A stretch of 56,886 nt of DNA, from the IMG/VR virus record IMGVR_UViG_3300033066_001236, one strand, 5' to 3'. The DNA is from an uncultured virus (IMG/VR IMGVR_UViG_3300033066_001236). Its lineage: Duplodnaviria; Heunggongvirae; Uroviricota; Caudoviricetes. Positions within the stretch are counted from its first letter, which is position 1, and each line of letters opens with the position of its first letter. The notes beneath the pieces were generated by a model, which was given only the letters and a program-made list of their open reading frames with translations, did no database searches and had not been told where the DNA came from. The translations under genes were made by a program, and so were the position numbers. Below are positions 1 through 56,886 of the stretch, one piece after another.

Positions 1-884
1 GAGGCAGGGTACAAGGCTGTTATGGGAATATTGGGATACAGCGCTGAGAACTTCTCCTGGTTATAGGACCTTGTCCGAGCTATGTAGCCCCCGGTTATGT
101 ACTCCGGAGTTGCACCATCGCCCAATGTAATGTTCAGCCTGGTGTACTTGATAGGCTGGGCATATATCAGGTTCTGAATTATTCCGAAGATACCGATCGC
201 CATTGCACTGTTGATCGCCATTGTCTGGTCGAGATCCGCGCAACTCAGGGTGGTCTCCGCCTTCATATCCACGTAGTACTGCATATCTAGGGGTATGAAG
301 GGAATATCGACGTCCCCCGGGAGACCTCTGGGCCAGGTAAGCAGGTCACGTGCAGTGAGGGAATCTATATCGGGTTTTTCCAGATGTGAGACCACGATCT
401 GTCCGAAGTCGTTTTCATTCCCTGAGTCGATCAACATTATGTTTCGGACTCGGCCTCCTTGCTGGCTGTACATCAGTAGATTGCTCAGGATGTGACGACG
501 CGCTTCCGGAGAGTCAACACACATGATCACCACAGAGTTGTTGATGTGTCTGCTAAACGCTGCCTCCATGTTGGGTTTGGTACCCATTGCTCGGAAAGCC
601 TCGACTCTCTCGACAACAGGTATGATTGGGATGTTGAAGGCCCTGGAGTACCGTTGTGCCAACACAGTGGCCTTAGGTTTCCCCACGTCCGTTGCGATAA
701 AGTTTTGGCGCAGGAGGTTCTTTTCCTCGACGACGTCGTCGTCAACAATGGTGATTTCCGGATTCAAGATCCATGCGCAGGTTTTCAGGAACTGGGCTAG
801 CAGGGGGACCAAGCGGGAACCCGTGCCGCCACCGCCTATGATGAGGTACTTGTTGGGAATGTACGTAGAACGATAATTGATCAT
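1..884 (-). CDS. ThiF/E1-like adenylating enzyme, PRTRC-type (3' end runs off the window)
   Basis: Absent from the ORF track because it has no stop in the window. Manual translation from ATG 884: MINYRSTYIPNKYLIIGGGGTGSRL...IVDDDVVEEKNLLRQNF...GKPKA...MCVDS...LIDSGNE...LSCAD. These are the GxGGxG nucleotide-binding loop, the NLxRQ motif and a candidate catalytic Cys at 242-240. Confidence 0.9.
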   Translation of the reverse strand, partial: MINYRSTYIPNKYLIIGGGGTGSRLVPLLAQFLKTCAWILNPEITIVDDDVVEEKNLLRQNFIATDVGKPKATVLAQRYSRAFNIPIIPVVERVEAFRAMGTKPNMEAAFSRHINNSVVIMCVDSPEARRHILSNLLMYSQQGGRVRNIMLIDSGNENDFGQIVVSHLEKPDIDSLTARDLLTWPRGLPGDVDIPFIPLDMQYYVDMKAETTLSCADLDQTMAINSAMAIGIFGIIQNLIYAQPIKYTRLNITLGDGATPEYITGGYIARTRSYNQEKFSALYPNIPITALYPA

Positions 885-933
885 GGGATCCCTTGGGGTA
901 AAAAGAAAGAGAAGGAGTACACTGTACTCCTCT

Positions 934-942
934 CTTATACCG
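934..942 (-). promoter_or_regulatory. GGTATAAG promoter-like motif upstream of the ThiF gene
   Basis: Minus strand reads CGGTATAAG, followed immediately by a GGAGTAC-A-GT-GTACTCC hairpin (about 913-931). Confidence 0.6.
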
Positions 943-965
943 TAAATACGAGTTTTAACGAAAGG

Positions 966-1943
966 TTAGAAGCCGTTTGTTTGGAGTTTCATCTGGCCGT
1001 CCTCGCTCAGCATGTGATAGGCCGTCCGGATTATGTCCAGAAGTCCCTTGTCACAACCCTGCAGTTCAGGCAGGACGCTGTCTACTAACGAATAAGTATC
1101 GGCTACGGTTTTGCCGAACTCCATGAGAAACTCCTCATGAAAAGGGCTAGTATTCTCCGGAAAGGGGGAACCCAGGCGGGGCCCCACTGGATCTTGCTGT
1201 TCCTCCGGGTCGTCTTGCCCTTGTTGTGCTGCAATTACTGACGCGGCAATCGCTTCACCCAGAGTCTCCAGGTTTTCTGATTGCATATACGCCCCTCTCG
1301 CGATCACCGCAGTATCGGGTTCCGCGTCAGGATCTTGACCAACCGACTTGAGCCATGCTGTAAGCTTGGCGTCGTGCTCCTCTACTTCAGAAGGACCCAT
1401 TGGATCGATGAGATCCTGCAGCTTTTTTGCGACGTCCCGCTTTTCCGGAGCTTGCTGCGTCGTTCCGGCGGGACCTACGTTTTTTGGAGTCACCGACCCT
1501 TCGTAATTGTCTGCCATAGCTCCAGCCATATTTCCCCACACGTCTTCCATGTTTGGAAACATCGGGGCTGCCGGGCCACTGGCTCCACCCTCGCTGGTTT
1601 TGTTGGCGGCCGGAGTGCTCGGAGACCACTTAGCAGGGTTTTGGGGGGTAGCCCCTACCTGCATTCGATCCCGAAAGTACTGACCGTACTGGCTCAGGTT
1701 GGTGCCTTGATAACCCTGGTGGGTTTGCACCTCGACTTGGTCAAGCCATTCCGACGGTATGGTTACCTCCGTATTCATTTCAAAGATGTCCTTGAGGTCA
1801 ACCTTCGTCTTGTGGTCGTGCAGGTTGAATCTCATGGTCCATTCGTAGGCGTTGTCGGTGATCTTACCCACAACCCCTGAATAGTAAATCCCCGTTCTGT
1901 CGTTGTTGTCATCAGTGCCACTGAAGAAAGCGCCCATGGTGTT
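966..1943 (-). CDS. JAB/MPN+ metalloprotease (PRTRC protein A-like), exon 2
   Basis: Begins NTMGAFFSGTDDNND, completing the HSH-x-x-M-x-AFFS-x-TDD JAB motif started in exon 1. Ends in a long low-complexity tail. Confidence 0.88.
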   Translation of the reverse strand, partial: NTMGAFFSGTDDNNDRTGIYYSGVVGKITDNAYEWTMRFNLHDHKTKVDLKDIFEMNTEVTIPSEWLDQVEVQTHQGYQGTNLSQYGQYFRDRMQVGATPQNPAKWSPSTPAANKTSEGGASGPAAPMFPNMEDVWGNMAGAMADNYEGSVTPKNVGPAGTTQQAPEKRDVAKKLQDLIDPMGPSEVEEHDAKLTAWLKSVGQDPDAEPDTAVIARGAYMQSENLETLGEAIAASVIAAQQGQDDPEEQQDPVGPRLGSPFPENTSPFHEEFLMEFGKTVADTYSLVDSVLPELQGCDKGLLDIIRTAYHMLSEDGQMKLQTNGF

Positions 1944-2365
1944 CATTTAGTTATGACTAATAATTTTAAAATTAGTCCTTGCTCTACTTAAAATACTAAG
2001 GTAATATCGAGTGTCTCTTATTTAAAGGACACAACAATATGAAAGATCAACTCTCTCAAACCTTAGATTCTAATAAAGAACTTATCGTATTTTGAAAAGT
2101 TCTTGCTACTTCAAAAGCAAGATCTGACTATCTCATCATCTACAGCATGACCTGTTTAGATGTTCGGGGCTCGTGTCTCTATTATTGCCTTACCTGGCTC
2201 AAGAATTAGTCGATACACCTTCCAGCTACTTATTTGGTAGTTTGCTGGCTCGGCACGGTGTTGGCTGAAGAGGCGTTCACCGTTAGCTAGACCAAAGGTC
2301 TAACACCCATTTCTGGTTCTCCGAATTTTATATCCCTGGATTTCTCCAAGGTCGCACCACACTTA
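1944..2365 (-). mobile_element. Group I self-splicing intron (422 nt) in the JAB gene
   Basis: The 5' exon ends in U, and UCGCAU pairs with the IGS GUGCGA with U.G at the splice site. The intron ends in G (..ACUAAAUG). IGS GUGU can pair with 3' exon ACAC (P10). Core motifs: CCGUGCCGAGCC, GAAGGUGUAUCGACUA, GAGAUAGUC. Confidence 0.92.
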
Positions 2366-2980
2366 ATGCGAATGGACGTCTACAACAATGATTGCACCGG
2401 GAGGTAGAGTTTCCGGGTCGTACGTAAACGACACAGAGGCTTTACTCACCGTCTGCTTGGGGACGGAAATGTAGTAGCCCTTGTCGGGCTCCCACAGGAT
2501 CCAGGCATGGGCCTCGTAATCCTGCTTTTTCAGCTTCATGACCTGACGGAAGAACTGCACGAGTTGTTCCCAGTACGAGTACGGGATCTTGCCGGCTGGC
2601 AGGAAGTTGATCTCCTCCCGGACGGTTGTCATTCGTACGTTCTTGATCAAGTCCTTGAACTTGGCGGGGATACCCGGGATCTTGACTCGCACGTGTCGGC
2701 CGCCAATCAGCTCGACGTGCTTGTAGTACTCACCGTTGGCGATGATATACAGCTCTTTGTAGTTCGCGGCTAACGCTTCGGGAACCTGATGGGGCTCCAC
2801 GAGACAGCTCGCATACGGGGACAGGACCAGAAAGTTGACGGAGGCTTGGGCCGTAGCCCTCAGCTCAGCCAGCGGGTCTACCGGCGTTACCGTTTGCGTG
2901 GAGGAGATTATTTGATGGTTCATTGCGTTTTCAAGAGAAAGTTGGGCCGCGTTTTTTAGCTTACGGGATCGTCTACCCAT
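2366..2980 (-). CDS. JAB/MPN+ metalloprotease, exon 1
   Basis: YEAHAWILW...VPKQTVSKASV...VVDVHSH: catalytic Glu and HxH, cut off by the intron. Confidence 0.88.
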
Positions 2981-2985
2981 GATGG

Positions 2986-3840
2986 TTACCTAAATTTGGT
3001 GTAATCGAATTTCTCCTGTTGGGACAAGTAGTTGAACCAACCCGGGATATCGTAGCCTCGGATGGGGATCCCGAGGTCGTTGTTGAAAGGAGAAATGGTA
3101 ATGACGTCGTAGTAGTAAGCTAAACCTCTCAGGTTGTTGTTGAACTCCATGGGGACGATGTTACCGCCGTAGCACATCCGGTAGTCTTCGTAGAAGTTCG
3201 GATAGGGCATCTTCCAGATTTGTTCCCGATAGTCCGCTTCGTTAACTAGGCGGTCCGTGGGTAGTTGTTCAACGGGCTTGGACGTACAGAAGTACTTGAC
3301 CGAAACTACTCGCCAGAGCTTTTTGTCTCGCTTCATCACTACGGAGATAATGACGTTCGGCATGCACACGTTCTTATACACCGTTGGGGGGCCGCCATTG
3401 AGGTGCTTCATGTCGGCTTTACGTTCGGGGATGTAAATGCCAACCTGCATCTCCGTCAGGCTTTGCGCAATCATGTACGCTCCCCTGGGGAGAACCATCA
3501 TGGACATTTGGGTTTCCGTCTGAAGCTGTTGGTCCAACAACTTCTTGAAGTCCAATACGGAGATGCTCTTCCAGAGTCCTTTGATTTCTACATCGACGTG
3601 GGTAGGGTAGATACGAACGGCCTGCATGTCTACCTTATTACCCGAGGCTGATGGGCCTTTTTTCAAAGCTGCCTCTATCACCTTTTTTGTTGTGTCCGGA
3701 AGATTGTCGTACACTTCTTGGGCAACCCATCTTTCAACAGGAGGCGTCGCAACAGCTGCTTGAGCAGGGGGAGCCAAAGGAGTTTCCGAGGGCTCTACCA
3801 CAATCACGGGCTCCGTGAGGTTTTGAGCAGAATCATTCAT
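2986..3840 (-). CDS. Prokaryotic E2-like protein (Prok-E2 family D / PRTRC protein B-like)
   Basis: MPYPNFYEDYRMCYGGN resembles the PxxN-x5-C-x-G E2 active-site segment, and FNNDL follows. It lies between the Ubl and JAB genes. Confidence 0.75.
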   Translation of the reverse strand: MNDSAQNLTEPVIVVEPSETPLAPPAQAAVATPPVERWVAQEVYDNLPDTTKKVIEAALKKGPSASGNKVDMQAVRIYPTHVDVEIKGLWKSISVLDFKKLLDQQLQTETQMSMMVLPRGAYMIAQSLTEMQVGIYIPERKADMKHLNGGPPTVYKNVCMPNVIISVVMKRDKKLWRVVSVKYFCTSKPVEQLPTDRLVNEADYREQIWKMPYPNFYEDYRMCYGGNIVPMEFNNNLRGLAYYYDVITISPFNNDLGIPIRGYDIPGWFNYLSQQEKFDYTKFR

Positions 3841-3851
3841 GTTATTTAACC

Positions 3852-4121
3852 TTAAATGTAGTCGTCGTCACCGACCAGGACATAGTCGTAGTTCACAACA
3901 CTGTTTTCTACGGTTTGAAGGCCCATTACAGGGTTAGCTGCTTGTCGTGCAGGATGGGGAGTGCTGGTAAGATTGCTAAGCAACAAGTTCAGCTCGGCGA
4001 GATTCGTCGGTAGTTTCGACAGTGTCTGGCCTTGTAACAGAATGGTCAGGGCCGCGTCTGACACGCCCATCAGCCCCGATCTGAGTGAATCTAGATCTAT
4101 TTTGTACTCTAACATTTTCAT
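3852..4121 (-). CDS. Hypothetical protein; may be the frameshifted C-terminus of 3976..4779
   Basis: 89-aa ORF that overlaps the upstream ORF by 146 nt and ends just before the E2 start. Confidence 0.45.
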   Translation of the reverse strand: MKMLEYKIDLDSLRSGLMGVSDAALTILLQGQTLSKLPTNLAELNLLLSNLTSTPHPARQAANPVMGLQTVENSVVNYDYVLVGDDDYI

Positions 4122-4779
4122 CTCGGAAAAGTGCCTTACGGGAAAGTGTCTTCAGGATTTTGGTAAAGTCCGACAGGAACAACAGCCATCTGTAGGACTC
4201 GTGAGGTGGCCAGTTTCTCGACTTCGGTATTACCTCGAGATATATATACCGGTCGTCTATGCCGGGTTGATAGTTGGTACTGTGAAAGATATCCAGGTTA
4301 AGACCTAGTTGGTCCGCTCGATAGGAGAGCATTCTACGGTAACGAGCGACAACCGGATCGTTCTGTACCGACAGTCCTATCCCCATTCCGTCGTACCCTT
4401 TATAGAGGTAGGGTAGGATGAAGTTTTCGTACAGCTCGTTGGGCAGGACCGGGTCTGTTGTAGGGTTGGCATTGGCACGTTGGGCCGCAGGTTTCTCAAC
4501 CATGTGCGGGTTGTCTTTCTGAAACCCAACAACCAGAAGATCAATAAGCTTCTGTCTGGAGTGTCTCGACCGGTTGGGGTCTGTGAAGTCTAATCCCGCT
4601 TTGAAATTCCTGCTAATCAACTTGTTGTGCAACAGTCTCTCAACGGAGAAGGCGAGTAACGTGCCTACGATTAAGTCTCGCTCAAGCGAGGCTCTGGAGT
4701 TTAAGAGCGCACTGCTCAGTGTGTTGTTTACTTTTGTAACCACAAGCAAACCTTTCAAAGATAGACTAAAAAAAACCAA
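3976..4779 (-). CDS. Hypothetical protein inside the Ubl cassette
   Basis: 267-aa ORF co-oriented between Ubl and E2. The start is uncertain (TTG next to a T8 run). Confidence 0.6.
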   Translation of the reverse strand: MVFFSLSLKGLLVVTKVNNTLSSALLNSRASLERDLIVGTLLAFSVERLLHNKLISRNFKAGLDFTDPNRSRHSRQKLIDLLVVGFQKDNPHMVEKPAAQRANANPTTDPVLPNELYENFILPYLYKGYDGMGIGLSVQNDPVVARYRRMLSYRADQLGLNLDIFHSTNYQPGIDDRYIYLEVIPKSRNWPPHESYRWLLFLSDFTKILKTLSRKALFRDENVRVQNRSRFTQIGADGRVRRGPDHSVTRPDTVETTDESRRAELVA

Positions 4780-4814
4780 GACTTCAGCATTCCATCTTGA
4801 TTTTTCACCAGGCT

Positions 4815-5009
4815 TTAGCCCTTCGTGCCGGTTCGCGGACGGAAGGTGAACACGGTGTCACCGCCCTCCGTGGTTTGCTCGGCCACCATGGAGGCGATGC
4901 CTGCCACGCTGTCGGAGAAGGTGGACGCCACTTGAGCGGAGGTCCAGTGGGTACCCGGCAGGGTGAAGGTTTGGCTGGTCGTGGCGATCACAACGCGAGT
5001 TTGTGCCAT
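4815..5009 (-). CDS. Ubiquitin-like small protein (PRTRC protein C-like)
   Basis: 64 aa, beta-rich, ending FTFRPRTGTKG; the GTKG terminus is typical of PRTRC protein C. Has an AAGGA RBS and C-ending codon bias. Confidence 0.85.
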   Translation of the reverse strand: MAQTRVVIATTSQTFTLPGTHWTSAQVASTFSDSVAGIASMVAEQTTEGGDTVFTFRPRTGTKG

Positions 5010-5094
5010 TTTCTATTTCCTTATTTAGCTAAAAGGGAGTTGCAAGAAAGTAAAGAAAATATGACTATACAGTCATACTTACCTCTACATAGTA

Positions 5095-5103
5095 TTTATA
5101 CCA
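5095..5103 (-). promoter_or_regulatory. TGGTATAA promoter-like motif for the Ubl cassette
   Basis: Minus strand reads TGGTATAAA, about 90 nt upstream of the Ubl start. Confidence 0.6.
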
Positions 5104-5172
5104 CGAAATCCCAAAAAATCTAAACCAGTGTATAATATGCCTTTGTAGACAAGGGGATACTAAAATACAAAG

Positions 5173-6834
5173 ATGGAAAACCTACCAAATCACATACCCT
5201 TGAAAGAGGGGCCCATCCGGGTGACGACCTCACAGCTAGCCAAGGCCCTAATCCATCTAAAGGGTAAGCCCCTTGACTTGATCGACTACTTGCCGATGAC
5301 TGAGGTGTACGACTGCGACCCTCCGAAGATGACAGTCAAGGCGTCTAGACAGGTAGGTAAGTCCGCAGGGTTAGGTGCGATTCTGACTCTGAAGGTTATA
5401 GCCATCCCCTACGTTACGGCCATCTACATAGCGCCGCTTGCGACTCAGACATCTCGATTCAGTACCTCTTATCTGGATCCGTATCTGAACTCCCCAATGG
5501 TCAAGAAGTACTTCCGGGACACAAACTCCAAGAAGAACGTATTTGAGAAGAGTTTGAGCAACAGTTCCGTCATCTACTTGACCTATGCCGAGACTGCTCA
5601 AGACGCTGACCGAGTCCGGGGGATTCCCGGGGACATAGCCATGTACGATGAGGTACAGGACATACAACACGACACTCTAGGTATCGTGAACGAAGCTTTG
5701 TCCGCCTCCAAGTTTGGCTGGGTCAAGCACTTTGGTACCGCCAAGACGGAACACAACACCCTAGAGGTTCTTTTCAAAGACAGCAACGGTCTTGAATGGT
5801 GTATCAAGTGCCCCCACTGCGGCAAGTGGAACGTTCCGGACAATCACGACACTTGTATCCGGATGTGTTCCGGCAAAGAAGGCCCGGTGTGTTCTCACTG
5901 TTACAAGCCGGTTGATGTAAGACAGGGGCGTTGGGTAGCAGCTAGACCCTGGAAAACAAATCACTACGGATTTCACGTACCTCGTTTCATTATCCCGGAA
6001 CGGTGTACGCCTAAGTACTGGGCCGACATTCACGAGAAGATAGAGAAGTACAAACCGTCCCTTCTGGATAACGAAGTCTTTGGCTTGGCCTCGGGCATTG
6101 CGGGCCGGATCCTATCCCAACGAGAGGCCATGGTTTGCTGCAACACGAACAAAACTCAGTTTGACAAGGGATGGCCTCAGGATTCACGGGGCATCTGCTC
6201 CGTGGTGCTAGGGGTCGACTGGTCCGTTACTGCTGGGGTGGCTTCGTACACCGTTATCACGATACTGGGGTACGACTACATGGGTAAGTGCTATGTGTTG
6301 TACTCGGAGAGATTGAACGGTATTGACATCTTGGATCAAGTACGAAGGGTGGAGCAGTTGGCTTTGCTGTACAACGTTCAGATGGTAGGGAGTGACCGTG
6401 GGTGCGGACAGTTACAGTTCGAGTTGCTAAGGTCCTCCCTCGGGGCGGACAGGGTAATACCGATTCAGTACTGTGCGGCCAAGCAAAGGTTGCGCTACGA
6501 CCAGGCCGGGGGCTACCTTGCGGCGGATAGATCCCAGATAATGGACTTGGTCTTCCTCAAGATGAAGCTTGGGGTGGACAAGTTTGAGACCCCTGCATGG
6601 AGCTTGATGGAGAACTTCTGGTCTGACGCCCTATCCATCTACGAGGAAGAATCCATATCAGGTCGAAGACTATACCGCAAGGACGACGGATCTACGGATG
6701 ACTGGTTTCATTCGGTGGTTTTTGCTCATACGGCCTGGATGTGCGTGTCAGGACAGTTCGACATACGAGACCAAATGCTTTATTCTCAAGAGGAAGAGCA
6801 AGGGTTCCCGTTCTTTGAAGGGCAGGGTAACTAA
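5173..6834 (+). CDS. Terminase large subunit (GpA-like)
   Basis: Walker A variant KASRQVGKS, Walker B MYDEVQD, CPHC...CSHC zinc ribbon, and RNase H-like VLGVDW and DDWFHS. Confidence 0.85.
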   Translation: MENLPNHIPLKEGPIRVTTSQLAKALIHLKGKPLDLIDYLPMTEVYDCDPPKMTVKASRQVGKSAGLGAILTLKVIAIPYVTAIYIAPLATQTSRFSTSYLDPYLNSPMVKKYFRDTNSKKNVFEKSLSNSSVIYLTYAETAQDADRVRGIPGDIAMYDEVQDIQHDTLGIVNEALSASKFGWVKHFGTAKTEHNTLEVLFKDSNGLEWCIKCPHCGKWNVPDNHDTCIRMCSGKEGPVCSHCYKPVDVRQGRWVAARPWKTNHYGFHVPRFIIPERCTPKYWADIHEKIEKYKPSLLDNEVFGLASGIAGRILSQREAMVCCNTNKTQFDKGWPQDSRGICSVVLGVDWSVTAGVASYTVITILGYDYMGKCYVLYSERLNGIDILDQVRRVEQLALLYNVQMVGSDRGCGQLQFELLRSSLGADRVIPIQYCAAKQRLRYDQAGGYLAADRSQIMDLVFLKMKLGVDKFETPAWSLMENFWSDALSIYEEESISGRRLYRKDDGSTDDWFHSVVFAHTAWMCVSGQFDIRDQMLYSQEEEQGFPFFEGQGN

Positions 6835-6848
6835 GCCGGTTGACGTTC

Positions 6849-7381
6849 TTTGACAAATTGACAAATGAGGGAATGCTTTAAAAATAAGGCATTCCCTTTC
6901 TTTTTGACAAAACGACATTTTTCCGTCAAAGTTTTGTCAAAGGGTTTTGTTTAACAAAATAAGGCGTTCTTGTTAGTTTTGACAAAATGACACGATTTTT
7001 CCAAAAACAGTGCCCTACTTTACAAAAAAACCTCATTTCACGAAAAAGGTTCGGGTTAACCCTAATACTAGGAATATGCACCAAACTGGGGCAAAAGAGA
7101 GGGATGCCTTTGTCTATATATATATATATTATATTTTATAAATATATATATATATATATATAGTATAGGGTAACCCCTAACCTTTTCCGTGAAACTAGGT
7201 TTTTCCGTAAAGTAGGGCACTGTTTTTGGAAAAATCGTGTCATTTTGTCAAAACTGAACTTATCACTTTATTTTATTAAACAAAACCCTTTGACAAAACT
7301 TTGACGGGAAAATGTCGTTTTGTCAAAAGGAAAGAGAATGCCTCATTTTTCAGACGTTTTTTAATTTGTCAATTTGTCAAA
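6849..7381. repeat. Long imperfect palindrome (~220-bp arms) with 10 TTGACAAA/TTTGTCAA repeats and a (TA)n core; candidate replication origin
   Basis: 6849 TTTGACAAATTGACAAAT mirrors ATTTGTCAATTTGTCAAA ending at 7381. TTTTGACAAAATGACACGATTTTTCCAAAAACAGTGCCCTACTTTAC is mirrored exactly. A TA-rich tract spans about 7115-7162. Confidence 0.9.
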
Positions 7382-7399
7382 CACAAAAGGAGAACTAAA

Positions 7400-7726
7400 G
7401 TGAGCAGACACATATTGGTAGACTTAGACTCGACCACAGCAGCACATAGCGGAGGTGCCGTGAATGGAATTGGACCCCCCATCCCATTAATGGTGCAGCG
7501 TATAAGAAAGTGGATTGAACAAGGAGTAGAGGTCAGAATCTTTACGGCCAGGGCCTCCGTCCCGGAGCTAATACCTGAGGTCGAAGACTGGTGCTTGAAA
7601 CACATAGGGTATCGGTTGATAGTGACAAACCGCAAAGATTTTGGTACCATCGAGATCTGGGACGATAGAGCAGTTAGGGTAAAACCTAATCTAGGAGTCG
7701 TCGACAATTCATACGTAGAAGACTAA
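7400..7726 (+). CDS. Small HAD-like phage protein
   Basis: GTG start after AGGAG. LVDLDST, IFTAR and WDDRAV resemble HAD motifs. Confidence 0.6.
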   Translation: MSRHILVDLDSTTAAHSGGAVNGIGPPIPLMVQRIRKWIEQGVEVRIFTARASVPELIPEVEDWCLKHIGYRLIVTNRKDFGTIEIWDDRAVRVKPNLGVVDNSYVED

Positions 7727-7745
7727 TAAATAAAGGGCACCTATA

Positions 7746-8597
7746 GTGGAAGAAGAGTACCTAAAACTAATGAACGAAACGCTTATGTCTGGGGCCAGGC
7801 AGAGAAATAGAACCGGTATCGATTCGTTCATGATACCTGGGGCTATGCTCAAGTTTGATTTACAAAAAGGCTTCCCCGCCGTAACTACGAAGAAACTGGC
7901 ATTCAACGCAGTCAAGGGAGAACTGATAGGGTTCTTGAGGGGCTACACTTCGGCCGCTCAGTTCCGAGAGTTGGGATGCAACATTTGGAATCAGAACGCA
8001 AACGAAAATCAAGCGTGGCTTGCCAATCCAAACCGAACAGGAGTAGACGACCTGGGATACATTTACTCCAAGCTATGGACTGAAATGCCAAACCCGGAAG
8101 GGGAGTCGTGGAACCAGATCTCCCGCTTAATCCGAGACATACGCGCAGACCCCACATCTCGTCGACTTATCGTATCCGCCTGGCATCCGGAGGTTTTCCA
8201 CAAAGCCGCCTTACCGCCGTGTCACGTCTTGTTTCAGGTAATACTAGACCAAGAAGAGAAAGTGTTGCACCTGAACATGTATCAGAGATCCTGTGACTTG
8301 TTCCTAGGAGTCCCGTTCAACATTGCTAGCTATTCACTACTAGCCCACATGTTAGGACGAATGACTGGGTACACCCCTAAGTGGTTTACTTGGTTTGGCG
8401 GGGACTGTCATGTGTACGAAAACCACGTTGAGCAAGTTTGGACCCAGCTTTCACGAGAACCCTTACCGCCACCCCAGCTCTCGCTTGAGATGGGGTCAGC
8501 TATAGAAAACGACAATATAGCATTGGTTGAGCCTGAGAACATTTCTCTAATCAACTATAATCATCATCCACCCCTAACCGCCCCTATGGCGGTTTAA
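7746..8597 (+). CDS. thyA: Thymidylate synthase
   Basis: RNRTG, SRRLIVSAW, LPPCH, YQRSCDLFLGVPFNIASY, DCHVYENH, C-terminal APMAV. Confidence 0.97.
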   Translation: MEEEYLKLMNETLMSGARQRNRTGIDSFMIPGAMLKFDLQKGFPAVTTKKLAFNAVKGELIGFLRGYTSAAQFRELGCNIWNQNANENQAWLANPNRTGVDDLGYIYSKLWTEMPNPEGESWNQISRLIRDIRADPTSRRLIVSAWHPEVFHKAALPPCHVLFQVILDQEEKVLHLNMYQRSCDLFLGVPFNIASYSLLAHMLGRMTGYTPKWFTWFGGDCHVYENHVEQVWTQLSREPLPPPQLSLEMGSAIENDNIALVEPENISLINYNHHPPLTAPMAV

Positions 8598-8614
8598 AGA
8601 CAAAACAGTAGTTG

Positions 8615-8623
8615 TGGTATAAG
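8615..8623 (+). promoter_or_regulatory. TGGTATAAG promoter-like motif
   Basis: Recurrent intergenic motif, here upstream of the RNA-repair gene run. Confidence 0.65.
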
Positions 8624-8777
8624 AGTATTGATGGGGCTCCTCTTCTCCCCGTCGCTCTCCCCGGTCTCTCCCGCCGGAAACGAGCACCTCGGAGACCGAG
8701 CTAAAGGACGCATCTGGTGTGCAGTCTTTTCGTTCGGTCTCCATTTTTTCCTAACTTGTTTGTATAAGGTCGCTATC

Positions 8778-8981
8778 GTGAATCAAGTTAACTTGGTAAG
8801 CATACGTACTTCTGATCCTCATCTCCCCGGAACCTTCTATTTAACCAAGGATGGAAACTGGAGCCCCGACAAGAACAAGGCCCAGAGAATTCCTGACCAG
8901 CAAATTCCAACCATAATGCGACAACTCAAAGGCTTTTCGAAGAGAGTCCGAATCGTGGTAGAAGACCTTCAATCCAAATAA
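8778..8981 (+). CDS. Hypothetical protein
   Basis: GTG start after AAGG; ends 3 nt before the RNA ligase. Confidence 0.55.
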   Translation: MNQVNLVSIRTSDPHLPGTFYLTKDGNWSPDKNKAQRIPDQQIPTIMRQLKGFSKRVRIVVEDLQSK

Positions 8982-8984
8982 TCC

Positions 8985-10121
8985 ATGAGCACCTTATACG
9001 AAAGTCTACTGGACCTGGTTCAAAGTAACCCAGCGTTCTACTATCAGGATTACGGCAACTACCGGGTATTCAACTACCGGCTAGCTCGATATTCTGATTT
9101 TTTAGCACCGAATGCCCTTGAGGCCCGAGGGATTACTTTTTACATTCCAAACCTGGAAACCTCCACTGATCCAAACGATGCGGTCTTAGTCTCTCGCCCA
9201 TTCAAGAAGTTCTTTAATCTGGGGGAAAATCCCTTCACCATAGGGCTGGACACTCGGCAAGAAAATTGCATCGGGGTGTGGGAGAAGGAAGACGGCTCAA
9301 TGATCTCTTCCTATATCGATGTACCCACTGGCCAACTCAGACTAAAGTCTAAGCAGAACCTATATTCTGTCCAGAGCAACTTGGCGAACGAAATCATCAA
9401 TCGTTCTGAGAACATAGGCTTAAGACACGCGGTTTACAGTCTTGCGCTTTTCGGCCTCACCATAATCTTTGAATTGGTATCGCCAGCCAATCGGATTGTG
9501 CTAGAGTACCCTAAAACAGAACTTCGACTATTAGGTGCCCGAAGCAACTCCACCGGGGTAACCTATAGTCCGGAGGAAGTAGTCAAGCTCGATAGTAGAT
9601 TGGCATACTACAGCCCCCTACGCCCCCCTTTTATTAGCCCAGACTTGGTTCCAAAGATGACAGGCATAGAAGGGTACGTATACACGTTTCTAAGAGACGG
9701 TGAGCCTGTAATGACCAAGGTGAAAACTGACTGGTACATATCACTACACCATCTGAAAGATTCTGTTAACACACCGCGTAGACTCTACGAGGCTATCATC
9801 TTCGAAACTATCGACGATGTGAAGAACATGTTTGCTACGGATCCTTACAGTATCTCTAGAATTGAACATATGGAGTCAAAAGTTATACCCCTGTATAACG
9901 ACATGATTTCAAAGGTAGAAACCTATCATCGACTGAACAAGGATCTATCTCGAAAAGATTACGCTATCAAAGGACAAGCCGAACTTGGACCACTTTTTAG
10001 CCTAGGTATGAACGCCTACCTTGGTAAGCCTGCTGGATACCAAGAATTTGCCATCAAACACATGTCCGACTACTTCGGAATTTCTGCATCTGACGACCCT
10101 TACTCTACAGAGGATTCTTGA
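8985..10121 (+). CDS. RNA ligase 1 (T4 Rnl1-like)
   Basis: ARGITF, SRPFKKFFNLGE, motif I KEDGSMI, FELVSPANRIV, EGYV, KVKTDWY. Confidence 0.92.
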   Translation: MSTLYESLLDLVQSNPAFYYQDYGNYRVFNYRLARYSDFLAPNALEARGITFYIPNLETSTDPNDAVLVSRPFKKFFNLGENPFTIGLDTRQENCIGVWEKEDGSMISSYIDVPTGQLRLKSKQNLYSVQSNLANEIINRSENIGLRHAVYSLALFGLTIIFELVSPANRIVLEYPKTELRLLGARSNSTGVTYSPEEVVKLDSRLAYYSPLRPPFISPDLVPKMTGIEGYVYTFLRDGEPVMTKVKTDWYISLHHLKDSVNTPRRLYEAIIFETIDDVKNMFATDPYSISRIEHMESKVIPLYNDMISKVETYHRLNKDLSRKDYAIKGQAELGPLFSLGMNAYLGKPAGYQEFAIKHMSDYFGISASDDPYSTEDS

Positions 10122-10122
10122 A

Positions 10123-10503
10123 ATGATAGTCAACACTCCTGAAGCCGAACGCGGCTACAACGATATGATGGAAGGAGAGGAAGCTGTTCAGCGAATTCTC
10201 CGCGACCCCAACATCACCTACAAGGACAAGTTGTTCATCTTCATGAACACCAAGGGGTTGTACTACAAGTTTGCGGAGGACGTCCCCGCGTTCCCCAAGT
10301 TCACGGCCAAATATGGTCCGATAAACTGGGGGTCTGACTGGGGATACGCTAAGGATTCCACCGTTGACCTTGCCAGCATTTGCAAGTGGCTTGTATTAAG
10401 AGATCCTGTTCACCCCAAGTCTTGGACGTTGGAGATGAAGAAGGACTTTGTTAAAGAATGCGTAGAACAGGGAGTACACGAGTTTGAATTCTCAGACACT
10501 TGA
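10123..10503 (+). CDS. Hypothetical protein
   Basis: ATG directly after the ligase stop; overlaps the next gene. Confidence 0.6.
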   Translation: MIVNTPEAERGYNDMMEGEEAVQRILRDPNITYKDKLFIFMNTKGLYYKFAEDVPAFPKFTAKYGPINWGSDWGYAKDSTVDLASICKWLVLRDPVHPKSWTLEMKKDFVKECVEQGVHEFEFSDT

Positions 10504-10939
10504 AACTCAAGGGGGACTGGAGTCCTCCCCCAAGGTACTATTGCTTGTTCGAGGTCTACCTGGGTCAGGGAAATCGAGCCTTGCAAAGTATTTTGCGGAG
10601 GAGACTTTACGGAAAACGTTTACTTGCTCCGCCGACGACTTTTTCACCAACCCCTTCACCAAAGAATACAAGTTCATCCCTAGCAAAATAGGGGAGGCTC
10701 ACGAAGCCTGCCAAGTTGCAACTCGCTTTGCTCTCTCCCATGAGGGAGACGTCCTGGTTGTTGTTCACAACACATCAACTACAGAGAACGAAGTAGAGAC
10801 CTATAAGACTATAGCTGAGGAAGCGGGTGCGGCCTTTGTCAGTATCGTTGTGGAGAACCGGCATGGGAATCCCTCTATCCACGGCGTGCCTGAGGAAACG
10901 CTGGGTCGAATGAAGGCACGCTTTTCGATAAAACTATGA
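10484..10939 (+). CDS. P-loop polynucleotide kinase-like protein (AAA_33 type)
   Basis: VRGLPGSGKS, SADDFF, HNT, HGVPEETLGRM. Confidence 0.85.
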   Translation: MNSQTLETQGGLESSPKVLLLVRGLPGSGKSSLAKYFAEETLRKTFTCSADDFFTNPFTKEYKFIPSKIGEAHEACQVATRFALSHEGDVLVVVHNTSTTENEVETYKTIAEEAGAAFVSIVVENRHGNPSIHGVPEETLGRMKARFSIKL

Positions 10940-11442
10940 AGTACGCCGTAATATTTGACATTGACGGAACATTGGCGGATTCCCGTCACCGTCTTCACTA
11001 TCTCAACCCTCCAACTGGAGTCAAAAAAAACTGGACCAAGTTCTTTACAGAGTCCAGTGAAGATGAGGTTTTCCCTCTAATTCTTAAATGCGTAGAGATT
11101 GTTCACTCAACGGGCATAGAGCCACTAATGGTTACCGCTAGACCAGACTCAGAACGAGAGCGAACTGTCGCCTGGTTGACTCGCCACTCTATACCCTTTA
11201 TGGGTCTTTACATGAGAGGCTCTACCGACCGAAGGGTAGATCATCTCGTAAAACAAGATCTACTTGCAAAGATACAACTCGACGGCTACGCCCCGCTTGC
11301 GGCGTTTGACGATAAGACCAATGTTTTGGATATGTGGCTCTCTAACGGCCTAAGAGCATACAAATGTACTGACGGAGTATTAGAACCGTATGACCGACCA
11401 ATTGACCCTACCTCCGGGGATTTCGGACTTGGAGGGGACTGA
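10936..11442 (+). CDS. HAD phosphatase (Pnkp 3'-phosphatase-like)
   Basis: FDIDGTLA, VTAR, LYMR...D...K and FDD; ATGA overlap with the kinase. Confidence 0.88.
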   Translation: MKYAVIFDIDGTLADSRHRLHYLNPPTGVKKNWTKFFTESSEDEVFPLILKCVEIVHSTGIEPLMVTARPDSERERTVAWLTRHSIPFMGLYMRGSTDRRVDHLVKQDLLAKIQLDGYAPLAAFDDKTNVLDMWLSNGLRAYKCTDGVLEPYDRPIDPTSGDFGLGGD

Positions 11443-12028
11443 ACCCGTTGTTACCGGCAAGCCGGACTGGTGGACTATAAATCTAATCGGAATCGCCGCA
11501 GTAGCTGAGCGAGGCGTTATTGGAGCGAGAGGGAAGATTCCGTGGCACTACCCAGAAGACATGGCCCACTTCAAAGAGCATACTTCTGGTCCAGGTAAAG
11601 CGGTTATAATGGGGCGGCTAACTTGGGATTCTCTGCCTGTGAATAAAGCAACTGGAGAAAAGCTGCCGGGCCGAAAAAAGATCGTCTTGACTCGGTCGGA
11701 GTCCCAGCTTTCTTCAGTGATTAAAGACACCTGGTTTACAAATAGCGTAGACTTCAATACGTGGCGGTCGGTACTCGCCGACGCTAACGTGAAGGACCTA
11801 TATGTAATCGGAGGGGGGAGGGTGTACGATCGCTTTATCCGACACATGAACCGCCTGATTCTTACCCATATCCCACTGAATATAGTTGGCGATACCTTCT
11901 TCCCGCCGTTAAAACCTGGGCATTGGGTAATAGATAAAGAGTACCTCATCAGCCCCGTTCTTCAGGTTAAAGAGATAGTTCCAAAGTACACTGACTCCGA
12001 CGATGATGACCTCGATTTGACTTTCTGA
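11390..12028 (+). CDS. folA: Dihydrofolate reductase
   Basis: IAAV...GVIG..GKIPW...EDMAHFK, VIMGRLTWDSL, LPGRKKIVLT, VIGGG, GDTFFP. Confidence 0.95.
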   Translation: MTDQLTLPPGISDLEGTEPVVTGKPDWWTINLIGIAAVAERGVIGARGKIPWHYPEDMAHFKEHTSGPGKAVIMGRLTWDSLPVNKATGEKLPGRKKIVLTRSESQLSSVIKDTWFTNSVDFNTWRSVLADANVKDLYVIGGGRVYDRFIRHMNRLILTHIPLNIVGDTFFPPLKPGHWVIDKEYLISPVLQVKEIVPKYTDSDDDDLDLTF

Positions 12029-12146
12029 GTATGTGGCAAATTCTGAGGTAAAATACTAATCCTGCTCACGATTAATTCATTAGCCAATTATCAAAATTGC
12101 CAATGAATTAAAGGGAAACGAAATATCACAACAAAATAAGGGACAC

Positions 12147-15100
12147 ATGCTAGTAGACAATTCTCAATCAGTATTTCAAGATAGTTTTTCAGAAGAGGTG
12201 TGGACTTCTACCTACAAAGACCACAAAGACAATAACGTGACTGATATGTTCCGTCGGGTAGCTAATCACATGGCTTCGGCGGAAGAGACGGAAGAGAAGA
12301 AAGCCGAGTGGGCAGAGAAGTTTTACGACTTGCTGTCAAATTTCCGAGGAGTGGCGGGTGGCCGAATAAGTGCCAACGCTGGTACTGAATGGGGTGGTAC
12401 CACCCTGGCTAACTGCTACGTCGGGCCTCTGCCCGACTATGATCTGGATTCCATCTCGGGAATCTACTCTGTCCTTGTAGACCAAGCCAACACTTTGAAA
12501 TCAGAGGGTGGCTGGGGCATGGACTTTAGCTGGATTCGCCCCCGGGGCTCCTTCATCAAGGGAGTCGGAGTCGAGTCCCCTGGGTCCGTTAGGTTCATGG
12601 AGTTATTCGACAAAAGCTCCGAGATTGTGACCGCAGGGTCTGGCCGTAAGACAACCAAGAAAAAGGCTAAGGGCAAGATTCGTAAGGGTGCTATGATGGC
12701 CACTCTTGCGGTATGGCACCCCGACATTGTCGAGTTCATTACCGCCAAGCAAACAGCCGGCCGTCTGTCCAAGTTCAATATGTCGGTCAATTGTACCGAC
12801 GTGTTCATGGAGAGAGTCCTAAAAATCGATGAGCTGAAAAGAAAGCTAGTAGATTCGGACGACCTGATCTCTATTCAAAAAAACTGGGCCCTTCAGACAG
12901 AGATTGACGCTCTTGAGACTTGGGACCTTATGTTCCCTGATACTACCCATGCTAGCTACAAGAGCCTGTGGAAGGGTAATATCGAAGACTGGCTTTCCAG
13001 AGGCCTGCCTGTAAACGTATACGAGACTACAACGGTCTCTCGTTTATGGAACCTGATCATGGAGTCGACGTATAACCGTAACGAGCCGGGAGTACTATTC
13101 CTTGACCGCGCTAACAAGTTTTTGCCGTTCTCATACGGGGAAAGTATTCTAAGTACTAATCCTTGCTTTACTGGAGATACGGAAACGTTGACCCGTCAGG
13201 GTTATCGTAGACTGGACTCTCTAGTAGGGCAAAAGGTTGAGATTTGGAATGGCTTTGAGTGGTCGGAAGTTACCCCGAAGGTTACGGCCGTTAATCAACG
13301 GATTCTAGATCTCGAATTTTCAAATGGAGCTACTCTAGCCTGTACTCCGTACCATACGTTCCATCTCCAAGACGGAGTTAAAGTTCAGGCCAAAGATCTG
13401 GTTGTAGGGAACACCATCGCAGCCCATAGTTTTCCAGTTATCAACTCTGGAACGGAAGACCCTCAAGCTTACACCAAAGGGTTTTACTCGGGAGATGGAA
13501 GCGTCAATCATTCCCAAATCTGGCTATATGGGGACAAGACAAACTTGATAGACAACTTGGATGTCAAGACGGTGTCTGACCAAACGGTTGGGGCTACTAA
13601 GCGACTACTAGTTTGTCTCAATTTGGGAGACTGGAATAAAGAGTATGTTCCCTCCGTTGAGACCTCGGTTAGTTCTAGACTTGACTGGTTGGCAGGCCTG
13701 TTTGACTCTGACGGTTCTGTCCTCAAAGACGGTTCTATACAAGTCTGGTCTATAAACAAGGGCTTTCTGATCAACGTTCAGAAGCTACTAAACAGTTTAG
13801 GAACAACTGGAAAAGTAGTACTTGGCAAGGCTGCTACCACTAAGTTAATGCCGGACGGTAACGGAGGAAAGAAAGAGTATTTCTGTCAAGACTCGTGGAG
13901 GTTACAGATCTCTGGTTTTAACGTGGTCAAGTTGAGAGAGATAGGTTTGCAAACACATAGACTTGACCTTTCGTATACTCCGAGTAGGGAAGCCACTCAT
14001 TATCCTAAAGTAACAAAAGTAAGCGAGCGAGCAACACTTGAAGCAAAAGTCTATTGTTTCACCGAACCGAAACAACACACTGGCATCTTTAATTCCATAT
14101 ATGCAGGCCAATGCGGTGAACAGACCCTGGCTCCCGGAGGAGTGTGCTGTCTAGGTACCTTGAACTTGACTCAGTTTATTACGGAAGACGGAACAAGTTT
14201 CGACTTGGACGCCCTGAGTAAGTACACGGGATATTTGGTCCGATTCTTAGACAACGTTAACACAATCTCTGCCACCCCGCTGCATGCATACACGGAGTCT
14301 ATGCGCCATAAGCGCAGAATCGGCTGCGGCGTTATGGGGTGGGGCTCGGCCCTTATCATGATGGGAGTCAGGTTTGGTTCGGAACGGGCCGGACAGCTTC
14401 GCGAGCAGGTGATGTCCACCTATGCTCGTGCTGCTTACATGGCCAGTATTGACCTAGCAGAAGAAAAAGGAAAGTTTACACATTGTGATCCAGCAAAACA
14501 CGCACAGGGGCTTTTTGTCCAAAGCCTGGGGCTTCCTAAAGAATACATGGAGAAGCTTGCTACTGTGGGTATTCGTAATAGCTCTCTCCTTTCTCAGCAG
14601 CCTAATGGTAACGGGTCTATACTTGCCAATATAGTTACTGGAGGGATGGAGCCCGTCTTCATGACGGAATACATCAGAACGGTGATCCAGGCAATTGTGC
14701 CAGACCACCTGAAAGAAGTAACCCCTAACTTCCACCAGGGAGAGTTTCATGAGACTAGCTTCTTCAAGCTGACCAAAGAAGGCGACGAAGACATCTTACG
14801 AGGGGTAGACGAACACGGAACCGTCTGGAAGATAGACCGCAATCGTGGCCTGACCAAAGAGGTGCTGTGTGAGGACTACGGAGTTCGCTACCGCAAGAAG
14901 AAGGGTATATGGGACCCTAAAGCTGATTACGTAGTAACAACAGAGGGGTTGACAGTTAAGGAGCACGTTGAAGACCTCCAAGGCTTTGCTCGTTGGACTG
15001 ACTCGGCATGTTCCAAGACATGCAACATTCCTAACGACTACCCGTACGAGGACTTCAAAACCTTGTATCTGGACGTCTATAAGACCGGCTACATCAAAGG

Positions 15101-15704
15101 ATTTACGACGTATCGTTCCGGGACAATGACTTCGGTTCTATCCGCTGTCAAAGAAACGGAACAAACCGAGCAGCACGAAGAAGAGATCATTCTGGAAGAG
15201 ATCAAGCTGCCGGACTCTCTCCCTGCAACCCTAAAGACCATCAAGTCAGAAGGGCGTAAGTGGTACCTGACAGTCATAATGAATGACACTCAGACACGTC
15301 CCGTTGCGCTGTTTGCCCAAACAAACGCCCACGAAAAGAGTGTTACAACTACTGACGCAGTGGAGCATCTGGAAGCCTTGGCGAGACAGAAGGGAATCCC
15401 CGCAAAGTACATAGAAGAAACTCTGCAAAAGACGGCTGGTGATAGCAACACTACCAAGATTTGCCGCATGATCTCTTTATGCTTACGCCACGGAGTTCTC
15501 ATTCGAAACGTAGTCAGTGCTTTGGAAAAGGTTGACTGTATTGCCGGGACGTTTGTGTTCCACATTAGGAAGTACTTGGCAACCATGATCAAGGACGGTG
15601 AAAAGGTAACAAACGAGACTTGTCAGGAATGCGGGTCTACAAACGTTGTTTACCGAGAAGGCTGTAAAGTCTGCGCCAACTGCGGTAGTAGCAAGTGTGG
15701 CTAA
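12147..15704 (+). CDS. nrdJ: Ribonucleotide reductase, class II (B12-dependent), containing an intein
   Basis: GGRI, ANC, EPGVLFLD, TNP|CGEQ after intein removal, RRIGCG, KGFTTYR and a C-terminal CxxC...CxxC zinc ribbon. No nrdB is adjacent. Confidence 0.9.
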   Translation: MLVDNSQSVFQDSFSEEVWTSTYKDHKDNNVTDMFRRVANHMASAEETEEKKAEWAEKFYDLLSNFRGVAGGRISANAGTEWGGTTLANCYVGPLPDYDLDSISGIYSVLVDQANTLKSEGGWGMDFSWIRPRGSFIKGVGVESPGSVRFMELFDKSSEIVTAGSGRKTTKKKAKGKIRKGAMMATLAVWHPDIVEFITAKQTAGRLSKFNMSVNCTDVFMERVLKIDELKRKLVDSDDLISIQKNWALQTEIDALETWDLMFPDTTHASYKSLWKGNIEDWLSRGLPVNVYETTTVSRLWNLIMESTYNRNEPGVLFLDRANKFLPFSYGESILSTNPCFTGDTETLTRQGYRRLDSLVGQKVEIWNGFEWSEVTPKVTAVNQRILDLEFSNGATLACTPYHTFHLQDGVKVQAKDLVVGNTIAAHSFPVINSGTEDPQAYTKGFYSGDGSVNHSQIWLYGDKTNLIDNLDVKTVSDQTVGATKRLLVCLNLGDWNKEYVPSVETSVSSRLDWLAGLFDSDGSVLKDGSIQVWSINKGFLINVQKLLNSLGTTGKVVLGKAATTKLMPDGNGGKKEYFCQDSWRLQISGFNVVKLREIGLQTHRLDLSYTPSREATHYPKVTKVSERATLEAKVYCFTEPKQHTGIFNSIYAGQCGEQTLAPGGVCCLGTLNLTQFITEDGTSFDLDALSKYTGYLVRFLDNVNTISATPLHAYTESMRHKRRIGCGVMGWGSALIMMGVRFGSERAGQLREQVMSTYARAAYMASIDLAEEKGKFTHCDPAKHAQGLFVQSLGLPKEYMEKLATVGIRNSSLLSQQPNGNGSILANIVTGGMEPVFMTEYIRTVIQAIVPDHLKEVTPNFHQGEFHETSFFKLTKEGDEDILRGVDEHGTVWKIDRNRGLTKEVLCEDYGVRYRKKKGIWDPKADYVVTTEGLTVKEHVEDLQGFARWTDSACSKTCNIPNDYPYEDFKTLYLDVYKTGYIKGFTTYRSGTMTSVLSAVKETEQTEQHEEEIILEEIKLPDSLPATLKTIKSEGRKWYLTVIMNDTQTRPVALFAQTNAHEKSVTTTDAVEHLEALARQKGIPAKYIEETLQKTAGDSNTTKICRMISLCLRHGVLIRNVVSALEKVDCIAGTFVFHIRKYLATMIKDGEKVTNETCQECGSTNVVYREGCKVCANCGSSKCG
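13164..14111 (+). mobile_element. Intein (316 aa) with LAGLIDADG endonuclease and C-terminal Gln
   Basis: Starts CFTGDT after TNP. Block B CTPYH, GFYSGDG and LAGLFDSDG motifs. Ends VYCFTEP...IYAGQ before the +1 Cys. Confidence 0.93.
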
Positions 15705-15706
15705 CA

Positions 15707-15730
15707 AGGGGCTCTTAGGAGCCCTTTTTT
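15707..15730 (+). terminator. Intrinsic terminator
   Basis: AGGGGCTC-TTAG-GAGCCC followed by a T-run. Confidence 0.8.
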
Positions 15731-15745
15731 ATCAAGGCGGAGACA

Positions 15746-16522
15746 ATGGTTACTACCCCTCACATTTTAGGGAATCAAACTATTTCTGTAATTTTCAACC
15801 GACAAGAATTTGATGTTTCCCCGGCGTCTTCGGGACGACTCGGGGCCCAAGGCTATAGCCCGTTTTCCATCCACGAGCATGCACGGGAACCTGTCAAAGA
15901 TTGGGTCTGGGATCCTTACTGTGGGTATTCCCCCTTTCGAATGATTAACACACCATCTCCTGTCGAGACCACAGGTCTCCCCCCTGCCCCCGCCGCGTAC
16001 AGCAACAGGCATAACTTCAAGGTATTGCAGAGGTTGTCTACAAGACTAAGAGGTATTATGGCTTGGGGAGTTCAGTTTAGCGGGAAGACGTACTCCTATA
16101 GGGTCGACGGAACTAGGGGGGTTTGGGGAGTTAATCAGAAAGACTGCGTCTGGATAGATACCTCTACTTTCCAAGTGATGGCGGTCCTAATTCCGAAATC
16201 AACTGATTCGGATAAGACCTCTAATAAAGTCAGGTATCTACTGCGTGGCCTGGACCTCTGCTGCTACAAGGGAGGGGGTTATAGTGAAATACTGGTGCAA
16301 TCAGCTGCCTGGACGGCTGAAAACCATATCCAACTTACCAGCCCGATCAAAATACCCTATAATACGGTAGTTCAGTTTCCCTCTGGGACAATGTTTACTT
16401 CCTACGAAAAACTTAGATCTGCAAGACAGATTCGGCGAAGCCTAGAAACCCTTCAACTAAGAATGGCAGAGAGGGTGAGGGGTAGACAGGCAGGACGAGT
16501 TAGAAATGGACTCCTTATATGA
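15746..16522 (+). CDS. Hypothetical protein
   Basis: 258-aa ORF with a GGAG RBS. Confidence 0.65.
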   Translation: MVTTPHILGNQTISVIFNRQEFDVSPASSGRLGAQGYSPFSIHEHAREPVKDWVWDPYCGYSPFRMINTPSPVETTGLPPAPAAYSNRHNFKVLQRLSTRLRGIMAWGVQFSGKTYSYRVDGTRGVWGVNQKDCVWIDTSTFQVMAVLIPKSTDSDKTSNKVRYLLRGLDLCCYKGGGYSEILVQSAAWTAENHIQLTSPIKIPYNTVVQFPSGTMFTSYEKLRSARQIRRSLETLQLRMAERVRGRQAGRVRNGLLI

Positions 16523-17139
16523 ATCTAAGACCAGATAGTAAAAAGGTAGAATCTGCGAGAACAAAGGGCTTCTTGCTAGTAGGGTCTACGTACTCCCTGT
16601 TGACCAGCTCAACTCCTTCAATACAACCCGATTTCTTGTCCCATCTAGGGCAGTGTCTCAAACTCGCCAAGGACTTGGCGGCGGACTTTGGCATAGAAGC
16701 TTTCATGCCTCAAAACTTTGAGCAAGCGTGGACTGGTTTTACTCCGCCGGGAATAGAGTTGGCTCAAGCTCAGCTAATAAAGAGCTCTACAACCATTTGG
16801 ATTACGGCCAAGGCCTATCCAGAAACAGTGGAGGAATATGGCATACAATATGACCTCTATCAATACCTAGCAACCCTGTACGCGTATCACCAATCAATCA
16901 TGGATACCATTATGACCACAACAGCCGCCGCCGATTCCCTGCAAGTAGGGGCTCGTTACAAACGACGCGATGGATCAATAGTCTTGATCACTTCTAAGCA
17001 CGACGGGCTATACCCTTACAAGGACGAGACGGGTAATTCGTACTTGGCAAGCGGCCGTTATCAACTGCCGACGTACGCTGATTCTCCGCTAGATATCATG
17101 GAAAGAGTAATCGATGACGAGACGACTAGTAACTCTTAG
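16519..17139 (+). CDS. Hypothetical protein
   Basis: 206-aa ORF coupled to both neighbours. Confidence 0.6.
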   Translation: MNLRPDSKKVESARTKGFLLVGSTYSLLTSSTPSIQPDFLSHLGQCLKLAKDLAADFGIEAFMPQNFEQAWTGFTPPGIELAQAQLIKSSTTIWITAKAYPETVEEYGIQYDLYQYLATLYAYHQSIMDTIMTTTAAADSLQVGARYKRRDGSIVLITSKHDGLYPYKDETGNSYLASGRYQLPTYADSPLDIMERVIDDETTSNS

Positions 17140-18244
17140 GACGGTATCCGCTCTGACGCCTATAGAAGGAGCGGATCGCATCGAGCTGGCTACTGTAGAC
17201 GGATGGCAGTGCGTAGTAAAGAAGGGGGAGTTCAAAGTAGGAGAACGGGGACTCTATTTCGAGATAGACTCGTTCTTACCCGCCTCCGACTCTCGGTTTG
17301 ACTTCTTAGCGAAAGAGAAAAAATGCTGGAAGAATAGAGAAGGCTATCGCCTTCAGACCCGGCGGTTCCAGAAACAGCTATCACAAGGTTTGCTGAGACC
17401 GCTGTCGGAATTTCCTGAAGTCAAACAGAGGTATTTTTCCGATACAGACTACGCGGATCTTCTGGGGGTGGTCAAATGGGAGCGGGACACCGAGACCGTC
17501 AAGGTGCCGAAGAAGAAGACTTGGCTAAGCAAGGTGGTATCCAAGTACAAGCACACCCGCCTGCGGCCTTTTCTTCTGTGGCTAGAAGTCCGATTTCCCT
17601 CCTGGTTTGCTAGAGAGGCGACGCGTCCATTCCCGAGGTTTGTCCCTAAGACGGACGAAGAGAGAGTACAGAACTGCCTTGCCCGCCTAGTAACCTACCG
17701 AGATCTAGGAATTAGGTTTCACAGAACGGTGAAACTCGACGGGTCTTCCATGACGGTCTACTATAATCGAGGCAAGGTAGGGGTCTGCTCCAGAAACCTA
17801 GATCTCAAAAAGGACAAGGACAATGCATTCTGGTCCGTAGTCTTAGGTAACAACCTAGACAAGGCCCTTAAGAAGCTTGGTCGAAACATAGCGCTCCAAG
17901 GGGAACTGATGGGGCCAGGAATTCAGAAGAACCGAGAGAAATTGTCAAAGCTAGAGTACTACCTGTTTAAAGCCTATGACATCGATAGTAACAACTATCT
18001 TTCACGGGACGAACGCTCGGCTCTTGTAGCCGATCTGCGACTTGCAGGAGCTACTCTGTATCAAGTACCCAGTCTGGGCGTAGACGACCTATCAAAGTTT
18101 CCGTCAATAGCGGAATTTCTAGCTTTTGCGGAAGGGGCCTCTCTTAATGCCGAGACCCGAGAGGGCGTAGTCTTTGAGTCAATGGATGGGGCGTTTAGCT
18201 TCAAAGTAATAAGTAACAGCTATCTTTTAGAAAAAGGGAATTAA
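17114..18244 (+). CDS. RNA ligase (DRB0094/Rnl2-related) with N-terminal OB-like domain
   Basis: PIEGADRIELATVDGWQCVVKKGEF, SQGLL, KTDEERVQN, motif I KLDGSS, QGELMGPGIQ, EGVV, FKVIS. Confidence 0.9.
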   Translation: MTRRLVTLRTVSALTPIEGADRIELATVDGWQCVVKKGEFKVGERGLYFEIDSFLPASDSRFDFLAKEKKCWKNREGYRLQTRRFQKQLSQGLLRPLSEFPEVKQRYFSDTDYADLLGVVKWERDTETVKVPKKKTWLSKVVSKYKHTRLRPFLLWLEVRFPSWFAREATRPFPRFVPKTDEERVQNCLARLVTYRDLGIRFHRTVKLDGSSMTVYYNRGKVGVCSRNLDLKKDKDNAFWSVVLGNNLDKALKKLGRNIALQGELMGPGIQKNREKLSKLEYYLFKAYDIDSNNYLSRDERSALVADLRLAGATLYQVPSLGVDDLSKFPSIAEFLAFAEGASLNAETREGVVFESMDGAFSFKVISNSYLLEKGN

Positions 18245-18248
18245 CAAC

Positions 18249-18524
18249 GTGACACTACCTATAACCGAAAAGTCTTTAGAAATGGCAGAAGTTAAACACC
18301 GGGAGGCTATAGCCGCCCACTCCCAGCTGATTGCCCATAGAGACAAATTTGTACAGATCGGTCCTATCCTGATTCGGCCCAGCTCCGTGATACGGGTTGA
18401 ACAAGGGATCTTGAAAGGGATAAAACTGATTACAAGTGATCCCCTTCGCCCAGGTGAGGTAGAGAAGGAGATTTTGGACGTAACACTTGAAACAGCAAAG
18501 GGGATACTAAATGGTCAGCCGTGA
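18249..18524 (+). CDS. Hypothetical protein
   Basis: Co-oriented ORF within the operon. Confidence 0.55.
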   Translation: MTLPITEKSLEMAEVKHREAIAAHSQLIAHRDKFVQIGPILIRPSSVIRVEQGILKGIKLITSDPLRPGEVEKEILDVTLETAKGILNGQP

Positions 18525-19032
18525 ATTTATGCGCTGGTTTGAAGGGTTTAGAGCTGGTGTGATCGCTAGCAATCCAAACCTATGGGGTATCATGAACGAG
18601 CTGGAAGAGCGCTTGATTAAGGAGAATGCACAAGAGCCCGAGCTCGCGGCTCCCCCTAAGAAAGTGGCCCAAAGCCAACAGGGTCTAGCCAAAGGCCTCT
18701 CCGGTGGGCAGTCCAGGTCGTTCGATGACATCTTCAGCTTGTCAAAAGCCAAGAAGACACCTTTTCCCAGAACCAGCGTAGTGACTCCCGACTTTCTCCA
18801 GCCTCCCCCGTTTAGGGACGGCGGCCTAGGAGAAGAGTTCACCAAGGCGGAAGACCTTGAGACTTTGCCCCCCGAGCTACAGAGTATGCTCAGAGCGTTT
18901 CTTGGCAAAGATCCCGACGAACCATGGGAGGACGAGGACCTCAACGGAGTAGTGATCGTAGGCAGCAAGAAGCCTTTTCCCGGAGGATCCGGAGGAGGTA
19001 ACCTTGGTGGACTAGGCGGTTCACTGCACTAA
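18511..19032 (+). CDS. Hypothetical protein
   Basis: 173-aa ORF followed by a terminator. Confidence 0.6.
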   Translation: MVSREFMRWFEGFRAGVIASNPNLWGIMNELEERLIKENAQEPELAAPPKKVAQSQQGLAKGLSGGQSRSFDDIFSLSKAKKTPFPRTSVVTPDFLQPPPFRDGGLGEEFTKAEDLETLPPELQSMLRAFLGKDPDEPWEDEDLNGVVIVGSKKPFPGGSGGGNLGGLGGSLH

Positions 19033-19036
19033 AATA

Positions 19037-19063
19037 AGAGCTCCGAACCCCGGGGCTTTTTTT
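19037..19063 (+). terminator. Intrinsic terminator
   Basis: AGAGCTCCG...CGGGGCTTT followed by a T-run. Confidence 0.7.
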
Positions 19064-19082
19064 AGATTCACCGTGCGCTAGT

Positions 19083-19091
19083 TGGTATAAG
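19083..19091 (+). promoter_or_regulatory. TGGTATAAG promoter-like motif
   Basis: Marks the start of the RNA island. Confidence 0.65.
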
Positions 19092-19400
19092 TAATGTACA
19101 GGGAGGTGACCGTAAAGCCAGTAATCTTCCTGTGCTACTTTCTGCTCGGAACCTTCGTCCGGTCAGAAAGCCTCCGGCCCAAGTTTGTTCTGTCCAGACT
19201 TACTAAATGACAATCAGGTAGCGCTGTCCTCCCGGTCAGCGTTAGACAGACCTCTGTCAAAACGAAATACAAAGCCGACCCTCAAGATGGCTGAGAACGA
19301 GACTCAGTGCCCACAGCGATGTGGTGATCACCTTCGCCCCGGTCAGCCCGGCCGGAGCGTAGGAAACAAGCGTAGTGATACTCGAGGGGCGCACTTATTC

Positions 19401-19476
19401 CGCGCAATAGATCAGTTGGTAGATCGCTGGGCTCATAACCCGGAGGCCGTAGGTTCAAGTCCTACTTGCGCAACCA
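19401..19476 (+). tRNA. tRNA-fMet(CAU)
   Basis: C1:A72 mismatch, GGG/CCC anticodon stem, CTCATAA loop, encoded CCA. Confidence 0.93.
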
Positions 19477-19535
19477 ACGAAAAGAGAATGAGTTCAAGCC
19501 CTCAAATTCTCTTTTTACAAACCCAGATGGTAATC

Positions 19536-19544
19536 TGGTATAAG
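19536..19544 (+). promoter_or_regulatory. TGGTATAAG promoter-like motif for the tmRNA
   Basis: Directly upstream of the tmRNA acceptor piece. Confidence 0.65.
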
Positions 19545-19652
19545 AACCATGTAGGAGGAGCTTCGGCTTTTCCTGCTGGCGGAAGGGTCATTCGTGGCCT
19601 TCCAATGATCGTAAACTTTCCTTGAAGAACGTTTCTCGGACGCGGGTTCGAT

Positions 19653-20289
19653 TACGAAAGTTAGTCGACTCAGGGGGCGACCCCTGATGAATAAAAGTGG
19701 CTCAAACGGCGAAAGCGTGAAAACGTAACACCGTACCAAAACCGACAGGCAACTTCGGCGACGGTCTAGAGACTTATAGGGTGTCTACCCCAAGTTCAAC
19801 AAAACTTGGCACGACATCACTAGGATGGAAGAAATCGATTTCGAAAGCATGTTTAGCCTTTGTCTGGGCCTCAGAGTACTTTCCGTTTCGCACGGTAAGC
19901 CCCTTATAACGCTCAGTCAGCAACAACATGCGTCGCTTCTTTTCGGGCTCTTGTATGTAGGGTAAAAGCTTACTGATAGCAGTCAATGCTTTGTCGTTAG
20001 CGATTTTCCAACTATACGATTGTTTGTGGTGGGCTTTGTATACCTTATGAGTACTTATGTGACCTCCAAAAGTCGTCACGTAGAGCTCTAACAGGTTAAG
20101 GGACGTGCTAGACATAGAAAGAACCGGGTAACGAAACATTAAGTTGTTCGCCCGGGTACACATCGTCACCGTTCCCTCACCATCAAACAGCCCTGCTAAA
20201 TAAGCTAATCGTAATTGTTCTTCCATAAATGCCACTCTCTCATGGTTGAGATATTACCATGAGATGAAGGAATAGTCCACAGAAGTGTG
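19653..20289 (+). mobile_element. Group I intron (637 nt) in the tmRNA T-loop
   Basis: Exon UCGAU pairs with intron GUCGA (U.G splice pair). Terminal G present. Core motifs: AAACGGCGAAAGC, ACACCGUACCAAA, GGUCUAGAGACU, GAAUAGUCC. Removal restores the 7-nt loop TTCGATT. Confidence 0.88.
19774..20226 (-). CDS. Single-motif LAGLIDADG homing endonuclease, antisense inside the tmRNA intron
   Basis: AYLAGLFDGEG...FGGHI...SYSWKI...KLLPYIQEPEK. ATG at 20226, or GTG at 20235. Confidence 0.9.
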   Translation of the reverse strand: MEEQLRLAYLAGLFDGEGTVTMCTRANNLMFRYPVLSMSSTSLNLLELYVTTFGGHISTHKVYKAHHKQSYSWKIANDKALTAISKLLPYIQEPEKKRRMLLLTERYKGLTVRNGKYSEAQTKAKHAFEIDFFHPSDVVPSFVELGVDTL

Positions 20290-20898
20290 TCCCGCCAGCT
20301 CCACCATGGGGGGCTGCCAGGTTTCGACGTGGAATAAGTACGCTTTGAAAGCGATCCGGCAGACGAACGCCGTAAATGTAGTAAAACCACAAATGCCAAC
20401 GATGAGTTTGCATACGCCCGCCGCGCCGCCTAAAAACGGCTGCGGCACCTGACTAGACTCTTCGGGGTTTAGTTAGTGCGGAGTGTTTCTGGTACGGTTA
20501 GCTTGGCAACAGAAGCCCTAACGGGTAAACCGTACTACCAAATTTTGGCAACCTGCGAAGCAGTCCGGAGAAGAATACGGACAACCCCTGACGACGGGGG
20601 ACGGAGCAAATTCGTCGTTGACTGACTGGGGGTTCGTACGAGACCGACACCAAGCGGCTTCTCAAGCCCCTAAACGCCGGCTCAGCGGGTACAACCACTG
20701 ACACACCGGCCTCTGAGGGCCTCAGTTCATTCCTTATTATGAGACCGAGGAGTTCCGGCGGGTATACGTCATCTTAAATCAATGATGTGTCTCTGCCTGT
20801 ACCCCTTCGCAGGACCTGCCTATCTCTGGGCCGTTCGGCCCGACCGCTATGGGTGTGAGCGGTTCAATATCACACCCAAATCCATCGAAGGAATCTTC

Positions 20899-21567
20899 AT
20901 GTCCACTGACACCCAAACCCCGGTTGCAAACGCAGCTCAAACCCTGATCCAGCGTCTGGAAGCCAAGCTGAGCGAGTACGACATGCACGTGCTCTGCGAC
21001 ATCACCGGCTCCATGGAACAGCCCGTACGCAGCAACAACCCCTCGGGTCCCAGCCGCTGGGCCTACGCTCAGGAAACCCTGCGCGAGTTCTGCAAGCTGG
21101 CCTGCAAGATCGACGACGATGGCATCGCCCTGGGCTTCTTCGGCGGCAACAAGTTCCCGATAACGTACGAGAACGTGACGGCCGACAAGATCGACGGCCT
21201 GCTGAACTCCCAAACCGTCGGCGGCGGCACCTACCTGGCTCCGGCCCTGAACGCCATGTTCGCGATCGCCGAGAAAGCAACCAAGAAAGACCTGATCATC
21301 GTGTTTCTGGACGGCGAAGTCAGCGATGCCGATGCCACCATGCAAGCGCTCGTTGCCAAGGCCAACGCCCAGACGAACGACAACGACTGCACGGTGCTGT
21401 TCATCCAGATCGGCGACGATGCCATTGCCACCAAGTTCCTGAACACGCTGGACAACGGCCTGCAGGCCAAGGGTGCGAAGTTCGACATCGTCGACGTCAA
21501 GACCATCGACGAAGCGGCCCAGTACAACTCTTTCGCCGAACTGCTGGCCAACGCCATCGTCGACTGA
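20899..21567 (+). CDS. von Willebrand factor A domain protein
   Basis: MIDAS-like DITGSM, GGGTYL, FLDGE, FIQIGDD; strong C-ending codon bias. Confidence 0.88.
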   Translation: MSTDTQTPVANAAQTLIQRLEAKLSEYDMHVLCDITGSMEQPVRSNNPSGPSRWAYAQETLREFCKLACKIDDDGIALGFFGGNKFPITYENVTADKIDGLLNSQTVGGGTYLAPALNAMFAIAEKATKKDLIIVFLDGEVSDADATMQALVAKANAQTNDNDCTVLFIQIGDDAIATKFLNTLDNGLQAKGAKFDIVDVKTIDEAAQYNSFAELLANAIVD

Positions 21568-21585
21568 GCACGGCCACGCTGTCAT

Positions 21586-21623
21586 AAGACCCCTCCCTGG
21601 ATTACTCCGGGGGTGGGGTTTTG
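21586..21623 (+). terminator. Terminator-like hairpin
   Basis: AAGACCCC..CCCTGG/CCGGGGG..GGGGTTTT. Confidence 0.6.
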
Positions 21624-21628
21624 TCTGA

Positions 21629-21862
21629 TTAGGTGAACCTATCGTCTAATCAAGTGGGCGGGAAGAAAGATCCTATGGCTCAAGGTCTAAGGCTAAGCGG
21701 CGAAGCCCTCTCAGGAGGATAGAAGACGGGGGTAAATGTATGGGTTCTATGGCTTGCCCAGAAACGCTCCGTGACGCGCCTGAAGCCGGGCGACATAACG
21801 TCTTCGAACCGAGAGAAGATCGACGCCTAAATCGTGGTTCGAATCCACGTAGGTTCACCTAA
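21629..21862 (+). ncRNA. tRNA-like structured RNA with a 13-bp terminal stem and T-arm
   Basis: TTAGGTGAACCTA pairs perfectly with TAGGTTCACCTAA. T-arm CGTGG-TTCGAAT-CCACG. About 190 nt of interior. Confidence 0.65.
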
Positions 21863-22115
21863 GTAGGTATAGTATCCCGAGGTAACGAGCGGGATGAAAT
21901 AAGCATGGTGTAACCCAGCGACCTGACGGGTAGGTTTTTCGAAGACTCCTTACTCCTGTTAGGTGAAGGACCAGTTCGCACAACACCACCTTTAAAAGGT
22001 GTCAAACTGGCTAAACAAGTGCCTCGACATTGCTTGGTCGGCGTGGCCGTCCAAGCGTGTGGCTAGCAAAACATGGGGTTTTGTTAGTTTGTTTCAACTG
22101 AAGGAGTTTTCCATT

Positions 22116-22529
22116 ATGAACATCGACATCCTGCGTGCCAACCCGACCGCTTCTGCCCTGCTGGCCGGTATTGGCGTCAACATCGGCGACGCCGTCCAGA
22201 TGGCCAACGCTGCCCAGGCCGAACTGATGAAGCGCAAGACCGCTGAAGAAGCTGCTGCCATCGCCAGTCTGGTCGCCGGCTTCGAAGCTGCCGCCATCTC
22301 CAACGTGGGCCACCAGACCGATCTGCGGACCCAACTGGAAACCGCCGAAGCCAACCTGGCTGCCCTGGCCAAGGCCAAGGACTACATGCTGGCAGGCAAC
22401 AGCTCCTGGCCCCTGAAGAAGCTGATCGGCATCCCCGTGCCCAAGGACATCAAGGACGCCAAGCTGGACGAAGTGCCCGCCGGCTGGACAGCACCGGCTG
22501 CGGCCCCCGCCGCCTCCCCTGCTGCCTGA
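22116..22529 (+). CDS. Hypothetical Ala-rich protein
   Basis: AAGGAG RBS, host-like codon bias, and a terminator (AAAGCCGTC..GACGGCTTTTT) downstream. Confidence 0.8.
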   Translation: MNIDILRANPTASALLAGIGVNIGDAVQMANAAQAELMKRKTAEEAAAIASLVAGFEAAAISNVGHQTDLRTQLETAEANLAALAKAKDYMLAGNSSWPLKKLIGIPVPKDIKDAKLDEVPAGWTAPAAAPAASPAA

Positions 22530-22595
22530 TCCAGGGCATCAACCCGAAAGCCGTCTACGTGACGGCTTTTTTTACAACGCTTTTGAAAGGCGAAC

Positions 22596-22823
22596 ATGTC
22601 GTATGTAGAATTTTGCTATTGGTTACAGGGGTTCTTTGAACTGGCAAACCTCTCCAGTTTGACCGACGAACAGGTCAAGACCATCAACAATCACCTCAAC
22701 ATGGCCATGGCCTACGAAAAAAGCCGTGACTACAACCCTCAGGTTGAGGCAGTTGCCCCTCGCCCGGCCCCCCTGTTCGATAGGGTAGACACCGGCCCCC
22801 ACGCCGTCAAGATAAAGTGCTGA
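22596..22823 (+). CDS. Small hypothetical protein, paralog 1
   Basis: EFCYWLQGFFE N-terminal motif. Confidence 0.7.
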   Translation: MSYVEFCYWLQGFFELANLSSLTDEQVKTINNHLNMAMAYEKSRDYNPQVEAVAPRPAPLFDRVDTGPHAVKIKC

Positions 22824-22824
22824 T

Positions 22825-23067
22825 ATGTCACCTTCTGAATACGCCATCTGGCTGTCTTCGGTGCTCGAAGCTGTGGGCCCCCAACAACTATCTGGTCCTC
22901 TGACCACCACTATCCGAGAGAACCTGAAGACGGTTTTCAAGGACCACATCGACCGTTCCTACCCCGAAGCAATTCAGGGGGTTTTGGCCGATATTCACTC
23001 TGGGAAAAAGCATGAACCCGACCACACCTACGTTATCCCCCCAGGCAACGTCACTTTCCGTTGCTAG
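22825..23067 (+). CDS. Small hypothetical protein, paralog 2
   Basis: EYAIWLSSVLE...IRENLKTVFKDHI. Confidence 0.7.
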   Translation: MSPSEYAIWLSSVLEAVGPQQLSGPLTTTIRENLKTVFKDHIDRSYPEAIQGVLADIHSGKKHEPDHTYVIPPGNVTFRC

Positions 23068-23419
23068 TACTCCTGCCGAGTTTTGTTTCTGGCTCAAGGG
23101 CCAGCTAGACGTGGCTGAGGCTGGAACTCCTAACTCCGGCCAACGGGTAGATCTCCACAAGGTCCGGAAACGGCTTTACGGGGTCTTCCAGCACGAAATC
23201 ACCAACAAAGCTACCCAGCCCCCAAGTCAGTCCGAAGACGGCCCCAAGACCCCTCAGAAGCCCTTGGAGATGGTTCCTGAGAACAACCTCTCGTGTAAGA
23301 GCCTGGGGGCCTATTGCACCTACCCTCACTGTACAACCAGTTGTCGGCAGGGAACGGCCAAGGTATGGCTGGAGGCCCAGGCCAAGGGCCGACTCGAGGG
23401 AGAGCGAAATGGGAAGTAA
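23012..23419 (+). CDS. Small hypothetical protein, paralog 3
   Basis: EFCFWLKGQLD...VRKRLYGVFQHEI. Confidence 0.65.
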   Translation: MNPTTPTLSPQATSLSVASTPAEFCFWLKGQLDVAEAGTPNSGQRVDLHKVRKRLYGVFQHEITNKATQPPSQSEDGPKTPQKPLEMVPENNLSCKSLGAYCTYPHCTTSCRQGTAKVWLEAQAKGRLEGERNGK

Positions 23420-24011
23420 GCTGCATCGGTACGCCCGGCTCCCTATCGAGGATGTTCTTCCTCTTATCACGGGGGCGAAGAAACCGGACCAGCGTCCTTT
23501 GTTACTAGGGGTTCCCTGCCACACTAACGGCCTTCGGCTGTTCACGTTCAAGACCAAGGGTTGCGACTGCGTTTTGTGCGGTTTGAAAGGGTCATGGTTT
23601 GCTATCGAGAGGAACCCCACCAAACCGCATCAGACTGTGAATCGGGACGCAGAGATCCCGGCTGACATCGGCGATCCCTACCATTTGAACTTGTACGCAG
23701 TGAAAGACGGGGCCGAAATCTTGATGACCCACGATCACATCCTGGCAAGAGCTCTGGGAGGAGCACATCACAGTCTCGCTAACAGTCAACCGGCGTGCGA
23801 AATCTGTAATGGCCTGAAGGCTCGAGAGGAAGCTAAGCAGATAGAAGAGGATCGTCTCAAGGTTGGTATGAGTGTCAAAGACCTAACTGAAAAGTACAAG
23901 GCAGAGGGCTTGCCCCGCCTGGCCGCTGAAAAGAAGGCAGGTAACGATGCGAGAAAACACTCTTCGTACATGTATCGCAGCCTGCTCAGATCGGGTACAA
24001 TAACGAGGTAA
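23409..24011 (+). CDS. HNH endonuclease
   Basis: CVLCG...MTHDHILARALGG...NSQPACEICNGLK. Confidence 0.85.
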   Translation: MGSKLHRYARLPIEDVLPLITGAKKPDQRPLLLGVPCHTNGLRLFTFKTKGCDCVLCGLKGSWFAIERNPTKPHQTVNRDAEIPADIGDPYHLNLYAVKDGAEILMTHDHILARALGGAHHSLANSQPACEICNGLKAREEAKQIEEDRLKVGMSVKDLTEKYKAEGLPRLAAEKKAGNDARKHSSYMYRSLLRSGTITR

Positions 24012-24059
24012 TAAACGGGTATAAGTAAATTGAGGAGGCCCTTTTAAAGGTCTTCTGCT

Positions 24060-24146
24060 GCCAGGGTGGCGGAAGGGCAGACGCAACGGATTTAAAATCC
24101 GTCGCCCGTTAAGGGCGTACGAGTTCGAATCTCGTTCCTGGCACCA
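24060..24146 (+). tRNA. tRNA-Leu(UAA)
   Basis: Cloverleaf with ACGGA-TTTAAAA-TCCGT, long V-arm, CCA. Confidence 0.95.
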
Positions 24147-24183
24147 CCTACCCGTTATAATCGTTACAACGTTAGGAGACCTA

Positions 24184-24498
24184 ATGGCCGACAGACAAAT
24201 ACCCCAACGAGTAGGTCAACTTCTTGCAGCGATAGTACAACCAGACGGTCCCCACAAAGTACGGGAGCAGGTTGGGAAAATGTCAACCTTGATATTGGCT
24301 CTTCCAACTCCCAAACATGTCATCAAATTGGAGTTTCACACTGCCAGTATGGTGTCCCTGACCTGGGAGGGCCCGGGTCCTGAAGACAAGGTGGAGTTCT
24401 TCGAAACCTATGCTTTTGGACTTCGAAGGTTCGCCAACATCATCGAGGGAAAGGTTTCGTACGAGGACTTTTCCCGCAACACTGCTCAAACAGTTTGA
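24184..24498 (+). CDS. Hypothetical protein
   Basis: AGGAG RBS. Confidence 0.6.
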   Translation: MADRQIPQRVGQLLAAIVQPDGPHKVREQVGKMSTLILALPTPKHVIKLEFHTASMVSLTWEGPGPEDKVEFFETYAFGLRRFANIIEGKVSYEDFSRNTAQTV

Positions 24499-24536
24499 AA
24501 GTTTCTTCAACGTCATTCTTTTAAAGGAGTCTCACC

Positions 24537-25355
24537 ATGGATGACAAAACCAAGCTCTACCTCAAGTGGGGCATTGTGGCCGGTCTCTTAGGAATCGGCC
24601 TTTTCTTCGCCTTGCCAATTCTGGCAACGATGGTCTGGAACGCCGTCTCTGTTGCCGTTGGGGCGTTGGCCCTTGTTGGCTTGTACTTCTTCCTCCCGGC
24701 AATCGCCGAGTGGATGGCTCAAGGCTCGTACTGGCTCTGGGAAAAAGCCATCAGGGGTAACCCTGTGGGCAAGCTCTGGAGAGAGTTGGCTGAGTTTGAC
24801 AAGGAGATCAACAGTCTCGAGTTGAACATCGCCAACGCCATCGCAAGCAAGGTAAACATGGAGAGCATGCTGAAACAGCAGCGCAGCGTGTTTGACCCTG
24901 ACGAGATCATGGAATGGCAGAGCCACATCGACTCCACTATTGCCGACATCGAATGGGTCAAGGGCCAACGCGACGAACTTCGCCTTGAGTACAAGGCCAT
25001 GGAACGCGACTGCAAGAAAGCGGAAGCTCACTGGCAATTGGCCCTGGCCCAAGGCAAGGTGGCCGACGCGCTGGACAAGGCTGGCAAGATCACGGGCGGC
25101 ACTGCTGGTGCTCGGGTTGCCGTTAAGGAAATCCAGGATCGCTTGGCCCAGTCCAGGGCGCGTCTGGAAGTCATCAAGAGCCGTCGGCCGGGGGAGGCAC
25201 GTCCTCCCAAGGCTGAGTTGGCAGTAGTTGACATTCCGGCCAAGCCTCAGATCAAGTACGACCCGACCCCGTCAGTAACCGCACCGGCCTGGACCAACAA
25301 CCAACCCGTGCCTGTGGCCAAGTCCAGGGTTGAGAGTTTGATCGACAAGCTCTGA
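24537..25355 (+). CDS. Membrane protein with two N-terminal TM helices and a coiled coil
   Basis: Hydrophobic N-terminus, heptad-like charged region, AAGGAG RBS. Confidence 0.75.
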   Translation: MDDKTKLYLKWGIVAGLLGIGLFFALPILATMVWNAVSVAVGALALVGLYFFLPAIAEWMAQGSYWLWEKAIRGNPVGKLWRELAEFDKEINSLELNIANAIASKVNMESMLKQQRSVFDPDEIMEWQSHIDSTIADIEWVKGQRDELRLEYKAMERDCKKAEAHWQLALAQGKVADALDKAGKITGGTAGARVAVKEIQDRLAQSRARLEVIKSRRPGEARPPKAELAVVDIPAKPQIKYDPTPSVTAPAWTNNQPVPVAKSRVESLIDKL

Positions 25356-25362
25356 TCCTGCA

Positions 25363-25518
25363 ATGGACAAGAAGTGGATCAAGATCGCTATCGGCGTTGC
25401 CTGCTTGATCTTGGCAGGCGTCTTACTCTTGTTCGCCGACACCAAGGGGGGCCCTGCCCCCTCAGAGGGGTATTCCCCGCCCGCAGAAGAGCGGGAGTTC
25501 AAGGGCCTGAAGTACTAG
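25363..25518 (+). CDS. Small membrane protein (51 aa)
   Basis: Manual translation MDKKWIKIAIGVACLILAGVLLLFADT...GLKY*. Confidence 0.6.
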   Translation: MDKKWIKIAIGVACLILAGVLLLFADTKGGPAPSEGYSPPAEEREFKGLKY

Positions 25519-25554
25519 GCTCGTCTTTTCAACTTTGACTCGGAGTTCACTATC

Positions 25555-26517
25555 ATGTGGAAAAAATCGTCTTTCCTGGGCATCATCGCCGCTCTGGCCA
25601 TGGCTGTAGGCGCGGGAAGCGCGACGGCCCAGACCTTCAAGGTAGCATCGGGTTCGAAGGGCTTGACCTACAACGCTCAGCTGGTCAACATCAAGGAAAC
25701 GTGCAGCAAGGAAATTGCCATTGTGGAAGAGCCCTCCACCGGAGCTGTGGCCAACGTCGAACTGCTTCTGGACAACAAGATCAACGGGGCCTGGGTCCAG
25801 GCCGACATCTTACATCGGTACGCTCGCACCAGGGGGTCCGAGATGGCTACCATCAAGACCCTGCTGGTCATGCATCGCGAGGCCCTGCACTTCATCACGA
25901 AACGGCAGGCTTCCGAAACGGGCATGGGGTCCAAGATCGGGGCGTTGTTCAAGGACGCCAAGGTTGACATCAAGGAAATTCAACAGCTCAACGGCATGAC
26001 GGTGGCTACCTCCGGTGGCGGCGTGGAGACGGCCAAACAGGTTCGTACCGAAACCGAGATCAACTACAAGATCATGGAAGTGAAGAGCGCTGACGAAGCT
26101 CTGAAAAGTTTGGCGGCCGACAAGGTGGAAGCGGTGTTGGTAGTCACCGGCCAAGGAGCTGACTCCATCAAAGCCCTGGGCAAAGAGTACCGCATTGTCG
26201 CCATCCCGGCAGCCATCCAGGAAAAACTCAAGGGGGCATACACGGCGGACACCGTCAGCTACAGCAACATGGGCTCAGAAGGCGTGCCGACGGTCTCCGT
26301 ACAAGCTTTGTTCGTGACCCGGGAATACACCACTGACAACATGAAGCGGGCCCTGTCTGCCTTGCGCAATTGTGTACTGACCAACCTTGACAATATCCGG
26401 GAGAACGGTGGGCACAAGACCTGGTGGCAGATCAAGCGTGAAGACCAAGTCAACGCCAAGTGGCCTCTGTACAAGCTTCCGGAAGTAGCCGCTGCGGCTC
26501 CTCTGCCGAAGAAGTGA
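25555..26517 (+). CDS. Periplasmic solute-binding protein (TAXI/TRAP receptor-like)
   Basis: Signal peptide, VASGSKGLTY, STGAVANV, AWVQAD, MHREALHFI, VPTVSVQALFVT. Confidence 0.8.
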   Translation: MWKKSSFLGIIAALAMAVGAGSATAQTFKVASGSKGLTYNAQLVNIKETCSKEIAIVEEPSTGAVANVELLLDNKINGAWVQADILHRYARTRGSEMATIKTLLVMHREALHFITKRQASETGMGSKIGALFKDAKVDIKEIQQLNGMTVATSGGGVETAKQVRTETEINYKIMEVKSADEALKSLAADKVEAVLVVTGQGADSIKALGKEYRIVAIPAAIQEKLKGAYTADTVSYSNMGSEGVPTVSVQALFVTREYTTDNMKRALSALRNCVLTNLDNIRENGGHKTWWQIKREDQVNAKWPLYKLPEVAAAAPLPKK

Positions 26518-26518
26518 C

Positions 26519-26866
26519 ATGGGCGACCCTCTTCCTGCGACACAGCGGCCTCAGGAGCGATCGACAGTATCGTTCATTCACGTCGATGAGTGGATAGACT
26601 CCCCCTGTCTCCCCTCCAAGCCGGAAGCCTATGCCAAATGGTTCCTCATGCTCAAACGTCTTCCGGCCTGGATGCAGAGCACGTTCCACCCGCAAATCGA
26701 GAAGTATCGCCTGTACTGTACGTACCGGGGCGAGACCTATCGGGTAACGGGGGCGAGCAGGTTGGGGGACATCTGGCTTCGCAGTGACCTGAGCCTGGAC
26801 ACCGGGTATGATCCCTGGGGCAGGGTCAACCTGGCCGAGTGCTCAGACTGGCGGTCAGAGCCATAA
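26519..26866 (+). CDS. Hypothetical protein
   Basis: Coupled to the upstream gene; YRVTGASRLGDIWL. Confidence 0.6.
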   Translation: MGDPLPATQRPQERSTVSFIHVDEWIDSPCLPSKPEAYAKWFLMLKRLPAWMQSTFHPQIEKYRLYCTYRGETYRVTGASRLGDIWLRSDLSLDTGYDPWGRVNLAECSDWRSEP

Positions 26867-26914
26867 CCCCAGAAGAGCCTTAGTGCTCTTCTTTAGTTAA
26901 AAGAAAGAATAGCG

Positions 26915-27448
26915 ATGAGTCTATATTTTTATGTTGACATGGATGGTGTTCTGGTAAACTTTGACAAGAGGTTTCAGAAAGCCATGCCCGGTGTCAAGGA
27001 AGAAGATGACTGGCTGTGGGAGGACTTACACAAAATAGACCCCCTTATTTATTTGCATGCAGAACCCATGCCTGGAGCTGAGCAGCTTTGGAGGTTTTGT
27101 CATGACCTCGGGGAGACCCGAGTACTTACCGCTATACCTCGGCGGTGGAGTTGGCCCGACGTTACCAAACACAAGAGAGAGTGGATGGTAAACAACTTGG
27201 GCTTAGAAGACCCCAAGGATGTGCTCTTTGGCCCTTACCCAGAAGATAAACAGTTTCACTGTAAAGGCGCTAATCACATACTCATCGATGACAAGTCACG
27301 CAACATAGAGCAGTGGAAAGCCCGGGGCGGTACGGGAGTGTTGTATAATACCTTCTCTGAGACTATAAGAGACTTGAGAGATGCAGTAATTTCGTTAAGG
27401 ACAAACTTTGTATGGGATACGATTCGGACCACCCCAAAGAACGTATAG
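26915..27448 (+). CDS. 5'(3')-deoxyribonucleotidase-like HAD protein
   Basis: YVDMDGVLVNF, LTA, KREW, ILIDD..RNIEQW...GG.G. Confidence 0.85.
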   Translation: MSLYFYVDMDGVLVNFDKRFQKAMPGVKEEDDWLWEDLHKIDPLIYLHAEPMPGAEQLWRFCHDLGETRVLTAIPRRWSWPDVTKHKREWMVNNLGLEDPKDVLFGPYPEDKQFHCKGANHILIDDKSRNIEQWKARGGTGVLYNTFSETIRDLRDAVISLRTNFVWDTIRTTPKNV

Positions 27449-27603
27449 CAAGAGGGAATCCGTACTACTGCTGCAGGTACTGCAAAGTGTCGGACCCGCA
27501 AATAAACGGTAGGCTGGTGAATCATCTGTCTACCTGTGAATACAGAAGAATAAAGGAACTGGAGACAAGCTATGAGCAACCAAACATCACAGGTCGAAGT
27601 TGA
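27412..27603 (+). CDS. Small Cys/His-rich protein
   Basis: CRYC...HLSTC. Confidence 0.5.
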   Translation: MGYDSDHPKERIARGNPYYCCRYCKVSDPQINGRLVNHLSTCEYRRIKELETSYEQPNITGRS

Positions 27604-28030
27604 CGGGGACACCGTCATACATGAAATAGCGATACTGCATCGAAGTAGCCATTGGGCTGACGACTCCGACTCTTATGACTACGTTTGTAGACATCTGTCA
27701 GAGTTTGTCGAAGTCACGGACAAAGACTTTAAGATTTTGCTAGAGTACTGTAATTATCAAAACGACTATCTAGTGGTAGAGAGAGTGCCGAAGACGGATG
27801 TAAGAGAATTCATCGCCCGATCGCAAGAGTTCGTTAAGAAACGGCGTGCGGAAATACTGAAGGCTCAAAGAGAAGCCGAAGCTAGACGCAAAGCTGCCGA
27901 ACAGGCCCGGAAAGCTAAAGAGGAAGCCAAGCGTTTAAAGAACGCCGTAAGTACAAAGGAAAGACTTAGACGAGAGGCTGCTGAGTTAGGCCTCACTCTG
28001 GTGCCAGCACCTGACAATCCAAATCCCTGA
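27572..28030 (+). CDS. Hypothetical protein
   Basis: GGAG RBS; charged helical C-terminus. Confidence 0.65.
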   Translation: MSNQTSQVEVDGDTVIHEIAILHRSSHWADDSDSYDYVCRHLSEFVEVTDKDFKILLEYCNYQNDYLVVERVPKTDVREFIARSQEFVKKRRAEILKAQREAEARRKAAEQARKAKEEAKRLKNAVSTKERLRREAAELGLTLVPAPDNPNP

Positions 28031-28103
28031 CATGGGAAGTTATTTGGTATAAGACAAATGTGGAGAACCTGTGTTAAACTACTAGTTCTCGCTCAGACAA
28101 TTC

Positions 28104-28179
28104 GGAGCCATCATCTAGCGGTCTAGGATACCGTCCTTTCACGGCGGTCACGGGGGTTCAAATCCCCCTGGCTCTACCA
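28104..28179 (+). tRNA. tRNA-Glu(UUC)
   Basis: CCGTC-CTTTCAC-GGCGG, CCA. Confidence 0.95.
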
Positions 28180-28391
28180 GTTACTCAACCACCCAACTGG
28201 AGAAAGTGTGAGTCAGACTCATTCGTTCACCGCCAAGTTCAAGACCTTGCACTGGTGGTACTGTTCAAAGTGCGGGCTTATTTTGTTGAACAATAAAGCT
28301 ACTGCCAAAGCGGCCAAAGGCCCTTGTGATACTGAAGGCCTAAAACCTGCCCCTGACTGGGTCAGAAACGCCTAACTTTCAACCCCAACCT

Positions 28392-28470
28392 CCGTCGCTC
28401 GCCTAGCCTGGTTATGGCACCTGATTTGGGATCAGGAATAACGTAAGTTCGAATCTTACGCGACGGACCA
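28392..28470 (+). tRNA. tRNA-Pro(UGG)
   Basis: CCTGA-TTTGGGA-TCAGG, C1:G72, CCA. Confidence 0.93.
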
Positions 28471-28478
28471 ATTCAACC

Positions 28479-28554
28479 GGTGGAGTAGCTCAGACGGTAG
28501 AGCAACGGACTGAAAATTCGTGTGTCGTTGGTTCGATTCCAACCTCCACCACCA
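28479..28554 (+). tRNA. tRNA-Phe(GAA)
   Basis: ACGGA-CTGAAAA-TTCGT, CCA. Confidence 0.95.
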
Positions 28555-28575
28555 ATCAAATCTCAAGGAGTACTT

Positions 28576-28830
28576 ATGTTAGGTACTAGAACCTCCCTCC
28601 TGCTGGCCACTGCTTTGCTGGCAAGTGCATCTGCACCCGGAAATGTCTCCCTCAATCTCCCAGAGCCCCGTAAAGGTCGCTCTCCTCGTAACCTGGAGGG
28701 TGAGTACTTAGGTCAAGAGCCCGAAGAAGTCAAACAGTGGAACGCAGCCGTAGACGCCAGGAAAGCGGCCAAGCGGGAGCGCCAACAGATAAGGGCTGCC
28801 CAGACCTCTGCATCTCGGCCGAAGAAGTGA
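28576..28830 (+). CDS. Hypothetical protein
   Basis: AAGGAG RBS, ATG 28576. Confidence 0.6.
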   Translation: MLGTRTSLLLATALLASASAPGNVSLNLPEPRKGRSPRNLEGEYLGQEPEEVKQWNAAVDARKAAKRERQQIRAAQTSASRPKK

Positions 28831-29342
28831 CGGATGCACTATGACTTGGATCTTTGTAATTTGCGTCGGCACGGCCCAGTGCATACAACAGCCCGTAACT
28901 GACCGTCAAGAGTGCTATCGCACCCTATCAAACGCCAGACTGGCCGTTGGTGCAACAGCGTACTGCGTACCTAAGCTCGAAAAACAACCATGAGTTATAC
29001 CGAGCACATTTGTAGCATACACGGCTTCGGTGCTCTCGGAGATAGTTGTCCCGCCTGCACTGACCGTACGGGCCCAGGTACTACCCATGCCCAGGCTAAA
29101 AGAGTAGCTCGAACCCATCCTCCCCTGCCACTTCTTCCATTCAAGGACGCAATCATGTCTTTCATTACCAACTGGTTGGAAAACTTAGGGGTTAAAGTAG
29201 CCCTGGTCATTCTGGCGTATTCAGCGTTTGTGAAAATAGTCATTCCCGAAGGTTTCGTAACCGATCGCCCTGGGTCCCTCATCCTTTTAGTTTTCGGTCT
29301 TCTGGCGTGTGTTTTCATGACCCTTGTAAACGAGTAGAATAT

Positions 29343-29418
29343 GGAGTCCGTAGCTCAGTGGCAGTAGCCCCGGGTTGTGACCCCGGTTACGTCGGTTCGA
29401 TTCCGGCCGGACTCCCCA
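29343..29418 (+). tRNA. tRNA-His(GUG)
   Basis: Encoded G-1:C73, CCGGG-TTGTGAC-CCCGG, CCA. Confidence 0.95.
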
Positions 29419-29450
29419 ACCCCCTTTAAATTAACTCAAGAAAGCGAACA

Positions 29451-29645
29451 ATGACCTTCCTTCTCCTCCTCACAATCTTCTTTTTAGCCGCCATGGCTTA
29501 CATGTACACTCCCTGGGCGCATGACAGAATTGAGAAACTTACCTTAGAGCCGGGCAACCGTATGCTGAGAATTGGTTTTGGTCAAAATGAGAACAAATGG
29601 TTCTTTCGCATAGATTTCTGGTTCTTTGGTATAAGAATTAAGTAA
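29451..29645 (+). CDS. Small membrane protein
   Basis: Hydrophobic N-terminus. Confidence 0.5.
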   Translation: MTFLLLLTIFFLAAMAYMYTPWAHDRIEKLTLEPGNRMLRIGFGQNENKWFFRIDFWFFGIRIK

Positions 29646-29663
29646 CCAACAATAAGGACCATC

Positions 29664-29912
29664 ATGCACTGCCCCTGCGTTGAACTCTCCACCGGCCACG
29701 TTTTTGTGCCCGACGCGGTCCGGGCCATAACCCCCGTCGAACAGAAGCTTGAGAGCTACCCTGCTTTCTTTAAAGTCGTCGGAGTAGGCTACGTTGTAGA
29801 AATCTCCTTCCCTTGGAGTTTCTCCCCCGGACCCCTAGGCCAGTACTTACAAGCGGTCCACAAGGTTCGTCAGGAATTCATTGACAAACTTCTTCAATCA
29901 CCCTCTTCGTAG
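29664..29912 (+). CDS. Hypothetical protein
   Basis: AAGGA RBS. Confidence 0.55.
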   Translation: MHCPCVELSTGHVFVPDAVRAITPVEQKLESYPAFFKVVGVGYVVEISFPWSFSPGPLGQYLQAVHKVRQEFIDKLLQSPSS

Positions 29913-29921
29913 GAGCCCACC

Positions 29922-30455
29922 ATGACGACAGCCCGTCCCGAGCCCACCTCTTCGCAATTGTTGTCCTCCATGATGGCTTTGGTGGCCACCGAGTTCGAAG
30001 GTAAGCTTGACAAAGGCGATAACCCTTATTTCATGCACTGTTACCACGTCATGTACGAGGTACGGGCATACGGCCCGGAAGTCATGATGATCGCGCTTGG
30101 TCATGATCTCATCGAAGACCGAGGCAAGACCGTCACGTATACCCGCTTGGCAACGGAAGGGTACCCTTCCCGAGTCATAGAGGGCATACGGGCCTTAACG
30201 AAAGTTCCCGGCGAATCGTACGAAGAGTACAAAGCCAAGGTGAAGCTCAACCCCGACGCTGTGATTGTCAAGATGGCCGACATCCGCCACAATTCCGATA
30301 TTCGTCGGTTGAAGGGCGTGACCAGTAAAGACATCGAACGGACCGTCGATTACTTGAAGTTCTACGAAGAGCTGAAACGGTTCAAAGAACTCCAGGACCA
30401 AGAGCAGGGGTTTAAAGCATCAACTTCTGCCTACGCCAATAAGCCCATACCTTGA
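29922..30455 (+). CDS. HD-domain hydrolase (RelA/SpoT-HD, small alarmone hydrolase-like)
   Basis: DKGDNPYFMHC..V, GHDLIED, ALTK, VKMADIRHN. Confidence 0.85.
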   Translation: MTTARPEPTSSQLLSSMMALVATEFEGKLDKGDNPYFMHCYHVMYEVRAYGPEVMMIALGHDLIEDRGKTVTYTRLATEGYPSRVIEGIRALTKVPGESYEEYKAKVKLNPDAVIVKMADIRHNSDIRRLKGVTSKDIERTVDYLKFYEELKRFKELQDQEQGFKASTSAYANKPIP

Positions 30456-30470
30456 TTCTTAGGAGTAACC

Positions 30471-30926
30471 GTGTTTACTGACGCAGAGCTTCTCCCCCTG
30501 ATTGAGGGGTACTCAAGGGGTACGGCCACGGATAGAGAGATATTGGATATAATCCACATAGTGCTCTGTAAACTACAGGACGTGGCCTACTCCCCTAACG
30601 CAGGTCATGGGGTCGTCTTGTACCAAGCGCGATCCAGGCCGGATTCAGACTGGAGAAATACCTCCTATGACGACTACCTTACAATACTCGAGCGTAACCC
30701 TTCGGCCGCCAACGTTACAGTCCGGAGACTCTACGATCAGAAGCTGGTGACCGCTCTCAAGACGCAGATAACGGATCTAGAAAATACGTTACGGACGACC
30801 AATTCGAGAGTTCTTAGACTGCAGCGTGAATTAGCAGATTGGAAAAGAGAGTATGAGTTGGTTGAGAAACATAGGCAGACACTTCTGGACCGATTACGTG
30901 AGTTGAGGGCTCAGGTCGGCGAGTAG
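30471..30926 (+). CDS. Hypothetical protein
   Basis: AGGAG RBS; coiled-coil C-terminus. Confidence 0.6.
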   Translation: MFTDAELLPLIEGYSRGTATDREILDIIHIVLCKLQDVAYSPNAGHGVVLYQARSRPDSDWRNTSYDDYLTILERNPSAANVTVRRLYDQKLVTALKTQITDLENTLRTTNSRVLRLQRELADWKREYELVEKHRQTLLDRLRELRAQVGE

Positions 30927-30946
30927 GTAATCGACTCAGCGAAAAT

Positions 30947-31033
30947 GCCCAGATGGCGAAATTGGTAGACGCCCATCCTTGAGGTGGATGTGCCCGAAAG
31001 GGCGTGGAGGTTCGAGTCCTCTTCTGGGCACCA
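30947..31033 (+). tRNA. tRNA-Leu(GAG)
   Basis: CATCC-TTGAGGT-GGATG, V-arm, CCA. Confidence 0.95.
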
Positions 31034-31055
31034 TTTGTAACCTAAGGAGAAATCC

Positions 31056-31319
31056 ATGGATGAAAATTTCGCGCTAGGGCTACTAGTAGTCTTCGCTGTT
31101 GTAGGTGTCGTCACGGGGTTTATGCTTTTACGAAACCATTGCGCCTTCAAGGTAGAAATCCACATTCTCGGAGACAAAAAGGAGACACGTGACCGTAGAT
31201 GGGCACGCTACGCAAGTCTCCCTAGACATGAGGACATGGTATTCAACCCTAGGTACTGGCTTCTATGGACCCCGGGTCAGTGGATGGCCTGGTTGGACAA
31301 GAAGGCAGGCAAAGACTGA
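31056..31319 (+). CDS. Small membrane protein, paralog A
   Basis: LPRHEDMVFNPRYWLLWT. Confidence 0.7.
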   Translation: MDENFALGLLVVFAVVGVVTGFMLLRNHCAFKVEIHILGDKKETRDRRWARYASLPRHEDMVFNPRYWLLWTPGQWMAWLDKKAGKD

Positions 31320-31361
31320 AGCGCCTGCGAAGGCTTAACGACATGAACCAAGGAGAACATC

Positions 31362-31643
31362 TTGACAGCTGAACTAGCTAACGAAATTCTTACATGGCTA
31401 TCGCTGCTCGGTATTACAGCCGGCACCGCCACTATAATTCGAAATAACGCAGTCTTGCGGATCAGGGCCGAGATTCTCCTCAACCCTAAACTTTCGGTTG
31501 CGTTTCGCAATAAACGTCACTCTAGCCTGCCTTCGTACGAGGCCATGGTCTTCTCGCCAAAGTACTGGCTTCTGTGGTCAACCGAAAGTTGGGAGCGGTG
31601 GATAGACAGGCACATGTTCCCGCCCCCGCCGACGGAGGGATGA
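31362..31643 (+). CDS. Small membrane protein, paralog B
   Basis: LPSYEAMVFSPKYWLLWS. Confidence 0.7.
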   Translation: MTAELANEILTWLSLLGITAGTATIIRNNAVLRIRAEILLNPKLSVAFRNKRHSSLPSYEAMVFSPKYWLLWSTESWERWIDRHMFPPPPTEG

Positions 31644-31822
31644 AAGCCAAATGAAAACTCTACGACAAATAGTCGCGCTTGTTTCCATGCTTCTTCTCCT
31701 CGTCATGACGTTAGTTGTTTTCGGTCCCGTGAGGATAATCCCTGCCTGGGCTCAAAGCTGGGCAGCATGGGTAACTAACGTCTTGTGGGAAGACTTCTAG
31801 GGAATTTCGAGAACAAGTAAAA

Positions 31823-31909
31823 GCCCCGATGGCGAAATTGGTAGACGCAACAGGTTTAGGTCCTGTCGCCCGTAAGGGTGTGTCGGTTCGAGTCCGGCTC
31901 GGGGCACCA
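31823..31909 (+). tRNA. tRNA-Leu(UAG)
   Basis: ACAGG-TTTAGGT-CCTGT, V-arm, CCA. Confidence 0.95.
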
Positions 31910-31933
31910 TAAAAAATAACGTTAAGAGAGAAA

Positions 31934-32485
31934 ATGAAAGTATACATTGGCCCGTACGTCAAGTGGTGGGGGCCTTATCAGATTGCTGATCTACTTCAGT
32001 ACGTGGGGGTTAGCGAAGAGACTTGTCACAAGATAGGTCACTGGCTTTCCGAGACGTGGGTGGGAACGCTTGCTCAGAAGATTCATGACAAACGATCTCG
32101 ATCGGTCCGAATACGAATCGACAAGTACGACACTTGGTCTATGGACCATACCCTCGCCCTGATCGTGTTGCCCATGCTTAGCCAGCTAAAGGCCACCAAA
32201 CATGGGAGTCCCAACGTTGACGACGAAGATGTTCCACCTGAACTGAGAGCAAGTGCCGCCCCCTTGCTAAAGAACTCGTGGGATCTCGACGAGAACTTCC
32301 ATCGTCGGTGGGAGTATGTCATAGACCGAATGATCTGGTCGTTTGAGCAACTGGTGCTGGAAGACGATTCCATTTACTACTACGACGGTGGCGCTTACAA
32401 CTATGAGAAGCACCGAGACTACCAAATGCAAATCCAGAAAGGCTTGGTGCTATTTGGGAAGTACTTCCGCAGCCTATGGGACTGA
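31934..32485 (+). CDS. Conserved-looking phage hypothetical protein
   Basis: IDKYDTWSMDHTLA...KHGSP...LFGKYFRSLWD. Confidence 0.75.
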   Translation: MKVYIGPYVKWWGPYQIADLLQYVGVSEETCHKIGHWLSETWVGTLAQKIHDKRSRSVRIRIDKYDTWSMDHTLALIVLPMLSQLKATKHGSPNVDDEDVPPELRASAAPLLKNSWDLDENFHRRWEYVIDRMIWSFEQLVLEDDSIYYYDGGAYNYEKHRDYQMQIQKGLVLFGKYFRSLWD

Positions 32486-32538
32486 GGTCCCGTCCAGCAC
32501 CTTTTTTTCAACTACTCTGAATAGAAAGTCCAATTACC

Positions 32539-32745
32539 ATGTTGATTAACAGCGTTCTCTGGCTCCTGATGTGGGCCGCGTTTGGGGCCTTGATGGGCTG
32601 GGCTGGATGGGGCATTTTCGTTCCTGGGTTGCTCCTCGGGCTCGTTGTTGCCACCGGCTTCCTCATCTTCTACTGGCTGTCTACGACTGGTGACAAGGTA
32701 CTGGACGAGCTCTTTGGGTCTACGGACCCCACTAAGGGGAAATAA
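32539..32745 (+). CDS. Small membrane protein
   Basis: Two hydrophobic segments. Confidence 0.6.
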   Translation: MLINSVLWLLMWAAFGALMGWAGWGIFVPGLLLGLVVATGFLIFYWLSTTGDKVLDELFGSTDPTKGK

Positions 32746-33773
32746 TGTACACCCTACTTTCCCGGGATGAGTTCCGAGAGGGGGTCTTCGCCAGAGACAA
32801 GCACACGTGCATTTTGTGTGGAGCCCCGGGGCAAGATGCTCATCACATAATGGAGCGTCGGTTATGGCCTGACGGAGGTTACTACTTAGCCAACGGGGCT
32901 ACGGTTTGTGGCCCCTGTCACATCGCTTGCGAACAGACGCTGATCTCCCCAGATACCCTGTGGGACAAGATCAAGGTCAACGAAAGATTCCTACCGCCGC
33001 ACCTCTATACTGACCAAGAATACGACAAGTGGGGGAACCCCGTTCTAGCGAGCCGACTAAGAACCCGAGGGGAGTTGTTTGACGACCCGAGTGTTCAAAA
33101 GGTTCTAAAAGAAGGTGACGTGCTGTCTCTTTTTACCCACTATGTGAAGTACCCAAGAACCTATCATCTGCCTTGGTCTAGGGGCGTTAACGATGACGAC
33201 AGAATAATGGAATCTCGTTCTGGTTTCGAAGGCCGTCGGGTAATAGTGACGGAGAAAATGGACGGGGAAAATACTTCGATGTACTCGGATTATTTTCACG
33301 CTAGAAGCGTTGACGGTCGAAACCACTCATCGAGAGCCTGGGCTAAACAACTTTGGGGCAGGATCATGGGAGACATCCCGGAGGACTGGCGAGTTTGCGG
33401 TGAGAATTTATACGCCCAACATTCGCTTACCTATAACAATTTGCCATCGTACTTTATGGGCTTTTCCATCTGGGACGAAAGTAACGTGTGTCTAGACTGG
33501 GATGACACTCAGTCGTGGTTTCTACTGCTTGGAATCACGTCAGTACCCGTGCTGTATGACGGTATCTACGACGAAGCTTTGCTGAGAAAGTTGGCTGATA
33601 GCCTGGACCCCAGCGTATCGGAGGGCTATGTGGTGAGAGTAGCCGACAGGATTCCCTACTCGCAGTTTAGACACACCGTTGGCAAGTATGTCAGGGCCAA
33701 TCACGTTCAGACAGCCAAGCATTGGATGCACGGTCAGAGAGTCGTTCCCAATCAACTTGCCGCCAAAGTATAA
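32745..33773 (+). CDS. HNH-like domain fused to an ATP-dependent RNA ligase
   Basis: N-terminal CILCG..DAHHI..NGATVCGPCH; C-terminal KYPRTYHLPWS, TEKMDGEN, CGEN, EGYVVR, KYVR. Confidence 0.85.
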   Translation: MYTLLSRDEFREGVFARDKHTCILCGAPGQDAHHIMERRLWPDGGYYLANGATVCGPCHIACEQTLISPDTLWDKIKVNERFLPPHLYTDQEYDKWGNPVLASRLRTRGELFDDPSVQKVLKEGDVLSLFTHYVKYPRTYHLPWSRGVNDDDRIMESRSGFEGRRVIVTEKMDGENTSMYSDYFHARSVDGRNHSSRAWAKQLWGRIMGDIPEDWRVCGENLYAQHSLTYNNLPSYFMGFSIWDESNVCLDWDDTQSWFLLLGITSVPVLYDGIYDEALLRKLADSLDPSVSEGYVVRVADRIPYSQFRHTVGKYVRANHVQTAKHWMHGQRVVPNQLAAKV

Positions 33774-33882
33774 CTCAGGTACAATAACCCATGTTTAGAA
33801 TATTACTAGATACTGTTGTGCTCTGGGCTCTCATAGCGGTTAGGGGCTTGCTTCGTATTCTAAGGGACATTGGTGGTATAAG

Positions 33883-34143
33883 ATGATATGGGAATGGATT
33901 TATGTATTTGTCGCAATCTTTGCAGCCGACGTGTTTTGGACCCTGTACATACAAAAAGTGCAGGAATCCAGACCGGTGGCAGCGGGGCTGTGGGCAGTTG
34001 CTTTGTTTATTCCCGGTGCCCTAGTCACCCTGTCGTATGTCCGAGAGCCTATCCTGCTCATCCCAGCTTGTTTAGGAGCCTTCACAGGTACCTACTGCAC
34101 TATCTGGTGGACGAACCGACAGAAACTAAAAAAGGCTCAATAG
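33883..34143 (+). CDS. Small membrane protein
   Basis: Three hydrophobic segments; its stop codon lies inside the following tRNA. Confidence 0.6.
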   Translation: MIWEWIYVFVAIFAADVFWTLYIQKVQESRPVAAGLWAVALFIPGALVTLSYVREPILLIPACLGAFTGTYCTIWWTNRQKLKKAQ

Positions 34144-34209
34144 CTCAGGGGTTAGAGCGGTGCCTTCATAAGGCATAGGTCGGTGGTTCAATTCCACCTT
34201 GAGCTACCA
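34134..34209 (+). tRNA. tRNA-CAU (elongator Met, or Ile2)
   Basis: GTGCC-TTCATAA-GGCAT, paired 1:72, CCA. Confidence 0.9.
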
Positions 34210-34239
34210 CCAACCAACCTTTTCACTTAAGGTGTCAAC

Positions 34240-34815
34240 ATGAATGTATCTTCCGCCCCGCACAACATCATCTCAACTCCGGCTATCGCCCTGGATCCAC
34301 GTCCCGGAGGGGCAGCCGCCGGAACTGCTCCTGCGAATTTGCCGGTCACCATGATCACAACCGGCCGGTCTCCCCGCAAGTACACTGAGGCCGAAATCGA
34401 AGCGGCCAAGGCCCAAGCTCTGCGCAAGATGGAAGCCCGCGAAAAGGTCATCAAGGAACAAAAGGAGTTCATCGCCAAGGCGGTGGCGGACCACGATCTC
34501 AAGTTTGTCTACTGCCGTGAAAAGCGACACAAGGACCATGAGATCCTTCTTCGCAACACGGGCGGCATGACGTTTGCCTACTCGTCGTCAAGCATCCAAG
34601 GCGGCACAGTACTGTTGGTCAGCAGCGCGGTGTGCTCCCGCCAGGACGCCTTTGACAAGCACCTGGGGCGCTACTATGCGGCCAAGGCGTTCTGTGACGG
34701 TCAAGCCATCAAGATGAAGGTTCAGTCCGCCAGGCAGGCCGGCTTCAAGCTCAAGTTGATGGGAGAAGGCATGCTGAACAAGATTTTCGACGCTTACGTC
34801 AGTTTCGACGTCTAA
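34240..34815 (+). CDS. Hypothetical phage protein
   Basis: GGMTFAY...AVCSRQDAFDKHLGR; host-like codon bias. Confidence 0.75.
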   Translation: MNVSSAPHNIISTPAIALDPRPGGAAAGTAPANLPVTMITTGRSPRKYTEAEIEAAKAQALRKMEAREKVIKEQKEFIAKAVADHDLKFVYCREKRHKDHEILLRNTGGMTFAYSSSSIQGGTVLLVSSAVCSRQDAFDKHLGRYYAAKAFCDGQAIKMKVQSARQAGFKLKLMGEGMLNKIFDAYVSFDV

Positions 34816-34823
34816 GCTCGAGT

Positions 34824-34911
34824 GGGTGTGTGGTCGAGTGGTTAATGGCAGCAGACTGTAAATCTGCCTCCCTTCGGGGATACGGTGGTTCGAATCCATC
34901 CGCACCCACCA
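34824..34911 (+). tRNA. tRNA-Tyr(GUA)
   Basis: GCAGA-CTGTAAA-TCTGC, V-arm, CCA. Confidence 0.95.
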
Positions 34912-34945
34912 ACTAAATAAATATAATCGACAGGAGCGTTGTCGT

Positions 34946-35146
34946 ATGTCCGACGACTTGGTTTACCGGCTACGCAAGAGAGCCGAGATTAGACGACAGA
35001 TTCCCACCCGGAAGTCTGTCCAGGAAGATCGGCCAGATAGACTGGCCGATCTTTTAGATGAAGCCGCAGATAGGATTGAAGCCGATGCTAGGCTCATAAC
35101 CTATATCGGGGCCGATCGAGATAGTCGAGATGGCTTTGTACGATAA
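34946..35146 (+). CDS. Hypothetical protein
   Basis: AGGAG RBS. Confidence 0.65.
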   Translation: MSDDLVYRLRKRAEIRRQIPTRKSVQEDRPDRLADLLDEAADRIEADARLITYIGADRDSRDGFVR

Positions 35147-35155
35147 AGGAGCCCG

Positions 35156-35512
35156 ATGGTAGAAATACACATCCTCAAGTCCTGGACTATGTTTTTCCAG
35201 GACATTCTTTTAGGTATCCGAACTTCGGACATTCGGTGGACTGGAGACCGGAGGTTCAAAGTAGGAGACTATCTTCGTTTAAACGAGTGGGACCCGGTTG
35301 TCATGAAATACACCGGTCGCTCTACCACGGTGCAGATCACCTATATCCAGACCAACAAAAGCAACCCCTGTGCAATTTCCGACAAGGCTTTGGCCGACGA
35401 CTACGCAGTTCTAAGCATCAAGCTAGCGGAACTTCCGATGCAAAACGTCACTGCCCCAACCCCCGCATCAACCATTCTCTCCCCATCAACTGCAAAGGAT
35501 ATTGAACCATGA
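35156..35512 (+). CDS. ASCH/DUF3850-like protein
   Basis: HILKSW..FF..I..G.RT.DIR..DRRFKVGDYLRL.E...YTGR...ITYI. Confidence 0.75.
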   Translation: MVEIHILKSWTMFFQDILLGIRTSDIRWTGDRRFKVGDYLRLNEWDPVVMKYTGRSTTVQITYIQTNKSNPCAISDKALADDYAVLSIKLAELPMQNVTAPTPASTILSPSTAKDIEP

Positions 35513-35763
35513 AACAACTTTGGATAAAGAGCTTCGAGTGGGCCGGTGCCACTTTCGGTGTGACCGGTATCGTCGTGGCTATCGCCGTAGCCATCGCCAT
35601 CGTATTTGGCTACCTTGCCAACCTCGTGCGACTAGGGTTCTTGATCCCTGACGTCATCCTGAATCCGACCGTCACTGATAACCTGGTTCTGCTGGTTCTG
35701 AGGATTCTAGGTCTCCTCATCGGCGTTCTAGGCGGGGTCATGGGTTGGGTACCCAATCCCTAG
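35509..35763 (+). CDS. Small membrane protein
   Basis: Two TM segments. Confidence 0.65.
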   Translation: MKQLWIKSFEWAGATFGVTGIVVAIAVAIAIVFGYLANLVRLGFLIPDVILNPTVTDNLVLLVLRILGLLIGVLGGVMGWVPNP

Positions 35764-35813
35764 TTTCCGCCATAAAAATGGTATAATAACTATAGAGGAG
35801 AACTCTCCTCTTT

Positions 35814-35900
35814 GCCCCTTTGACTGAGTGGTTGAAGGTAGCGGTCTTGTAAGCCGCCCTCGAAAGAGCGTCGCAGGTTCGAATCCTGTGGGGGGCACCA
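35814..35900 (+). tRNA. tRNA-Thr(UGU) with an atypical long variable arm
   Basis: GCGGT-CTTGTAA-GCCGC, V-arm CTC-GAAA-GAG, CCA. Confidence 0.9.
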
Positions 35901-35925
35901 TCAAACACCTTTCCCGGAGTACAAC

Positions 35926-36180
35926 GTGAACATTTCCCAAGAAACGCTGGAGGTATTGTGGGACACGTTCGTGGCTCACTTGGAGAACACGGCTCAACCC
36001 TTACCCAGGGAGAAGGGCCAAAAACACGCGACTCCCCATGTCAACATGCTGGGATCCGTAAAAGTCTACAAGAAGCTATTCATAGCTGCGAACCTACAGG
36101 AGTCAGAAGTTGTCAAAGTTCCAGAAGCATCCCTTCTCGATAAGGCTCCGCCTCAAAATATGGGATCTCTTGCACGATAA
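35926..36180 (+). CDS. Hypothetical protein
   Basis: GGAG RBS, GTG start. Confidence 0.5.
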   Translation: MNISQETLEVLWDTFVAHLENTAQPLPREKGQKHATPHVNMLGSVKVYKKLFIAANLQESEVVKVPEASLLDKAPPQNMGSLAR

Positions 36181-36268
36181 TCTGCCAGTTGAGTCCTGGT
36201 CAGCGGCCAAAGGGTTCACCTACAAGCTAGGCCCCTTTCGTATCCGTTTCAAATACTGAGGAGTTGTC

Positions 36269-36601
36269 ATGGCCAAGCGTTGGCAAGAAGTCTCAACACG
36301 GAAGTTTAGGGAGGTCTTGAGCGCCTATCTGACCTTGCGGGATGAAATGAAGGAAGACTCTGATCTCCCCATATCGGTCAGGCTAGAGAGACGCGGTAAG
36401 CTTCAAGACTTGGAGCGAGAGTTGGACTTTCTGGTCGAAGCCAGCTTTTCTGGGTTCGTTCCGGTAAAGGACCGTGCCATATACCCGATGAGCGCTTTGC
36501 TTTACAACAAGGAAGAGGCCAAGTTTCCGTTTGACCAAGATTCCTGGAATTTCTACGTTGCTCTGGTAGACGGCAAGTACTACGTGATCGTAGACGACTA
36601 A
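36269..36601 (+). CDS. Hypothetical protein
   Basis: GAGGAG RBS. Confidence 0.65.
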   Translation: MAKRWQEVSTRKFREVLSAYLTLRDEMKEDSDLPISVRLERRGKLQDLERELDFLVEASFSGFVPVKDRAIYPMSALLYNKEEAKFPFDQDSWNFYVALVDGKYYVIVDD

Positions 36602-36607
36602 GCAATC

Positions 36608-36682
36608 GGGTCTGTAGCTCAGAGGTAGAGCGTCGCCCTTACAAGGCGGATGTCGGGATTTCGAAATTCCCCAGACCCACCA
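36608..36682 (+). tRNA. tRNA-Val(UAC)
   Basis: TCGCC-CTTACAA-GGCGG, CCA. Confidence 0.92.
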
Positions 36683-36704
36683 ACTTTCACCTTTTGGAGA
36701 TCCC

Positions 36705-37127
36705 ATGAAACAATACATTCGAATTGTAGTCGTGGCGTACCTGGCTCTGTTCGCCGTCAGCTTTTTGTCCACGGCAAAAGCCCAGAGTCTCCAGGAGTAC
36801 GGCTACATAGAGCTACGTTACTGCGGAGAACCGCGTCGGGGAACCCTCGGGGAGATCCTGAGGGACAAAGAAGCCATCCGTAGGTTCCGCCAAATACACC
36901 CTTGCCCCTCGACGGGGAAGACCACCGGAGCTTGTAACGGGTGGGCTATCGACCACGTGATACCACTGGCTTGCGGAGGATGTGATAGCATATCCAACAT
37001 GCAGTGGTTACCTGACAAGATGAAAAACTACGCCGGGGAAATAGCGAAAGACCGTTGGGAGCGATATGTGTACGCTAACGATGGGCCTACCGGCGGCAAA
37101 GCCTGTAAACGAAAGGCAATACAGTGA
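36705..37127 (+). CDS. HNH-type nuclease with signal peptide
   Basis: N-terminal hydrophobic helix ending AKA; HPCPSTG...IDHVIPLACGGCDSISNMQW. Confidence 0.8.
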   Translation: MKQYIRIVVVAYLALFAVSFLSTAKAQSLQEYGYIELRYCGEPRRGTLGEILRDKEAIRRFRQIHPCPSTGKTTGACNGWAIDHVIPLACGGCDSISNMQWLPDKMKNYAGEIAKDRWERYVYANDGPTGGKACKRKAIQ

Positions 37128-37414
37128 AAACTGAAAGTACTGGGAAGCTGCCGTGCGGCTTATACGTAAGAGTGTGGGACGCGTGGCAGGGCAAGAACGT
37201 ACCCTACACTCGAGCAACCCGGTACGACCCCACCCAGACGATTTTCGTCAGTGAGGAGGGCCAGTACTGGAGAATGGCAAAGAACGAAGATGTTCAAGCT
37301 GTTGAAAACGATCTATTTCCAACACCTCAAGGACGATCCAATGGACAAGCGAATAGCGAAAGCAGCGGCCCAGGCGTTTCAGAACCGGCCTTCGTTAGAG
37401 TTCAATCCACTTGA
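37124..37414 (+). CDS. Hypothetical protein
   Basis: GTGA coupling to the upstream gene. Confidence 0.5.
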   Translation: MKTESTGKLPCGLYVRVWDAWQGKNVPYTRATRYDPTQTIFVSEEGQYWRMAKNEDVQAVENDLFPTPQGRSNGQANSESSGPGVSEPAFVRVQST

Positions 37415-37672
37415 ACTTCAAGTCATCAACTTGTTGGTGAGGGCTGGCTATCTCAAGCTCTCCGCCAAAGGGGGCAGTTGGGAAGCCACGGCCAAAACCA
37501 CGAGCGAGAATAAGAAAGAGATCGCGGCCCGGCAAAAGCAAGACGGAGTCCGGCCTCTGGAAGAGAAAACCAAACCTTCAACGGTAAAGGGACTTTCTTT
37601 CCCGTCATGGCCGTGGAATCCCCCAACATACGGGTCTTCGGCAGGAGCCGACTACCCTTCTAATTGAAATAC

Positions 37673-37961
37673 GTGTCCTTAGCTCAGTTGGATAGAGCAA
37701 CAGCCTTCTGAAATTTCGGGCCTCTATGAGGAAACTTGTAGAGTGTAACTGGTCAAACTCAGGGAAGCCTAAGTGGTCCGCATTCTAACGAATGTCCATA
37801 AGGTAATCCTGAGCCAAGCCCGGGTAAAACCGGGAAGGTGCAGAGACTTGACGGCCAGGATCTAACGCGAAAGCCATGATCAAGAGAAAGTCCAAGGAGT
37901 GGCGAAAGTCACACAAACTTGAAGCTGTGGGTCGGGGGTTCGAATCCCTCAGGACACGCCA
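37673..37961 (+). tRNA. tRNA-Arg(UCU), intron-containing (exons 37673-37709 and 37922-37961)
   Basis: Spliced anticodon arm ACAGC-CTTCT|AA-GCTGT; GTGTCCT/AGGACAC acceptor; CCA. Confidence 0.93.
37710..37921 (+). mobile_element. Compact group I intron (212 nt) after anticodon position 36
   Basis: AAACUCAGGGAAGCCUAA, AAUCCUGAGCCAAGC, GAAGGUGCAGAGACU, GAGAAAGUCC, terminal G. Confidence 0.93.
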
Positions 37962-37975
37962 ATTATTTATTCACC

Positions 37976-38227
37976 ATGAAACCACAAGTACATTACCACG
38001 ACATTCCCGGGGTGCCCGCACAGACCGTTGGGAACAGAACGGTGGTCCGGCCACTTGATCACCCCGATCAGACCCATGTCAGCAACAAGACCACCGCCTG
38101 CACGACCGAAGTCGTAGCAGTGTTCCCTGATGGGTTTGAAACCAAGAACACCCGTTACGTCAGAGTAGGCGTAGCGTCTACGGATGAAGAGCATGTCACA
38201 CAGCGTAGCCATTTCCTACAAGGTTGA
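37976..38227 (+). CDS. Hypothetical protein
   Basis: DHP...VSN...TTEVV...FETKNTRY. Confidence 0.65.
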   Translation: MKPQVHYHDIPGVPAQTVGNRTVVRPLDHPDQTHVSNKTTACTTEVVAVFPDGFETKNTRYVRVGVASTDEEHVTQRSHFLQG

Positions 38228-38807
38228 AGAGACCTACATTGCTCAACTTCAGGGCCAAATTTTTCCGGTCATTTGCAAGTCCACCAACCCGGTCCTATTT
38301 GCCCCTCGTGTCGCTCAGGACAGGCGAATAGCCTTGAAAGCTATGGACTGGGTTATACCCAAACCGGACGCGACTCCCTCGAAGGAGCCAACTCCCTGGC
38401 CCTTTGGTCCTGGTAGTCCGGGCTGGGAAGAAAAGAAAGAAGAAAACCCCTTTAACAAGTGGCCCTTCCCAACAAGAAGTTCGACCGTCGAGAGAATGAC
38501 GGAGCCAGTGTTTCCCAAGACGAGTCCAATCGACACGTGGGACAAAGACGGCCAACTACTGCCAGCCAACCCAGCCTTCGTTCCTTGGCAGGTCGGGGAA
38601 ATATACAAAGTGATGCTAAAGGGGGTTAGAGAATGGATGCTTTTTAAATGCACCGAAACGTCGGTAGAAGCAACCAGTAGGATTCCTCGCGGTTCCGCAG
38701 CTTCTTTTATTGACGCTCATGATATAGGGACGGTTCTTCTAACGAAGGCCCAAGCGGAGCACTACCAGAAGTACCATGCTGACCAAGAGAGACTTTCTGG
38801 GAAATGA
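38184..38807 (+). CDS. Hypothetical protein
   Basis: 207-aa ORF. Confidence 0.55.
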   Translation: MKSMSHSVAISYKVEETYIAQLQGQIFPVICKSTNPVLFAPRVAQDRRIALKAMDWVIPKPDATPSKEPTPWPFGPGSPGWEEKKEENPFNKWPFPTRSSTVERMTEPVFPKTSPIDTWDKDGQLLPANPAFVPWQVGEIYKVMLKGVREWMLFKCTETSVEATSRIPRGSAASFIDAHDIGTVLLTKAQAEHYQKYHADQERLSGK

Positions 38808-38991
38808 AGCCTGGATAGCGTTTAGACAAGACGAGGACTTGCTGCTTCAGTTTCGCAGACAAGTGTCTGAGCGAGCAGCGGCGGGGCAGAAGCCCACTGC
38901 CGAAGAATTAAGTCAAATGGCGTTGAACAAGATTTGGTTAGCTTTCTACGCTAAAATCTTGTACGATCGCCCATCGAACAAACAGCAGTAA
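38776..38991 (+). CDS. Hypothetical protein
   Basis: Its stop codon lies within tRNA-Trp. Confidence 0.5.
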   Translation: MLTKRDFLGNEAWIAFRQDEDLLLQFRRQVSERAAAGQKPTAEELSQMALNKIWLAFYAKILYDRPSNKQQ

Positions 38992-39057
38992 TTCAATTGG
39001 CAGAATAGCGGCCTCCAAAGCCGAAGGTTGAGGGTTCGAGTCCTTCCTGCTGTGCCA
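38982..39057 (+). tRNA. tRNA-Trp(CCA)
   Basis: CGGC-CTCCAAA-GCCG, G73, CCA. Confidence 0.92.
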
Positions 39058-39084
39058 CATTTTCAATCAACGAGAGAATCGACT

Positions 39085-39456
39085 ATGACAGTTTTCGAGG
39101 GTGCAATCATAAACATAATGGGCGGGGTACACAACGTCCCTCCTCCTGAGCCGAACGAAGTCACCGAGGTGAAGTACTGGAAAGTGTTTGAAGTGGAGTC
39201 GGCCGCCGACAAGATGGGTAAAACCCGTCACTTGGTCGCCTACTGCATTCTGGACAACGAAGGCCGCGTCAGCTCGAACATAGTGGAAGTTGTGCCCAAC
39301 GCAGAAGGCAAACTTCTCCTGAAGACCGGTAGCGGACGCATTTACCACCTCCAAGGCCCTCCCGGCTCTCACTCCGAAGCTAGCTACGTATGGGGCATCT
39401 GGCGGCATCGTAACCAGGTTACGTTCGAGCGGGACGTTACCAAGGAATACATCTAG
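39085..39456 (+). CDS. Hypothetical phage protein
   Basis: TRHLV...EGRVSSNI...TGSGRIYHL.G.PG. Confidence 0.7.
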   Translation: MTVFEGAIINIMGGVHNVPPPEPNEVTEVKYWKVFEVESAADKMGKTRHLVAYCILDNEGRVSSNIVEVVPNAEGKLLLKTGSGRIYHLQGPPGSHSEASYVWGIWRHRNQVTFERDVTKEYI

Positions 39457-39599
39457 GGCTAAAGCCCAGAAGAGGTCTAGGGCCTCTTTTTAGCTCAATA
39501 CGCCAGAACGTTTGTGGTATAAGATTATTGAGAAGATAACTTGTTTCGGCGAGGATCTGATCGTGGGACTATAGCTCAATGGTAGAGCGGAGAACTCAT

Positions 39600-40364
39600 C
39601 AACCGTTGCATCTTGGTTCGAACTGTAGTAAAATACAGTTTAATCAGGAGAATGCGGATGTCAACTAAAAACAGGCGAGTTGTTAACGGGTATGTTTTGC
39701 TTTACAGGCCGGACCATTTCAATTGTTTCTCTTCCTCCGACTGGAAGGGATACGTGTATGAGCATCGGTATGTTATGGAGCAACACTTAGGTAGAGCTCT
39801 AAGTTCCACAGAACTAGTGCATCACTTAGATTGCGACAAAACAAACAACCAGTTGAGTAACTTGATTGTTCTGTCCCGAGCTGACCACGTCAAGCTGCAC
39901 GGATGGATAGACAATGGTGCCCCTATATGCGAAAGCTATAGGGAGAACGGGGTGAATTCAGGGAAAGCTAACCCTTCAGGTAGAGTTTGTCAAGTGTGCG
40001 AAGGTAGTCTATCTTCAACTCAAAAACAGACTTGTAGTAGAACTTGTCATAACCAACATCTGGCCCGCGTTAGCAGAAAAGTAGAACGACCTTCGTTCGA
40101 ACAACTGACTGAAGACTACAAAAACTTATCGATCGTCAAGATTGGTAAAAAATACGGAGTCTCTGACAACGCAGTCAGGAAGTGGATGGCGGGTTACCTC
40201 AAAGGCATGTCAACCCTGAGCCAAGCCGATGATACATCGTCGGAAGGTGCAGAGACTAGTGGAGGGGTTCAGTCCCCTTAATAACCACATTAGCGCCCCG
40301 GTCCCTAACGTAAAGTCGAGGGATGTGAGATAGTCCAGGGAGTACAGAAATGTACACAAACCGG
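39600..40364 (+). mobile_element. Group I intron (765 nt) with HNH homing endonuclease
   Basis: IGS GUG (39916-18) lies before P2 CCCUAUA/UAUAGGG. Core: GAAUUCAGGGAAAGC, AACCCUGAGCCAAGC, GAAGGUGCAGAGACU, GAGAUAGUCC. Terminal G. Confidence 0.92.
39658..40281 (+). CDS. Intron-encoded HNH homing endonuclease with C-terminal zinc finger/HTH
   Basis: YVYEHRYVME...VHHLDCDKTNN..SNL...HVKLH; CQVC..CSRTC; IGKKYGVSDNAVRKW. Confidence 0.9.
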   Translation: MSTKNRRVVNGYVLLYRPDHFNCFSSSDWKGYVYEHRYVMEQHLGRALSSTELVHHLDCDKTNNQLSNLIVLSRADHVKLHGWIDNGAPICESYRENGVNSGKANPSGRVCQVCEGSLSSTQKQTCSRTCHNQHLARVSRKVERPSFEQLTEDYKNLSIVKIGKKYGVSDNAVRKWMAGYLKGMSTLSQADDTSSEGAETSGGVQSP

Positions 40365-40430
40365 AATTCTTTGGTTGCAGGTTCGAATCCTGCTGGTCCC
40401 ACCACACATTTTCAACTTCGGAGAATCACG

Positions 40431-40910
40431 ATGAACATGGTAGTTTCGAGAACCGCCCTGGGTCAATTGCCTCCGGGGTACAGCCTGGAACGACTTCACC
40501 GGGCAACGTCCTTCATGAGGATGGTATCCCAGACCCGCAAAATCGGGTTTTGGAAAGGCTTTGAGCCCACGGAGGTAGGTCTACCCATGCCGGTCGAGAG
40601 GAAGGCTCGTACGGTCCCTGACGCGGCTCTATTCGCCCGTCTCAAGGAGATAGAAGCCTACGCCGGAGCTGTCAACTACAGGAACGCGTCCGTTTGCCGT
40701 TGTTGCGCCCGTAACCGGCCCAAGGACCCGCTCTTCTGGAACGGCAGCATGGAGTACGTGCTGCGCCCTGGACCCAACAGCCCGTTCGTGTATCGGTGGC
40801 CCGAGGGCCTCATGCACTACCACGATGCTCACAACATCGCTGCCCCCGAATGGCTCGCAGAGCTGGTCGAGGAATTCAACTCTGCCTACAAGGAAGGGCA
40901 CTGGCTATGA
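40431..40910 (+). CDS. Hypothetical protein
   Basis: CRCC...NGS.EY...WPEGLMHY...HNI. Confidence 0.7.
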   Translation: MNMVVSRTALGQLPPGYSLERLHRATSFMRMVSQTRKIGFWKGFEPTEVGLPMPVERKARTVPDAALFARLKEIEAYAGAVNYRNASVCRCCARNRPKDPLFWNGSMEYVLRPGPNSPFVYRWPEGLMHYHDAHNIAAPEWLAELVEEFNSAYKEGHWL

Positions 40911-41326
40911 CTGCTATTGAAGAAACTCCGGCGACGCAAGCACCCGCCCCAGACGACCAAACCAACGAAGGGTTGGCACCGCCGCCCGTCATGGTCAACC
41001 CCGACCACTTCGGGCCCTGCGACAGCTACCTGATGCACCTGGACTTTGTCGTTGTCGAGCCAATTGACAACGTCGAGCCCCTGTGCAAGGCCCAGATCCG
41101 GAACTACGGCAAGAACTCCCTGAAGGGGTGCTTCGCTCAAGCCCTGATGGACCTGGATCGGGACACGGTGCTGATGAAGCCTCCCAAGGACCGGATCATC
41201 GAGATCACGATCACCGATTCGTACGCGGACGTCCCTCTCATCCGCGAAGAGATCGCCTGGATCAACACCTCGATGAAGGCTTTGCGGGGCCGTGTATGGC
41301 TGGTGGTGAAGCTATGTCTAACGTGA
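40907..41326 (+). CDS. Hypothetical protein
   Basis: ATGA coupling. Confidence 0.65.
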   Translation: MTAIEETPATQAPAPDDQTNEGLAPPPVMVNPDHFGPCDSYLMHLDFVVVEPIDNVEPLCKAQIRNYGKNSLKGCFAQALMDLDRDTVLMKPPKDRIIEITITDSYADVPLIREEIAWINTSMKALRGRVWLVVKLCLT

Positions 41327-41526
41327 CCCCTCGGGTGGTGGAGTATGTGCTGGAAGGCGGGACGGGCGACCTCCGCGAGTTCAACCAGCAGATTGCAGAA
41401 CGACTCAAGAAAGGGTTTCAGCCTTTTGGCCCTGCTTTCCCGGTACTAAGCCCTATCTTTGGAAGTCCACGTCTTGTGTTCTACCAGACCATGGTCAAGT
41501 ACTACTCCGCAGGCGGAGACGACTAA
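41314..41526 (+). CDS. Small DUF1737-like protein
   Basis: IAERLKKGFQPFG...FYQTMVKY. Confidence 0.6.
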   Translation: MSNVTPRVVEYVLEGGTGDLREFNQQIAERLKKGFQPFGPAFPVLSPIFGSPRLVFYQTMVKYYSAGGDD

Positions 41527-41535
41527 CCAATCAAA

Positions 41536-41612
41536 GCACACGTACCAGAGCGGTCTAATGGCTCGGATTGCAAATCCGGTGTTCGCCCGTTCGAATCGGG
41601 CCGTGTGCTCCA
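41536..41612 (+). tRNA. tRNA-Cys(GCA)
   Basis: TCGGA-TTGCAAA-TCCGG, U73, CCA. Confidence 0.95.
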
Positions 41613-41782
41613 AACGTCGCAATAAGGATTCAGTACAGCCCTTGTTGCGAAATAGTTGTCCCTGGAGACGTTCAGGGTTCAGCCTTCTGCCTTCTTCTAG
41701 ACATGCCTATGCGGCGCGTTGAAGACGAGGGGGCAGTTGGGTGAGTAACCGAAGTCACATCTAGTCGCCTTCATTTGAGTGA

Positions 41783-41880
41783 ATAAGAACCCGTTAGCTC
41801 AGGGTCTAGAGCGCACCGGGGTCTGCTACGTTCAGGCTGCCGTGAGGTCAGAAGTTCAAGTCTTCTACGGGTTCGCTTAT
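41783..41880 (+). ncRNA. tRNA-like RNA with an elongated anticodon arm and no CCA
   Basis: AACCCGT/ACGGGTT acceptor, GCTC/GAGC D-arm, AGAAG-TTCAAGT-CTTCT T-arm, 31-nt anticodon arm. Confidence 0.75.
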
Positions 41881-41891
41881 ATTGCTAGTTT

Positions 41892-42096
41892 CGGGGAATA
41901 GTTCAAAGGGACGATAGGGGGCTGGGTTAGGTTCTCTGCCACCTTCGTTAATGCAATCGGTTCCGGGCCCAAGTCGCCGCAGAGGGGGAGTGTACAATAC
42001 CCTTCATATCGCCGTCTTGGAACAAGGAATCGGGGCTAAAGAACACCTGGGGTAAACCGCCCAGGAGAAGAAGGTTCGATTCCTTCATCCCCACCT
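41892..42096 (+). ncRNA. tRNA-like RNA with a 136-nt D-loop insertion
   Basis: GGGGAA-TA-GTTC...GAAC-A-CCTGGG/CCCAGG-AGAA-GAAGG-TTCGATT-CCTTC-ATCCCC. Confidence 0.7.
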
Positions 42097-42100
42097 ATTC

Positions 42101-42190
42101 GGAGATGTGGCTGAGTGGTCTATAGCACCGGTCTTGAAAACCGGCGGCCCTGTGAAGGGTCCGTGAGTTCGAATCTCACCGTCTCCGCCA
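42101..42190 (+). tRNA. tRNA-Ser(UGA)
   Basis: CCGGT-CTTGAAA-ACCGG, long V-arm, G73, CCA. Confidence 0.95.
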
Positions 42191-42223
42191 TCCAACTTTG
42201 TGTTTACCTAGGAGGAGTCTTCC

Positions 42224-42466
42224 ATGAATGTAGCTAGCTTCTTTGTGTTCATGTATCTATGGACCTGTTTTCTTTTTGGTCTATGGTACTTCTACAACCG
42301 GACTCTTGCAAAAACACATGACGATAGTGAACGGTGTCTTGGCAGCTTCTTTGCCAGTCTATTCATGTCCTGGTGGTACTGGCCTTTGATGATCTTTTAT
42401 CTGATACAGGAGGTCAGGGAAGAAAAACGCAAAGAGATAGAAACTATCAAACGACGGGCCGGCTGA
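42224..42466 (+). CDS. Small membrane protein
   Basis: GGAGGAG RBS; two TM segments. Confidence 0.65.
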   Translation: MNVASFFVFMYLWTCFLFGLWYFYNRTLAKTHDDSERCLGSFFASLFMSWWYWPLMIFYLIQEVREEKRKEIETIKRRAG

Positions 42467-42487
42467 ATTTACTGAAAGGAAACTGCG

Positions 42488-43165
42488 ATGGAAACTCTTG
42501 CTGACATCTTGAAACCAATAAAACTGCTACGGGGGAGTCATGCCAATACCGGGAAGACTGGACAAGGCTGCTTCATGAATGTCGCCAGCTACCTGAACGG
42601 GGATACCGTTGTCACCGATCGGCCTACCTGTGTTTGCCCTCTCGTACGGTCTGTAGCTGTATGGGCTAACGACCTCATGGAAGACGGGGAGCGGGATGCC
42701 CTTCTAGTCTTTGTGGAGCGGGCCATAAACAGTAAAACACCGGATCCTCGGGAACTAAATCGCAGGTTCCAACTGGCCCTGAATCTTGCGAATAGTCTTG
42801 CGGCCACGGCAAGAGATGCAGTTGATCTAAAAACTGACCTATTTGGAGACTCAGAACTTAGCGGCGAGAAAAGGTCAATGCTAAGAGCTCACGATCAACT
42901 TAAAACAGCAATCTTCATGAGTCCTTCCGGTCGATCCTTTTGCCTGACGGGTTTCTTGACGACGATCGGCTCTATCAGTTACGGGCTACGAATCAGGGGG
43001 AATAAATACGCTCCAACGTTCAGAGAACGTATAAAGTCTCTCGCGGTGAAGGCCCTGGACGACATGCTACCGCCCCAAAGCTCAATCGACTCGACCCCTC
43101 TCATTCTAGCAAAGGAACTTGCAGCAAAAGCCTATTCTTTGTCCGATACCCTCGAAACCGTTTGA
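42488..43165 (+). CDS. Hypothetical protein
   Basis: LLRGSH...GCFMNVASYLNG...TDRPTCVCP...WAND. Confidence 0.7.
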   Translation: METLADILKPIKLLRGSHANTGKTGQGCFMNVASYLNGDTVVTDRPTCVCPLVRSVAVWANDLMEDGERDALLVFVERAINSKTPDPRELNRRFQLALNLANSLAATARDAVDLKTDLFGDSELSGEKRSMLRAHDQLKTAIFMSPSGRSFCLTGFLTTIGSISYGLRIRGNKYAPTFRERIKSLAVKALDDMLPPQSSIDSTPLILAKELAAKAYSLSDTLETV

Positions 43166-43187
43166 TTCGCAACTACACACACGCACC

Positions 43188-44351
43188 ATGAGCCAATTCA
43201 GAAAAGTAGGAAATATCTGGCAAGTCTTCGAAGGCGACAGCCTGGACGTCCGGCCCGTCTTGCCAGCCGGGGTATATGCGTTGGATCAGCTGCCCATGAT
43301 GGGGTACGTTCTCAAGTAGGGAGAGCCCTTGACGATGCCCTCGAAATTCTATGGGAATACCTTGGCCCTTCGAGACCGTATCTTCAACACGTTCACGACG
43401 CGAGATGGAAACACCGGAGTTCTCCTGGAGGGAGAAAAGGGAACTGGTAAAACTCTACTGGCCCGTGCAATTGCTGCCATGGGTCTGGAGCACCAACTCC
43501 CGGTAATCATTGTCAACCCGATTCCCGATTCGACACCGTTCGATCCCCCGTTCTGCTCGTTCTTTCAAGGCATCAATCAACCGGCCGTTCTTCTTCTGGA
43601 CGAGTTCGAGAAAATGTACTCGGATGAAGACCAGGAGCGGCTGCTCAGCTTTCTCGACGGTGTCTATTCCGGCAACAAGCTGTTCGTCATGACCGCGAAC
43701 GATACGTATAAGGTCAACCAGCACATGTTCAACCGTCCGGGCCGGATTTTCTACAGGATCACTTTCGAGGGGGTATCTGAAGAAGAAGTCGTTGGTTACT
43801 GCCAGGACGTTTTGGTTAACAAGGCATGGATCGGTGAAATCGTCCAGCTAACCAAGGTTTTTCAGAAGTTCAACTTTGATATGCTGAAGAGCCTCGTCGA
43901 AGAAGTCAACAGGTATAATCAGAGTCCCAAGGAACTAATCCTGTTGATGAACATCCGCCCGGAAATGGACGAGCGTTACGACGTGTCGGCTCGCAAAGAC
44001 GGCTTGGTCTATTTTGGGACTAGCATCAATCCAACGATGTTCTTCCACAATCCCACGGTCCAGCCCAAACTTACGGTACAACTCGTTGCTGGGAAAGGGG
44101 TTCCAGAGTCGGAGGCGGACGGGTTTGTGACCATGGCCAGTGCGTCCAGTTACGATCCAGAGGAAAGCTTCACGCTACAAGACCTGAATGACGACAACGA
44201 ACCTGCTCCTAAGGGTAAGAAAATCGTCCTCAGCTTCCCTGGCAACAAGCCAACCCGCGTTATCAACGGCGACATCTTCTACTCCTGCGAAGGATACGAA
44301 ATTCGGTTCACTCTGCGCCGTCAAGCCGAGTACAACTACGCGGCGTTCTAA
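43188..44351 (+). CDS. AAA+ ATPase with an in-frame TAG at 43317-43319 (readthrough, pseudogene or sequencing error)
   Basis: GVLLEGEKGTGKT, LLDEFEK, TAN, NRPGR. The upstream ORF 43188-43319 is in the same frame. Confidence 0.8.
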
Positions 44352-44358
44352 CTAGCTA

Positions 44359-44448
44359 GGAGAGTTGGCTGAGTGGCTTAAAGCAGCGGCTTGCTAAGTC
44401 GCGGGTGAGGAAACTTGCCCGTGGGTTCGAATCCCACACTCTCCTCCA
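44359..44448 (+). tRNA. tRNA-Ser(GCU)
   Basis: GCGGC-TTGCTAA-GTCGC, long V-arm, U73, CCA. Confidence 0.93.
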
Positions 44449-44471
44449 CAATTAACCTCGAAAGGACTTTC

Positions 44472-44741
44472 ATGGTTCACTTGATTTCGGCCGCTTGTCT
44501 GTGTTTGTCCTTTGCCTGGTTCTTTTCCAGAGTCAATCAATGGCTTGGCGGCAAGGCAATCATGGACATTGAAATCTGTCTGGCAGCCTTCCTCTGCACT
44601 CTCGTGTTTGGGGTTCTGTGTAGTTTGCTGGGGCTTCTACCGTCACAGATACTGGCGGCTGCCCTGTCCTTCAGTACCCTGCTCTGGCTTCTGACGATTC
44701 TCAAGCCACTGACTTGGTATCTTTCACGAAGAAGGCCTTGA
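44472..44741 (+). CDS. Small membrane protein
   Basis: AAGGA RBS; hydrophobic. Confidence 0.6.
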   Translation: MVHLISAACLCLSFAWFFSRVNQWLGGKAIMDIEICLAAFLCTLVFGVLCSLLGLLPSQILAAALSFSTLLWLLTILKPLTWYLSRRRP

Positions 44742-44867
44742 TTTGGTATAAGTATAGTACTCTAGGGCCCTCACCGGTCTTAGGGGCTTTTACGGGAGAC
44801 ACTACCACCACTTTCCTCGCTCTTGGCTTTCTAGCAGTACCTTTAACCACTTGAGTCACAATAAACT

Positions 44868-45065
44868 ATGGACCTATTCGTCGTCAAAACAAAAGAGGGA
44901 AAAACAGTTTCGAAGGGCTTTGCGTCAAAAACTGAAGCAAAGCAGATGCGCAACAAACTTCAGGCTGAGTCCGGCTCTGTCCCCCCCGTGGACAAACGAC
45001 ACATCGAAAAGGAATGGAGTTTCAGGGTCTCCAAAGGCAAAGACCACAACCTTTCTGTCAAGTAA
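44868..45065 (+). CDS. Small basic protein
   Basis: FASKTEAKQMRN...VSKGKDH. Confidence 0.6.
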   Translation: MDLFVVKTKEGKTVSKGFASKTEAKQMRNKLQAESGSVPPVDKRHIEKEWSFRVSKGKDHNLSVK

Positions 45066-45131
45066 TTAGTTCGAGGCCATATCTTGCAAGATGGCTTCGT
45101 CTGATCTCTTTTGTTTTCCAAAAGATTCATT

Positions 45132-45968
45132 ATGACCTCCACCGCTCAACCAACACCGTCCAGACAACATCAAGTTCTGGCCGTCGAACCCACTCGTCAA
45201 GCCGCTGCTACCCGGCAGATGGATGAACGTCAGAAGACCTTCGCCAACAAAGCCAGCCTGTACCACGGCCAAACCCGTATTCTGAGGATGTTCGGCCGCA
45301 CCGAGACCAACTCGGCTGAAATCGACGCGCTGGAAGCCAAGGACTTTATCAATACGCCCGTTCAGGCAACGGTGCGGGGCGACCTCAACTACATGGCCGG
45401 TGTCGTCGGCAGCTGGTGGGACACCTTGCATACCAAGGAACTCACCAACCAGACCGCCAAGGCGGATGTCGTCGTTGACGGTGTCGTCGTCATCGCAAAT
45501 GCCCCTGCGGTTTTTCTGCTGGGCCTGGAGAACAAGCTGAAACGACTGCGGGAAGTCTACGACGCAATACCCACTCTACCTCCGGGTTTCGAGTATGTTC
45601 TCGACCCGGAAAGTGGTGCCGGCGTGTACAAGCTCAAGGAGCCCATCAAGGACGTGAAGGTGGTGAAGGCTACCAAGCACGTCCAGCTCAAACAGAGCAC
45701 GGACAAGCACCCTGATACCTGGGTGACGACCGAGACGACCGAGAACATCGGCGAGTACACGAACCAGAAGTTCTATGGGGTCCTGTCGGTGGCGGACAAG
45801 GCCGCTCTCCTGCTGCGTTACGACAAGTTCCTGATGGCCGTCAAGGATGCACGGCAGCGGGCCAACGACGTACAAGTGGTGCAAGGAAACTCGGCAGAAG
45901 CCATCTTCCGGTATCTGCATGGCGATATGTTCAGCGCCGAAATCATGAAATCGGCGTCGGCTCTCTGA
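45132..45968 (+). CDS. Hypothetical helical phage protein
   Basis: HQVLAVE...TNQTAKADVVVDG...FLLGLENKL...IPTL.P...VKDARQRAN; host-like codon bias. Confidence 0.8.
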   Translation: MTSTAQPTPSRQHQVLAVEPTRQAAATRQMDERQKTFANKASLYHGQTRILRMFGRTETNSAEIDALEAKDFINTPVQATVRGDLNYMAGVVGSWWDTLHTKELTNQTAKADVVVDGVVVIANAPAVFLLGLENKLKRLREVYDAIPTLPPGFEYVLDPESGAGVYKLKEPIKDVKVVKATKHVQLKQSTDKHPDTWVTTETTENIGEYTNQKFYGVLSVADKAALLLRYDKFLMAVKDARQRANDVQVVQGNSAEAIFRYLHGDMFSAEIMKSASAL

Positions 45969-46025
45969 TTCATCACCTCCCAACAAAACAAGGGCAGTCC
46001 CCTTGTTTTAGCTAAAAGGACTTTT

Positions 46026-46226
46026 ATGGGAAACAAGGGAATGGTCATCGTACATAAGCCCAGCGGGCACATGTTCGCGGACAGCTTTGCTACCAACTCG
46101 GCCGAAGCGTACTTTAGATTCATGCAGATAGCGGGTAACGGGAAATACCTGGAGCTCGTAGCCAAAGCAATGGAGAAGGATGGCTACGTGTTAAAAGACA
46201 CCTCCCTAAAAGAGCTGGGTAGATAG
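46026..46226 (+). CDS. Hypothetical protein
   Basis: AAGGA RBS. Confidence 0.55.
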   Translation: MGNKGMVIVHKPSGHMFADSFATNSAEAYFRFMQIAGNGKYLELVAKAMEKDGYVLKDTSLKELGR

Positions 46227-46254
46227 AAGCCCACCTTTTTGGTATAAGTTTAAT

Positions 46255-46700
46255 GCGGTAATACGATCATCGTCCATTGTTGATGTCAGGACAAGCCCCT
46301 CTCGTGAGAGATTGGTTTGTTTGTACGTAGTCACTTGTTACGACCGCATGATGTCTTCGTGTTCCTTAAAGTGTAGAAAGTAGCAGCACAAATTTGGTTG
46401 TCGCCGGTTCGATCCCGGTCTGGCCCACCTAAGCCTTTTCAAGTAGAAGTCTTAGGGGGCCAGTAGCTCAGTGGTAGAGTGAACCTTATCTTGTACCTTG
46501 TCCCAACTGCTATCTATTCGAGATGAACGGGAACAACAAACTTCATAACTTGTAGGTTCGAGTCCTACCCCCCGCACCAAAGCTATTTGACTTGTCAGAT
46601 GTCTTTATGCGGGGGTGGCGGAATTGGTAGACGCAATCGTTCTCAAAACGATCTTACTATGATCCAGGAAGCCGGGCAAGGTTATGCCCGGCTTCCGCCT
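46255..46700 (+). ncRNA. Large structured RNA containing two circularly permuted tRNA modules (46396-46485 and 46543-46662)
   Basis: Bounded by TGGTATAAG at 46240 and a 12-bp hairpin at 46667-46696. In both modules the T-arm and 3' acceptor strand precede the 5' acceptor strand and D-arm. Confidence 0.82.
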
Positions 46701-46759
46701 TAAATACATTCGTCGAGTGTTTTTAAGTCGGAAGCCATCTTTCAACTAAAGGAAAAACT

Positions 46760-47002
46760 GTGGCAGTAATAAAAGGGGCCCCCTTGGCAGTCGATACAAG
46801 CAAGAAAGCGAAGCCGACTCAAGCCGATCTGGAGTGTCATCGTTCGTTGGATGCGTTCTGCTCTTGGATTGAACAGTTCGCAGAAGTGAACACTGGCCAT
46901 TTTGTTAGCGAAGGGGCGGCTGCAGACTTTGCTCGGCAGGCGGCTAACTACGTTAGGCTCGGAGGCTACGTAGGGGAAGTACCTCCAGAATCCACTCAAT
47001 AA
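46760..47002 (+). CDS. Hypothetical protein
   Basis: AAGGA RBS, GTG start. Confidence 0.55.
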   Translation: MAVIKGAPLAVDTSKKAKPTQADLECHRSLDAFCSWIEQFAEVNTGHFVSEGAAADFARQAANYVRLGGYVGEVPPESTQ

Positions 47003-47017
47003 GGTCTAACTGATCAT

Positions 47018-47046
47018 TTGACAGAAAGGGTCGGTTAACGTAAAAT
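47018..47046 (+). promoter_or_regulatory. Sigma70-type promoter
   Basis: TTGACA-17 nt-TAAAAT. Confidence 0.75.
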
Positions 47047-47074
47047 CGAAGTTGATTCACTCAACCTCGATTAG

Positions 47075-47659
47075 ATGGCCGATCCCCTAGACCCAACCCC
47101 TGAGACAAACGCCCAACGAGTACGTCGTCTAGCTCACGAAAAAGCCAATGACCAACTGAGAGAGAACAGGAGAACAGCTTCTCATAAACTTGAGAGGCTC
47201 ATTACCTATTCCCTTTTAGTTGAGACTGGAAGAAATACATGTTGCAGATGCGGGTGTGGCTTGACGGCTAGCACCTTCTCCATCGATCACATGGAAAACT
47301 GGCTAGACTCTGCTGACCCTCGAGGGCTCTTCTTTGATCTCAAAAATATAGACTTCTCCTGTAAGACTTGCAACAGTTCTTTCAACCGTGGCAAGTTTGG
47401 GACCAGGAATAACCCCGAGGCTCTAAAGCAGCTAGCGACTGGGTGGAAGGCTAGAAAGCCCCTACTGGCTGACGCAGAGACCTTCGGCGGCCCGGATCTC
47501 CCTCAACCCCCGAAGCCCACCTTCTCGTTTAAGAAGTGGTTTAGAAACGTTTTTAGAAAAGGTACTAGCCATGATGATCGAACTGATGTCCGAAGAGCAG
47601 CGGAACAAGGAGCGGACACAATGGAAGAAAAAGTTCGTTTTAGTGCCTCGAAAAATTGA
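47075..47659 (+). CDS. HNH-like endonuclease
   Basis: CCRCG...FSIDH...NIDFSCKTCN. Confidence 0.75.
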   Translation: MADPLDPTPETNAQRVRRLAHEKANDQLRENRRTASHKLERLITYSLLVETGRNTCCRCGCGLTASTFSIDHMENWLDSADPRGLFFDLKNIDFSCKTCNSSFNRGKFGTRNNPEALKQLATGWKARKPLLADAETFGGPDLPQPPKPTFSFKKWFRNVFRKGTSHDDRTDVRRAAEQGADTMEEKVRFSASKN

Positions 47660-47876
47660 GGTCTATGCCTCACACGTTACCGATGCCCAGGTTGCCAAGT
47701 TCTTGGGGGCACGGTATCGAACTCAAGTACCTAAACCGCCCATTCGATTTGAACTGTGGGTTTGGCTAGACTACATTCTAGTTCGCCAAGTGAAACATGA
47801 CATTTTAGGTCCTGAAGACTGGCCGTACGACATAAAGCCTTACGCTCGGTACCCTCGAGCATCTGATTCTGAATAA
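47571..47876 (+). CDS. Hypothetical protein
   Basis: Co-oriented ORF. Confidence 0.5.
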   Translation: MMIELMSEEQRNKERTQWKKKFVLVPRKIEVYASHVTDAQVAKFLGARYRTQVPKPPIRFELWVWLDYILVRQVKHDILGPEDWPYDIKPYARYPRASDSE

Positions 47877-47881
47877 TCCAA

Positions 47882-47956
47882 GCGGGTGTAGTTCAGCGGT
47901 AGAACGCTATCCTTCCACGTTAGATGTCGCCGGTTCGATTCCGGCCACCCGCTCCA
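47882..47956 (+). tRNA. tRNA-Gly(UCC)
   Basis: CTATC-CTTCCAC-GTTAG, U73, CCA. Confidence 0.92.
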
Positions 47957-47969
47957 TTTCTACTTTACA

Positions 47970-48194
47970 ATGACAAATATAACACTTTCGAAGATTCTGG
48001 AAGACTGTGCCAATTTGGCAGAAGACAAAATGACCTCGGTTGCTGAGGAGTACGACGAGGCGATAAGTAACGCTTCCACTGCGGAAGAACACGCTCTTGT
48101 CGCCCGACTCCACGAACAAATGTTAGATCAGGTTTTGAAAATGCGGGACCTCATTTCCGACTGCGGACACCGGATAAAGTCCAAGAACGTATAA
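47970..48194 (+). CDS. Hypothetical protein
   Basis: Followed by the terminator GGACC..GGTCC plus a T-run. Confidence 0.55.
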   Translation: MTNITLSKILEDCANLAEDKMTSVAEEYDEAISNASTAEEHALVARLHEQMLDQVLKMRDLISDCGHRIKSKNV

Positions 48195-48231
48195 CGGACC
48201 GACTAGGTCCTTTCTTTTTTAGGAATCCACA

Positions 48232-48792
48232 ATGCTAATTCGTGAATCCATGGTGCCTTCTGAAGTCAGGGCCAGTCTCTGGAAAATCGACCAGAGAGTC
48301 GACGAACTACTAACCTTGGTCCGGGAGCTAGAAGACACAGCCCGTGACTTAGACCATTGGCCGTTTAGGTCCACAATTCCTACTGTGATCACCGACGACC
48401 TGATAAATGCCCAAATTGAATTCACCAATGCCATAAGGTCCACTGACTCTAACTTGGGTAACCTCGCTGTCAGTCTAGGTTCAGTTCGAGACCATATCAC
48501 CGATACTCGGCGCTTCATCGGAACTTTAAGATTCGACAGCTACAACCCCGACAAGTGGATGCAACGCGGCTTCTCTAAAGGACTAAGCTGGGATTCCCCG
48601 GACAGGCCTACTCCAACTATGAGAGACGGTTTCGATATCGATACTTTGGGAGACCACACTGGTATTCGAAAGGCCCATATTGAAAAATGGCAGAAAGGAT
48701 TTGAGACGGGGTACGCTGAACGTAAGGCCCTAGGGCATGAATGTAGATTACACGTAATTGACTGGACTGGATTTTCAAATGGCCTCCTATAA
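48232..48792 (+). CDS. Hypothetical protein
   Basis: AGGA RBS. Confidence 0.6.
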   Translation: MLIRESMVPSEVRASLWKIDQRVDELLTLVRELEDTARDLDHWPFRSTIPTVITDDLINAQIEFTNAIRSTDSNLGNLAVSLGSVRDHITDTRRFIGTLRFDSYNPDKWMQRGFSKGLSWDSPDRPTPTMRDGFDIDTLGDHTGIRKAHIEKWQKGFETGYAERKALGHECRLHVIDWTGFSNGLL

Positions 48793-50431
48793 GGATTTCT
48801 TCCCGGTTACAACAACAATAACAAAGCCGAGGGCAAGTCAGCTAGCAATAATTGACCGCATACAGAAGGAGTTCGAAGCCGGGGCCCAAACCATTCTCCT
48901 GGAGGCCCCCGTGGGCTCCGGGAAGAGTGCGATAGCGGTTACTGTCGCCAAGGCATTAGGTTCGTCTCACATCATAACGCCAAGAAAGGCTCTGCAAGAC
49001 CAGTACGTTGAGGACTTCTCTCAGTCTGGTTTTGCAGTGATGAAGGGGAGGTCGTCGTATCCGTGTCATAGAGCCCCTAGCAACCGAGGCTATAGCGTGG
49101 CGAGCGTCAAGGCCCAGATAATAGAGGGAAGACCGTTTGAGCTTGATCGCTCAGAGCCGTCCTGCCTTACGAGATATTGTGGCAAGCTAAAGGCAAGGGC
49201 TCCTAACGGGGCCGATTCTCAGACGACCAGCGACTGTTCGTATCTTATGGCGATGGCTCACGCAGAGACTTCCTCTCACACCATACACAATTTCCACTCG
49301 TTTCTGTTTCAAACTAAGTACGCCAACAGGTTCGGTGCTCGGGACATAATCATCATCGACGAATGTCACGATATCGAACCGACGGCCCGAGGACTGACTC
49401 AGATAGACTTTTCTCTACCCTTTAAGATAACTGACGAGATAAAGAAAGAGCTAAATTTTAGCTCTCTCAATGAATGGGTGGATTGGTTGAAAGGCTATGT
49501 CACTAGCTTTAGTGAGTCCGAGCTAACGGACGATCCGAACGCAGATCCCGACTCCGAGTCCCAAGAACAGATAACGGAAAGAGCCGCTTACCTCAGTAAG
49601 CTCAATCGTATTGCGGAGCTTGGGGAAGCAGTCAAGGACAAGTATATTGTCTCCATGACAAGTTCCACCCATCGGGAAGAGACGAAGTTTTCTTTTATTC
49701 CCAAGGACGTCTCAGGGATCATACGGGAGAGTCTTCTGTCGTATGGAACGAAGCGGCTGCTAATGTCCGGGACTATATACAACAAACGTATGTTCTGTCT
49801 GCGCAACGGTCTGGATCCAGAGACTACAAAATTCTTGACGGTCCCCTCAACCTTCCCTGTTGAAAACAGGCCGATTTACTTCAAGCCCTCGATGAGGGTA
49901 GACACTTCTCACCGCAAGTGGGATGAGAACTTCAAGGAGGTTGTCAAGGTTTGTTCGGAGGTCATGGAAAAGTTCGATGATGCCAAAGGTCTAATACACG
50001 CTCCGTCTTACCAAGCAGGTTATTCCTTAGAGGCTGCCCTGGACCACACGGGCCGAATCATGACTCACAACTCTAGGGATTTCCCCCTTAGGCTAAGGGA
50101 ATTCTATGAGCACCCTGAGCCTCTAGTATTTGTCTCCCCTGTGTGTCAGCAAGGTGTGGACTTCAAGGATGACCGAGCTAGATTTCAAATCATACTCAGA
50201 GTCCCCTACCCTAACACCAGCGACGCCTACATGGAGCACCTGGTGAAGGAAGACTTCCCGGGTTATAACTACCGGGCTATGATCACCTTTGGTCAGCAGT
50301 GCGGGCGAGTTAACAGGTCGGAGACAGACTTCGGTGCCACTATTCTGGTGGACTCCCGATTCGAGTCTTTCCTGCGAAAGAACGATTCCTGGTGGCCCAA
50401 GAGTCTCAAGCAGGCCATTATCTACAAGTAA
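48779..50431 (+). CDS. DinG/XPD-like SF2 helicase
   Basis: PRASQ, LLEAPVGSGKS, LQDQY, KGRSSYPC, IIDECH, MSGT, QGVDF, RVPYP, QQCGRVNRSETD. Confidence 0.9.
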   Translation: MASYKDFFPVTTTITKPRASQLAIIDRIQKEFEAGAQTILLEAPVGSGKSAIAVTVAKALGSSHIITPRKALQDQYVEDFSQSGFAVMKGRSSYPCHRAPSNRGYSVASVKAQIIEGRPFELDRSEPSCLTRYCGKLKARAPNGADSQTTSDCSYLMAMAHAETSSHTIHNFHSFLFQTKYANRFGARDIIIIDECHDIEPTARGLTQIDFSLPFKITDEIKKELNFSSLNEWVDWLKGYVTSFSESELTDDPNADPDSESQEQITERAAYLSKLNRIAELGEAVKDKYIVSMTSSTHREETKFSFIPKDVSGIIRESLLSYGTKRLLMSGTIYNKRMFCLRNGLDPETTKFLTVPSTFPVENRPIYFKPSMRVDTSHRKWDENFKEVVKVCSEVMEKFDDAKGLIHAPSYQAGYSLEAALDHTGRIMTHNSRDFPLRLREFYEHPEPLVFVSPVCQQGVDFKDDRARFQIILRVPYPNTSDAYMEHLVKEDFPGYNYRAMITFGQQCGRVNRSETDFGATILVDSRFESFLRKNDSWWPKSLKQAIIYK

Positions 50432-50562
50432 ATTTCTAGTGCCATCTCTGGTATAAGAGAGGTACTAGAGCTATCCTAGATAGCTAACGAATTTAGATTG
50501 TACCGGCATAGGAGGTCATATTGAAGTAACAGATCATTCAACTTTTCCTGGAACAATAATAA

Positions 50563-50838
50563 ATGCCCTCAACCTGCAAACTCATTAGCAAACCAACTGC
50601 TACTCCACTAATCCCCGTCCCCGTCAAACCAACGGCTTATCTGTTGAGGCCACGGGACTGCTTTGTTGAAGAACAGGAGACTTTTGATCTTTCCGAGCTG
50701 ACCCTCGAGTTAGGGTTAAGCGGACTAGACCCTACTCGGGCCGAAGCTGTATTTGACCCGTACGGCGAAGAAAATCAAGACATGCAATGTATACTGCGTG
50801 TTCCGCCAACATTGGAAGTGAATGTTTTGAACGTGTGA
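50563..50838 (+). CDS. Hypothetical protein
   Basis: Downstream of TGGTATAAG at 50449. Confidence 0.5.
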   Translation: MPSTCKLISKPTATPLIPVPVKPTAYLLRPRDCFVEEQETFDLSELTLELGLSGLDPTRAEAVFDPYGEENQDMQCILRVPPTLEVNVLNV

Positions 50839-51166
50839 TTTCTGAGAAGAAACCTGACTTGCCAGCAGGCGGATCCTCAGTCCCCACAATCTTGTTAGAT
50901 CTCCTAGGGTAAGGCTACGCCCAGGGCAAGAAGTGGGTTCAAGGTGCTTCGGTTCAGATCCAAGACAGGATCGAAGCTAACCGGTGTTTTACATGAGAGT
51001 TTCTCTCGAATGGAACTGGGATAACTGGGACTACTAAGTCCTGATCTCAAGTGGGGCGGATCTGGATGAAACCCCTCTCTTTTTTTAGTATATTCAGGGC
51101 CGCATAAATGGTATAAGGTCCTTGAAGGGAATTAGCTCTTCAGATCAACAATTAGGAGTCTTCATC

Positions 51167-52066
51167 ATGTCCCGTCCCAAAGGTATTACTTCCATTCGTT
51201 GGAACCAAAACGAGCAAGCACTCGTCATCCACAACTTGGCCATTGAGCTTCTGGCCAATCCGCAGCAACCCTTCACCCGAGCGTTTGACAAGGTCCAGAA
51301 GCAATGGCTCCCGAAAGCCAGGCAGGCCAGCAAGTCAGCCGTTATCAACAGCAAGAGTCGGTACTCCGGCAGGGTCGCTCAGGAAACCCAGCGGATCATC
51401 GAGCAGCGGGCTGCAGCGAAGCTGATCGAACACGCCGATAAGCAAAGAGAGCAGGAACAACAGACCATCCAGCTGGAAGAACAAAGCCTGCTGAAGCATG
51501 CGGCCACTGCTGGAGTGGTCGGGGTACAGCCTGTCAGCAGCCCTCAACCAACCGGCTTGGCGGCCGTCGATGCCAAGATCGTGGAGCTGGCCGACCTGTT
51601 TGCGTCTTACGTCAGGACACGGCTGATTGAGCAACTGTCCAACACCCCTGGCGTGGCCCTGGCCGAGGTTGTCAAGGCAACAGCGGACAAGCTGGCTGGC
51701 GGGGCCCCGGAAGCCCCCCCTACGATACCCGTACAAGTGATCGGAGCTGCCCCGACGAAGTTGAAGGTGGGGTTGCTCGGTGCGGCGACGGCCGACGACA
51801 AGTACTTCGCAAAGCTCTCGGCTGGGCTGGAAACAGCCGTCGATTTCATTCGGGTTAAGTCTCTGGGTGATACGACCAAGCTGTGGGACTGTGACGCGGT
51901 TGTGATGTCGTCCGACGTACCGCAGGCCTGGAAAACGGCGGTCGAGCACATTGCGAAGAACGCCGAGAAGTACGTTGGCCTGGCAAGTAATCAGGTTAAC
52001 GATGCCCTGGCCGACATCTGGCTGGAACGCAACAATCGGGATCCGGTTCCAACCGTGAACGCCTAA
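51167..52066 (+). CDS. Hypothetical protein
   Basis: AGGAG RBS; promoter motif at 51109. Confidence 0.75.
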   Translation: MSRPKGITSIRWNQNEQALVIHNLAIELLANPQQPFTRAFDKVQKQWLPKARQASKSAVINSKSRYSGRVAQETQRIIEQRAAAKLIEHADKQREQEQQTIQLEEQSLLKHAATAGVVGVQPVSSPQPTGLAAVDAKIVELADLFASYVRTRLIEQLSNTPGVALAEVVKATADKLAGGAPEAPPTIPVQVIGAAPTKLKVGLLGAATADDKYFAKLSAGLETAVDFIRVKSLGDTTKLWDCDAVVMSSDVPQAWKTAVEHIAKNAEKYVGLASNQVNDALADIWLERNNRDPVPTVNA

Positions 52067-52079
52067 CCGGCGAAGAAGC

Positions 52080-52868
52080 TCACCTCCCTAGGTAAGCTTC
52101 TTTTTTACCCAAAATGTCCTTCAGCATAGCCAGACCCTCTTGGTGGATTCTACGTATCTCACTCTTGGGTAACTTCAAAGCTCTTGCCATTTCTGCGGGC
52201 TTGTGCTCTTTGCCGTCTTCGAGACCGGAAGCTCGGGCTACTATTTCTCGGTGAGGACTAGGGAGAGATGCTACCGCTTTCCAAACCTTTTCGTCGTCCA
52301 TCTGCCGCTGAACCTCTTCACCTATTACGTCAACAATGAACTCGCTCTCGTCCATGTCGTCTATGTAATAGGTCAAGTAGCGGGTTTGAGACAGCTCGTT
52401 TATATCCTTGTCAGAGGCATCCGGTAGGGCTGCCCTGAGTTCCTCGTTAGTGATTCCTGGGTTGGATTCTTTCAACTTAGCGATCTTGACCGCTAACTGC
52501 TGTTTGAGGATAGGAACCGAAACCAGTCTAACCTTCGACATCTCTTTTAGTATTCGTTGCTTCACCCACCACCCAGCATACGATAGAAACTTGTACCCCA
52601 TAGACGGATCGTACTTGTCAAACCCTACCAGTAGCCCTTCATTTGCAGCGCCTATCAACTCCCGGAACAGGGACGTGTCCCCTTTTGCAAACTTCTTGGC
52701 TTCGTTGAAAGCAAACCTCAAATTGGAGTTTATGACTTGGGTTCGGATCTCTTCTTTTCGGGCAGCAGGAGTCTTGGGGTCTTTGTATTCGGTAAATAGT
52801 CGAACTTCGTCTTCCGTGCTAAGTATCGGCTCTTTACAAATTTCTGAATAGTACTTCGATAAGTCCAT
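52080..52868 (-). CDS. Phage-encoded sigma70-family RNA polymerase sigma factor
   Basis: Region 1.2 YYSEICKEPILS; region 2 NSNLRFAFNEAKKF...ELIGAANEGL...KYDPSMGYKFLSYAGWWVKQRI; region 4 HTH. Confidence 0.9.
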   Translation of the reverse strand: MDLSKYYSEICKEPILSTEDEVRLFTEYKDPKTPAARKEEIRTQVINSNLRFAFNEAKKFAKGDTSLFRELIGAANEGLLVGFDKYDPSMGYKFLSYAGWWVKQRILKEMSKVRLVSVPILKQQLAVKIAKLKESNPGITNEELRAALPDASDKDINELSQTRYLTYYIDDMDESEFIVDVIGEEVQRQMDDEKVWKAVASLPSPHREIVARASGLEDGKEHKPAEMARALKLPKSEIRRIHQEGLAMLKDILGKKEAYLGR

Positions 52869-52923
52869 CTATACTCCTGTATAATTGTGCCCTGAGCCGA
52901 GGCACGACTGGACAACGGGCTCC

Positions 52924-52953
52924 ATCATAACCATCTTGACGTCACATGTCAAG
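52924..52953 (-). promoter_or_regulatory. Sigma70-type promoter of the sigma gene, overlapped by an inverted repeat
   Basis: Minus strand TTGACA-17 nt-TATGAT; CTTGAC-N7-GTCAAG at 52935-52953. Confidence 0.7.
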
Positions 52954-53009
52954 TCTACATGCTACTAAAGTTTGGTATAAGAACTGTACAGTTACCCACA
53001 AAGACTATC

Positions 53010-53747
53010 ATGACCCCTAACGTATTTTTTTCGTCTGATCTGCACTTCTATCACACCAACATCATCAAATACTGCAAGAGGCCTTTTGCTTCAGTTGAAG
53101 AGATGAACGAAGGACTAATAGCAAATCACAACTCTCTCGTGAAACCCAACGATGTATGGTACCATCTGGGGGACTTTGCTTTTGCCGGATCTGACGAAAT
53201 CCGACAGGTTCTGAAGCGTATGAACGGAGTCAAGCACTTCATCAAGGGTAACCACGACAAGGCCGCCAACTTCGTAGGGTTAGTCGAAAGCTTCTCCGCA
53301 GACTTGTTCCTCAAGTTTAATGGGACCCGGTATCACCTATATCACTTTCCAGTGAGCTCGTGGGACTCAGCGCATCACGGCTCAGTTCACTTACACGGTC
53401 ACTCTCACGGATCGACTAACAGCGATGGTTTACTGAGGTTTGACATGGGCGTGGACTGTAACAACATGTTCCCTTTTAGCCTAGAGCAGGTCGAAGCTTT
53501 AGTGAAGCAGCGAAGAGAGGACATTCGCGCCACCAAAGAGAACTTTACTTTGTTGAGTGGACCTACAACTCTGAGTAGGGGGACTATTACCCAGGTCAAT
53601 GACCTCTTGACAAGACTCCAGGTCGGCGGCTGTACATGCCTGACAAAGACTCCAGACATACGGCACCATGATGCCCGATGTACGTATCGGCTTGCTTCCG
53701 AGGTACACAACCTTATCAACCCAAACCTTAAAAACGGATCGGCGTAA
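53010..53747 (+). CDS. Calcineurin-like metallophosphoesterase
   Basis: SDLHFYH, HLGDF, KGNHD, HFP, LHGHSH, DMGVD. Confidence 0.9.
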   Translation: MTPNVFFSSDLHFYHTNIIKYCKRPFASVEEMNEGLIANHNSLVKPNDVWYHLGDFAFAGSDEIRQVLKRMNGVKHFIKGNHDKAANFVGLVESFSADLFLKFNGTRYHLYHFPVSSWDSAHHGSVHLHGHSHGSTNSDGLLRFDMGVDCNNMFPFSLEQVEALVKQRREDIRATKENFTLLSGPTTLSRGTITQVNDLLTRLQVGGCTCLTKTPDIRHHDARCTYRLASEVHNLINPNLKNGSA

Positions 53748-53957
53748 ACAGTAGCTACTTGTAATGGAAAAATCGTCTAGAGAACCCAAGATCAGACCAC
53801 GGCACAATTTGCCGGAAGAAAACCCTGACCATAACAAGAGGGTTAGGCAACGGATAAAACTGGACGTCAATACTCAACTATCCACGGACTCGAGTCTCTC
53901 TAGCAGTGGTCTAGAGAGCTTGGATCCCCCACCCCCCACAAAAAGAGGTTAAGAACC

Positions 53958-54566
53958 ATGCGACCAAGAGTTGTAGGACACACATTAAGTGTTGCCAAAA
54001 AGAAAGAAATAGAGGAATTCCTAAAGTCACTTAGCTATAAGGACTTTTTAAACGCTCAAGGAGATTTTTCCGCCAGTGAACTTCCACCCCTAGTTAGAAA
54101 TAGAATACGGGTTCTGGAGAGAGAATACCAAAGAAGTGACGAGAGAAGAGCTCGTGATGAACAAATGTTCAAAGCAGCGAGAGAAAGAAGGGCGGAGGAG
54201 ATGAGAGCCGCCCTTTTCGTTCTAGGAGATCTCAAAGACTTTCTGAAAGTTGGGGACTGGGTAAGCACCAGTTTTTCCAGCGGCGTAATGTATCAAGTTA
54301 TGGCAATAAAGCCGGACCATCAGTCGCTGGAGCTAGAAGATCCGAATGGAGAAAAGTACACTATAACCGTCCCAGGTATAGGTCTCAGGAGCGGTAACCC
54401 AATTCTCGAGGGTCGACACTTACCGACCCCTCTACATAATTTCGGGTCCTATTTTCAACCTATGACGTACATTAAACACGTCTTAAGCCGTCAAGACATG
54501 AAAATGTTAACCCCCGAAGAATTCTGCAAGGAGTGTATAGCTGAGGGGCAGGGGGTTTCCGCATGA
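53958..54566 (+). CDS. Hypothetical protein
   Basis: GAGG RBS; 202 aa. Confidence 0.6.
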   Translation: MRPRVVGHTLSVAKKKEIEEFLKSLSYKDFLNAQGDFSASELPPLVRNRIRVLEREYQRSDERRARDEQMFKAARERRAEEMRAALFVLGDLKDFLKVGDWVSTSFSSGVMYQVMAIKPDHQSLELEDPNGEKYTITVPGIGLRSGNPILEGRHLPTPLHNFGSYFQPMTYIKHVLSRQDMKMLTPEEFCKECIAEGQGVSA

Positions 54567-54653
54567 TGTCCTTGCCGGAACTGTTTCAATGGACACTGGG
54601 TGGTTTCTTGGGTATCGAAGTCTGGATCATCTACACACTAATAAAGGGAAGTA

Positions 54654-55136
54654 ATGGATTTAAAGAAAGCTCTTAAGTTCATGGCCGTGGCTGAAGCCAT
54701 GGAGTCAATGAGTAAAGACCCCTCGACTAAAGTCGGAGCGGTCGCCATAAACGAAGACTTCTCGGTCGTCAGCCTCGGCTACAACGGGTTCCCCAGAGGA
54801 GTGGCGGACAGCCCTGCCAGATATCAGGAAAGGGACCTGAAACTCAAGTTAGCCATTCACGCCGAGGCTAATCTGGTAACCCAAGCTGCCCGCAATGGGG
54901 CCAGTCTAAACGGAAGCACCGTTTTAGTAAGCTCCCTCTTTCCTTGCTCTATCTGTGCTGGACTTCTAGTGCAAGCGGGGGTGAAGCGAGTTATCGCGCC
55001 ACCGGTAGAAGTGGAACGATGGCTGGAGGACAACCGTCTTGCTCAGCTGGTTTTCGAAGAAGCGGATGTACAGGTTGTTACTCTAGACGATACCCTCTTG
55101 TCTTCTATCGACAACGGTGCTAGAATCGAAGTTTAA
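54654..55136 (+). CDS. dCMP deaminase
   Basis: SKDPSTKVGAV, GYNGFPRG, IHAEAN, PCSICA. Confidence 0.93.
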   Translation: MDLKKALKFMAVAEAMESMSKDPSTKVGAVAINEDFSVVSLGYNGFPRGVADSPARYQERDLKLKLAIHAEANLVTQAARNGASLNGSTVLVSSLFPCSICAGLLVQAGVKRVIAPPVEVERWLEDNRLAQLVFEEADVQVVTLDDTLLSSIDNGARIEV

Positions 55137-55150
55137 AACTCGTACTAGAT

Positions 55151-55735
55151 ATGAAACCCCTCATAACAATAACCGGGCCTTCCTGTAGCGGGAAGACTAC
55201 CCTGGTGAGAAGACTACTCGCTACCGATCAGTTCTGCGAGGTCGTATCCTTCACCTCCAGACAACCCAGAGCCGGAGAGGTATCTGGCGTAGACTACTAC
55301 TTCAAAACCCCCGAAGAATGTCAGCGTCTCGTTGACGAGAAACAAGCTGCTGAAGCAGTTCAGTTCAAAGGCAACTGGTACGGCCTCACCGTAGCCGAAA
55401 TAGAATCAAAACTCAGCTCCGACAAAACCCCTGTAGTTATCGTCGAGCCCGTTGGCCTCAAGCAGCTTCAAAGCCTGTTTCACTGCTATTCGATATATGT
55501 AGACAGCGACCCCCAAACCTTGTATACTCGCTTCTTGACTCGCCTTTTGCAAACCCCTAACCCCAATATAAGTTATGAGGCTAGTAGAGTGGCTTCGATA
55601 TATCAGGAATGGGAAAAATGGCCGGATCTAGTTAAGACCGACTTGGTCATAAGCGAGTTCGACGAAGATAGCGAAGACGACATAGTGGATATGCTGGTAG
55701 ATCTAAACGGGACGTGGAGAAATGATCAAGGTTGA
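55151..55735 (+). CDS. gmk: Guanylate kinase-like nucleotide kinase
   Basis: GPSCSGKTT, SFTSRQPRAGEVSGVDYYF, GNWYG. Confidence 0.85.
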   Translation: MKPLITITGPSCSGKTTLVRRLLATDQFCEVVSFTSRQPRAGEVSGVDYYFKTPEECQRLVDEKQAAEAVQFKGNWYGLTVAEIESKLSSDKTPVVIVEPVGLKQLQSLFHCYSIYVDSDPQTLYTRFLTRLLQTPNPNISYEASRVASIYQEWEKWPDLVKTDLVISEFDEDSEDDIVDMLVDLNGTWRNDQG

Positions 55736-55916
55736 AGTTTTTCGTAAAGAAGGTAAGGGCACAACTACCTTGATATTTGAGTCCAGAGACACCTCGTCAG
55801 AAGGTCTGGACAAACTGGACGAGGCTTATAACGCCTTGCTGGGCTCTAGCCCAAAGCGCGGAGGTTACTTGGGAAGTAACCGGTTTGAGATCGAAGTTAA
55901 AGATTTAGATCAATAA
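55722..55916 (+). CDS. Hypothetical protein
   Basis: GGAG RBS. Confidence 0.55.
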   Translation: MIKVEVFRKEGKGTTTLIFESRDTSSEGLDKLDEAYNALLGSSPKRGGYLGSNRFEIEVKDLDQ

Positions 55917-55967
55917 ACAAAGGCAAAGAAATACCCCTATTCGTGGTATAATTTGTAAGGACAGACA

Positions 55968-56150
55968 ATGTTGGAAAAATCTAGCTGTTTACAGCTAACC
56001 AGGTCTGAGTATGAACTCATAATCGAGGCGTTCAGGGGGGAAGTAGTTGACTTGGTCAAAATCTCTTCTGTTCTAACCTCTACTGGGTACACCTCAGACG
56101 AAATCGACGAGATGCTGAAGACTGGTCAGTATCGTATTGTAGAAGACTAA
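55968..56150 (+). CDS. Hypothetical protein
   Basis: Follows TGGTATAAT at 55944; AAGGA RBS. Confidence 0.55.
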   Translation: MLEKSSCLQLTRSEYELIIEAFRGEVVDLVKISSVLTSTGYTSDEIDEMLKTGQYRIVED

Positions 56151-56169
56151 CTAATTGAAATAGGACAAA

Positions 56170-56886
56170 ATGAAGAATTTGCAAAAACTAGCCGAACTGG
56201 CACAAGCCCTGCCCGAAACCGTAAAAGACAATGCGGTGGGCTTGGTAGGAAGAATGGGAGAAGTAATCGAAGGTTTCGGTGATGCTCCTCTGGAGTGGCG
56301 TCCCGATACGCTCAAGCTGGTTCAGGGTACCTCCGACCGCAGCAAGCTGCCCAAAGGTGCCAATATCGGCAGTTTTGTTTTAGGTGAAGACCTGGTTGAA
56401 CAGCCCCTGCGAGTAATCCCTATTCGCAGCTGGACCAGTCGCCAATATTGGGACCCCAATCCCGACAACGCCAAAATGCTGTGCAATAGCCCGGATGCAA
56501 AGATGGGCTACCAATACGGTGAGTGCGGCGTGTGTGCTTTCGCCAAGTTTGACGAAGACAACAACAAGTCCCAGTGCAACAAGACCATGTCGTTCCTGTG
56601 CGTGTCTGAAGACCTGACTCGGGTGTTCGTTGTAAACTTCTCCAAGACCAACTACATGGGTGGTGTAGACTGGCTGAAGACCATGAAGACAGTAGGTGTT
56701 GCTCCCTATAAGCGGGTGTACAACATGTCGTCCCAGACTTCTACGAAGTCCAAGAACGTTGAGCTGATCAAGGTTGAGGCTGTGCCCAAGACCGACGCTA
56801 ACTACAAGGTTGAAGGTGCCCTGTTGGCGTTTGTGGAAGAACTGTTCCGCATCTCCCAGGAAGACCGCCAGGAGTCCCTGGTCAAG
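56170..56886 (+). CDS. Phage protein (partial), possibly ssDNA-binding/replication
   Basis: Open to the window end: MKNLQKL...PDTLKLVQGTS...MLCNSPD...CGVC...QCNK. The function is a guess. Confidence 0.65.
   Translation, partial: MKNLQKLAELAQALPETVKDNAVGLVGRMGEVIEGFGDAPLEWRPDTLKLVQGTSDRSKLPKGANIGSFVLGEDLVEQPLRVIPIRSWTSRQYWDPNPDNAKMLCNSPDAKMGYQYGECGVCAFAKFDEDNNKSQCNKTMSFLCVSEDLTRVFVVNFSKTNYMGGVDWLKTMKTVGVAPYKRVYNMSSQTSTKSKNVELIKVEAVPKTDANYKVEGALLAFVEELFRISQEDRQESLVK

Follow-up and report, generated by a model that had tools for sequence, protein, structure and literature searches.

A cassette of six genes, in the order Ubl-X-Y-E2-JAB-E1, was found to be a core component in a clade of phages of about 170-190 kb that includes the cultured phages Arash and D69, which is new here. 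We consider it probable that the cassette encodes a ubiquitin-like (Ubl) conjugation pathway that forms part of the clade's core genome and acts in the non-structural (early/middle) phase. By homology, the cassette is a divergent PRTRC/6d system, PRTRC standing for ParB-related, ThiF-related cassette and the 6d operon type being that of Iyer, Burroughs and Aravind in 2006 (PMC1779556).

Organization of the cassette

The window, which is the whole stretch of viral DNA analysed in the present study (56,886 nt), carries the following features:

966-1943, minus strand: JAB exon 2, with NTMGAFFSGTDD including the zinc Asp, a low-complexity linker and a C-terminal helical domain ending TNGF
1944-2365, minus strand: group I intron of 422 nt, within the JAB zinc motif
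2366-2980, minus strand: JAB exon 1, with a putative JAB-N, the catalytic Glu and HSH
2986-3840, minus strand: E2-like protein with PYPNFYEDYRMCYGGN, a Prok-E2_D/PRTRC B homologue with putative catalytic Cys223
3852-4121, minus strand: Y, 87-89 aa, overlapping the 3' end of X
3976-4779, minus strand: X, conserved and fast-evolving, sitting where PRTRC F would be
4815-5009, minus strand: Ubl, 64 aa, C-terminal RTGTKG, predicted beta-grasp, a PRTRC C/Prok_Ub homologue
<1-884, minus strand: E1 (ThiF family), truncated by the window edge, with putative catalytic Cys215 in SCADLDQ
5096-5103, minus strand: promoter motif TGGTATAA, upstream of Ubl
5173-6834, plus strand: terminase large subunit (Pfam GpA_ATPase), divergent neighbour of the cassette
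22116-22529, plus strand: Z, a stand-alone gene of 137 aa, whose homologue is fused behind Ubl in P0091

All the co-oriented minus-strand genes named in the original prediction (Ubl, X, E2-like, JAB and E1) were present, including the 64-aa Ubl ending GTKG and the E2-like ORF with a PxxN..C.G-type motif. The predicted divergence from the terminase was also observed: Ubl is the first cassette gene, and 163 nt separate it from the head-to-head terminase gene. The description as a five-gene cassette had overlooked a sixth gene, Y, between X and E2, and the JAB gene, taken as one ORF, consists of two exons around the intron. The start of X is probably near 4743. No ParB or protein E gene lies directly upstream of Ubl, as checked at the locus in the window and in Arash. 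The terminase marks the clade, and its co-regulation with the cassette is improbable. By eye, the motif upstream of the terminase is unlike TGGTATAA.

Ubl and its precursor forms

The beta-grasp fold proposed for Ubl was supported by its AlphaFold model (pLDDT 86), whose best fold matches were GB1, Fubi, TINCR, MoaD, FAT10 and ISG15 at modest Z-scores of 4.7-5.8, all below 6. The Ubl family aligned with four plasmid PRTRC C proteins at a probability of 91.6% (hhalign, E 8e-7), and Prok_Ub matched 6/29 family members at E<=1 (best 0.0016). The codon usage of the highly expressed type that had been claimed for Ubl was also found; 9/9 of its two-way codons end in C, a small number, compared with fractions of 0.60-0.76 in the remaining cassette genes.

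The Ubl of the window already ends at the mature GTKG and requires no trimming, and the terminal motif forms the exact C-terminus in 83 of 106 short Ubl family members. Poly-Ubl precursors of 2-5 units, each ending GxKG, were found at 8/33 loci, and the Ubl of several relatives has a short tail beyond the Gly, so that a protease is required in these relatives. More distant members of the Ubl family have poly-Ubl as well; this form is thus not unique to the clade.

In P0091, Ubl and a homologue of Z form one protein. Z matched P0091 by BLASTP with an E of 2e-9 and was the best of 743 window segments against it (E 1.6e-11), a score reached by 0/2000 shuffles. These similarities single out Z as a candidate, either for an extension partner or for a substrate. 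It occurs in just 1/5 related genomes, which argues against a universal substrate, and at one near-identical metagenome locus. The fusion is a single record with no further relative of similar length and may be an assembly artefact. All Atlas matches of Z were below 0.9, its model was poor, and the tails of four distant Ubl fusions gave zero matches in the window.

E1 and the E2-like protein

The predicted ThiF/E1 enzyme was recovered by Pfam ThiF (9e-15), as a single ThiF domain beginning at residue 12. Its best NCBIfam match was TIGR03736, at 82.9 bits and below the cut-off of 144.75, within the range TIGR03734-03742 that we take to be the PRTRC profiles. In the alignment of 27 E1s, which covers 289 profile positions, Cys215 and Arg59 are invariant (27/27), and the relatives' E1s carry variable low-complexity C-terminal tails.

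Prok-E2_D (Pfam) was detected in 43/50 members of the E2 family at E<=0.1 (best 3e-10), and the family aligned with PRTRC B with the Cys in register (hhalign, 88%, E 3e-6). The E2 model (pLDDT 94) is consistent with the expected UBC-like fold, its top 18 fold matches all being titled E2/UBC at modest Z-scores of 4.0-4.8. The putative catalytic Cys is present in 49/50 sequences. The downstream His to which PMC1779556 assigns absolute conservation in the E2s of 6d was absent from the invariant and near-invariant columns of the 50 sequences; the region in question reads SPFNNDL, compared with FTH/FAH in 3/4 plasmid B proteins.

A distinctly unlikely alternative is that the acceptor is not a protein, or that Ubl is a sulfur carrier forming a thiocarboxylate like ThiS, MoaD or Urm1, for instance for phage tRNAs. 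By type, the ThiF E1 resembles the activators of sulfur relay most closely, the fold matches of Ubl include MoaD, and the window has 18 tRNA genes. However, the operon always holds JAB and an E2 with the Cys just described, and the six cassette genes include no rhodanese, desulfurase or tRNA thiolase.

JAB and its group I intron

The PRTRC A profile TIGR03735 matched the window JAB across both exons (exon 1 at positions 64-143, exon 2 at 145-189) and was found in 28/29 family members, its best score of 80.4 bits being below the cut-off of 101.8. The catalytic Glu/His/His is kept in 29/29. A strictly conserved Arg and Trp characterize the JAB-N domain of 6d; in the family alignment, Arg48 is invariant in the N-terminal part and no Trp is. 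The C-terminal domain is common to many relatives.

The last residues of exon 1 before the 5' splice site are DVHSH, and the intron directly follows the codon of the second zinc His. By its sequence hallmarks it is a group I intron: P1 pairs 6/6 with a U.G, P10 pairs 4/4, P7 is GACUA/AUAGUC, and the terminal nucleotide is G. It scored 24.9 bits against RF00028 (E 0.00037), below the gathering score of 50, and contains no ORF of at least 40 aa. Homologous introns occur at the same or an adjacent site at three further loci (L093, L145 and L147). The exact exon junction 1943-2366 was observed in contigs of RNA runs X1 and X3 (2/3 runs), a result that fits splicing in RNA and an intron-less allele or strain alike. 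The junction was not among the matches listed for runs X2 and X5.

X and Y

X belonged to no Pfam, NCBIfam or PHROG family and had no usable Atlas match, and its profile search returned 3 proteins only. The X family (28 sequences) shares an RY motif and a C-terminal TLxRK helix. F of PRTRC/6d is an alpha-helical protein encoded between C and B; the PRTRC_F profile matched 0/28 X proteins, and hhalign gave a probability of 0.1% for X and F, against just 4 poorly aligned F-slot proteins. A Phage_Hfq match in 1/28 sequences was dismissed as chance. Y, likewise, matched no known family; its C-terminus is [FY][IVL] in 29/29 sequences, with an acidic residue immediately before in 21/29. Docking of the Y tail on the clamp was considered and rejected, the QxxLF-type motif being absent. 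The dN/dS was 0.16-0.21 for X (4 pairs) and 0.17-0.24 for Y. X is a candidate specificity subunit.

Distribution across the phage clade

Of the 43 loci that were located by their terminase and flanked by at least 5.5 kb, 41 held all four core genes; at the remaining 2/43, E2 was elsewhere on the contig. The count overstates independence, as phages with the cassette served as seeds of the terminase profile and one phage recurs at many of the loci. Among cultured phages with a terminase more than 40% identical, 4/4 carry E1 and JAB, and the cultured members of the clade have dissimilar hosts, a laboratory strain of Salmonella and Vibrio. At 13 distant terminase loci (30-34%), no cassette gene was nearby (0/8 among those with enough flank), and E1 was found in 0/5 contigs of this distant group, the contigs being 19-80% complete. 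Annotations of cultured clade phages list the cassette genes as hypothetical or structural. The terms JAB and Ubl do not occur in the text of a jumbo-phage overview (PMC7824862).

The dN/dS was below 0.5 in every measurable cassette gene pair. A selfish or decaying passenger, taken from a plasmid or ICE PRTRC cassette and playing no role in infection, would fit the mobility of PRTRC cassettes and the lack of an adjacent ParB and E. We regard this reading as most improbable, since the cassette is fixed in a clade with terminases just 37-70% identical to that of the window and is under strong purifying selection, the closest cellular relative is distant (best E 4e-27), and the introns would be obliged to splice from the zinc motif.

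The distribution also bears on the suggestion of the original prediction that the cassette serves counter-defence. Anti-defence genes are usually patchy in distribution. The cascade might tag and disable a particular host defence protein, or a decoy Ubl might flood conjugation of the Bil or CBASS type. Bacterial E1-E2-JAB systems do serve antiphage defence, according to PMC11601596, the Ubl has a high-expression codon bias and is amplified at 8/33 loci, and X and Y are the fastest-diverging cassette proteins. However, the cassette is present in nearly every checkable clade member, from Salmonella to Vibrio phages, and this near-universal presence fits a narrow role poorly. Moreover, the selection on X and Y is purifying, not positive, and a decoy would make the phage's own E1, E2 and JAB superfluous. 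Dedicated counter-defence is therefore unlikely.

Promoter and expression class

The phage's own promoter motif, as claimed earlier, was confirmed: TGGTATAA occurs at 15 window sites against 1.03 expected, one of them upstream of Ubl, and in 23/27 relatives it precedes the start of Ubl by at most 200 nt. In Arash, 24/24 TGGTATAA sites are on the strand of the replication, metabolism and tRNA genes. By these results, the cassette promoter falls into the class of the non-structural genes, the timing resting on the motif. A scan for sigma-70 promoters came out no better than chance (6 vs 5.0). By eye, a late-promoter motif, (C/T)TAAAAT, appeared in front of a number of Arash structural genes and of the window terminase; the counts of CTAAAAT were weak (9 plus vs 5 minus), and the motif was not relied on.

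The promoter class argues against the role in virion assembly that had also been suggested. A part in DNA packaging or assembly, comparable to the Ubl/JAB pair of the lambda tail, has a precedent in the lambdoid TAPI/TAPK (PMC1779556). The cassette is head-to-head with the terminase at most loci, and peptides of E2, JAB and X were detected in a particle preparation of Arash (PMC10585845). However, ribonucleotide reductase and ligases are also among the 116 proteins listed for this preparation, E2, JAB and X are represented by only 2-5 peptides each, and Ubl is missing (PMC10585845). In addition, the linkage to the terminase is broken or loosened in some genomes (L166, L191 and L176), and promoter and strand in Arash are of the non-structural class. 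Such a role is very unlikely.

Proposed function

A tagging pathway run by the phage itself, as originally predicted, is supported by homology and predicted folds, by catalytic residues that are invariant or nearly so, by purifying selection and by the poly-Ubl precursors of relatives. The E2, JAB and X peptides detected in the Arash preparation also count in its favour. The operon would be transcribed from the observed TGGTATAA motif, presumably in the early or middle phase. The intron would splice itself out and restore the JAB zinc site, in agreement with the junction seen in contigs. As homology and invariance suggest, E1 would adenylate the C-terminal Gly of Ubl, load it on Cys215 and hand it to Cys223 of E2. 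E2 may then move Ubl onto protein targets, X and Y being likely to select them; this is the weakest step. JAB would cleave after GxKG, maturing the poly-Ubl and extended precursors of relatives; where Ubl is already mature, as in the window, JAB is retained despite the lack of any need for trimming and would take the tag off. The most likely purpose of such a pathway is the tagging of host or phage transcription and replication proteins, which would be switched off, re-routed or removed during the takeover of the cell.

A more far-reaching version is possible, and we put it forward tentatively. The clade may depend for takeover on a full cascade of its own (E1, E2, E3-like X/Y and deconjugase), the first core system of this kind in lytic phages, in which polyubiquitin-like and Ubl-extension forms have arisen, the acidic-aromatic tail of Y docks on the replication or transcription machinery, and splicing gates the deconjugase.

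The Ubl operons of 6d/PRTRC were predicted in 2006, and a variant fixed in a clade with cultured phages makes the system testable in the laboratory; because the clade has cultured members, conjugates, targets and essentiality are open to direct test. If host proteins are tagged, the pathway would be the viral counterpart of the host-side conjugation by Bil and CBASS and a novel mode of host takeover.

Relation to known systems

The PRTRC-like identity was supported by homology and predicted folds. The cassette resembles PRTRC/6d in its homologous Ubl (C), its E2 of family D (B), its JAB (A), with a putative N-terminal domain, and its stand-alone ThiF E1, and its gene order corresponds to C-F-B-A-ThiF. 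In both, the Ubl ends GxKG, and some C proteins also have tails after the Gly. In contrast to PRTRC/6d, all phage parts score under the curated cut-offs, the Ubl has no adjacent ParB or E, X and Y stand in place of F with undetectable homology, the E2 is without the conserved downstream His, and the JAB has a long linker, a C-terminal helical domain and an intron. Furthermore, the cassette belongs to the core genes of a phage clade, whereas PRTRC is plasmid/ICE cargo. A literature search, at the level of listings, found no experimental study of 6d/PRTRC conjugation.

The Bil system (BilABCD), as presented in PMC11601596, likewise has separate Ubl, E2, JAB and E1 genes and multi-Ubl proteins, and in neither case is a dedicated E3 predicted. 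However, Bil is a defence encoded by the host, in which a tail protein of a phage is tagged, while the present cassette is phage-encoded; the Bil E1 is IAD-AAD-CYS and the phage E1 a single ThiF-type domain; and the phage E2 is of family D, with X and Y in addition. The Bub (6E/DUF6527) system shares the bacterial E1-E2-JAB conjugation chemistry, as does CBASS Cap2/Cap3. According to PMC11601596, Bub has fusions, Tyr/Ser oxyesters, and E1 and E2 without catalytic cysteines, so that family names alone do not establish chemistry. The phage cassette, in contrast, keeps the Cys in 27/27 E1s and 49/50 E2s, all its parts are stand-alone, and no cassette protein matched DUF6527. In CBASS, Cap2 combines E1 and E2 in one fusion protein and acts on the cyclase, whereas the phage E1 and E2 are separate proteins. 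The polyubiquitin and ubiquitin-extension genes of eukaryotes have head-to-tail repeats, short C-terminal caps, and fusion to an unrelated protein. The phage Ubl repeats, short tails and single Ubl fusion are analogous to these in gene architecture only.

Organization of the cassette

Six genes in the same direction were found on the minus strand of window positions 1-5009, encoding a ubiquitin-like protein (Ubl), two conserved proteins (X and Y), an E2-like protein, a JAB protein and an E1 enzyme:

4815-5009, minus strand, Ubl
3976-4779, minus strand, X
3852-4121, minus strand, Y
2986-3840, minus strand, E2-like protein
2980-966, minus strand, JAB, split
884 to beyond base 1, minus strand, E1

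The cassette of the original prediction is real, intact and conserved, but it comprises six genes, Y being additional. The terminase started 163 nt away on the opposite strand, in agreement with the predicted divergence. The presence of tRNAs, a tmRNA, thyA, an RNA ligase and nrd indicated that the window was phage DNA. A terminator-like hairpin at 912-932 (minus strand), between JAB and E1, could lower E1 output.

Folds and conserved residues

The Ubl was predicted to adopt a beta-grasp fold. Its model (pLDDT 86) contained four strands and one helix, its best structural matches were beta-grasp proteins (Z 4.7-5.8), and its profile matched PRTRC C, the Ubl of the closest known operon type (PRTRC/6d; PMC1779556). 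Because the Ubl alignment was trimmed at GxKG, the invariance of this motif was partly built in; independently of the alignment, 83 of 106 family hits shorter than 100 aa ended at the motif, 20 carried a short tail and 3 lacked it. In 8/33 loci the Ubl was encoded as 2-5 units, and GxKG closed every one of them. A single record, P0091, carried a homologue of the window's gene Z (22116-22529, plus strand) behind the GTKG of its Ubl, as one fusion protein; Z is limited to a subclade. The proposal that the Ubl is a sulfur carrier, or has a non-protein acceptor, appears quite improbable.

A UBC-like fold was predicted for the E2 (pLDDT 94), whose best 18 of 48,161 chains were all titled E2/UBC, with modest scores (Z only 4.0-4.8). 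Prok-E2_D was found in 43/50 family members, and the E2 matched PRTRC B with the putative catalytic Cys aligned (present in 49/50). The E1 was a ThiF protein whose best model, PRTRC_ThiF, scored below the cut-off, and only its adenylation half was aligned to PDB structures. Its Cys215 (27/27) is the putative catalytic residue, because of this invariance and its resemblance to PSCS, a motif of PRTRC ThiF. In JAB, the Glu, His and His residues were invariant in 29/29, and Ser and Asp in 27/29, the two gaps being the split genes. In Vibrio phage D69 (locus L003, 14200-14520), the E1 frame had no ATG/GTG/TTG at its opening, apparently started at ATT/ATC and was annotated short.

X and Y were genuine but strongly divergent families, for which profile and database searches yielded no known family match. 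The Y C-terminus was [FY][IVL] in 29/29, with a preceding acidic residue in 21, and may act as a docking tail by analogy with those of T7 gp2.5 and SSB. Locus L073 (1999-10553) had an expanded form, with a 782-aa protein in the X/Y slot, an E2 frame of 484 aa and an E1 frame of 1053 aa.

A group I intron in the JAB gene

The JAB gene is split by a 422-nt group I intron and appears as two ORFs, at 2980-2363 and 1946-966. The first ended at DVHSH and the second opened with MNTMGAFFSGTDD, and they covered TIGR03735 positions 64-143 and 145-189, respectively. Intron-less relatives read HSHNTMGAFFSGTD across the site, and removal of the 422 nt would yield a 530-aa JAB, counted from the start at 2980. 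The intervening stretch contained P1 (6/6 pairs, with U.G at the splice site), P10 (4/4) and the strands of P7, and ended in G; its RF00028 match was sub-threshold (24.9 bits, E 0.00037). Homologous introns occupied the same site in loci L093 and L145, and a site two codons earlier in L147. Those of L093 (7308-8452) and L145 carried an antisense 290-aa ORF with a motif that we take to be LAGLIDADG-like; that of L147 had no ORF.

Sequence near-identical to the window was found in eight runs: four, all from one study, were RNA libraries of wastewater, and the type of the other four was unrecorded. The intron joint was sought in contigs of four of these eight (X1, X2, X3 and X5). Position 1943 was joined exactly to 2366 in contigs of X1 (depth 47) and X3 (depth 22), alongside intron-bearing contigs at depths of 64 and 40, respectively; the joint was not seen in contigs of X2 or X5. 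The intron boundaries were thus confirmed. Excision by splicing is likely but short of proven, since the joint contigs held only 30 letters on one side, read depth was flat across genes of both strands, so that the RNA libraries possibly contained DNA, and strain variants were present. In the wastewater runs, substitutions of these variants clustered at 614-729, 1215-1464 and 1435-1943 (E1 and JAB linker).

Distribution among phages

The six genes occurred in the window's order in Salmonella phage Arash (gp251c-246c) and D69, and D181 and D148 gave matching E1 and JAB hits. These four were the only GenBank phages with a terminase more than 40% identical, the next being at 25%. Among 33 loci picked from cassette-gene scans (roughly one per phage), Ubl and E2 were present in all, JAB in 32 and E1 in 31, the gaps being contig ends. 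A terminase-anchored scan, with a profile seeded from cassette-bearing phages, gave 63 loci (37-70% identity, many repeated). Of the 43 with at least 5.5 kb upstream, all four of Ubl, E2, JAB and E1 were present in 41; in the remaining two, E2 lay elsewhere on the contig. The scan also gave new contigs (L145, L147, L149, L153 and L173), all cassette-bearing; near more distant terminases, a cassette was found in 0/8. Cellular relatives were far more distant than phage ones.

Distant E1-JAB-E2 cassettes were observed in Anaerolineae, Clostridia and cyanobacterial genomes (L197-L276, n=80), with a Ubl of the cassette family in 7/80 and X or Y in none. More distant phage E1 (+ JAB/E2) genes occurred in L037, L039 and GenBank LC597490, PV796108, OM634661 and KU935715, in phages of 190-245 kb including Bacillus and Acinetobacter isolates.

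Selection and expression

In four pairs of relatives, with several dS values above 1, dN/dS was 0.06-0.10 for JAB, 0.07-0.16 for E1, 0.11-0.14 for E2 (two pairs saturated), 0.16-0.21 for X, 0.17-0.24 for Y and 0-0.46 for Ubl. These ratios indicated that all six genes are under purifying selection, beside which a passenger cassette without a role seems highly improbable.

The Arash particle proteome includes Gp248 (JAB, 2 peptides), Gp249 (E2, 5), Gp251 (X, 2) and Gp247 (3 peptides), and Ubl and Y are absent (PMC10585845). Gp247 is E1 by numbering. With 116 proteins, metabolic enzymes among them, the list was taken as evidence of expression and not of a virion role. The predicted promoter motif, TGGTATAA, was indeed enriched (15 in the window vs 1.03 expected) and lay upstream of Ubl in 23/27 relatives. 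In Arash, 24/24 copies were on the minus strand, where the genes for replication, nucleotide metabolism and tRNAs lie; the plus strand carries those for terminase, portal, capsid and tail. The strand and upstream position of the motif placed the cassette in the non-structural class, and its adjacency to the terminase looks like a module boundary. A role in virion assembly, to which the particle peptides might point, is therefore very unlikely. Arash also has genes for a beta/beta' RNA polymerase and sigma factors of its own, and is described as having no lysogeny genes (PMC10585845).

Relation to PRTRC/6d and possible function

The cassette would work like the PRTRC/6d family and descends from it. 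However, the adjacent ParB/E of PRTRC is missing beside it, the conserved His of the PRTRC/6d E2 is not conserved in its E2, and PRTRC F, whose slot X occupies, is not recognizable. As two defining features fail and F is unrecognizable, we filed it as a new variant rather than a member of PRTRC/6d, a known kind without an experimental test in the literature searched. That search, with most subscription journals and bioRxiv supplements beyond its scope, found no phage-encoded system of such kind and no PRTRC test. We consider conjugation for takeover or regulation the probable function, with putative chemistry, targets and roles for X and Y; dedicated counter-defence, suggested in the original prediction, is unlikely. 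The main importance is that the cultured phages make this open question testable.

Other elements of the window

A permuted two-piece tmRNA (RF04321; 20250-20433 and 19774-20235) lay beside an antisense ORF with what we take to be a LAGLIDADG endonuclease-like motif, and may point to a host among the alpha- or betaproteobacteria. Two further group I introns (37698-37914 and 39899-40357) were apparently within tRNA genes, the latter overlapping an HNH-like ORF (39613-40281). At 12147-15704, a ribonucleotide reductase contained an intein and a LAGLIDADG domain.

Follow-up and report, generated by a model that had tools for sequence, protein, structure and literature searches.

The locus considered here lies within a 56,886-nt stretch of DNA from an uncultured virus assigned to Caudoviricetes (IMG/VR record IMGVR_UViG_3300033066_001236), hereafter the window, and the question that it raises is how one peptidase can be produced from a gene that appears in two pieces. 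On the minus strand, two reading frames for a JAB-type protein are separated by 422 nt, and the interruption falls inside the metal-binding motif. The reading that best accounts for the data is that the insert, called intron A below, is an ORF-less, IA-like group I intron that splits the JAB gene between HxH and S-xx-D and is predicted to be self-splicing; we assign to it a probability of about 0.9. Mobile elements of the kind of intron A are known; it is the host gene that is new.

A JAB gene in two frames

The genes of this region and the insert are arranged as follows.

3..884, minus strand: ThiF/E1-like gene (PRTRC_ThiF-like), directly downstream of the JAB gene and running out of the window (Pfam, NCBIfam)
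966..1943, minus strand: exon 2 of the JAB gene, 325 codons plus stop, starting NTMGAFFSGTDD (ORF list, profile, alignment)
1944..2365, minus strand: group I intron A, 422 nt (sequence, Rfam RF00028, RNA-library unitigs, ORF list)
2366..2980, minus strand: exon 1 of the JAB (PRTRC_A-like) gene, 205 codons, ending ...VVDVHSH (ORF list, profile, alignment)
2986..3840, minus strand: 284-aa gene upstream of the JAB gene, in the same order in the related locus L006

The JAB/JAMM signature reads E ... H-x-H-x7-S-x2-D. Exon 1 holds the conserved Glu (in EAHAW) and the HxH, and ends with GTA GAC GTC CAT TCG CAT (VDVHSH), followed by TAA at 2365-2363; exon 2 opens at 1943 with AAC ACC ATG GGC (NTMG...) and bears the Ser and the Asp, which we take to be active-site residues of the JAB family. 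The apparent start codon of exon 2, the ATG at 1946..1944, consists of the final three bases of the intron. Excision of 1944-2365 (422 nt) makes the motif H-x-H-x7-S-xx-D whole again, reading H-S-H-NTMGAFF-S-GT-D, in a spliced frame of 530 codons (computed by script); in the alignment of homologues (alignment A1), hardly any variation is seen in the columns of Glu (E156), His, Ser and Asp. The initial annotation had placed a group I intron inside this motif, with unspliced RNA meeting UAA right after HSH; the frame, the motif, the homologues and the family evidence all agree with the first statement, and the TAA at the exon boundary with the second.

Profile searches also place the two frames in one gene family. 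When the halves are scanned separately against NCBIfam TIGR03735 (PRTRC_A), exon 1 matches profile positions 64-143 (E 1.6e-5, 24.5 bits) and exon 2 positions 145-189 (E 1.2e-6, 28.2 bits), neither reaching the cut-off of 101.8 bits; Pfam and PHROGs scans of each half gave no match. Gene callers report this one peptidase as a pair of "hypothetical" ORFs, 205 and 326 aa long, and the two protein clusters that contain the halves are made up of split pieces (14 of 14 member sequences). The cassette thus looks JAB-less because its peptidase has been split by the gene callers.

Uninterrupted forms of the gene, expected at the outset to read HSHNTM across the joint, exist: all ten full-length homologues, among them Salmonella phage Arash gp247c and Vibrio phage D69_0303, run through it unbroken, reading ...HSHNTMGAF... 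(alignment A1). Full-length homologues bear PF14464 (Prok-JAB) in precomputed annotation, and appear in some sources under the name "PRTRC genetic system protein A"; homologue P0004 scores 72.6 bits against TIGR03735, under the same cut-off of 101.8. The motif is uninterrupted in a further 39 of 39 viral loci, all of them more distant homologues; alignment A6 was used for the pattern search, alignment A1 being too diverse for it. The surmise that this JAB site is conserved, drawn originally from the preference of homing elements for conserved sites, is in line with these counts, and comparison of the sequences supports a conserved insertion site. A megablast of 900-3900 against phage records gave no match, and a search of viral contigs with the exon-1 protein returned no close relative. 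As a separate observation, homologue P0012 (239 aa, starting MGAFYSGTDD) may be a further split gene; the contig search for it gave only L135, a different and intact relative.

The setting is that of a ubiquitin-like (Ubl) cassette, as first proposed, with a ThiF/E1 gene directly downstream and a JAB gene matching PRTRC_A. The ThiF/E1-like gene matches PF00899 (E 9.3e-15) and TIGR03736 (E 2.2e-23, below cut-off), and the ThiF-JAB order is the same in L006. The upstream 284-aa gene, whose match to Pfam Prok-E2_D (E 0.054) is below cut-off, is a possible E2-like partner, although the similarity is very weak. The JAB gene is located in a phage, adjoining a terminase gene.

The intervening RNA and its family

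Intron A runs from 2365 to 1944, with UAAGUGUGGUGCGA at its 5' end, CUAAAUG at its 3' end and G as last base. The ORF list holds no sense-strand ORF of at least 30 aa within it, hence no homing endonuclease. Its elements, with P1, P10 and the helix list assigned by eye and script, are given below; positions marked intron are counted from the 5' end of the intron.

2352..2371, minus strand: P1, exon UCGCAU at 2371..2366 and guide GUGCGA at 2357..2352 (letters, script, Rfam alignment)
1939..1942, minus strand: exon strand ACAC of P10, exon-2 bases +2..+5 (by eye)
2102..2325, minus strand: catalytic core, P3 to P9 (helix list, covariation, similarity to relatives)
2126..2221, minus strand: P7 signature AAGGUGUAUCGACUA ... 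GAUGAUGAGAUAGUC, both P7 strands with J6/7 and J8/7 (pattern match)
1944..2076, minus strand: AT-rich 3' extension, intron 290-422, GC 0.27 (predicted MFE fold)
intron 41-45/199-203, minus strand: P3 (helix list)
intron 50-59 and 62-80, minus strand: two extra hairpins between P3 and P4 (helix list)
intron 83-88/106-111, minus strand: P4 (helix list)
intron 112-149, minus strand: P6/P6a (helix list)
intron 155-159/236-240, minus strand: P7, GACUA/UAGUC (helix list)
intron 161-164/186-189, minus strand: P7.1 (helix list)
intron 204-229, minus strand: P8 (helix list)
intron 245-264, minus strand: P9 (helix list, by eye only)

P1 has six pairs closed by an 8-nt loop, with the guide at intron 9-14 and a U.G pair at the 5' splice site; P10, a by-eye call of only 4 pairs, joins ACAC to intron GUGU (2362..2359, intron 4-7). 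The boundaries, P1, P10, P7 and the terminal G are as first described, and the length of 422 nt is exact to the base. The whole intron folds at z = -6.2 relative to shuffles. Its composition is uneven, with GC of 0.44 in the core, 0.27 in the 3' extension and 0.54-0.55 in the exons. The extension, 133 nt between the core and the 3' splice site, is absent from the nearest relatives (alignment A4), and no look-alike of it was found in its own record or in any fetched locus.

A scan with group I covariance models had been named as a check on the first assignment, and its outcome is mixed. RF00028 (Intron_gpI), the sole RNA family to match there with aligned helices, gives a significant match (E 4.8e-4 in a 901-nt scan, 1.5e-5 in its own record) and aligns P1, P2, P3, P6, P8 and P9; its score of 24.9 bits, at 2375..2103, is below the gathering score of 50 bits, and a window-wide Rfam scan at the gathering cut-off missed the intron. 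Two tRNA introns elsewhere in the window, at 37710-37921 and about 39603-40367, are certified by Rfam. Since the Rfam score is sub-threshold, membership in the group I class rests on evidence at the level of the family.

This evidence starts from the two-motif P7 signature of intron A (intron 145-240), which is common to about 400 IMG/VR stretches. Among 20 signature loci submitted to Rfam, 17 match RF00028, 13 of them over the gathering score and 4 at E <= 0.01 only, and 3 are without a match. In 18 aligned cores, covariation was counted at P6a, P7.1 and P8, the helices P3/P4 (5' strands) and P9 standing outside the formal count as they are misregistered in the MAFFT alignment (A5): 93.1% of cells are paired, versus 31-38% with slid partners, and changes on both sides occur in 66 cells, versus 6-18 in the slid controls, a score equalled by none of 500 shuffles. 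P7.1 shows both-side changes at all 4 pairs, with 77.8% of its cells paired, while P7 adds no covariation, being invariant because the search pattern selected for it. By anchored extraction, P3, P4 and the two extra hairpins covary in all five members of a sub-class, the extra hairpins of intron A being present also in SP-15, L013, L042 and L110.

The core of intron A is similar to those of L063, L036, SP-15 and FpV21, and the cores nearest to it occupy gaps of other split phage genes. The SP-15 core lies in the gap after an annotated RecA CDS, the CDS downstream being annotated as hypothetical; others lie in tape-measure genes of Staphylococcus phages and in the JAB gene of FpV21. Rfam gave no match at E <= 0.01 for SP-15 and FpV21, the two relatives obtained by BLAST, though both align to the core. 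Part of a large family of phage introns, intron A, SP-15 and FpV21 included, thus escapes the single group I model of Rfam; introns in phage metagenomes are therefore under-annotated.

One or more extra helices (P7.1/P7.2), placed after P7 and before the 3' strand of P3, mark subgroup IA. In intron A, 39 nt separate P7 (155-159) from the P3 3' strand (199-203), and the P7.1 predicted there makes the intron IA-like.

Splicing, a second variant or a broken gene

If the intron is functional, the joint would be formed by guanosine-initiated self-splicing, with P1 presenting the U.G pair and P10 aligning exon 2 for ligation. Unspliced RNA, ending at the UAA after HSH, would yield a fragment of 205 aa with neither the Ser nor the Asp of the JAMM motif, so that an active peptidase would depend on splicing.

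A spliced product had been the expected sign of such an intron, and the corresponding joint is present: in three of four metatranscriptome runs (X6, X7 and X8) a unitig of 60 nt carries the exact 1943|2366 joint, with 0 mismatches to the window flanks, and skips precisely 1944-2365. Its depth is 21.7, 14.6 and 24.3 in X6, X7 and X8, versus 40.1, 29.5 and 17.4 for the intron-bearing unitig. In the fourth run, X3, the intron-bearing form alone was found, which is no evidence of absence of the joint because contigs drop rare variants. These data are assembled contigs of one study, and RNA libraries can hold DNA. Given the exact joint in RNA libraries, the JAB enzyme is likely made only after splicing.

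The most serious alternative, rather unlikely in our judgement, accepts the group I intron as real and ascribes the joint to DNA of a co-occurring phage variant without the intron, carried over into the RNA libraries. Several observations would suit it: the exon contigs are 4.4-5.5 kb long and cover genes on both strands, the joint is missing from X3, and the depths of intron and joint together approach that of the exon-2 unitig (61.8 vs 65.7; 41.7 vs 46.2), sums that two DNA variants fit as well as do pre-mRNA plus mRNA. In addition, eight DNA runs (X11-X18) contain 0.59-0.63 of the sampled words, close to the value expected from loss of 422 nt, a share that fits a larger number of SNPs or a missing intron alike and so speaks for neither. 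However, no near-identical unbroken protein of about 530 aa exists among the 15 billion proteins searched, where the best full-length match is 36-37% identical, and in all 27 contig records with a near-identical exon-1 ORF this ORF ends at an intron, either at the site of intron A or at that of a second intron, B, described below (HSH or HSHNTMGE). Moreover, 8 positions near the site are variable, and the joint has the window-type letter at each of them; it is therefore not of the L006 type. Finally, in 3 of 3 runs the contig on the exon-1 side exceeds that on the exon-2 side in depth by a factor of 1.3 to 1.8; this is more RNA-like, yet only a weak hint, because depth is a per-contig mean.

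A broken gene has far less in its favour. It could be a pseudogene or a true split gene, with the insert a dead remnant or an unrelated insertion and the frames non-functional or separately translated; the lack of an endonuclease ORF, the sub-threshold Rfam score, the unusual 133-nt AT-rich extension between core and 3' splice site and the ATG that happens to precede exon 2 could be read in this way. We consider it very improbable, since the exact joint is present in sequence libraries, the exon letters match the intron's own guide, the core helices are intact and agree with covarying relatives, and no AGGAG-type ribosome-binding site is apparent before the exon-2 ATG. Both exons are also open and conserved between alleles: those of the window and L006 differ at 89 nt (5.6% of exon bases) with only 16 amino-acid changes over 530 codons (3% of residues), and all 8 differences near the intron site are synonymous. 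Another intervening element, for which nothing speaks beyond the interruption of the gene, has practically no chance of being correct, since a group II intron would have to be far longer than 422 nt, in-frame stop codons in the insert exclude an intein, no terminal repeats or target duplication that would mark a transposon are seen at its ends, a translational bypass would have about 8 times the length of 50 nt given for T4 gene 60 in a preprint, and RF00028 alone matches the site with aligned helices.

Neighbouring introns and known systems

The preferred reading, an IA-like group I intron, gains a further dimension from relatives in which the same motif is interrupted elsewhere. L006-type phages, with a JAB protein about 97% identical, are without intron A and have an intact HSH|N site; they carry a different group I intron, B, 12 nt downstream of the intron A site. 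In L006, a metagenome contig, intron B is 1109 nt long, scores 46.6 bits in Rfam, is without the intron-A signature and contains a 304-aa LAGLIDADG ORF (PF14528, 2e-8; phrog_4645, 1.9e-46). In public assemblies, about 13 contigs have one intron type, about 14 have the other and 0 are intron-less, and P0050 and P0051 have the same N-terminal variants with different intron types; a presence/absence polymorphism of intron A is therefore seen among close relatives. A third intron is found in the JAB gene of Flavobacterium phage FpV21 and 21 related records, 12 nt upstream of the intron A site. The split points are GH|IHSHNTM in FpV21, HSH|NTMG in the window and NTMG|AFF in L006, with 12 nt between each, and in all three cases the exon ends in U and the intron in G.

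The FpV21 intron measures 1021 nt, and its opposite strand encodes a LAGLIDADG ORF; its core is 74% identical to that of intron A over 104-108 nt (E 4e-8) and its P1 is similar (CAU|...GUG guide, GGUCAU/GUGACC), while the JAB protein of FpV21 resembles that of the window only around the motif.

Since relatives about 97% identical carry intron B only 12 nt away, A and B would be mutually exclusive, that is, alternative occupants of one homing region. Intron A, being without an endonuclease, would depend for its spread on recombination during co-infection or on an endonuclease supplied in trans. A bolder extension, unlikely as it stands, would make the 36-nt JAMM-coding stretch a contested homing region, occupied by three group I introns in three phage lineages, with intron A conferring immunity as one allele of a balanced polymorphism of two introns; intron A would then persist because its occupied site destroys the LAGLIDADG target of intron B. 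If true, the phage ubiquitin-like pathway would depend on the folding of a ribozyme. In the same vein, the related core in the Flavobacterium phages hints that introns of this lineage follow JAB genes even between phages that are very distant from each other.

The initial annotation knew of no group I intron in a Ubl-pathway gene. No earlier report of one was found in the literature, and in this respect the remark stands; the window is nonetheless no single case, L006 and 22 Flavobacterium phage records having introns in the same motif as well. With the JAB gene, a ubiquitin-like-pathway gene joins the known hosts of phage group I introns, and a natural phage pair whose JAB proteins are about 97% identical, differing in intron, offers a system for the study of competition and exclusion between introns.

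With respect to known systems, the window resembles the PRTRC cassette in that the JAB halves match PRTRC_A and the downstream gene matches PRTRC_ThiF. Conversely, the protein of the window has 530 aa with a long C-terminal extension, compared with 192 positions in the PRTRC_A profile; all window scores are below the NCBIfam cut-offs, and the setting is a phage.

Phage introns of subgroup IA include those of T4 td, nrdB and nrdD, of SPO1-type DNA polymerase genes and of Twort. Like them, intron A interrupts a strongly conserved active-site motif in a protein-coding gene of a phage, and it shares with them the U.G pair at the 5' splice site, the terminal G, the extra helix P7.1 and the P7 letters AACGACUA...AUAGUC; presumably it resembles T4 td. 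It differs from them in its host, a peptidase of a ubiquitin-like cassette and not a DNA-metabolism, structural or lysis gene, in the lack of an endonuclease ORF and in the presence of two extra P3-P4 hairpins and a 133-nt 3' extension. For Bastillevirinae introns, the IA2 and IA3 models account for 55 of 72 hits in a published survey (PMC11878797).

The close spacing of the JAB introns also has precedents. Group I introns occur at three sites of nrdE in the B. cereus group, according to one report (PMC2248736); neighbouring inteins interfere with each other's homing, as another states (PMC10643990), and an intron endonuclease acts in phage competition in a third (PMC11620839). In the nrdE introns and the neighbouring inteins, as in the JAB gene, different mobile elements occupy close sites of a conserved motif. 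One occupied site would be expected to destroy the target of its neighbour, from which we infer interference between introns A and B. Unlike the nrdE and intein cases, introns A and B are alternative alleles, found in 13 versus 14 contig records, and intron A is endonuclease-less.

A split JAB gene and the group I intron within it

The JAB gene of the window is encoded on the minus strand and occupies two open reading frames, separated by an insert that will be referred to as intron A.

Reading frames and insert of the JAB gene
2980..2366, minus strand: exon 1, 205 codons, ending ...GTA GAC GTC CAT TCG CAT (VDVHSH)
2365..1944, minus strand: intron A, 422 nt, opening with TAA (2365-2363) directly after VDVHSH
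1943..966, minus strand: exon 2, beginning AAC ACC ATG GGC GCT TTC (NTMGAFFSGTDD)

The apparent start codon chosen for exon 2 by ORF finders (ATG, 1946-1944) is made of the final three bases of the insert, and removal of the 422 nt leaves a frame of 530 codons containing H-S-H-NTMGAFF-S-GT-D. JAMM/JAB metallopeptidases are characterized by the spacing H-x-H-x7-S-x2-D, which the spliced sequence, as read from the DNA, fits. The ORF list contains no sense-strand ORF of at least 30 aa within the insert, the sole one (31 aa) lying on the opposite strand.

Judged by sequence, the two frames are one gene, as the initial annotation had proposed from their joining after removal of the 422 nt. Exon 1 matches positions 64-143 (E 1.6e-5) and exon 2 the adjoining positions 145-189 (E 1.2e-6) of the NCBIfam profile PRTRC_A (TIGR03735). 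Intronless homologues, which had been indicated as a check, were found: in the alignment of JAB homologues all 10 full-length proteins run through the joint, including Salmonella phage Arash gp247c (LDIHSHNTMGAFFSGTDE) and Vibrio phage D69_0303 (CDIHSHNNMSAFFSGTDN), both single annotated CDSs, and almost no variation is seen in the columns of Glu, His, Ser and Asp. In a broader collection of viral contigs a single tblastn match spans the motif in 39 of 39 loci, a set biased towards uninterrupted genes because one of its two search patterns demanded an intact HSHNTM; no stop occurs in the 50 codons upstream of the motif in the nine loci checked there.

The elements of intron A, numbered from its first base, are as follows.

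Secondary structure elements of intron A
P1: exon UCGCAU with intron GUGCGA (9-14), U.G at the splice site, read from the sequence
P2: 15-20/27-32
P3: 41-45/199-203
P4: 83-88/106-111
P6/P6a: 112-149
P7: GACUA/UAGUC, 155-159/236-240
P7.1: 161-164/186-189
P8: 204-229
P9: 245-264
P10: exon-2 ACAC with intron GUGU (4-7), read from the sequence
Last base: G

The Infernal check that had been suggested gave a match to the Rfam group I model (RF00028) at 2375..2103 that agrees with these helices (E = 4.8e-4 in a 901-nt scan, 1.5e-5 in a search of its own record), but its score of 24.9 bits lies under the curated gathering score of 50; therefore, evidence was sought at the level of the family. BLAST of intron A against phage records matched 28 of them, always over the core: 22 from Flavobacterium phages, two from Bacillus phage SP-15, three from Staphylococcus phages and one from Vibrio phage HNL01. 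In each matched record inspected, a gap separating gene pieces contains the core. For SP-15 (L008 1455-1709) this is an unannotated gap after a "RecA" CDS, whose core has no Rfam match at E <= 0.01; in Staphylococcus phage PMBT8 (L009 424-1658) it separates two "tape-measure" CDSs and is also unannotated.

The BLAST alignments yielded a two-motif signature (both P7 strands with J6/7 and J8/7), which intron A fits at 145-240. It occurs once in the window's own record and in 122 fetched stretches, with about 400 estimated in IMG/VR. RF00028 matches at E <= 0.01 in 17 of the first 20 signature loci, 13 of them above 50 bits and three having none, thus the signature marks bona fide group I introns. 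One IMG/VR locus of 985 nt (L014) contains three matches on one strand within less than 1 kb (91.9, 64.3 and 43.3 bits), indicating tightly packed introns.

Covariation was counted on 18 aligned cores, over the helices that MAFFT left in register (P6, P6a, P7, P7.1 and P8). Paired cells amount to 93.1%, against 31-38% with partners slid by 1-3 columns, and cells changed on both sides to 66, against 6-18; the score was matched by none of 500 shuffles. P6 and P7 add nothing to this count, since both are invariant and P7 was selected by the search pattern. Intron A, SP-15 and three further loci (L013, L042, L110) have in common two extra hairpins between P3 and P4, retained with differing letters in all five; P4 pairs and P3 covaries in all five (UUCGG/CCGAA, CCUCG/CGAGG, GUUGG/CCAAC, CGUGG/CCACG). 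Intron A also has an extra helix between P7 and P3', the defining feature of subgroup IA. The predicted fold of the complete insert has -138.2 kcal/mol (z = -6.2). GC content is 0.44 in the core, 0.54-0.55 in the exons and 0.27 in the last 133 nt (290-422), a segment that the nearest relatives (L063, L036) lack and that has no look-alike among the other fetched sequences. The initial annotation of a group I intron inside the JAB metal-binding motif is borne out by P1, P10, P7, the terminal G and the family covariation, and we put the probability that the insert 1944..2365 is a genuine group I intron at about 0.9.

The exon joint in RNA libraries and the predicted splicing

The stretch is present in 20 public runs, four of which are metatranscriptomic libraries of one study and were examined as Logan contigs. 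In three of them (X6, X7 and X8) a 60-nt unitig joins 1943 to 2366, omitting exactly 422 bases, with zero mismatches to the flanks of the window and depths of 21.7, 14.6 and 24.3; beside it, a 482-nt intron-bearing unitig has depths of 40.1, 29.5 and 17.4, while the fourth run (X3) has the intron-bearing form only. The joint unitig is the ligated-exon sequence predicted by the intron model, and splicing is its probable source. Metatranscriptomic libraries can contain DNA, and contigs reveal neither strand nor ends, so that the joint could also come from an intron-less DNA variant; however, this origin is rather unlikely, as the proteins searched include no near-identical one of about 530 aa (the best full-length match is 36-37% identical) and every near-identical exon-1 ORF on record stops at an intron. 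In all three runs the depth of the contig on the exon-1 side exceeds that on the exon-2 side by a factor of 1.3 to 1.8, a weak hint of RNA.

Intron A is predicted to be self-splicing. After transcription, its guide sequence would base-pair with exon UCGCAU, free guanosine bound at P7 would attack after the U of the 5' splice site, and exon 2, aligned by P10, would be ligated, allowing translation of the 530-aa JAB protein. Unspliced RNA meets the UAA right after HSH, as originally noted, and would give a fragment without the motif Ser and Asp; peptidase activity is thus predicted to depend on splicing.

Neighbouring introns at the JAB motif

The metagenome collection yielded a single close relative, L006. 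By tblastn its exon-1 product is 99% identical; L006 differs from the window at 16 of 530 residues of the whole spliced protein and is uninterrupted at the intron A site (VDVHSHNTMG). It carries instead intron B (L006 1526-2634, 1109 nt), inserted 12 nt downstream between GGT and GCA (NTMG|AFF), which encodes a 304-aa LAGLIDADG protein (PF14528, 2e-8; phrog_4645, 1.9e-46) and scores 46.6 bits with RF00028. The preceding exon ends in U and the intron in G, and, judged by eye, GCCCAU (L006 2383-2388) is a candidate guide for pairing with exon AUGGGU. Of the exon-1 ORFs in the protein collection, those ending ...VHSH occur in 13 contig records (P0047, P0048, P0049, P0050, P0052) and those ending ...VHSHNTMGE in 14 (P0046, P0051). 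P0050 and P0051 have their N-terminal variants in common yet differ in intron type, therefore either introns were transferred from one background to another or recombination took place between the backgrounds.

Between the two alleles, 89 of 1593 exon bases are different. Eight of these differences, all synonymous, fall within -13..+23 of the intron A site, flanked by stretches of 56 and 44 nt without any, and the letters suit the P1 of each allele's own intron: UCGCAU| in the window against UCUCAC in L006, and AUGGGU| in L006 against AUGGGC in the window. Since intron A has no endonuclease, its spread would require either recombination during mixed infection or assistance in trans. The intron B endonuclease would require a target across its own insertion site; LAGLIDADG targets span about 20 bp, thus intron A, 12 nt away, would disrupt it, and we hypothesize that the two introns are mutually exclusive through target disruption.

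A third site is found in Flavobacterium phages (22 records of this kind), among them FpV21, whose JAB-motif gene (L007, KT876726.1, 1059-3105) is annotated as separate hypothetical proteins. A region inside this split gene matches the intron A core (74% over 104-108 nt, E 4e-8).

JAB-motif gene of phage FpV21 (L007)
Up to 1388: exon 1, ending ...DWYVGH
1389-2409: group I intron, 1021 nt, splitting GH|IHSHNTM
From the end of the intron: exon 2, beginning IHSHNTMQVFFSGTD

By eye, the intron has P1 (GGUCAU/GUGACC), P10 (AUACA/UGUAU) and a final G; it contains an opposite-strand LAGLIDADG ORF (PF00961, 3e-10) and has no Rfam match at E <= 0.01. The joint is supported by the intron-less relatives L167 and L169, which read KIGHIHSHNTM, and motif alignment places the site 12 nt upstream of that of intron A. 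Overall, the closest cores to that of intron A, L063 (78% over 144 nt) and L036, lie in other genes, with tape-measure-like exons, thus this ribozyme lineage is not confined to JAB genes. A homologue from ENA (P0012, 239 aa) has 52% identity to exon 2; its called frame opens with MGAFYSGTDD... and lacks the N-terminal half. It may represent another lineage in which the gene is split at this motif or close to it.

Genomic setting and comparison with known systems

The window is the final 56.9 kb of a 118,886-bp IMG/VR virus record (CheckV 67%). Directly downstream of JAB lies a ThiF/E1 gene (PF00899, 9.3e-15; PRTRC_ThiF, 2.2e-23, under the cut-off), and the gene upstream has only a very weak Prok-E2_D match (E 0.054).

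Other features of the window
3852-4121 and 3976-4779, minus strand: overlapping ORFs of 89 and 267 aa upstream of the cassette, no family match; the former could be a candidate ubiquitin-like tag
5173-6834: large terminase gene
19401-47956, plus strand: 18 tRNA genes (ARAGORN)
20250-20433, plus strand: permuted tmRNA (RF04321, 69.2 bits)
37673-37961, plus strand: tRNA-Arg(UCU), recovered by ARAGORN with introns allowed, with a 212-nt group I intron after the anticodon (Rfam 66.5 bits at 37698-37914)
39565-40404, plus strand: second tRNA gene, interrupted by a roughly 760-nt group I intron (Rfam 63.4 bits at 39899-40357) with an HNH endonuclease ORF (39613-40281; phrog_15471, 4.7e-32)

ARAGORN parses the second split tRNA as tRNA-Pro(CGG); if instead U closes the 5' exon and G the intron, the anticodon would be CAU (Met or Ile2).

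Active-site motifs of phage genes are well known as sites of group I introns. No report of an intron in a JAB, JAMM or PRTRC gene turned up in a literature search, and a term search of PMC11878797 gave 0 occurrences of "JAB", "ubiquitin" and "ThiF". Adjacent intervening elements, in that case inteins, interfere with each other according to PMC10643990. What is added here is a documented two-intron polymorphism together with a third site in another lineage; for several introns at neighbouring sites of one gene there is precedent, such as nrdE of the B. cereus group, for which PMC2248736 describes three sites.

What the first reader, a model, noticed from the sequence alone, without database searches (positions are those of the whole stretch)
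19551..20476. Circularly permuted two-piece tmRNA in a phage, with only a 3-nt intervening segment
Seen: the order is promoter, pseudoknot (GGAAGG/CCTTCC with TCATT/AATGA), T-arm, CAGCTCC-A-CCA (ends 20306), TGG, GGGGCTG (starts 20310), tag ORF. The acceptor has the G3.U70 Ala determinant, and GATCG/CGATC can pair between the two pieces. Known: permuted tmRNA genes occur in Alphaproteobacteria, some cyanobacteria and a betaproteobacterial lineage, while the phage tmRNAs I know are one-piece. Inference: the precursor's acceptor stem is capped by a 7-nt loop that must be opened, an unusually tight substrate for RNase P and 3' trimming.
Basis: partly seen in the sequence, partly recalled or inferred. 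Interest (0 to 1): 0.9.

Follow-up and report, generated by a model that had tools for sequence, protein, structure and literature searches.

The report
Phage two-piece tmRNA gene with intron
A phage carries a gene for the ribosome-rescue RNA tmRNA that is both circularly rearranged and interrupted by a self-splicing intron, a combination not listed among the known forms of this gene, whereas the three-base spacer that first drew attention turns out to be ordinary.

Summary
Window 19551-20540 encodes a circularly permuted (two-piece) tmRNA: Rfam RF04321 scores 69.2 bits against a cut-off of 47. CAGCTCC-A-CCA ends at 20306, TGG follows, GGGGCTG starts at 20310, and the tag is ANDEFAYARRAA.

The two novelty claims do not hold. 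Phage two-piece tmRNAs are already published (PMC9004378) and annotated (Sphingobium phage Lacusarx). Spacers of 3-6 nt are the norm in bacterial beta-type permuted genes: 53 of 57 ARAGORN-called permuted genes among 120 loci.

What is new is the combination. The T-loop is split at 19652|19653 by a 637-nt group I intron (19653-20289). The intron carries a LAGLIDADG gene on the opposite strand (19774-20226) in its P7.2 loop.

ARAGORN finds no tmRNA in the raw window. It calls a permuted tmRNA once the intron is removed in silico.

The same intron family sits at the same site in nine related loci: seven permuted and two standard genes, among them the isolated cyanophage PA-SR01, where it is unannotated. 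Helix P3 pairs fully in 11 of 11 introns, with 7 sequence variants.

The 2025 tmRNA database paper lists standard, permuted and intron forms, but no permuted-plus-intron form. Splicing and processing are inferred, not shown.

The parts
19401..19476 (+). tRNA-Met (CAT) directly upstream. Context only. Its first acceptor pair is C-A, as in initiator tRNAs.
   Evidence: ARAGORN. In the Rfam tRNA alignment the first pair is marked non-standard. The initiator reading is from general knowledge.
19536..19544 (+). Extended -10-like TGGTATAAG. A possible but weak start signal for the acceptor piece.
   Evidence: Sequence. PA-SR01 and L022 have TGCTATAAT and L024 has TGCTATACT at a similar distance. The consensus scan did not call this site. 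Inference.
19551..19603 (+). Two UUCG-capped hairpins (19551-19576 and 19581-19603) at the 5' end of the acceptor piece or in its leader.
   Evidence: strand folding: MFE -27 kcal/mol, z -2.63.
19607..19652 (+). Exon 1 of the acceptor piece. P2 strands GAUCG (19607-11), CUUUC (19616-20) and GUUUCUCG (19631-38). T-stem 5' strand GCGGG (19642-46). T-loop nt 1-6, UUCGAU (19647-52).
   Evidence: A weak RF04321 match aligns 19607-19641 to model positions 1-35 with high posterior. There is a compensatory change against L027: GAUCG/CGAUC versus GGUCG/CGACC.
19653..20289 (+). Group I intron, 637 nt. P1 guide GUCGA 19664-68, pairing with exon UCGAU through U19652.G19664. P2 19670-76/19681-87. P3 19696-701/20231-36. 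P4 19706-09/19731-34. P5 19715-18/19723-26. P6 19742-45/19755-58. P7 19769-74/20274-78. P7.1 19777-83/19815-22. P7.2 19825-33/20218-26. P8 20238-46/20256-64. Terminal G at 20289.
   Evidence: Helix table from anchored segments. P3 pairs 6/6 in 11 of 11 related introns, with 7 sequence variants. RNAalifold on 9 endonuclease-less relatives: 18 of 32 pairs carry compensatory changes. No RF00028 match at E up to 10.
19774..20226 (-). LAGLIDADG-type endonuclease gene, 150 aa from the ATG at 20226, on the strand opposite to the tmRNA. It fills the P7.2 loop, and its last codons overlap P7.1 and P7.
   Evidence: ORF list. 57% identity over 139 aa to the equally antisense ORF of L027, E 4e-56. phrog_5046, E 5e-22. 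Pfam LAGLIDADG_1 scores 21.7 bits, below the 23.1 cut-off. PDB I-CvuI, E 0.03.
20251..20259 (-). Extended -10-like TGGTAATAT on the minus strand, inside the enlarged P8 loop, ending 24 nt before the endonuclease ATG. A candidate promoter of the antisense gene.
   Evidence: Script. L027 has TGATATAAT in the same loop, ending 31 nt before its ATG. Background for TGNTANNNT is 0.69 per kb per strand. Inference.
20290..20306 (+). Exon 2 of the acceptor piece. T-loop nt 7 (U). T-stem 3' strand CCCGC. Acceptor 3' strand CAGCUCC. Discriminator A. Encoded CCA.
   Evidence: Sequence. RF04321 alignment. ARAGORN 3' tRNA domain.
20307..20309 (+). Intervening segment TGG, absent from the mature RNA. RNase P is expected to cut between 20309 and 20310.
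   Evidence: Sequence. ARAGORN prints it between the two tRNA-like halves. The cut itself is inferred.
20310..20394 (+). 5' part of the coding piece. Acceptor 5' strand GGGGCUG. GGUUUCGAC. P2 strands CGUGGAA (20328-34), GAAAG (20347-51) and CGAUC (20352-56). Hairpin 20357-72. Lead-in to the resume codon.
   Evidence: RF04321 and RF01850 alignments.
20395..20433 (+). Tag reading frame ANDEFAYARRAA and stop codon TAA.
   Evidence: ARAGORN on the intron-free sequence. RF04321 alignment up to the UAA.
20434..20537 (+). Structured 3' part of the coding piece. UUCG hairpin 20450-20475. Long hairpin 20490-20537 holding AACAGAA (20508-14). The true 3' end is undetermined, and structure continues towards about 20700.
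   Evidence: strand folding on 20434-20780, z -2.40. The AACAGAA motif aligns with Accumulibacter and phage permuted tmRNAs. No terminator-like site was called.

Best explanation
The locus is a phage-borne, beta-type circularly permuted tmRNA gene. Its T-loop is interrupted, between loop nucleotides 6 and 7, by a group I intron with P7.1 and P7.2 helices. The intron carries an antisense LAGLIDADG endonuclease gene.

Proposed maturation (all steps inferred):
1. One transcript runs from about 19551, or from the tRNA-Met upstream, through at least 20537.
2. The intron (19653-20289) splices itself out and restores the T-arm GCGGG-UUCGAUU-CCCGC.
3. Only then does the acceptor/T-arm stack exist. RNase P cuts 5' of G20310 and opens the 7-nt loop, which separates the acceptor piece from the coding piece.
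4. Exonucleases trim UGG to expose the encoded CCA.
5. The pieces stay joined through the acceptor stem and the P2 helices.
6. AlaRS charges the RNA through G3.U70. With the host's SmpB, it tags stalled peptides with ANDEFAYARRAA.

The endonuclease gene, read from the other strand, is a selfish homing element. It has probably spread the intron among phage tmRNA genes of both gene forms.
For: tmRNA identity:
- RF04321 scores 69.2 bits against a cut-off of 47, but the alignment deletes the T-loop.
- The missing T-arm half lies 637 nt upstream, where a second weak RF04321 match aligns model positions 1-35.
- ARAGORN finds 18 tRNAs and no tmRNA in the raw window.
- After in-silico intron removal, ARAGORN calls a permuted tmRNA with tag ANDEFAYARRAA.

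Intron:
- The exon's last U pairs with G in P1, and the intron ends in G.
- P1, P3-P8, P7.1 and P7.2 can be drawn in every relative examined.
- P3 is a pairing across 530 nt in the window. It forms 6/6 pairs in 11 of 11 introns, with 7 different sequences.
- RNAalifold on 9 endonuclease-less relatives gives 18 of 32 pairs with compensatory changes.
- The J8/7-P7 motif GAUGAAGGAAUAGUCC also occurs in the published tmRNA_intron seed alignment.

Relatives:
- The same intron sits at the same site in nine related loci. ARAGORN calls seven of them permuted: L021 (phage PA-SR01), L022, L024, L027, L151, L156 and L153.
- It calls two of them standard: L149 and L155.
- All of them keep a tag frame.

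Endonuclease: the window and L027 proteins share 57% identity, both antisense and both in P7.2.

Phage context: terminase, ribonucleotide reductase, thymidylate synthase, three RNA ligases, a helicase and 18 tRNAs. No SmpB family was found among the 45 ORFs scanned with Pfam.
Against: - No expression data. Nothing here shows transcription, splicing, RNase P cleavage or charging.
- Rfam's group I model RF00028 gives no match at E up to 10 in 19480-20700, although it finds two other introns in the window.
- RF01850 (beta_tmRNA) reaches only 55.1 bits against a cut-off of 84 on the unspliced sequence.
- The minimum-energy co-fold of the window's two pieces did not reproduce the homology-based P2 helices.
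- P7 and P4 are invariant across the relatives, so covariation cannot test them.
- The tag ends in RRAA rather than the usual hydrophobic-AA ending. This could weaken protease targeting (general knowledge).
- The plus-strand promoter-like site is poor.
Confidence: 0.8

Rival explanations
1. The gene is a decaying relic. A selfish intron invaded a phage tmRNA gene, splicing is inefficient or lost, and the phage gains nothing from the RNA.
For: No RF00028 match for the intron. The tag ending RRAA is atypical. The promoter-like site is poor. There is no evidence of expression.
Against: Every tRNA-like element, the tag frame and all intron helices are intact. They are kept by compensatory changes across six distinct permuted lineages. 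The endonuclease protein is conserved at 57% identity. Decay would not preserve a 6-bp pairing across 530 nt.
Confidence: 0.1
2. One reading: the remarkable feature is a uniquely tight 3-nt spacer in the first two-piece tmRNA of a phage, which poses an unusual problem for RNase P and 3' trimming.
For: The 7-nt loop A-CCA-UGG is really there. Rfam's consensus spacer is much longer: 27 consensus positions in RF04321.
Against: 53 of 57 bacterial permuted tmRNA genes in my sample have spacers of 3-6 nt, three of them exactly 3 nt. Viral contigs have spacers of 4 and 7 nt. Phage two-piece tmRNAs are published and annotated.
Confidence: 0.05
3. A three-piece tmRNA. The 637-nt insert is not spliced, and the T-arm halves associate in trans after other cleavages.
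For: Nothing here shows splicing. No spliced joint was seen in contigs, though contigs are a poor witness.
Against: A complete, covarying group I core, with U.G at the 5' site and a terminal G at the 3' site, would have no reason to be conserved. A broken T-loop would remove the element that RNase P and EF-Tu/SmpB contact (general knowledge).
Confidence: 0.02

Closest known systems
Beta-type two-piece tmRNA genes of Rhodocyclaceae/Accumulibacter (Rfam RF01850, RF04321; Sharkady and Williams 2004, not held here, recalled)
   Same: Gene order is acceptor piece then coding piece. The spacer is 3-6 nt. The T-arm flank GGACGCGGGTTCGATTCCCGCCA is identical. The tag starts ANDE... The AACAGAA-bearing structure follows the tag. 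RF01850 is the best clan match.
   Different: The bacterial genes have no intron. Their acceptor piece starts close to P2, without the two 5' hairpins. Their tag ends ALAA, against RRAA here.
Intron-form tmRNA genes: a standard gene with a T-loop group I intron (883 sequences in PMC11915505; Williams 2002, recalled)
   Same: The intron lies between T-loop nucleotides 6 and 7, the paper's main 'position 7' as I read its text; I did not see the figure. The core motif GAUGAAGGAAUAGUCC is shared. A LAGLIDADG gene sits in the P7.1 region.
   Different: The published form interrupts a one-piece gene and is bacterial. Here the interrupted gene is permuted and phage-borne. The endonuclease gene here is antisense; the paper does not state an orientation (0 hits for antisense, opposite or orientation).
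Published or annotated phage two-piece tmRNAs: Melnitz (PMC9004378) and Sphingobium phage Lacusarx (NC_041927)
   Same: A phage-encoded permuted tmRNA among tRNA genes.
   Different: Lacusarx's gene matches the alpha-type model, and Melnitz's is related to alphaproteobacterial genes according to its paper. Lacusarx has a long spacer and no intron. In Lacusarx a 41%-identical endonuclease homologue stands free, on the same strand, directly upstream of ssrA.
Pseudanabaena phage PA-SR01 locus (MT234670, 116.3-116.7 kb; unannotated)
   Same: A permuted tmRNA with the same intron family at the same T-loop site. The acceptor stem is capped by a 7-nt loop.
   Different: The intron is 227 nt and has no endonuclease gene. 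CCA is not encoded (A-UUUCAC-G1). The tag is AKNNICQFSRKAAPVAA.
Circularly permuted tRNA genes of Cyanidioschyzon merolae (PMC3978253, passages read)
   Same: The 3' half is encoded before the 5' half, and the junction is opened by tRNA-processing enzymes.
   Different: Those RNAs are religated into one piece. tmRNA pieces stay apart.

Membership tests
tmRNA, permuted (two-piece) form | Covariance-model match above the curated cut-off | tested here: met
   RF04321 scores 69.2 bits against 47. The clade-specific RF01850 reaches only 55.1 against 84 on the unspliced DNA.
tmRNA, permuted (two-piece) form | The acceptor 3' strand and CCA are encoded upstream of the acceptor 5' strand, with no 3' tRNA-like end after the tag | tested here: met
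   20296-20306 precedes 20310-20316. There is a single exact CAGCTCCACCA in the window.
tmRNA, permuted (two-piece) form | A 7-bp acceptor stem with G3.U70 and discriminator A | tested here: met
   GGGGCUG/CAGCUCC-A, read directly from the sequence.
tmRNA, permuted (two-piece) form | An intact T-arm | tested here: met
   Met only after removal of 19653-20289, which gives GCGGG-UUCGAUU-CCCGC.
tmRNA, permuted (two-piece) form | A tag reading frame with an Ala resume codon, a stop codon and a C-terminal AA | tested here: met
   ANDEFAYARRAA*, from ARAGORN.
tmRNA, permuted (two-piece) form | P2 helices that hold the two pieces together | tested here: inconclusive
   The Rfam alignment and a compensatory change against L027 support them. 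The window's minimum-energy co-fold chose other pairs.
tmRNA, permuted (two-piece) form | Cleavage into two RNAs, alanylation and SmpB-dependent tagging | not testable with these tools
   Needs RNA work.
Group I intron (tmRNA T-loop intron family) | The exon's last U pairs with G in P1, and the intron ends in G | tested here: met
   U19652.G19664 and G20289. The exon/guide pairing is the same in 10 of 11 relatives; L151 has GUCGC.
Group I intron (tmRNA T-loop intron family) | Core helices P3-P8 kept by compensatory change | tested here: met
   P3 pairs 6/6 in 11 of 11 introns, with 7 variants. A P8 hairpin is present in 11 of 11. 18 of 32 RNAalifold pairs are compensatory. P4 and P7 are invariant.
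Group I intron (tmRNA T-loop intron family) | A match to Rfam Intron_gpI (RF00028) | tested here: not met
   No match at E up to 10 in 19480-20700. The 380-nt insert in P7.2 and the subgroup may explain this.
Group I intron (tmRNA T-loop intron family) | Sequence likeness to published tmRNA introns | tested here: met
   GGAAUAGUCC occurs 12 times in the paper's tmRNA_intron seed file, within GAUGAAGGAAUAGUCCAGU. Only this one motif was compared.
Group I intron (tmRNA T-loop intron family) | Self-splicing | not testable with these tools
   Needs an in vitro splicing assay or raw RNA reads.
LAGLIDADG homing endonuclease (single-motif type) | The LAGLIDADG motif and a size of about 150-170 aa | tested here: met
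   LAGLFDGEG near the N-terminus of a 150-aa protein.
LAGLIDADG homing endonuclease (single-motif type) | A Pfam family match above the cut-off | tested here: not met
   PF00961 scores 21.7 bits against 23.1, and PF14528 scores 18.4 against 22.5.
LAGLIDADG homing endonuclease (single-motif type) | Homologues of known type | tested here: inconclusive
   phrog_5046, E 5e-22, but that family is named HNH endonuclease. Gordonia phage homologues are annotated as LAGLIDADG endonuclease. PDB I-CvuI reaches only E 0.03.

The most novel reading that the evidence does not exclude
Permuted-plus-intron is a fourth tmRNA gene form, so far seen only in large phages, and its intron doubles as immunity against its own antisense endonuclease. 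That enzyme's natural target is the uninterrupted T-arm DNA. This 24-bp stretch is identical between the window's exons and the ssrA genes of Rhodocyclaceae. The phage could therefore cut the host's, or a rival phage's, intron-free ssrA while its own copy is protected. That would replace host trans-translation with a phage tmRNA bearing a different tag end (RRAA) and would seed the intron into new genes.
Probability: 0.15. Interest if true: 0.8.

Novelty: new variant of a known kind. Interest (0 to 1): 0.55.

Why it matters
1. One small RNA would need two opposite maturation acts in a fixed order: a ribozyme must first join what the gene splits, and RNase P must then split what the gene joins. 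That makes it a compact natural test of how tRNA-like folding gates RNase P.

2. Current annotation misses the form. ARAGORN reports nothing. Rfam places the 5' boundary inside the intron. The isolated phage PA-SR01 has carried an unannotated copy since 2020.

3. The same intron family at the same site in permuted and standard phage genes points to homing on T-arm DNA, with phages as carriers of tmRNA introns. The core pattern was not found in 185,579 species genomes with the strict pattern. It was also not found in 401 plus 401 genomes with the relaxed pattern.

4. An endonuclease gene read antisense to its intron, with a promoter-like site in an enlarged P8 loop, is an unusual layout for a bacterial or phage group I intron. 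This last point rests on my general knowledge.

Tried and rejected
- **Public runs.** The stretch is held by 20 of 24 listed runs from 8 studies (wastewater, freshwater, river, activated sludge).
  - In the three RNA-labelled libraries I laid, it lies in contigs of 10.9-18.7 kb with no joint across the intron. This shows neither transcription nor splicing, and the libraries may hold DNA.
  - Two short low-depth contigs of the DNA run X7 leave the window at 19630 and 20383 with unlike letters. They may be a variant strain. I could not follow them up.
- **Own genome.** None is held.
- **Earlier findings of this scan.** None.
- **Papers.**
  - Sharkady and Williams 2004 (PMC516066) is not held, so what it says about spacer length is unknown to me.
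  - Supplementary Table S2 of PMC11915505 (forms by taxon) is not among the text held. Only the covariance models and seed alignments are. I therefore could not see which forms its 79 phage sequences have.
- **First alignment of the introns.** MAFFT with the full window intron misaligned the 3' half. I replaced it with anchored segments.
- **L023, L025 and L028.** These carry the same intron family, but no 3' exon matching a T-stem was found. Their context stays unresolved. L023 and L028 have an RF00028 intron just upstream.
- **Pseudoknot GGAAGG/CCTTCC with TCATT/AATGA.** Considered and set aside in favour of a plain hairpin.
- **Integration-site remnant.** Considered and rejected. Both pieces and the tag are complete, and no integrase family appeared among the ORFs scanned.
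- **Host.** Not determined. The nearest terminases are from Salmonella phage Arash (50%) and Vibrio phages (43%). PA-SR01 infects a cyanobacterium.
Full report
**What is in the sequence.**
- The acceptor 3' strand, discriminator and CCA (CAGCTCC-A-CCA) end at 20306.
- TGG follows at 20307-20309.
- GGGGCTG starts at 20310. This gives a 7-bp acceptor stem with G3.U70.
- Rfam's permuted-tmRNA model RF04321 matches 20250-20433 at 69.2 bits, against a gathering score of 47.
- That alignment deletes the T-loop, and its first 35 positions fall on unrelated sequence.
- The true partner lies upstream. GGACGCGGGTTCGAT ends at 19652, and a second, weak RF04321 match aligns 19607-19641 to model positions 1-35 with high posterior probability.
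- T-CCCGC resumes at 20290. The T-arm is therefore split by 637 bases.
- ARAGORN finds 18 tRNA genes and no tmRNA in the raw window.
- With 19653-20289 removed in a script, ARAGORN calls a permuted tmRNA with the tag ANDEFAYARRAA.
- No second copy of the acceptor 3' end exists downstream of the tag.

**The insert is a group I intron.**
- The last exon base U19652 can pair with G19664 in a P1 helix (UCGAU/GUCGA), and the insert ends in G20289.
- I cut each related intron into segments at invariant motifs and could draw P1, P3, P4, P5, P6, P7, P7.1, P7.2, P8 and, in most of them, P2 and P9.
- The strongest single test is P3, whose strands are 530 nt apart in the window (19696-19701 and 20231-20236). 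It forms six of six pairs in 11 of 11 introns examined, using 7 different sequences.
- RNAalifold on 9 endonuclease-less relatives, without the window, predicted 32 pairs, 18 of them with compensatory changes.
- P4 and P7 never vary, so they say nothing either way.
- Against this, Rfam's RF00028 gives no match here at E up to 10, although it finds two other introns in the window.
- The J8/7-P7 motif GAUGAAGGAAUAGUCC occurs in the seed alignment of the published tmRNA_intron model.
- The insertion point lies between T-loop bases 6 and 7. That fits the 'position 7' which the 2025 database paper calls the main site (PMC11915505, Results read; figure not seen).

**The endonuclease gene.**
- The only long ORF in the intron is on the minus strand (19774-20226, 150 aa from the ATG).
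- It carries LAGLFDGEG and matches phrog_5046 at E 5e-22.
- Pfam LAGLIDADG_1 scores 21.7 bits, just under the 23.1 cut-off. The I-CreI-family enzyme I-CvuI matches only weakly, at E 0.03.
- Metagenome locus L027 has a 57%-identical protein (E 4e-56), also antisense and also filling the P7.2 loop.
- Both endonuclease-bearing introns have an enlarged P8.
- On the minus strand, that P8 loop reads TGGTAATAT in the window, ending 24 nt before the ATG. In L027 it reads TGATATAAT, ending 31 nt before the ATG.
- I read this as a candidate promoter. It is inference only.
- A 41%-identical homologue in Sphingobium phage Lacusarx is free-standing. It lies on the same strand as an intron-free, annotated permuted ssrA and directly upstream of it.

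**Relatives.**
- A distant blastn hit led to Pseudanabaena phage PA-SR01.
- Two exact-pattern scans of viral contigs and one of metagenome contigs added more loci.
- In all, nine loci besides the window carry this intron in a tmRNA T-loop (ten with the window).
- After in-silico intron removal, ARAGORN calls a permuted tmRNA in 8 of the 10: the window, L021 (PA-SR01), L022, L024, L027, L151, L156 and L153.
- It calls a standard one-piece tmRNA in 2 of the 10: L149 and L155.
- L151 and L156 are near-identical, and L021 and L022 are close. That leaves about six distinct permuted lineages.
- The contigs are mostly large, 78-212 kb.
- Three further loci (L023, L025, L028) hold the intron family in a context I could not resolve.
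- The strict core pattern had no match in one genome each of 185,579 bacterial and archaeal species.
- The relaxed pattern had none in 401 genomes of the phylum of a cyanobacterial MAG, and none in 401 genomes of the order of Accumulibacter.
- These are exact-pattern searches, so the result means 'not found in those searched'.

**The 3-nt spacer is ordinary.**
- Twenty viral loci matched the permuted junction pattern. Their spacers were 4 nt (3 loci), 7 nt (2), 11 nt (3), 15 nt (1) and 26-29 nt (11).
- ARAGORN of these permuted tmRNA genes, with spacers of 3 nt (3 genes), 4 (45), 5 (4), 6 (1), 11 (3) and 12 (1).
- The other 63 are chance matches, tRNA-plus-standard-tmRNA neighbours, or were not called.
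- Most of the 57 are Rhodocyclaceae/Accumulibacter with the tag ANDERFALAA.
- One is the only RF04321 match (161 bits) in a complete Accumulibacter genome.
- The window's RNA aligns with these genes in its P2 strands, its ANDE tag start and the AACAGAA motif after the tag. RF01850 is its best clan match.
- In the intron-bearing relatives that do not encode CCA, the loop between the discriminator's stem and G1 is again 6-7 nt.

**Ends, promoter and 'pseudoknot'.**
- 19551-19612 folds as two UUCG-capped hairpins (z -2.63).
- L027 has a hairpin at the same place but no matching pseudoknot.
- The promoter-like TGGTATAAG (19536-19544) lacks the last T of the hexamer and was not called by the scan.
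- PA-SR01, L022 and L024 have better extended -10 motifs at a similar place.
- The coding piece runs beyond 20476, at least through the hairpin 20490-20537. Its 3' end is unknown.

**How it most likely works.** Everything in this section is inferred, from the anatomy and from what is established for group I introns, RNase P and two-piece tmRNA.
1. The precursor first splices itself. Without that step there is no T-arm for RNase P to measure against.
2. RNase P then cuts 5' of G20310.
3. Exonucleases remove UGG.
4. The two pieces stay paired, and AlaRS and the host's SmpB use them.

No SmpB family appeared among the 45 window ORFs scanned with Pfam. The 20 ORFs scanned with PHROGs showed a phage of the large, tRNA-rich kind, with terminase, ribonucleotide reductase, thymidylate synthase, three RNA ligases and a helicase. 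A polynucleotide kinase/phosphatase pair also turned up.

**Literature and novelty.**
- PMC9004378 (passages read) reports a two-piece tmRNA in phage Melnitz and 53 two-piece forms among 133 unique phage tmRNAs.
- PMC11915505 (passages and the Results section read) names three gene forms. It tabulates standard, permuted, intron, and two no-CDS classes among 97,179 sequences, with no permuted-plus-intron class.
- I could not see its Table S2.
- The PA-SR01 paper never mentions tmRNA: 0 occurrences.
- Five literature searches turned up no title on an intron in a permuted or phage tmRNA gene: 'tmRNA, two-piece, phage', 'permuted tmRNA', 'PA-SR01', 'two-piece tmRNA, intervening' and 'tmRNA, group I intron, phage'.
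- For one search, 15 of 47 listings were seen, by title and abstract start only.

**Verdict.** The thing is real, but its advertised novelty is not. The combination of permutation, a T-loop intron and an antisense endonuclease gene is a new variant of known kinds. It recurs in large phages and is missed by current annotation.

Noticed in passing
window 37698-37914 and 39899-40357: Two further group I introns, called by Rfam RF00028 at 66.5 and 63.4 bits. The second overlaps an HNH-endonuclease ORF on the same strand (39613-40281; phrog_15471, E 5e-32). I did not determine what they interrupt.
   Followed up: no
window 8985-11442, 17114-18244, 32745-33773: An RNA-repair gene set. Three RNA ligase ORFs (phrog_562, phrog_968, phrog_24030), a kinase-like AAA_33 ORF (10484-10939) and a PNKP phosphatase-domain ORF (10936-11442). 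They sit in the same phage as the 18 tRNA genes and the tmRNA.
   Followed up: partly
window 19401-56886: All 18 tRNA genes lie on the + strand. The one just upstream of the tmRNA (19401-19476, CAT anticodon) has a C-A first pair, like an initiator tRNA.
   Followed up: no
window 52080-52868 (-): An ORF with a sigma-70 region 2 domain (E 1e-8). A phage sigma factor could explain why host-type promoter consensus is poor in front of the tmRNA.
   Followed up: no
L157 (Sphingobium phage Lacusarx) 1426-2314: A free-standing homologue (41% identity) of the intron's endonuclease. It lies on the same strand as an intron-free, annotated alpha-type permuted ssrA, directly upstream of it and overlapping its annotated start.
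   Followed up: partly
L021 (PA-SR01, MT234670) 2400-2850: The isolated cyanophage PA-SR01 has an unannotated permuted tmRNA gene with a 227-nt T-loop intron and no encoded CCA. Its paper lists only three tRNAs.
   Followed up: yes
L023, L025, L028 (same intron family): The intron family also occurs outside any recognisable tmRNA. In L023 and L028 it lies directly downstream of another group I intron (RF00028, 42.7 bits). The exon context is unresolved.
   Followed up: partly
L149 and L155: Two large viral contigs carry the same intron in a one-piece (standard) tmRNA gene, with tags EETQELMAA and ANVTHVDFSFRKVAEIAA. This is the known 'intron form', but in phages.
   Followed up: partly
L135 and L060 (bacterial MAG contigs): Junctions with an intact T-arm and spacers of only 1 nt (L135) and 3 nt (L060), which ARAGORN did not call. 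They may be still tighter permuted genes.
   Followed up: no

What the first reader, a model, noticed from the sequence alone, without database searches (positions are those of the whole stretch)
19653..20289. Group I intron in the tmRNA T-loop carrying an antisense LAGLIDADG endonuclease
Seen: a 637-nt insertion between TTCGAT and TCCCGC, with P1, P7 and a terminal G. An intact ~150-aa LAGLIDADG ORF lies on the opposite strand between the two P7 strands. Known: a T-loop group I intron has been reported in a clostridial one-piece tmRNA. Phage intron endonucleases are more often HNH or GIY-YIG and usually in sense orientation. Inference: a permuted, intron-split, endonuclease-bearing tmRNA needs both splicing and cleavage to mature. 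The endonuclease might also cut intronless ssrA of competing phages or the host.
Basis: partly seen in the sequence, partly recalled or inferred. Interest (0 to 1): 0.85.

Follow-up and report, generated by a model that had tools for sequence, protein, structure and literature searches.

The report
Intron-split two-piece phage tmRNA gene
A phage carries a rearranged, two-piece version of the ribosome-rescue RNA gene (tmRNA) that is also interrupted by a self-splicing intron holding a DNA-cutting enzyme gene on the opposite strand; every part is known, but this combination is not in the literature searched and standard gene finders miss it.

Summary
Window 19653-20289 (637 nt) splits the T-loop of a permuted (two-piece) tmRNA gene on a phage contig. 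ARAGORN calls the tmRNA (tag ANDEFAYARRAA*) only after those bases are removed.

The insert is a group I intron with P1-P9, including P7.1 and P7.2. It has -1 U paired to G in P1 and a terminal G. P3 covaries across 15 homologues: 90 of 90 cells pair, with 10 variants.

An intact 150-aa single-motif LAGLIDADG gene (19774-20226, minus strand) fills the P7.2 loop. Its model matches I-CvuI, I-MsoI and I-CreI.

It belongs to the published family of tmRNA T-loop position-7 introns (PMC11915505). Its HEG is 55-60% identical to antisense HEGs in seven gammaproteobacterial tmRNA introns; contigs of two are in that paper's seed list.

What that paper and my searches do not report is this intron in a permuted tmRNA gene, or in a phage. 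I found four more probable permuted cases, including the cultured Pseudanabaena phage PA-SR01, where the region is unannotated.

Splicing itself is not shown. Verdict: real, and a new variant of a known kind.

The parts
19535..19547 (+). Promoter-like extended -10 motif upstream of the tmRNA gene
   Evidence: The motif recurs 5 times on the + strand of the window with up to 2 mismatches; shuffles give a mean of 1.22, and 1 of 100 reaches 5. The same motif stands upstream of the L037 tmRNA. A promoter role is inferred.
19577..19652 (+). tmRNA exon 1: 5' part of the acceptor piece, ending with the T-stem 5' strand and T-loop nt 1-6
   Evidence: ARAGORN places the tmRNA* start at 19577 after intron removal. 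Rfam model positions 1-35 align to 19607-19641. GAUCG at 19607-19611 is complementary to CGAUC at 20352-20356.
19653..20289 (+). Group I intron (637 nt) at T-loop position 7
   Evidence: Helices: P1 19648-52/19664-68 with U.G at the splice site; P2 19670-87 (GNRA loop); P3 19696-701/20231-36; P4 19706-09/19731-34; P5 19715-26; P6 19735-37/19763-65; P6a 19742-58; P7 19769-74/20274-78; P7.1 19777-19822; P7.2 19825-33/20218-26; P8 20238-64; short P9 20278-89; terminal G 20289. Profile hits E 1.9e-25 and 5.9e-5. P3 covariation.
19774..20226 (-). Homing endonuclease gene: single-motif LAGLIDADG, 150 aa from ATG (153 aa from GTG at 20235)
   Evidence: ORF. 63 homologues at E <= 0.001. The AGLFDGEG motif is invariant in 36 aligned sequences. 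The profile hits I-MsoI (1.6e-7) and I-CreI. AlphaFold model pLDDT 91.2; the best Foldseek hit is I-CvuI and every listed row is a LAGLIDADG endonuclease. The start codon is the antisense of the P7.2 3' strand. The conserved FFH codons are the antisense of the P7.2 5' strand.
20249..20257 (-). Extended -10-like motif (TGnTAnnnT), antisense of the P8 loop, about 30 nt upstream of the endonuclease ATG
   Evidence: Found in the window and in L037, and in 0 of the 7 other HEG-bearing introns examined. The consensus sigma-70 scan found no promoter here. Weak; inferred only; coordinates approximate.
20290..20306 (+). tmRNA exon 2, start: T-loop nt 7, T-stem 3' strand, acceptor 3' strand, discriminator, encoded CCA (20304-20306)
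   Evidence: The acceptor pairing includes G3.U70 (read from the sequence).
20307..20309 (+). 3-nt linker between the acceptor piece and the coding piece
   Evidence: Rfam aligns it to a consensus loop of about 27 nt.
20310..20524 (+). tmRNA coding piece: 5' acceptor strand from G20310; tag reading frame 20395-20433
   Evidence: ARAGORN gives the end of tmRNA* and the tag ANDEFAYARRAA*. Translation checked. Rfam beta_tmRNA 55.1 bits, below its cut-off of 84.

Best explanation
This is a phage-encoded, circularly permuted (two-piece) tmRNA gene. Its acceptor piece is interrupted, between T-loop nucleotides 6 and 7, by a mobile group I intron of the known tmRNA T-loop family.

Shown by sequence and comparison:
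- the intron boundaries, which restore the T-arm exactly;
- a full P1-P9 core with the P3/P7 pseudoknot and the P7.1/P7.2 extension;
- -1 U paired to G in P1, and a terminal G;
- an intact I-CreI-like LAGLIDADG gene on the opposite strand, filling the P7.2 loop.

Inferred mechanism. The precursor is transcribed from about 19550. The intron folds, using T-loop nucleotides UCGAU as the exon strand of P1, and splices itself out with guanosine. The ligated exons then form the T-arm. tRNA-processing enzymes cut at G20310 and trim the 3-nt linker back to CCA, giving two RNAs held together by base pairing. These act in trans-translation and add the tag ANDEFAYARRAA.

The endonuclease is probably made from its own minus-strand transcript. 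It would cut intron-less tmRNA genes at the T-arm site, so that repair copies the intron in (homing). The DNA around the T-loop through CCA is contiguous in both gene forms, so the same element can move between standard and permuted tmRNA genes.
For: - Intron removal gives a callable tmRNA in 7 of 8 related loci and in none of the 8 unspliced. Four are permuted and three are standard.
- RNAalifold on 8 cores independently returns the T stem across the insert, plus P2, P3, P4, P6a, P7.2 and P9.
- Folding each segment separately gives the same hairpins in each sequence, with different letters and GNRA loops.
- P3 pairs in 90 of 90 cells over 15 sequences with 10 variants. Slid controls pair in 33-53% of cells.
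- A profile built without the window hits both halves of the insert.
- The intron 5' cores share their layout and conserved blocks with seven gammaproteobacterial tmRNA introns, at 53-56% identity. The contigs of two of these (L123, L124; accessions) appear in the seed list of the published tmRNA_intron model.
- PMC11915505 (abstract, passages, section 12 part 1) reports 883 intron-form tmRNAs. Most are at position 7, with -1 U and terminal G. LAGLIDADG genes occur in 36 of 883; among the 23 HEG-bearing of the 844 founding sequences, 19 lie in the P7.1 region.
- Endonuclease evidence.
- The locus as assembled recurs in public runs from 8 studies. Contigs of 10-18 kb in three runs filed as RNA span the whole stretch with 4 differing letters, and a 1.6-kb contig of a DNA-type run covers most of it.
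Against: - No RNA-level evidence of splicing was obtained.
- Rfam Intron_gpI does not hit the insert even at E <= 10. It also hit 0 of 8 other position-7 family members at E <= 0.001. Its seed held no bacterial introns, according to 10.1101/2020.01.27.920355 (passages).
- P9 in the window is only a 4-bp hairpin that includes the terminal G, against 5-7 bp in the seven other members of the phage-side group. No P10 pairing is evident.
- The window protein alone scores below Pfam's cut-off (21.8 against 23.1 bits).
- The consensus scan found no promoter for the antisense gene.
- One family member (L038) has A, not G, at the last intron position, so the boundary rules are not universal.
Confidence: 0.85

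Rival explanations
1. The intron is homologous to the family but no longer splices, or splices poorly, so this tmRNA gene is a dead or dying copy kept only as the home of a selfish element.
For: P9 is minimal and P10 is not evident. No splice junction was seen. tmRNA is dispensable for many phages; the closest cultured relatives by terminase (Salmonella phage Arash, Vibrio phage D181) have no permuted-tmRNA match.
Against: All core helices, the P7 element with its bulged A, the U.G pair and the terminal G are intact. The exons keep the T stem, G3.U70, encoded CCA, and an open tag frame with a stop. The endonuclease ORF is intact and keeps every invariant family residue. L037 holds the same arrangement with compensated helices, which argues for long-term selection on the structure.
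Confidence: 0.08
2. The insert is never spliced. The gene yields a three-piece tmRNA, or the pieces are joined by a protein ligase (the phage encodes three RNA-ligase-like proteins).
For: The gene is already expressed in pieces. RNA-ligase-like genes lie at 8985-10121, 17114-18244 and 32745-33773.
Against: A T-arm assembled from two RNAs would rest on 5 base pairs alone. The insert has a complete, covarying ribozyme core, which needs no such explanation. Homologous inserts sit at the same site in one-piece tmRNA genes of bacteria.
Confidence: 0.03
3. Assembly artefact or chance resemblance.
For: None found.
Against: Independent contigs from several studies carry the same arrangement. Profile E-values are 1.9e-25 and 5.9e-5. 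A 99%-identical protein is on a separate contig in the protein collection (P0001).
Confidence: 0.01

Closest known systems
Group I introns in the T-loop of standard (one-piece) bacterial tmRNA genes (883 sequences in PMC11915505; first described in 2002 according to that paper's reference 11)
   Same: Same site (T-loop position 7), same boundary rules, same core with P7.1/P7.2, and alignable sequence.
   Different: The host gene here is the permuted, two-piece form and sits on a phage contig. That paper lists standard, permuted and intron as separate forms, with no permuted-plus-intron class (Table 3).
HEG-bearing tmRNA introns of gammaproteobacterial MAGs (for example JAIFMS010000144.1 and WBUJ01000039.1, in the seed list of the published tmRNA_intron model)
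   Same: Intron length 640-650 nt against 637. Antisense LAGLIDADG gene in the P7.1/P7.2 region, 55-60% identical in protein. The conserved FFHPS C-terminus overlaps the conserved RNA element.
   Different: One-piece tmRNA in a bacterial chromosome. The intron 5' core is only 53-56% identical.
Permuted two-piece tmRNA (Alpha- and Betaproteobacteria, Cyanobacteria; Rfam RF04321)
   Same: Order acceptor piece - linker - coding piece. Scores above the Rfam cut-off. ARAGORN calls it tmRNA*.
   Different: The linker is only 3 nt, and there is an intron in the acceptor piece. 31 of 31 viral permuted tmRNAs fetched by an exon-2 pattern have no intron.
I-CreI / I-MsoI / I-CvuI single-motif LAGLIDADG homing endonucleases
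   Same: Motif, size, alpha-beta-beta-alpha-beta-beta-alpha fold.
   Different: 12-24% sequence identity in the listed structural alignments. Encoded antisense to its host RNA gene. Target and activity untested.
I-DirII in the Didymium rDNA group I intron (PMC3073962, passage read)
   Same: A homing endonuclease gene on the antisense strand of an intron in a structural RNA gene, expressed from its own promoter.
   Different: Eukaryotic, and expressed through a Pol II promoter, a spliceosomal intron and a poly(A) tail.

Membership tests
tmRNA T-loop group I intron | The insert lies in the T-loop, and its removal restores the T stem and a 7-nt loop | tested here: met
tmRNA T-loop group I intron | -1 U paired with G in P1; terminal G | tested here: met
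   U19652 pairs with G19664; G20289 is the last intron base.
tmRNA T-loop group I intron | Group I core (P3-P9, P3/P7 pseudoknot) supported by covariation | tested here: met
   P3 pairs in 90 of 90 cells with 10 variants; slid controls 33-53%. P2, P6a, P7.1, P7.2, P8 and P9 form in each sequence with different letters. RNAalifold agrees. P7 is invariant, so it says nothing either way.
tmRNA T-loop group I intron | Sequence homology to published members | tested here: met
   Shared layout and conserved blocks with L123 and L124, whose contigs (accessions) are in the seed list seen; core identity 53-56%.
tmRNA T-loop group I intron | Match to a group I covariance model (Rfam RF00028) | tested here: not met
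   No hit at E <= 10. The model also missed 8 of 8 other family members. The published tmRNA_intron model could not be run here.
tmRNA T-loop group I intron | Self-splicing | not testable with these tools
   The contigs of the RNA runs show no joint, which is uninformative.
Permuted (two-piece) tmRNA | Acceptor piece ending in CCA lies upstream of the coding piece; tRNA-like domain pairs; tag frame present | tested here: met
   RF04321 69.2 bits against a cut-off of 47. ARAGORN tmRNA* with tag. G3.U70 and CCA read from the sequence.
LAGLIDADG homing endonuclease (single-motif) | LAGLIDADG motif with a conserved acidic residue | tested here: met
   AGLFDGEG is invariant in 36 sequences.
LAGLIDADG homing endonuclease (single-motif) | Pfam family match above the curated cut-off | tested here: inconclusive
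   The window protein scores 21.8 bits against 23.1. At E <= 0.001, 27 of 36 family members match PF14528 and 17 of 36 match PF00961.
LAGLIDADG homing endonuclease (single-motif) | Alpha-beta-beta-alpha-beta-beta-alpha fold | tested here: met
   Model pLDDT 91.2. 86 PDB matches at E <= 0.001; all listed rows are LAGLIDADG enzymes.
LAGLIDADG homing endonuclease (single-motif) | Dimerisation and site-specific cleavage of the intron-less allele | not tested

The most novel reading that the evidence does not exclude
The phage-borne intron and endonuclease form an active element that shuttles between phage and bacterial ssrA genes, whatever the gene form. During infection the enzyme cuts the host's (or a co-infecting phage's) intron-less ssrA at the near-universal T-arm site. 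This would damage host ribosome rescue or seed the intron into the host, while the phage's own interrupted copy is immune and still yields tmRNA by splicing. Phages would then be the vehicle that spread tmRNA introns to 21 phyla.
Probability: 0.15. Interest if true: 0.8.

Novelty: new variant of a known kind. Interest (0 to 1): 0.55.

Why it matters
- **Annotation.** These genes are invisible to ARAGORN (0 of 8 called unspliced). Rfam sees them only in part, so phage tmRNAs are undercounted. The cultured phage PA-SR01 carries one that neither its GenBank record nor its paper mentions.
- **Mobility.** One intron family occupies both one-piece and two-piece tmRNA genes, and both phage and bacterial genomes. 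This fits homing guided by the T-arm-to-CCA DNA, which is contiguous in both gene forms.
- **RNA maturation.** This RNA would need ribozyme splicing followed by tRNA-type cleavage into two pieces. That ordering can now be tested in PA-SR01 and its host.
- **Enzymes.** The endonucleases presumably recognise one of the most conserved sites in bacterial genomes.

Tried and rejected
- **Rfam Intron_gpI on the insert.** No hit. Judged insensitive, not negative.
- **RNA evidence.** Four runs filed as metatranscriptomes hold the stretch. The three laid contain 10-18 kb contigs across the whole locus and no joints. Contigs cannot show a rare spliced form, and DNA may be present in these libraries, so this says nothing about splicing.
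- **Single-protein search of IMG/VR with the endonuclease.** No relative found. The alignment-based search worked.
- **Closest isolates by terminase** (Salmonella phage Arash 50% identity, Vibrio phage D181 43%). Neither has a permuted-tmRNA match, so there is no orthologous empty site there.
- **BLAST of intron-less viral tmRNA loci against the window.** Only tmRNA-level similarity.
- **Alignment-based pair counts.** The MAFFT alignment with the full inserts (A1) misplaced the 3' core. Column-wise pair counting on A3 failed for the variable hairpins, and my P4/P6 indices in that script were wrong. I replaced this with anchor-based per-sequence analysis. I built no covariance model and did not use the count of structure pairs.
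- **Literature.** Search one search was mis-set (min_terms 1) and gave nothing useful.
- **Supplement.** Supplementary Table S2 of PMC11915505 (forms by taxon) was not visible in the held text. It could show whether any phage or permuted entry carries an intron.

Full report
**Context.** The window is a phage contig. It holds a large terminase gene (5173-6834), a ribonucleotide reductase gene, a helicase gene and three RNA-ligase-like genes. It also holds 18 tRNA genes and two Rfam-scored group I introns elsewhere. No whole genome is held for it. The closest isolates by terminase are Salmonella phage Arash (50% identity) and Vibrio phages of about 187 kb. Near-identical DNA occurs in wastewater, activated-sludge, riverine and freshwater runs of 8 studies.

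**The observation.** The sequence reads ...GGGTTCGAT up to 19652 and TCCCGCC... from 20290.
- ARAGORN finds no tmRNA in the window.
- After in-script removal of 19653-20289 it calls a permuted tmRNA with the tag ANDEFAYARRAA*. The unspliced control gives none.
- Rfam tmRNA_permuted scores 69.2 bits (cut-off 47) at 20250-20433, but has to delete the T-arm columns.
- The true 5' part aligns weakly at 19607-19686. The betaproteobacterial-type model is the best of the three older models, though below its cut-off (55.1 against 84 bits).
- The acceptor piece ends in an encoded CCA (20304-20306). Three bases later the coding piece starts at G20310. The tag frame is 20395-20433.

**Is the insert a group I intron?** Rfam's Intron_gpI model does not hit it even at E <= 10, so I looked for relatives.
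- A distant BLAST against phage records gave one hit, a 75-nt stretch of Pseudanabaena phage PA-SR01 in an unannotated region.
- Reading that region showed the same situation. A permuted tmRNA has its T-loop split, at the same internucleotide position, by a 227-nt ORF-less insert.
- Pattern scans built on two conserved blocks gave three IMG/VR contigs and three metagenome contigs.
- In these eight loci, window included, removing the insert makes ARAGORN call a tmRNA in 7 of 8. Four are permuted: the window, L032 (PA-SR01), L034 and L035. Three are standard: L033, L036 and L038. None of the 8 is called unspliced.
- The eighth, L037, is not called by ARAGORN. It has CCA, a linker and a 5' acceptor strand downstream, and a sub-threshold permuted-tmRNA match of 40 bits.

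**Structure.**
- RNAalifold on the eight cores had the ORF-bearing loops of the window and L037 cut out in the script. It returned the T stem across the insert, plus P2, P3, P4, P6a, P7.2 and P9.
- Anchor-based, per-sequence folding gives the same hairpins in every sequence with different letters. GNRA loops cap P2 and P6a.
- P3 is long-range. The 6-mer directly upstream of the conserved J3/4-P4 block has a perfect complement directly after the conserved J7.2/3 block in 15 of 15 sequences (90 of 90 cells, 10 different strands). Sliding the partner by 1-3 bases gives 33-53% paired cells.
- P7 (GAGACU / AGUCC, with a bulged A) is invariant, so it neither supports nor contradicts the fold. From memory, it resembles the canonical guanosine-binding P7.
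- The 5' splice site follows a U paired with G in P1, and the intron ends in G.
- A profile built from the six ORF-less inserts, without the window, hits 19641-19829 (E 1.9e-25) and 20219-20281 (E 5.9e-5). The hits are colinear and bracket the ORF.
- The Rfam model's silence is not informative. It hit 0 of 8 other members of this family at E <= 0.001. A preprint notes that its seed held no bacterial introns (10.1101/2020.01.27.920355, passages).

**The ORF.** The minus-strand ORF is 19774-20235 from GTG. It probably starts at the ATG at 20226, giving 150 aa.
- Alone it scores just under Pfam's LAGLIDADG_1 cut-off.
- It has 63 homologues at E <= 0.001 among 73 candidates.
- The motif AGLFDGEG is invariant in 36 aligned sequences.
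- At E <= 0.001, 27 of 36 match PF14528 and 17 of 36 match PF00961.
- The family profile hits I-MsoI (1.6e-7) and I-CreI.
- An AlphaFold model (pLDDT 91.2) has the alpha-beta-beta-alpha-beta-beta-alpha order. It matches 86 PDB chains at E <= 0.001, and every row listed is a LAGLIDADG enzyme.
- PHROGs labels its family (phrog_5046, E 5e-22) as 'HNH endonuclease'. The fold contradicts that label.
- The gene is fitted into P7.2. Its ATG-GAA-GAA is the antisense of the P7.2 3' strand, and its conserved F-F-H codons are the antisense of the P7.2 5' strand. Its tail runs through P7.1, and the stop codon overlaps the last base of the P7 5' strand.

**Relation to what is known.** PMC11915505 (abstract, passages, section 12 part 1) describes three tmRNA gene forms: standard, permuted and intron.
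- It gives the -1 U and terminal G rule.
- LAGLIDADG genes occur in 36 of 883. Among the 23 HEG-bearing of the 844 founding sequences, 19 lie in the P7.1 region.
- The text does not state their orientation ('antisense' occurs 0 times).

An alignment-based scan of bacterial genomes found close homologues of the window's protein (55-60% identity) in seven gammaproteobacterial MAG loci. In all seven, and in one 275-kb IMG/VR contig (L039), the gene lies antisense inside a 640-672-nt position-7 intron of a standard tmRNA. The contigs of two of them appear in the seed list of the published tmRNA_intron model. Their intron cores share the window's layout and conserved blocks, at 53-56% identity over the P3-P7 part.

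So the window's element is a member of this published family, and the antisense LAGLIDADG gene is a family trait. It holds in 10 of 10 HEG-bearing position-7 members examined (window, L037, L039, L119-L125). An antisense homing endonuclease gene in a structural-RNA intron also has a eukaryotic precedent, I-DirII (PMC3073962, passage).

**What is not in print, as far as I could search.** Two things are missing: this intron in a permuted tmRNA gene, and this intron in a phage.
- Table 3 of PMC11915505 has no permuted-plus-intron class.
- The tmRNA Website paper lists introns and two-piece forms separately (PMC4383926, passages).
- The PA-SR01 paper does not mention tmRNA (PMC10286775, 0 occurrences).
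- Full-text searches (listings read) showed no such report.
- I could not see Supplementary Table S2 of PMC11915505, which breaks forms down by taxon.

Here the combination occurs in the window, in L037 (probably permuted; antisense HEG about 52% identical), and in PA-SR01, L034 and L035 (ORF-less). Standard-form tmRNAs with the intron also occur on viral-type contigs: L033 (164 kb), L036, L038, L039 and L173.

By contrast, 31 of 31 IMG/VR permuted tmRNAs fetched with an exon-2 pattern are uninterrupted. Three of them (L002, L007, L008) carry exactly the window's 32-nt ligated-exon site, so natural empty sites exist.

On a short core alignment, the eight pattern-fetched introns group apart from the bacterial ones. 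That group was retrieved with a shared motif, so the split is partly ascertainment.

**Mechanism.**
- Shown: the anatomy described above.
- Inferred from established knowledge of group I introns and of two-piece tmRNA (PMC11915505 introduction): transcription from a recurring extended -10-like motif at 19535-19547; self-splicing; then T-arm formation; then tRNA-type cleavage at G20310 and trimming of the 3-nt linker.
- Weakly inferred: the endonuclease is probably read from its own minus-strand transcript. An extended -10-like motif lies in the antisense of the enlarged P8 loop, about 30 nt upstream of the ATG, in the window and in L037 only (2 of 9 HEG-bearing introns). The consensus scan found nothing there.
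- Not tested: homing into intron-less tmRNA genes.

**RNA evidence.** Three runs filed as RNA carry the whole locus on 10-18 kb contigs and show no joints. This cannot speak to splicing.

**Verdict.** The finding is real, precisely placed and correctly read by the first stage. It is a new variant of a known kind: a known mobile intron and endonuclease in a host-gene form and a genome type where they had not been reported in what I could search.

Noticed in passing
window 37673-37961: A tRNA-Arg(tct) gene split in the anticodon loop by a 212-nt ORF-less group I intron. Rfam Intron_gpI scores 66.5 bits. The plain ARAGORN run missed this tRNA.
   Followed up: partly
window 39565-40404: A second tRNA-like gene with a 765-nt group I intron (Rfam 63.4 bits). 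The intron carries a sense-strand HNH endonuclease ORF at 39613-40281. ARAGORN calls it tRNA-Pro(cgg), which I did not verify. The phage therefore has three intron-split genes in its tRNA/tmRNA array.
   Followed up: partly
L126 1470-2270 (Acidobacteriaceae MAG): A homologue of the endonuclease (43% identity) stands free, on the same strand, directly upstream of an uninterrupted permuted tmRNA (Rfam 73.5 bits). The T-loop of that tmRNA differs from the usual target. This may be a free-standing homing endonuclease beside a resistant site.
   Followed up: partly
L128 1501-2368 (Rhodothermales MAG): An endonuclease homologue lies about 120 nt beyond the 3' end of an intact standard tmRNA, on the opposite strand.
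   Followed up: no
L038 905-1210: This family member, in a standard tmRNA, has A instead of G as the last intron base when the T-loop is restored. It also has a long extra 3' domain.
   Followed up: no
L175 ~880-1117 (minus-strand orientation as printed): A viral contig whose tmRNA T-loop seems to be interrupted after loop nucleotide 7 (position 8). PMC11915505 reports that subsite only from Saprospiraceae. This was read by eye.
   Followed up: no
window 19535, 29626, 35778, 50448, 52972 (+ strand): A recurring extended -10-like motif, possibly a phage promoter class. There are 5 matches against 1.22 expected.
   Followed up: no
L032 2465-2691 (Pseudanabaena phage PA-SR01, MT234670.1): This cultured phage has an unannotated, intron-split permuted tmRNA gene with tag AKNNICQFSRKAAPVAA*. 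Its paper lists only three tRNAs.
   Followed up: yes
window 19350-20750 in runs X1-X3: Libraries filed as metatranscriptomic RNA-Seq hold 10-18 kb contigs of this phage. This suggests phage DNA, or very long transcripts, in those libraries.
   Followed up: no
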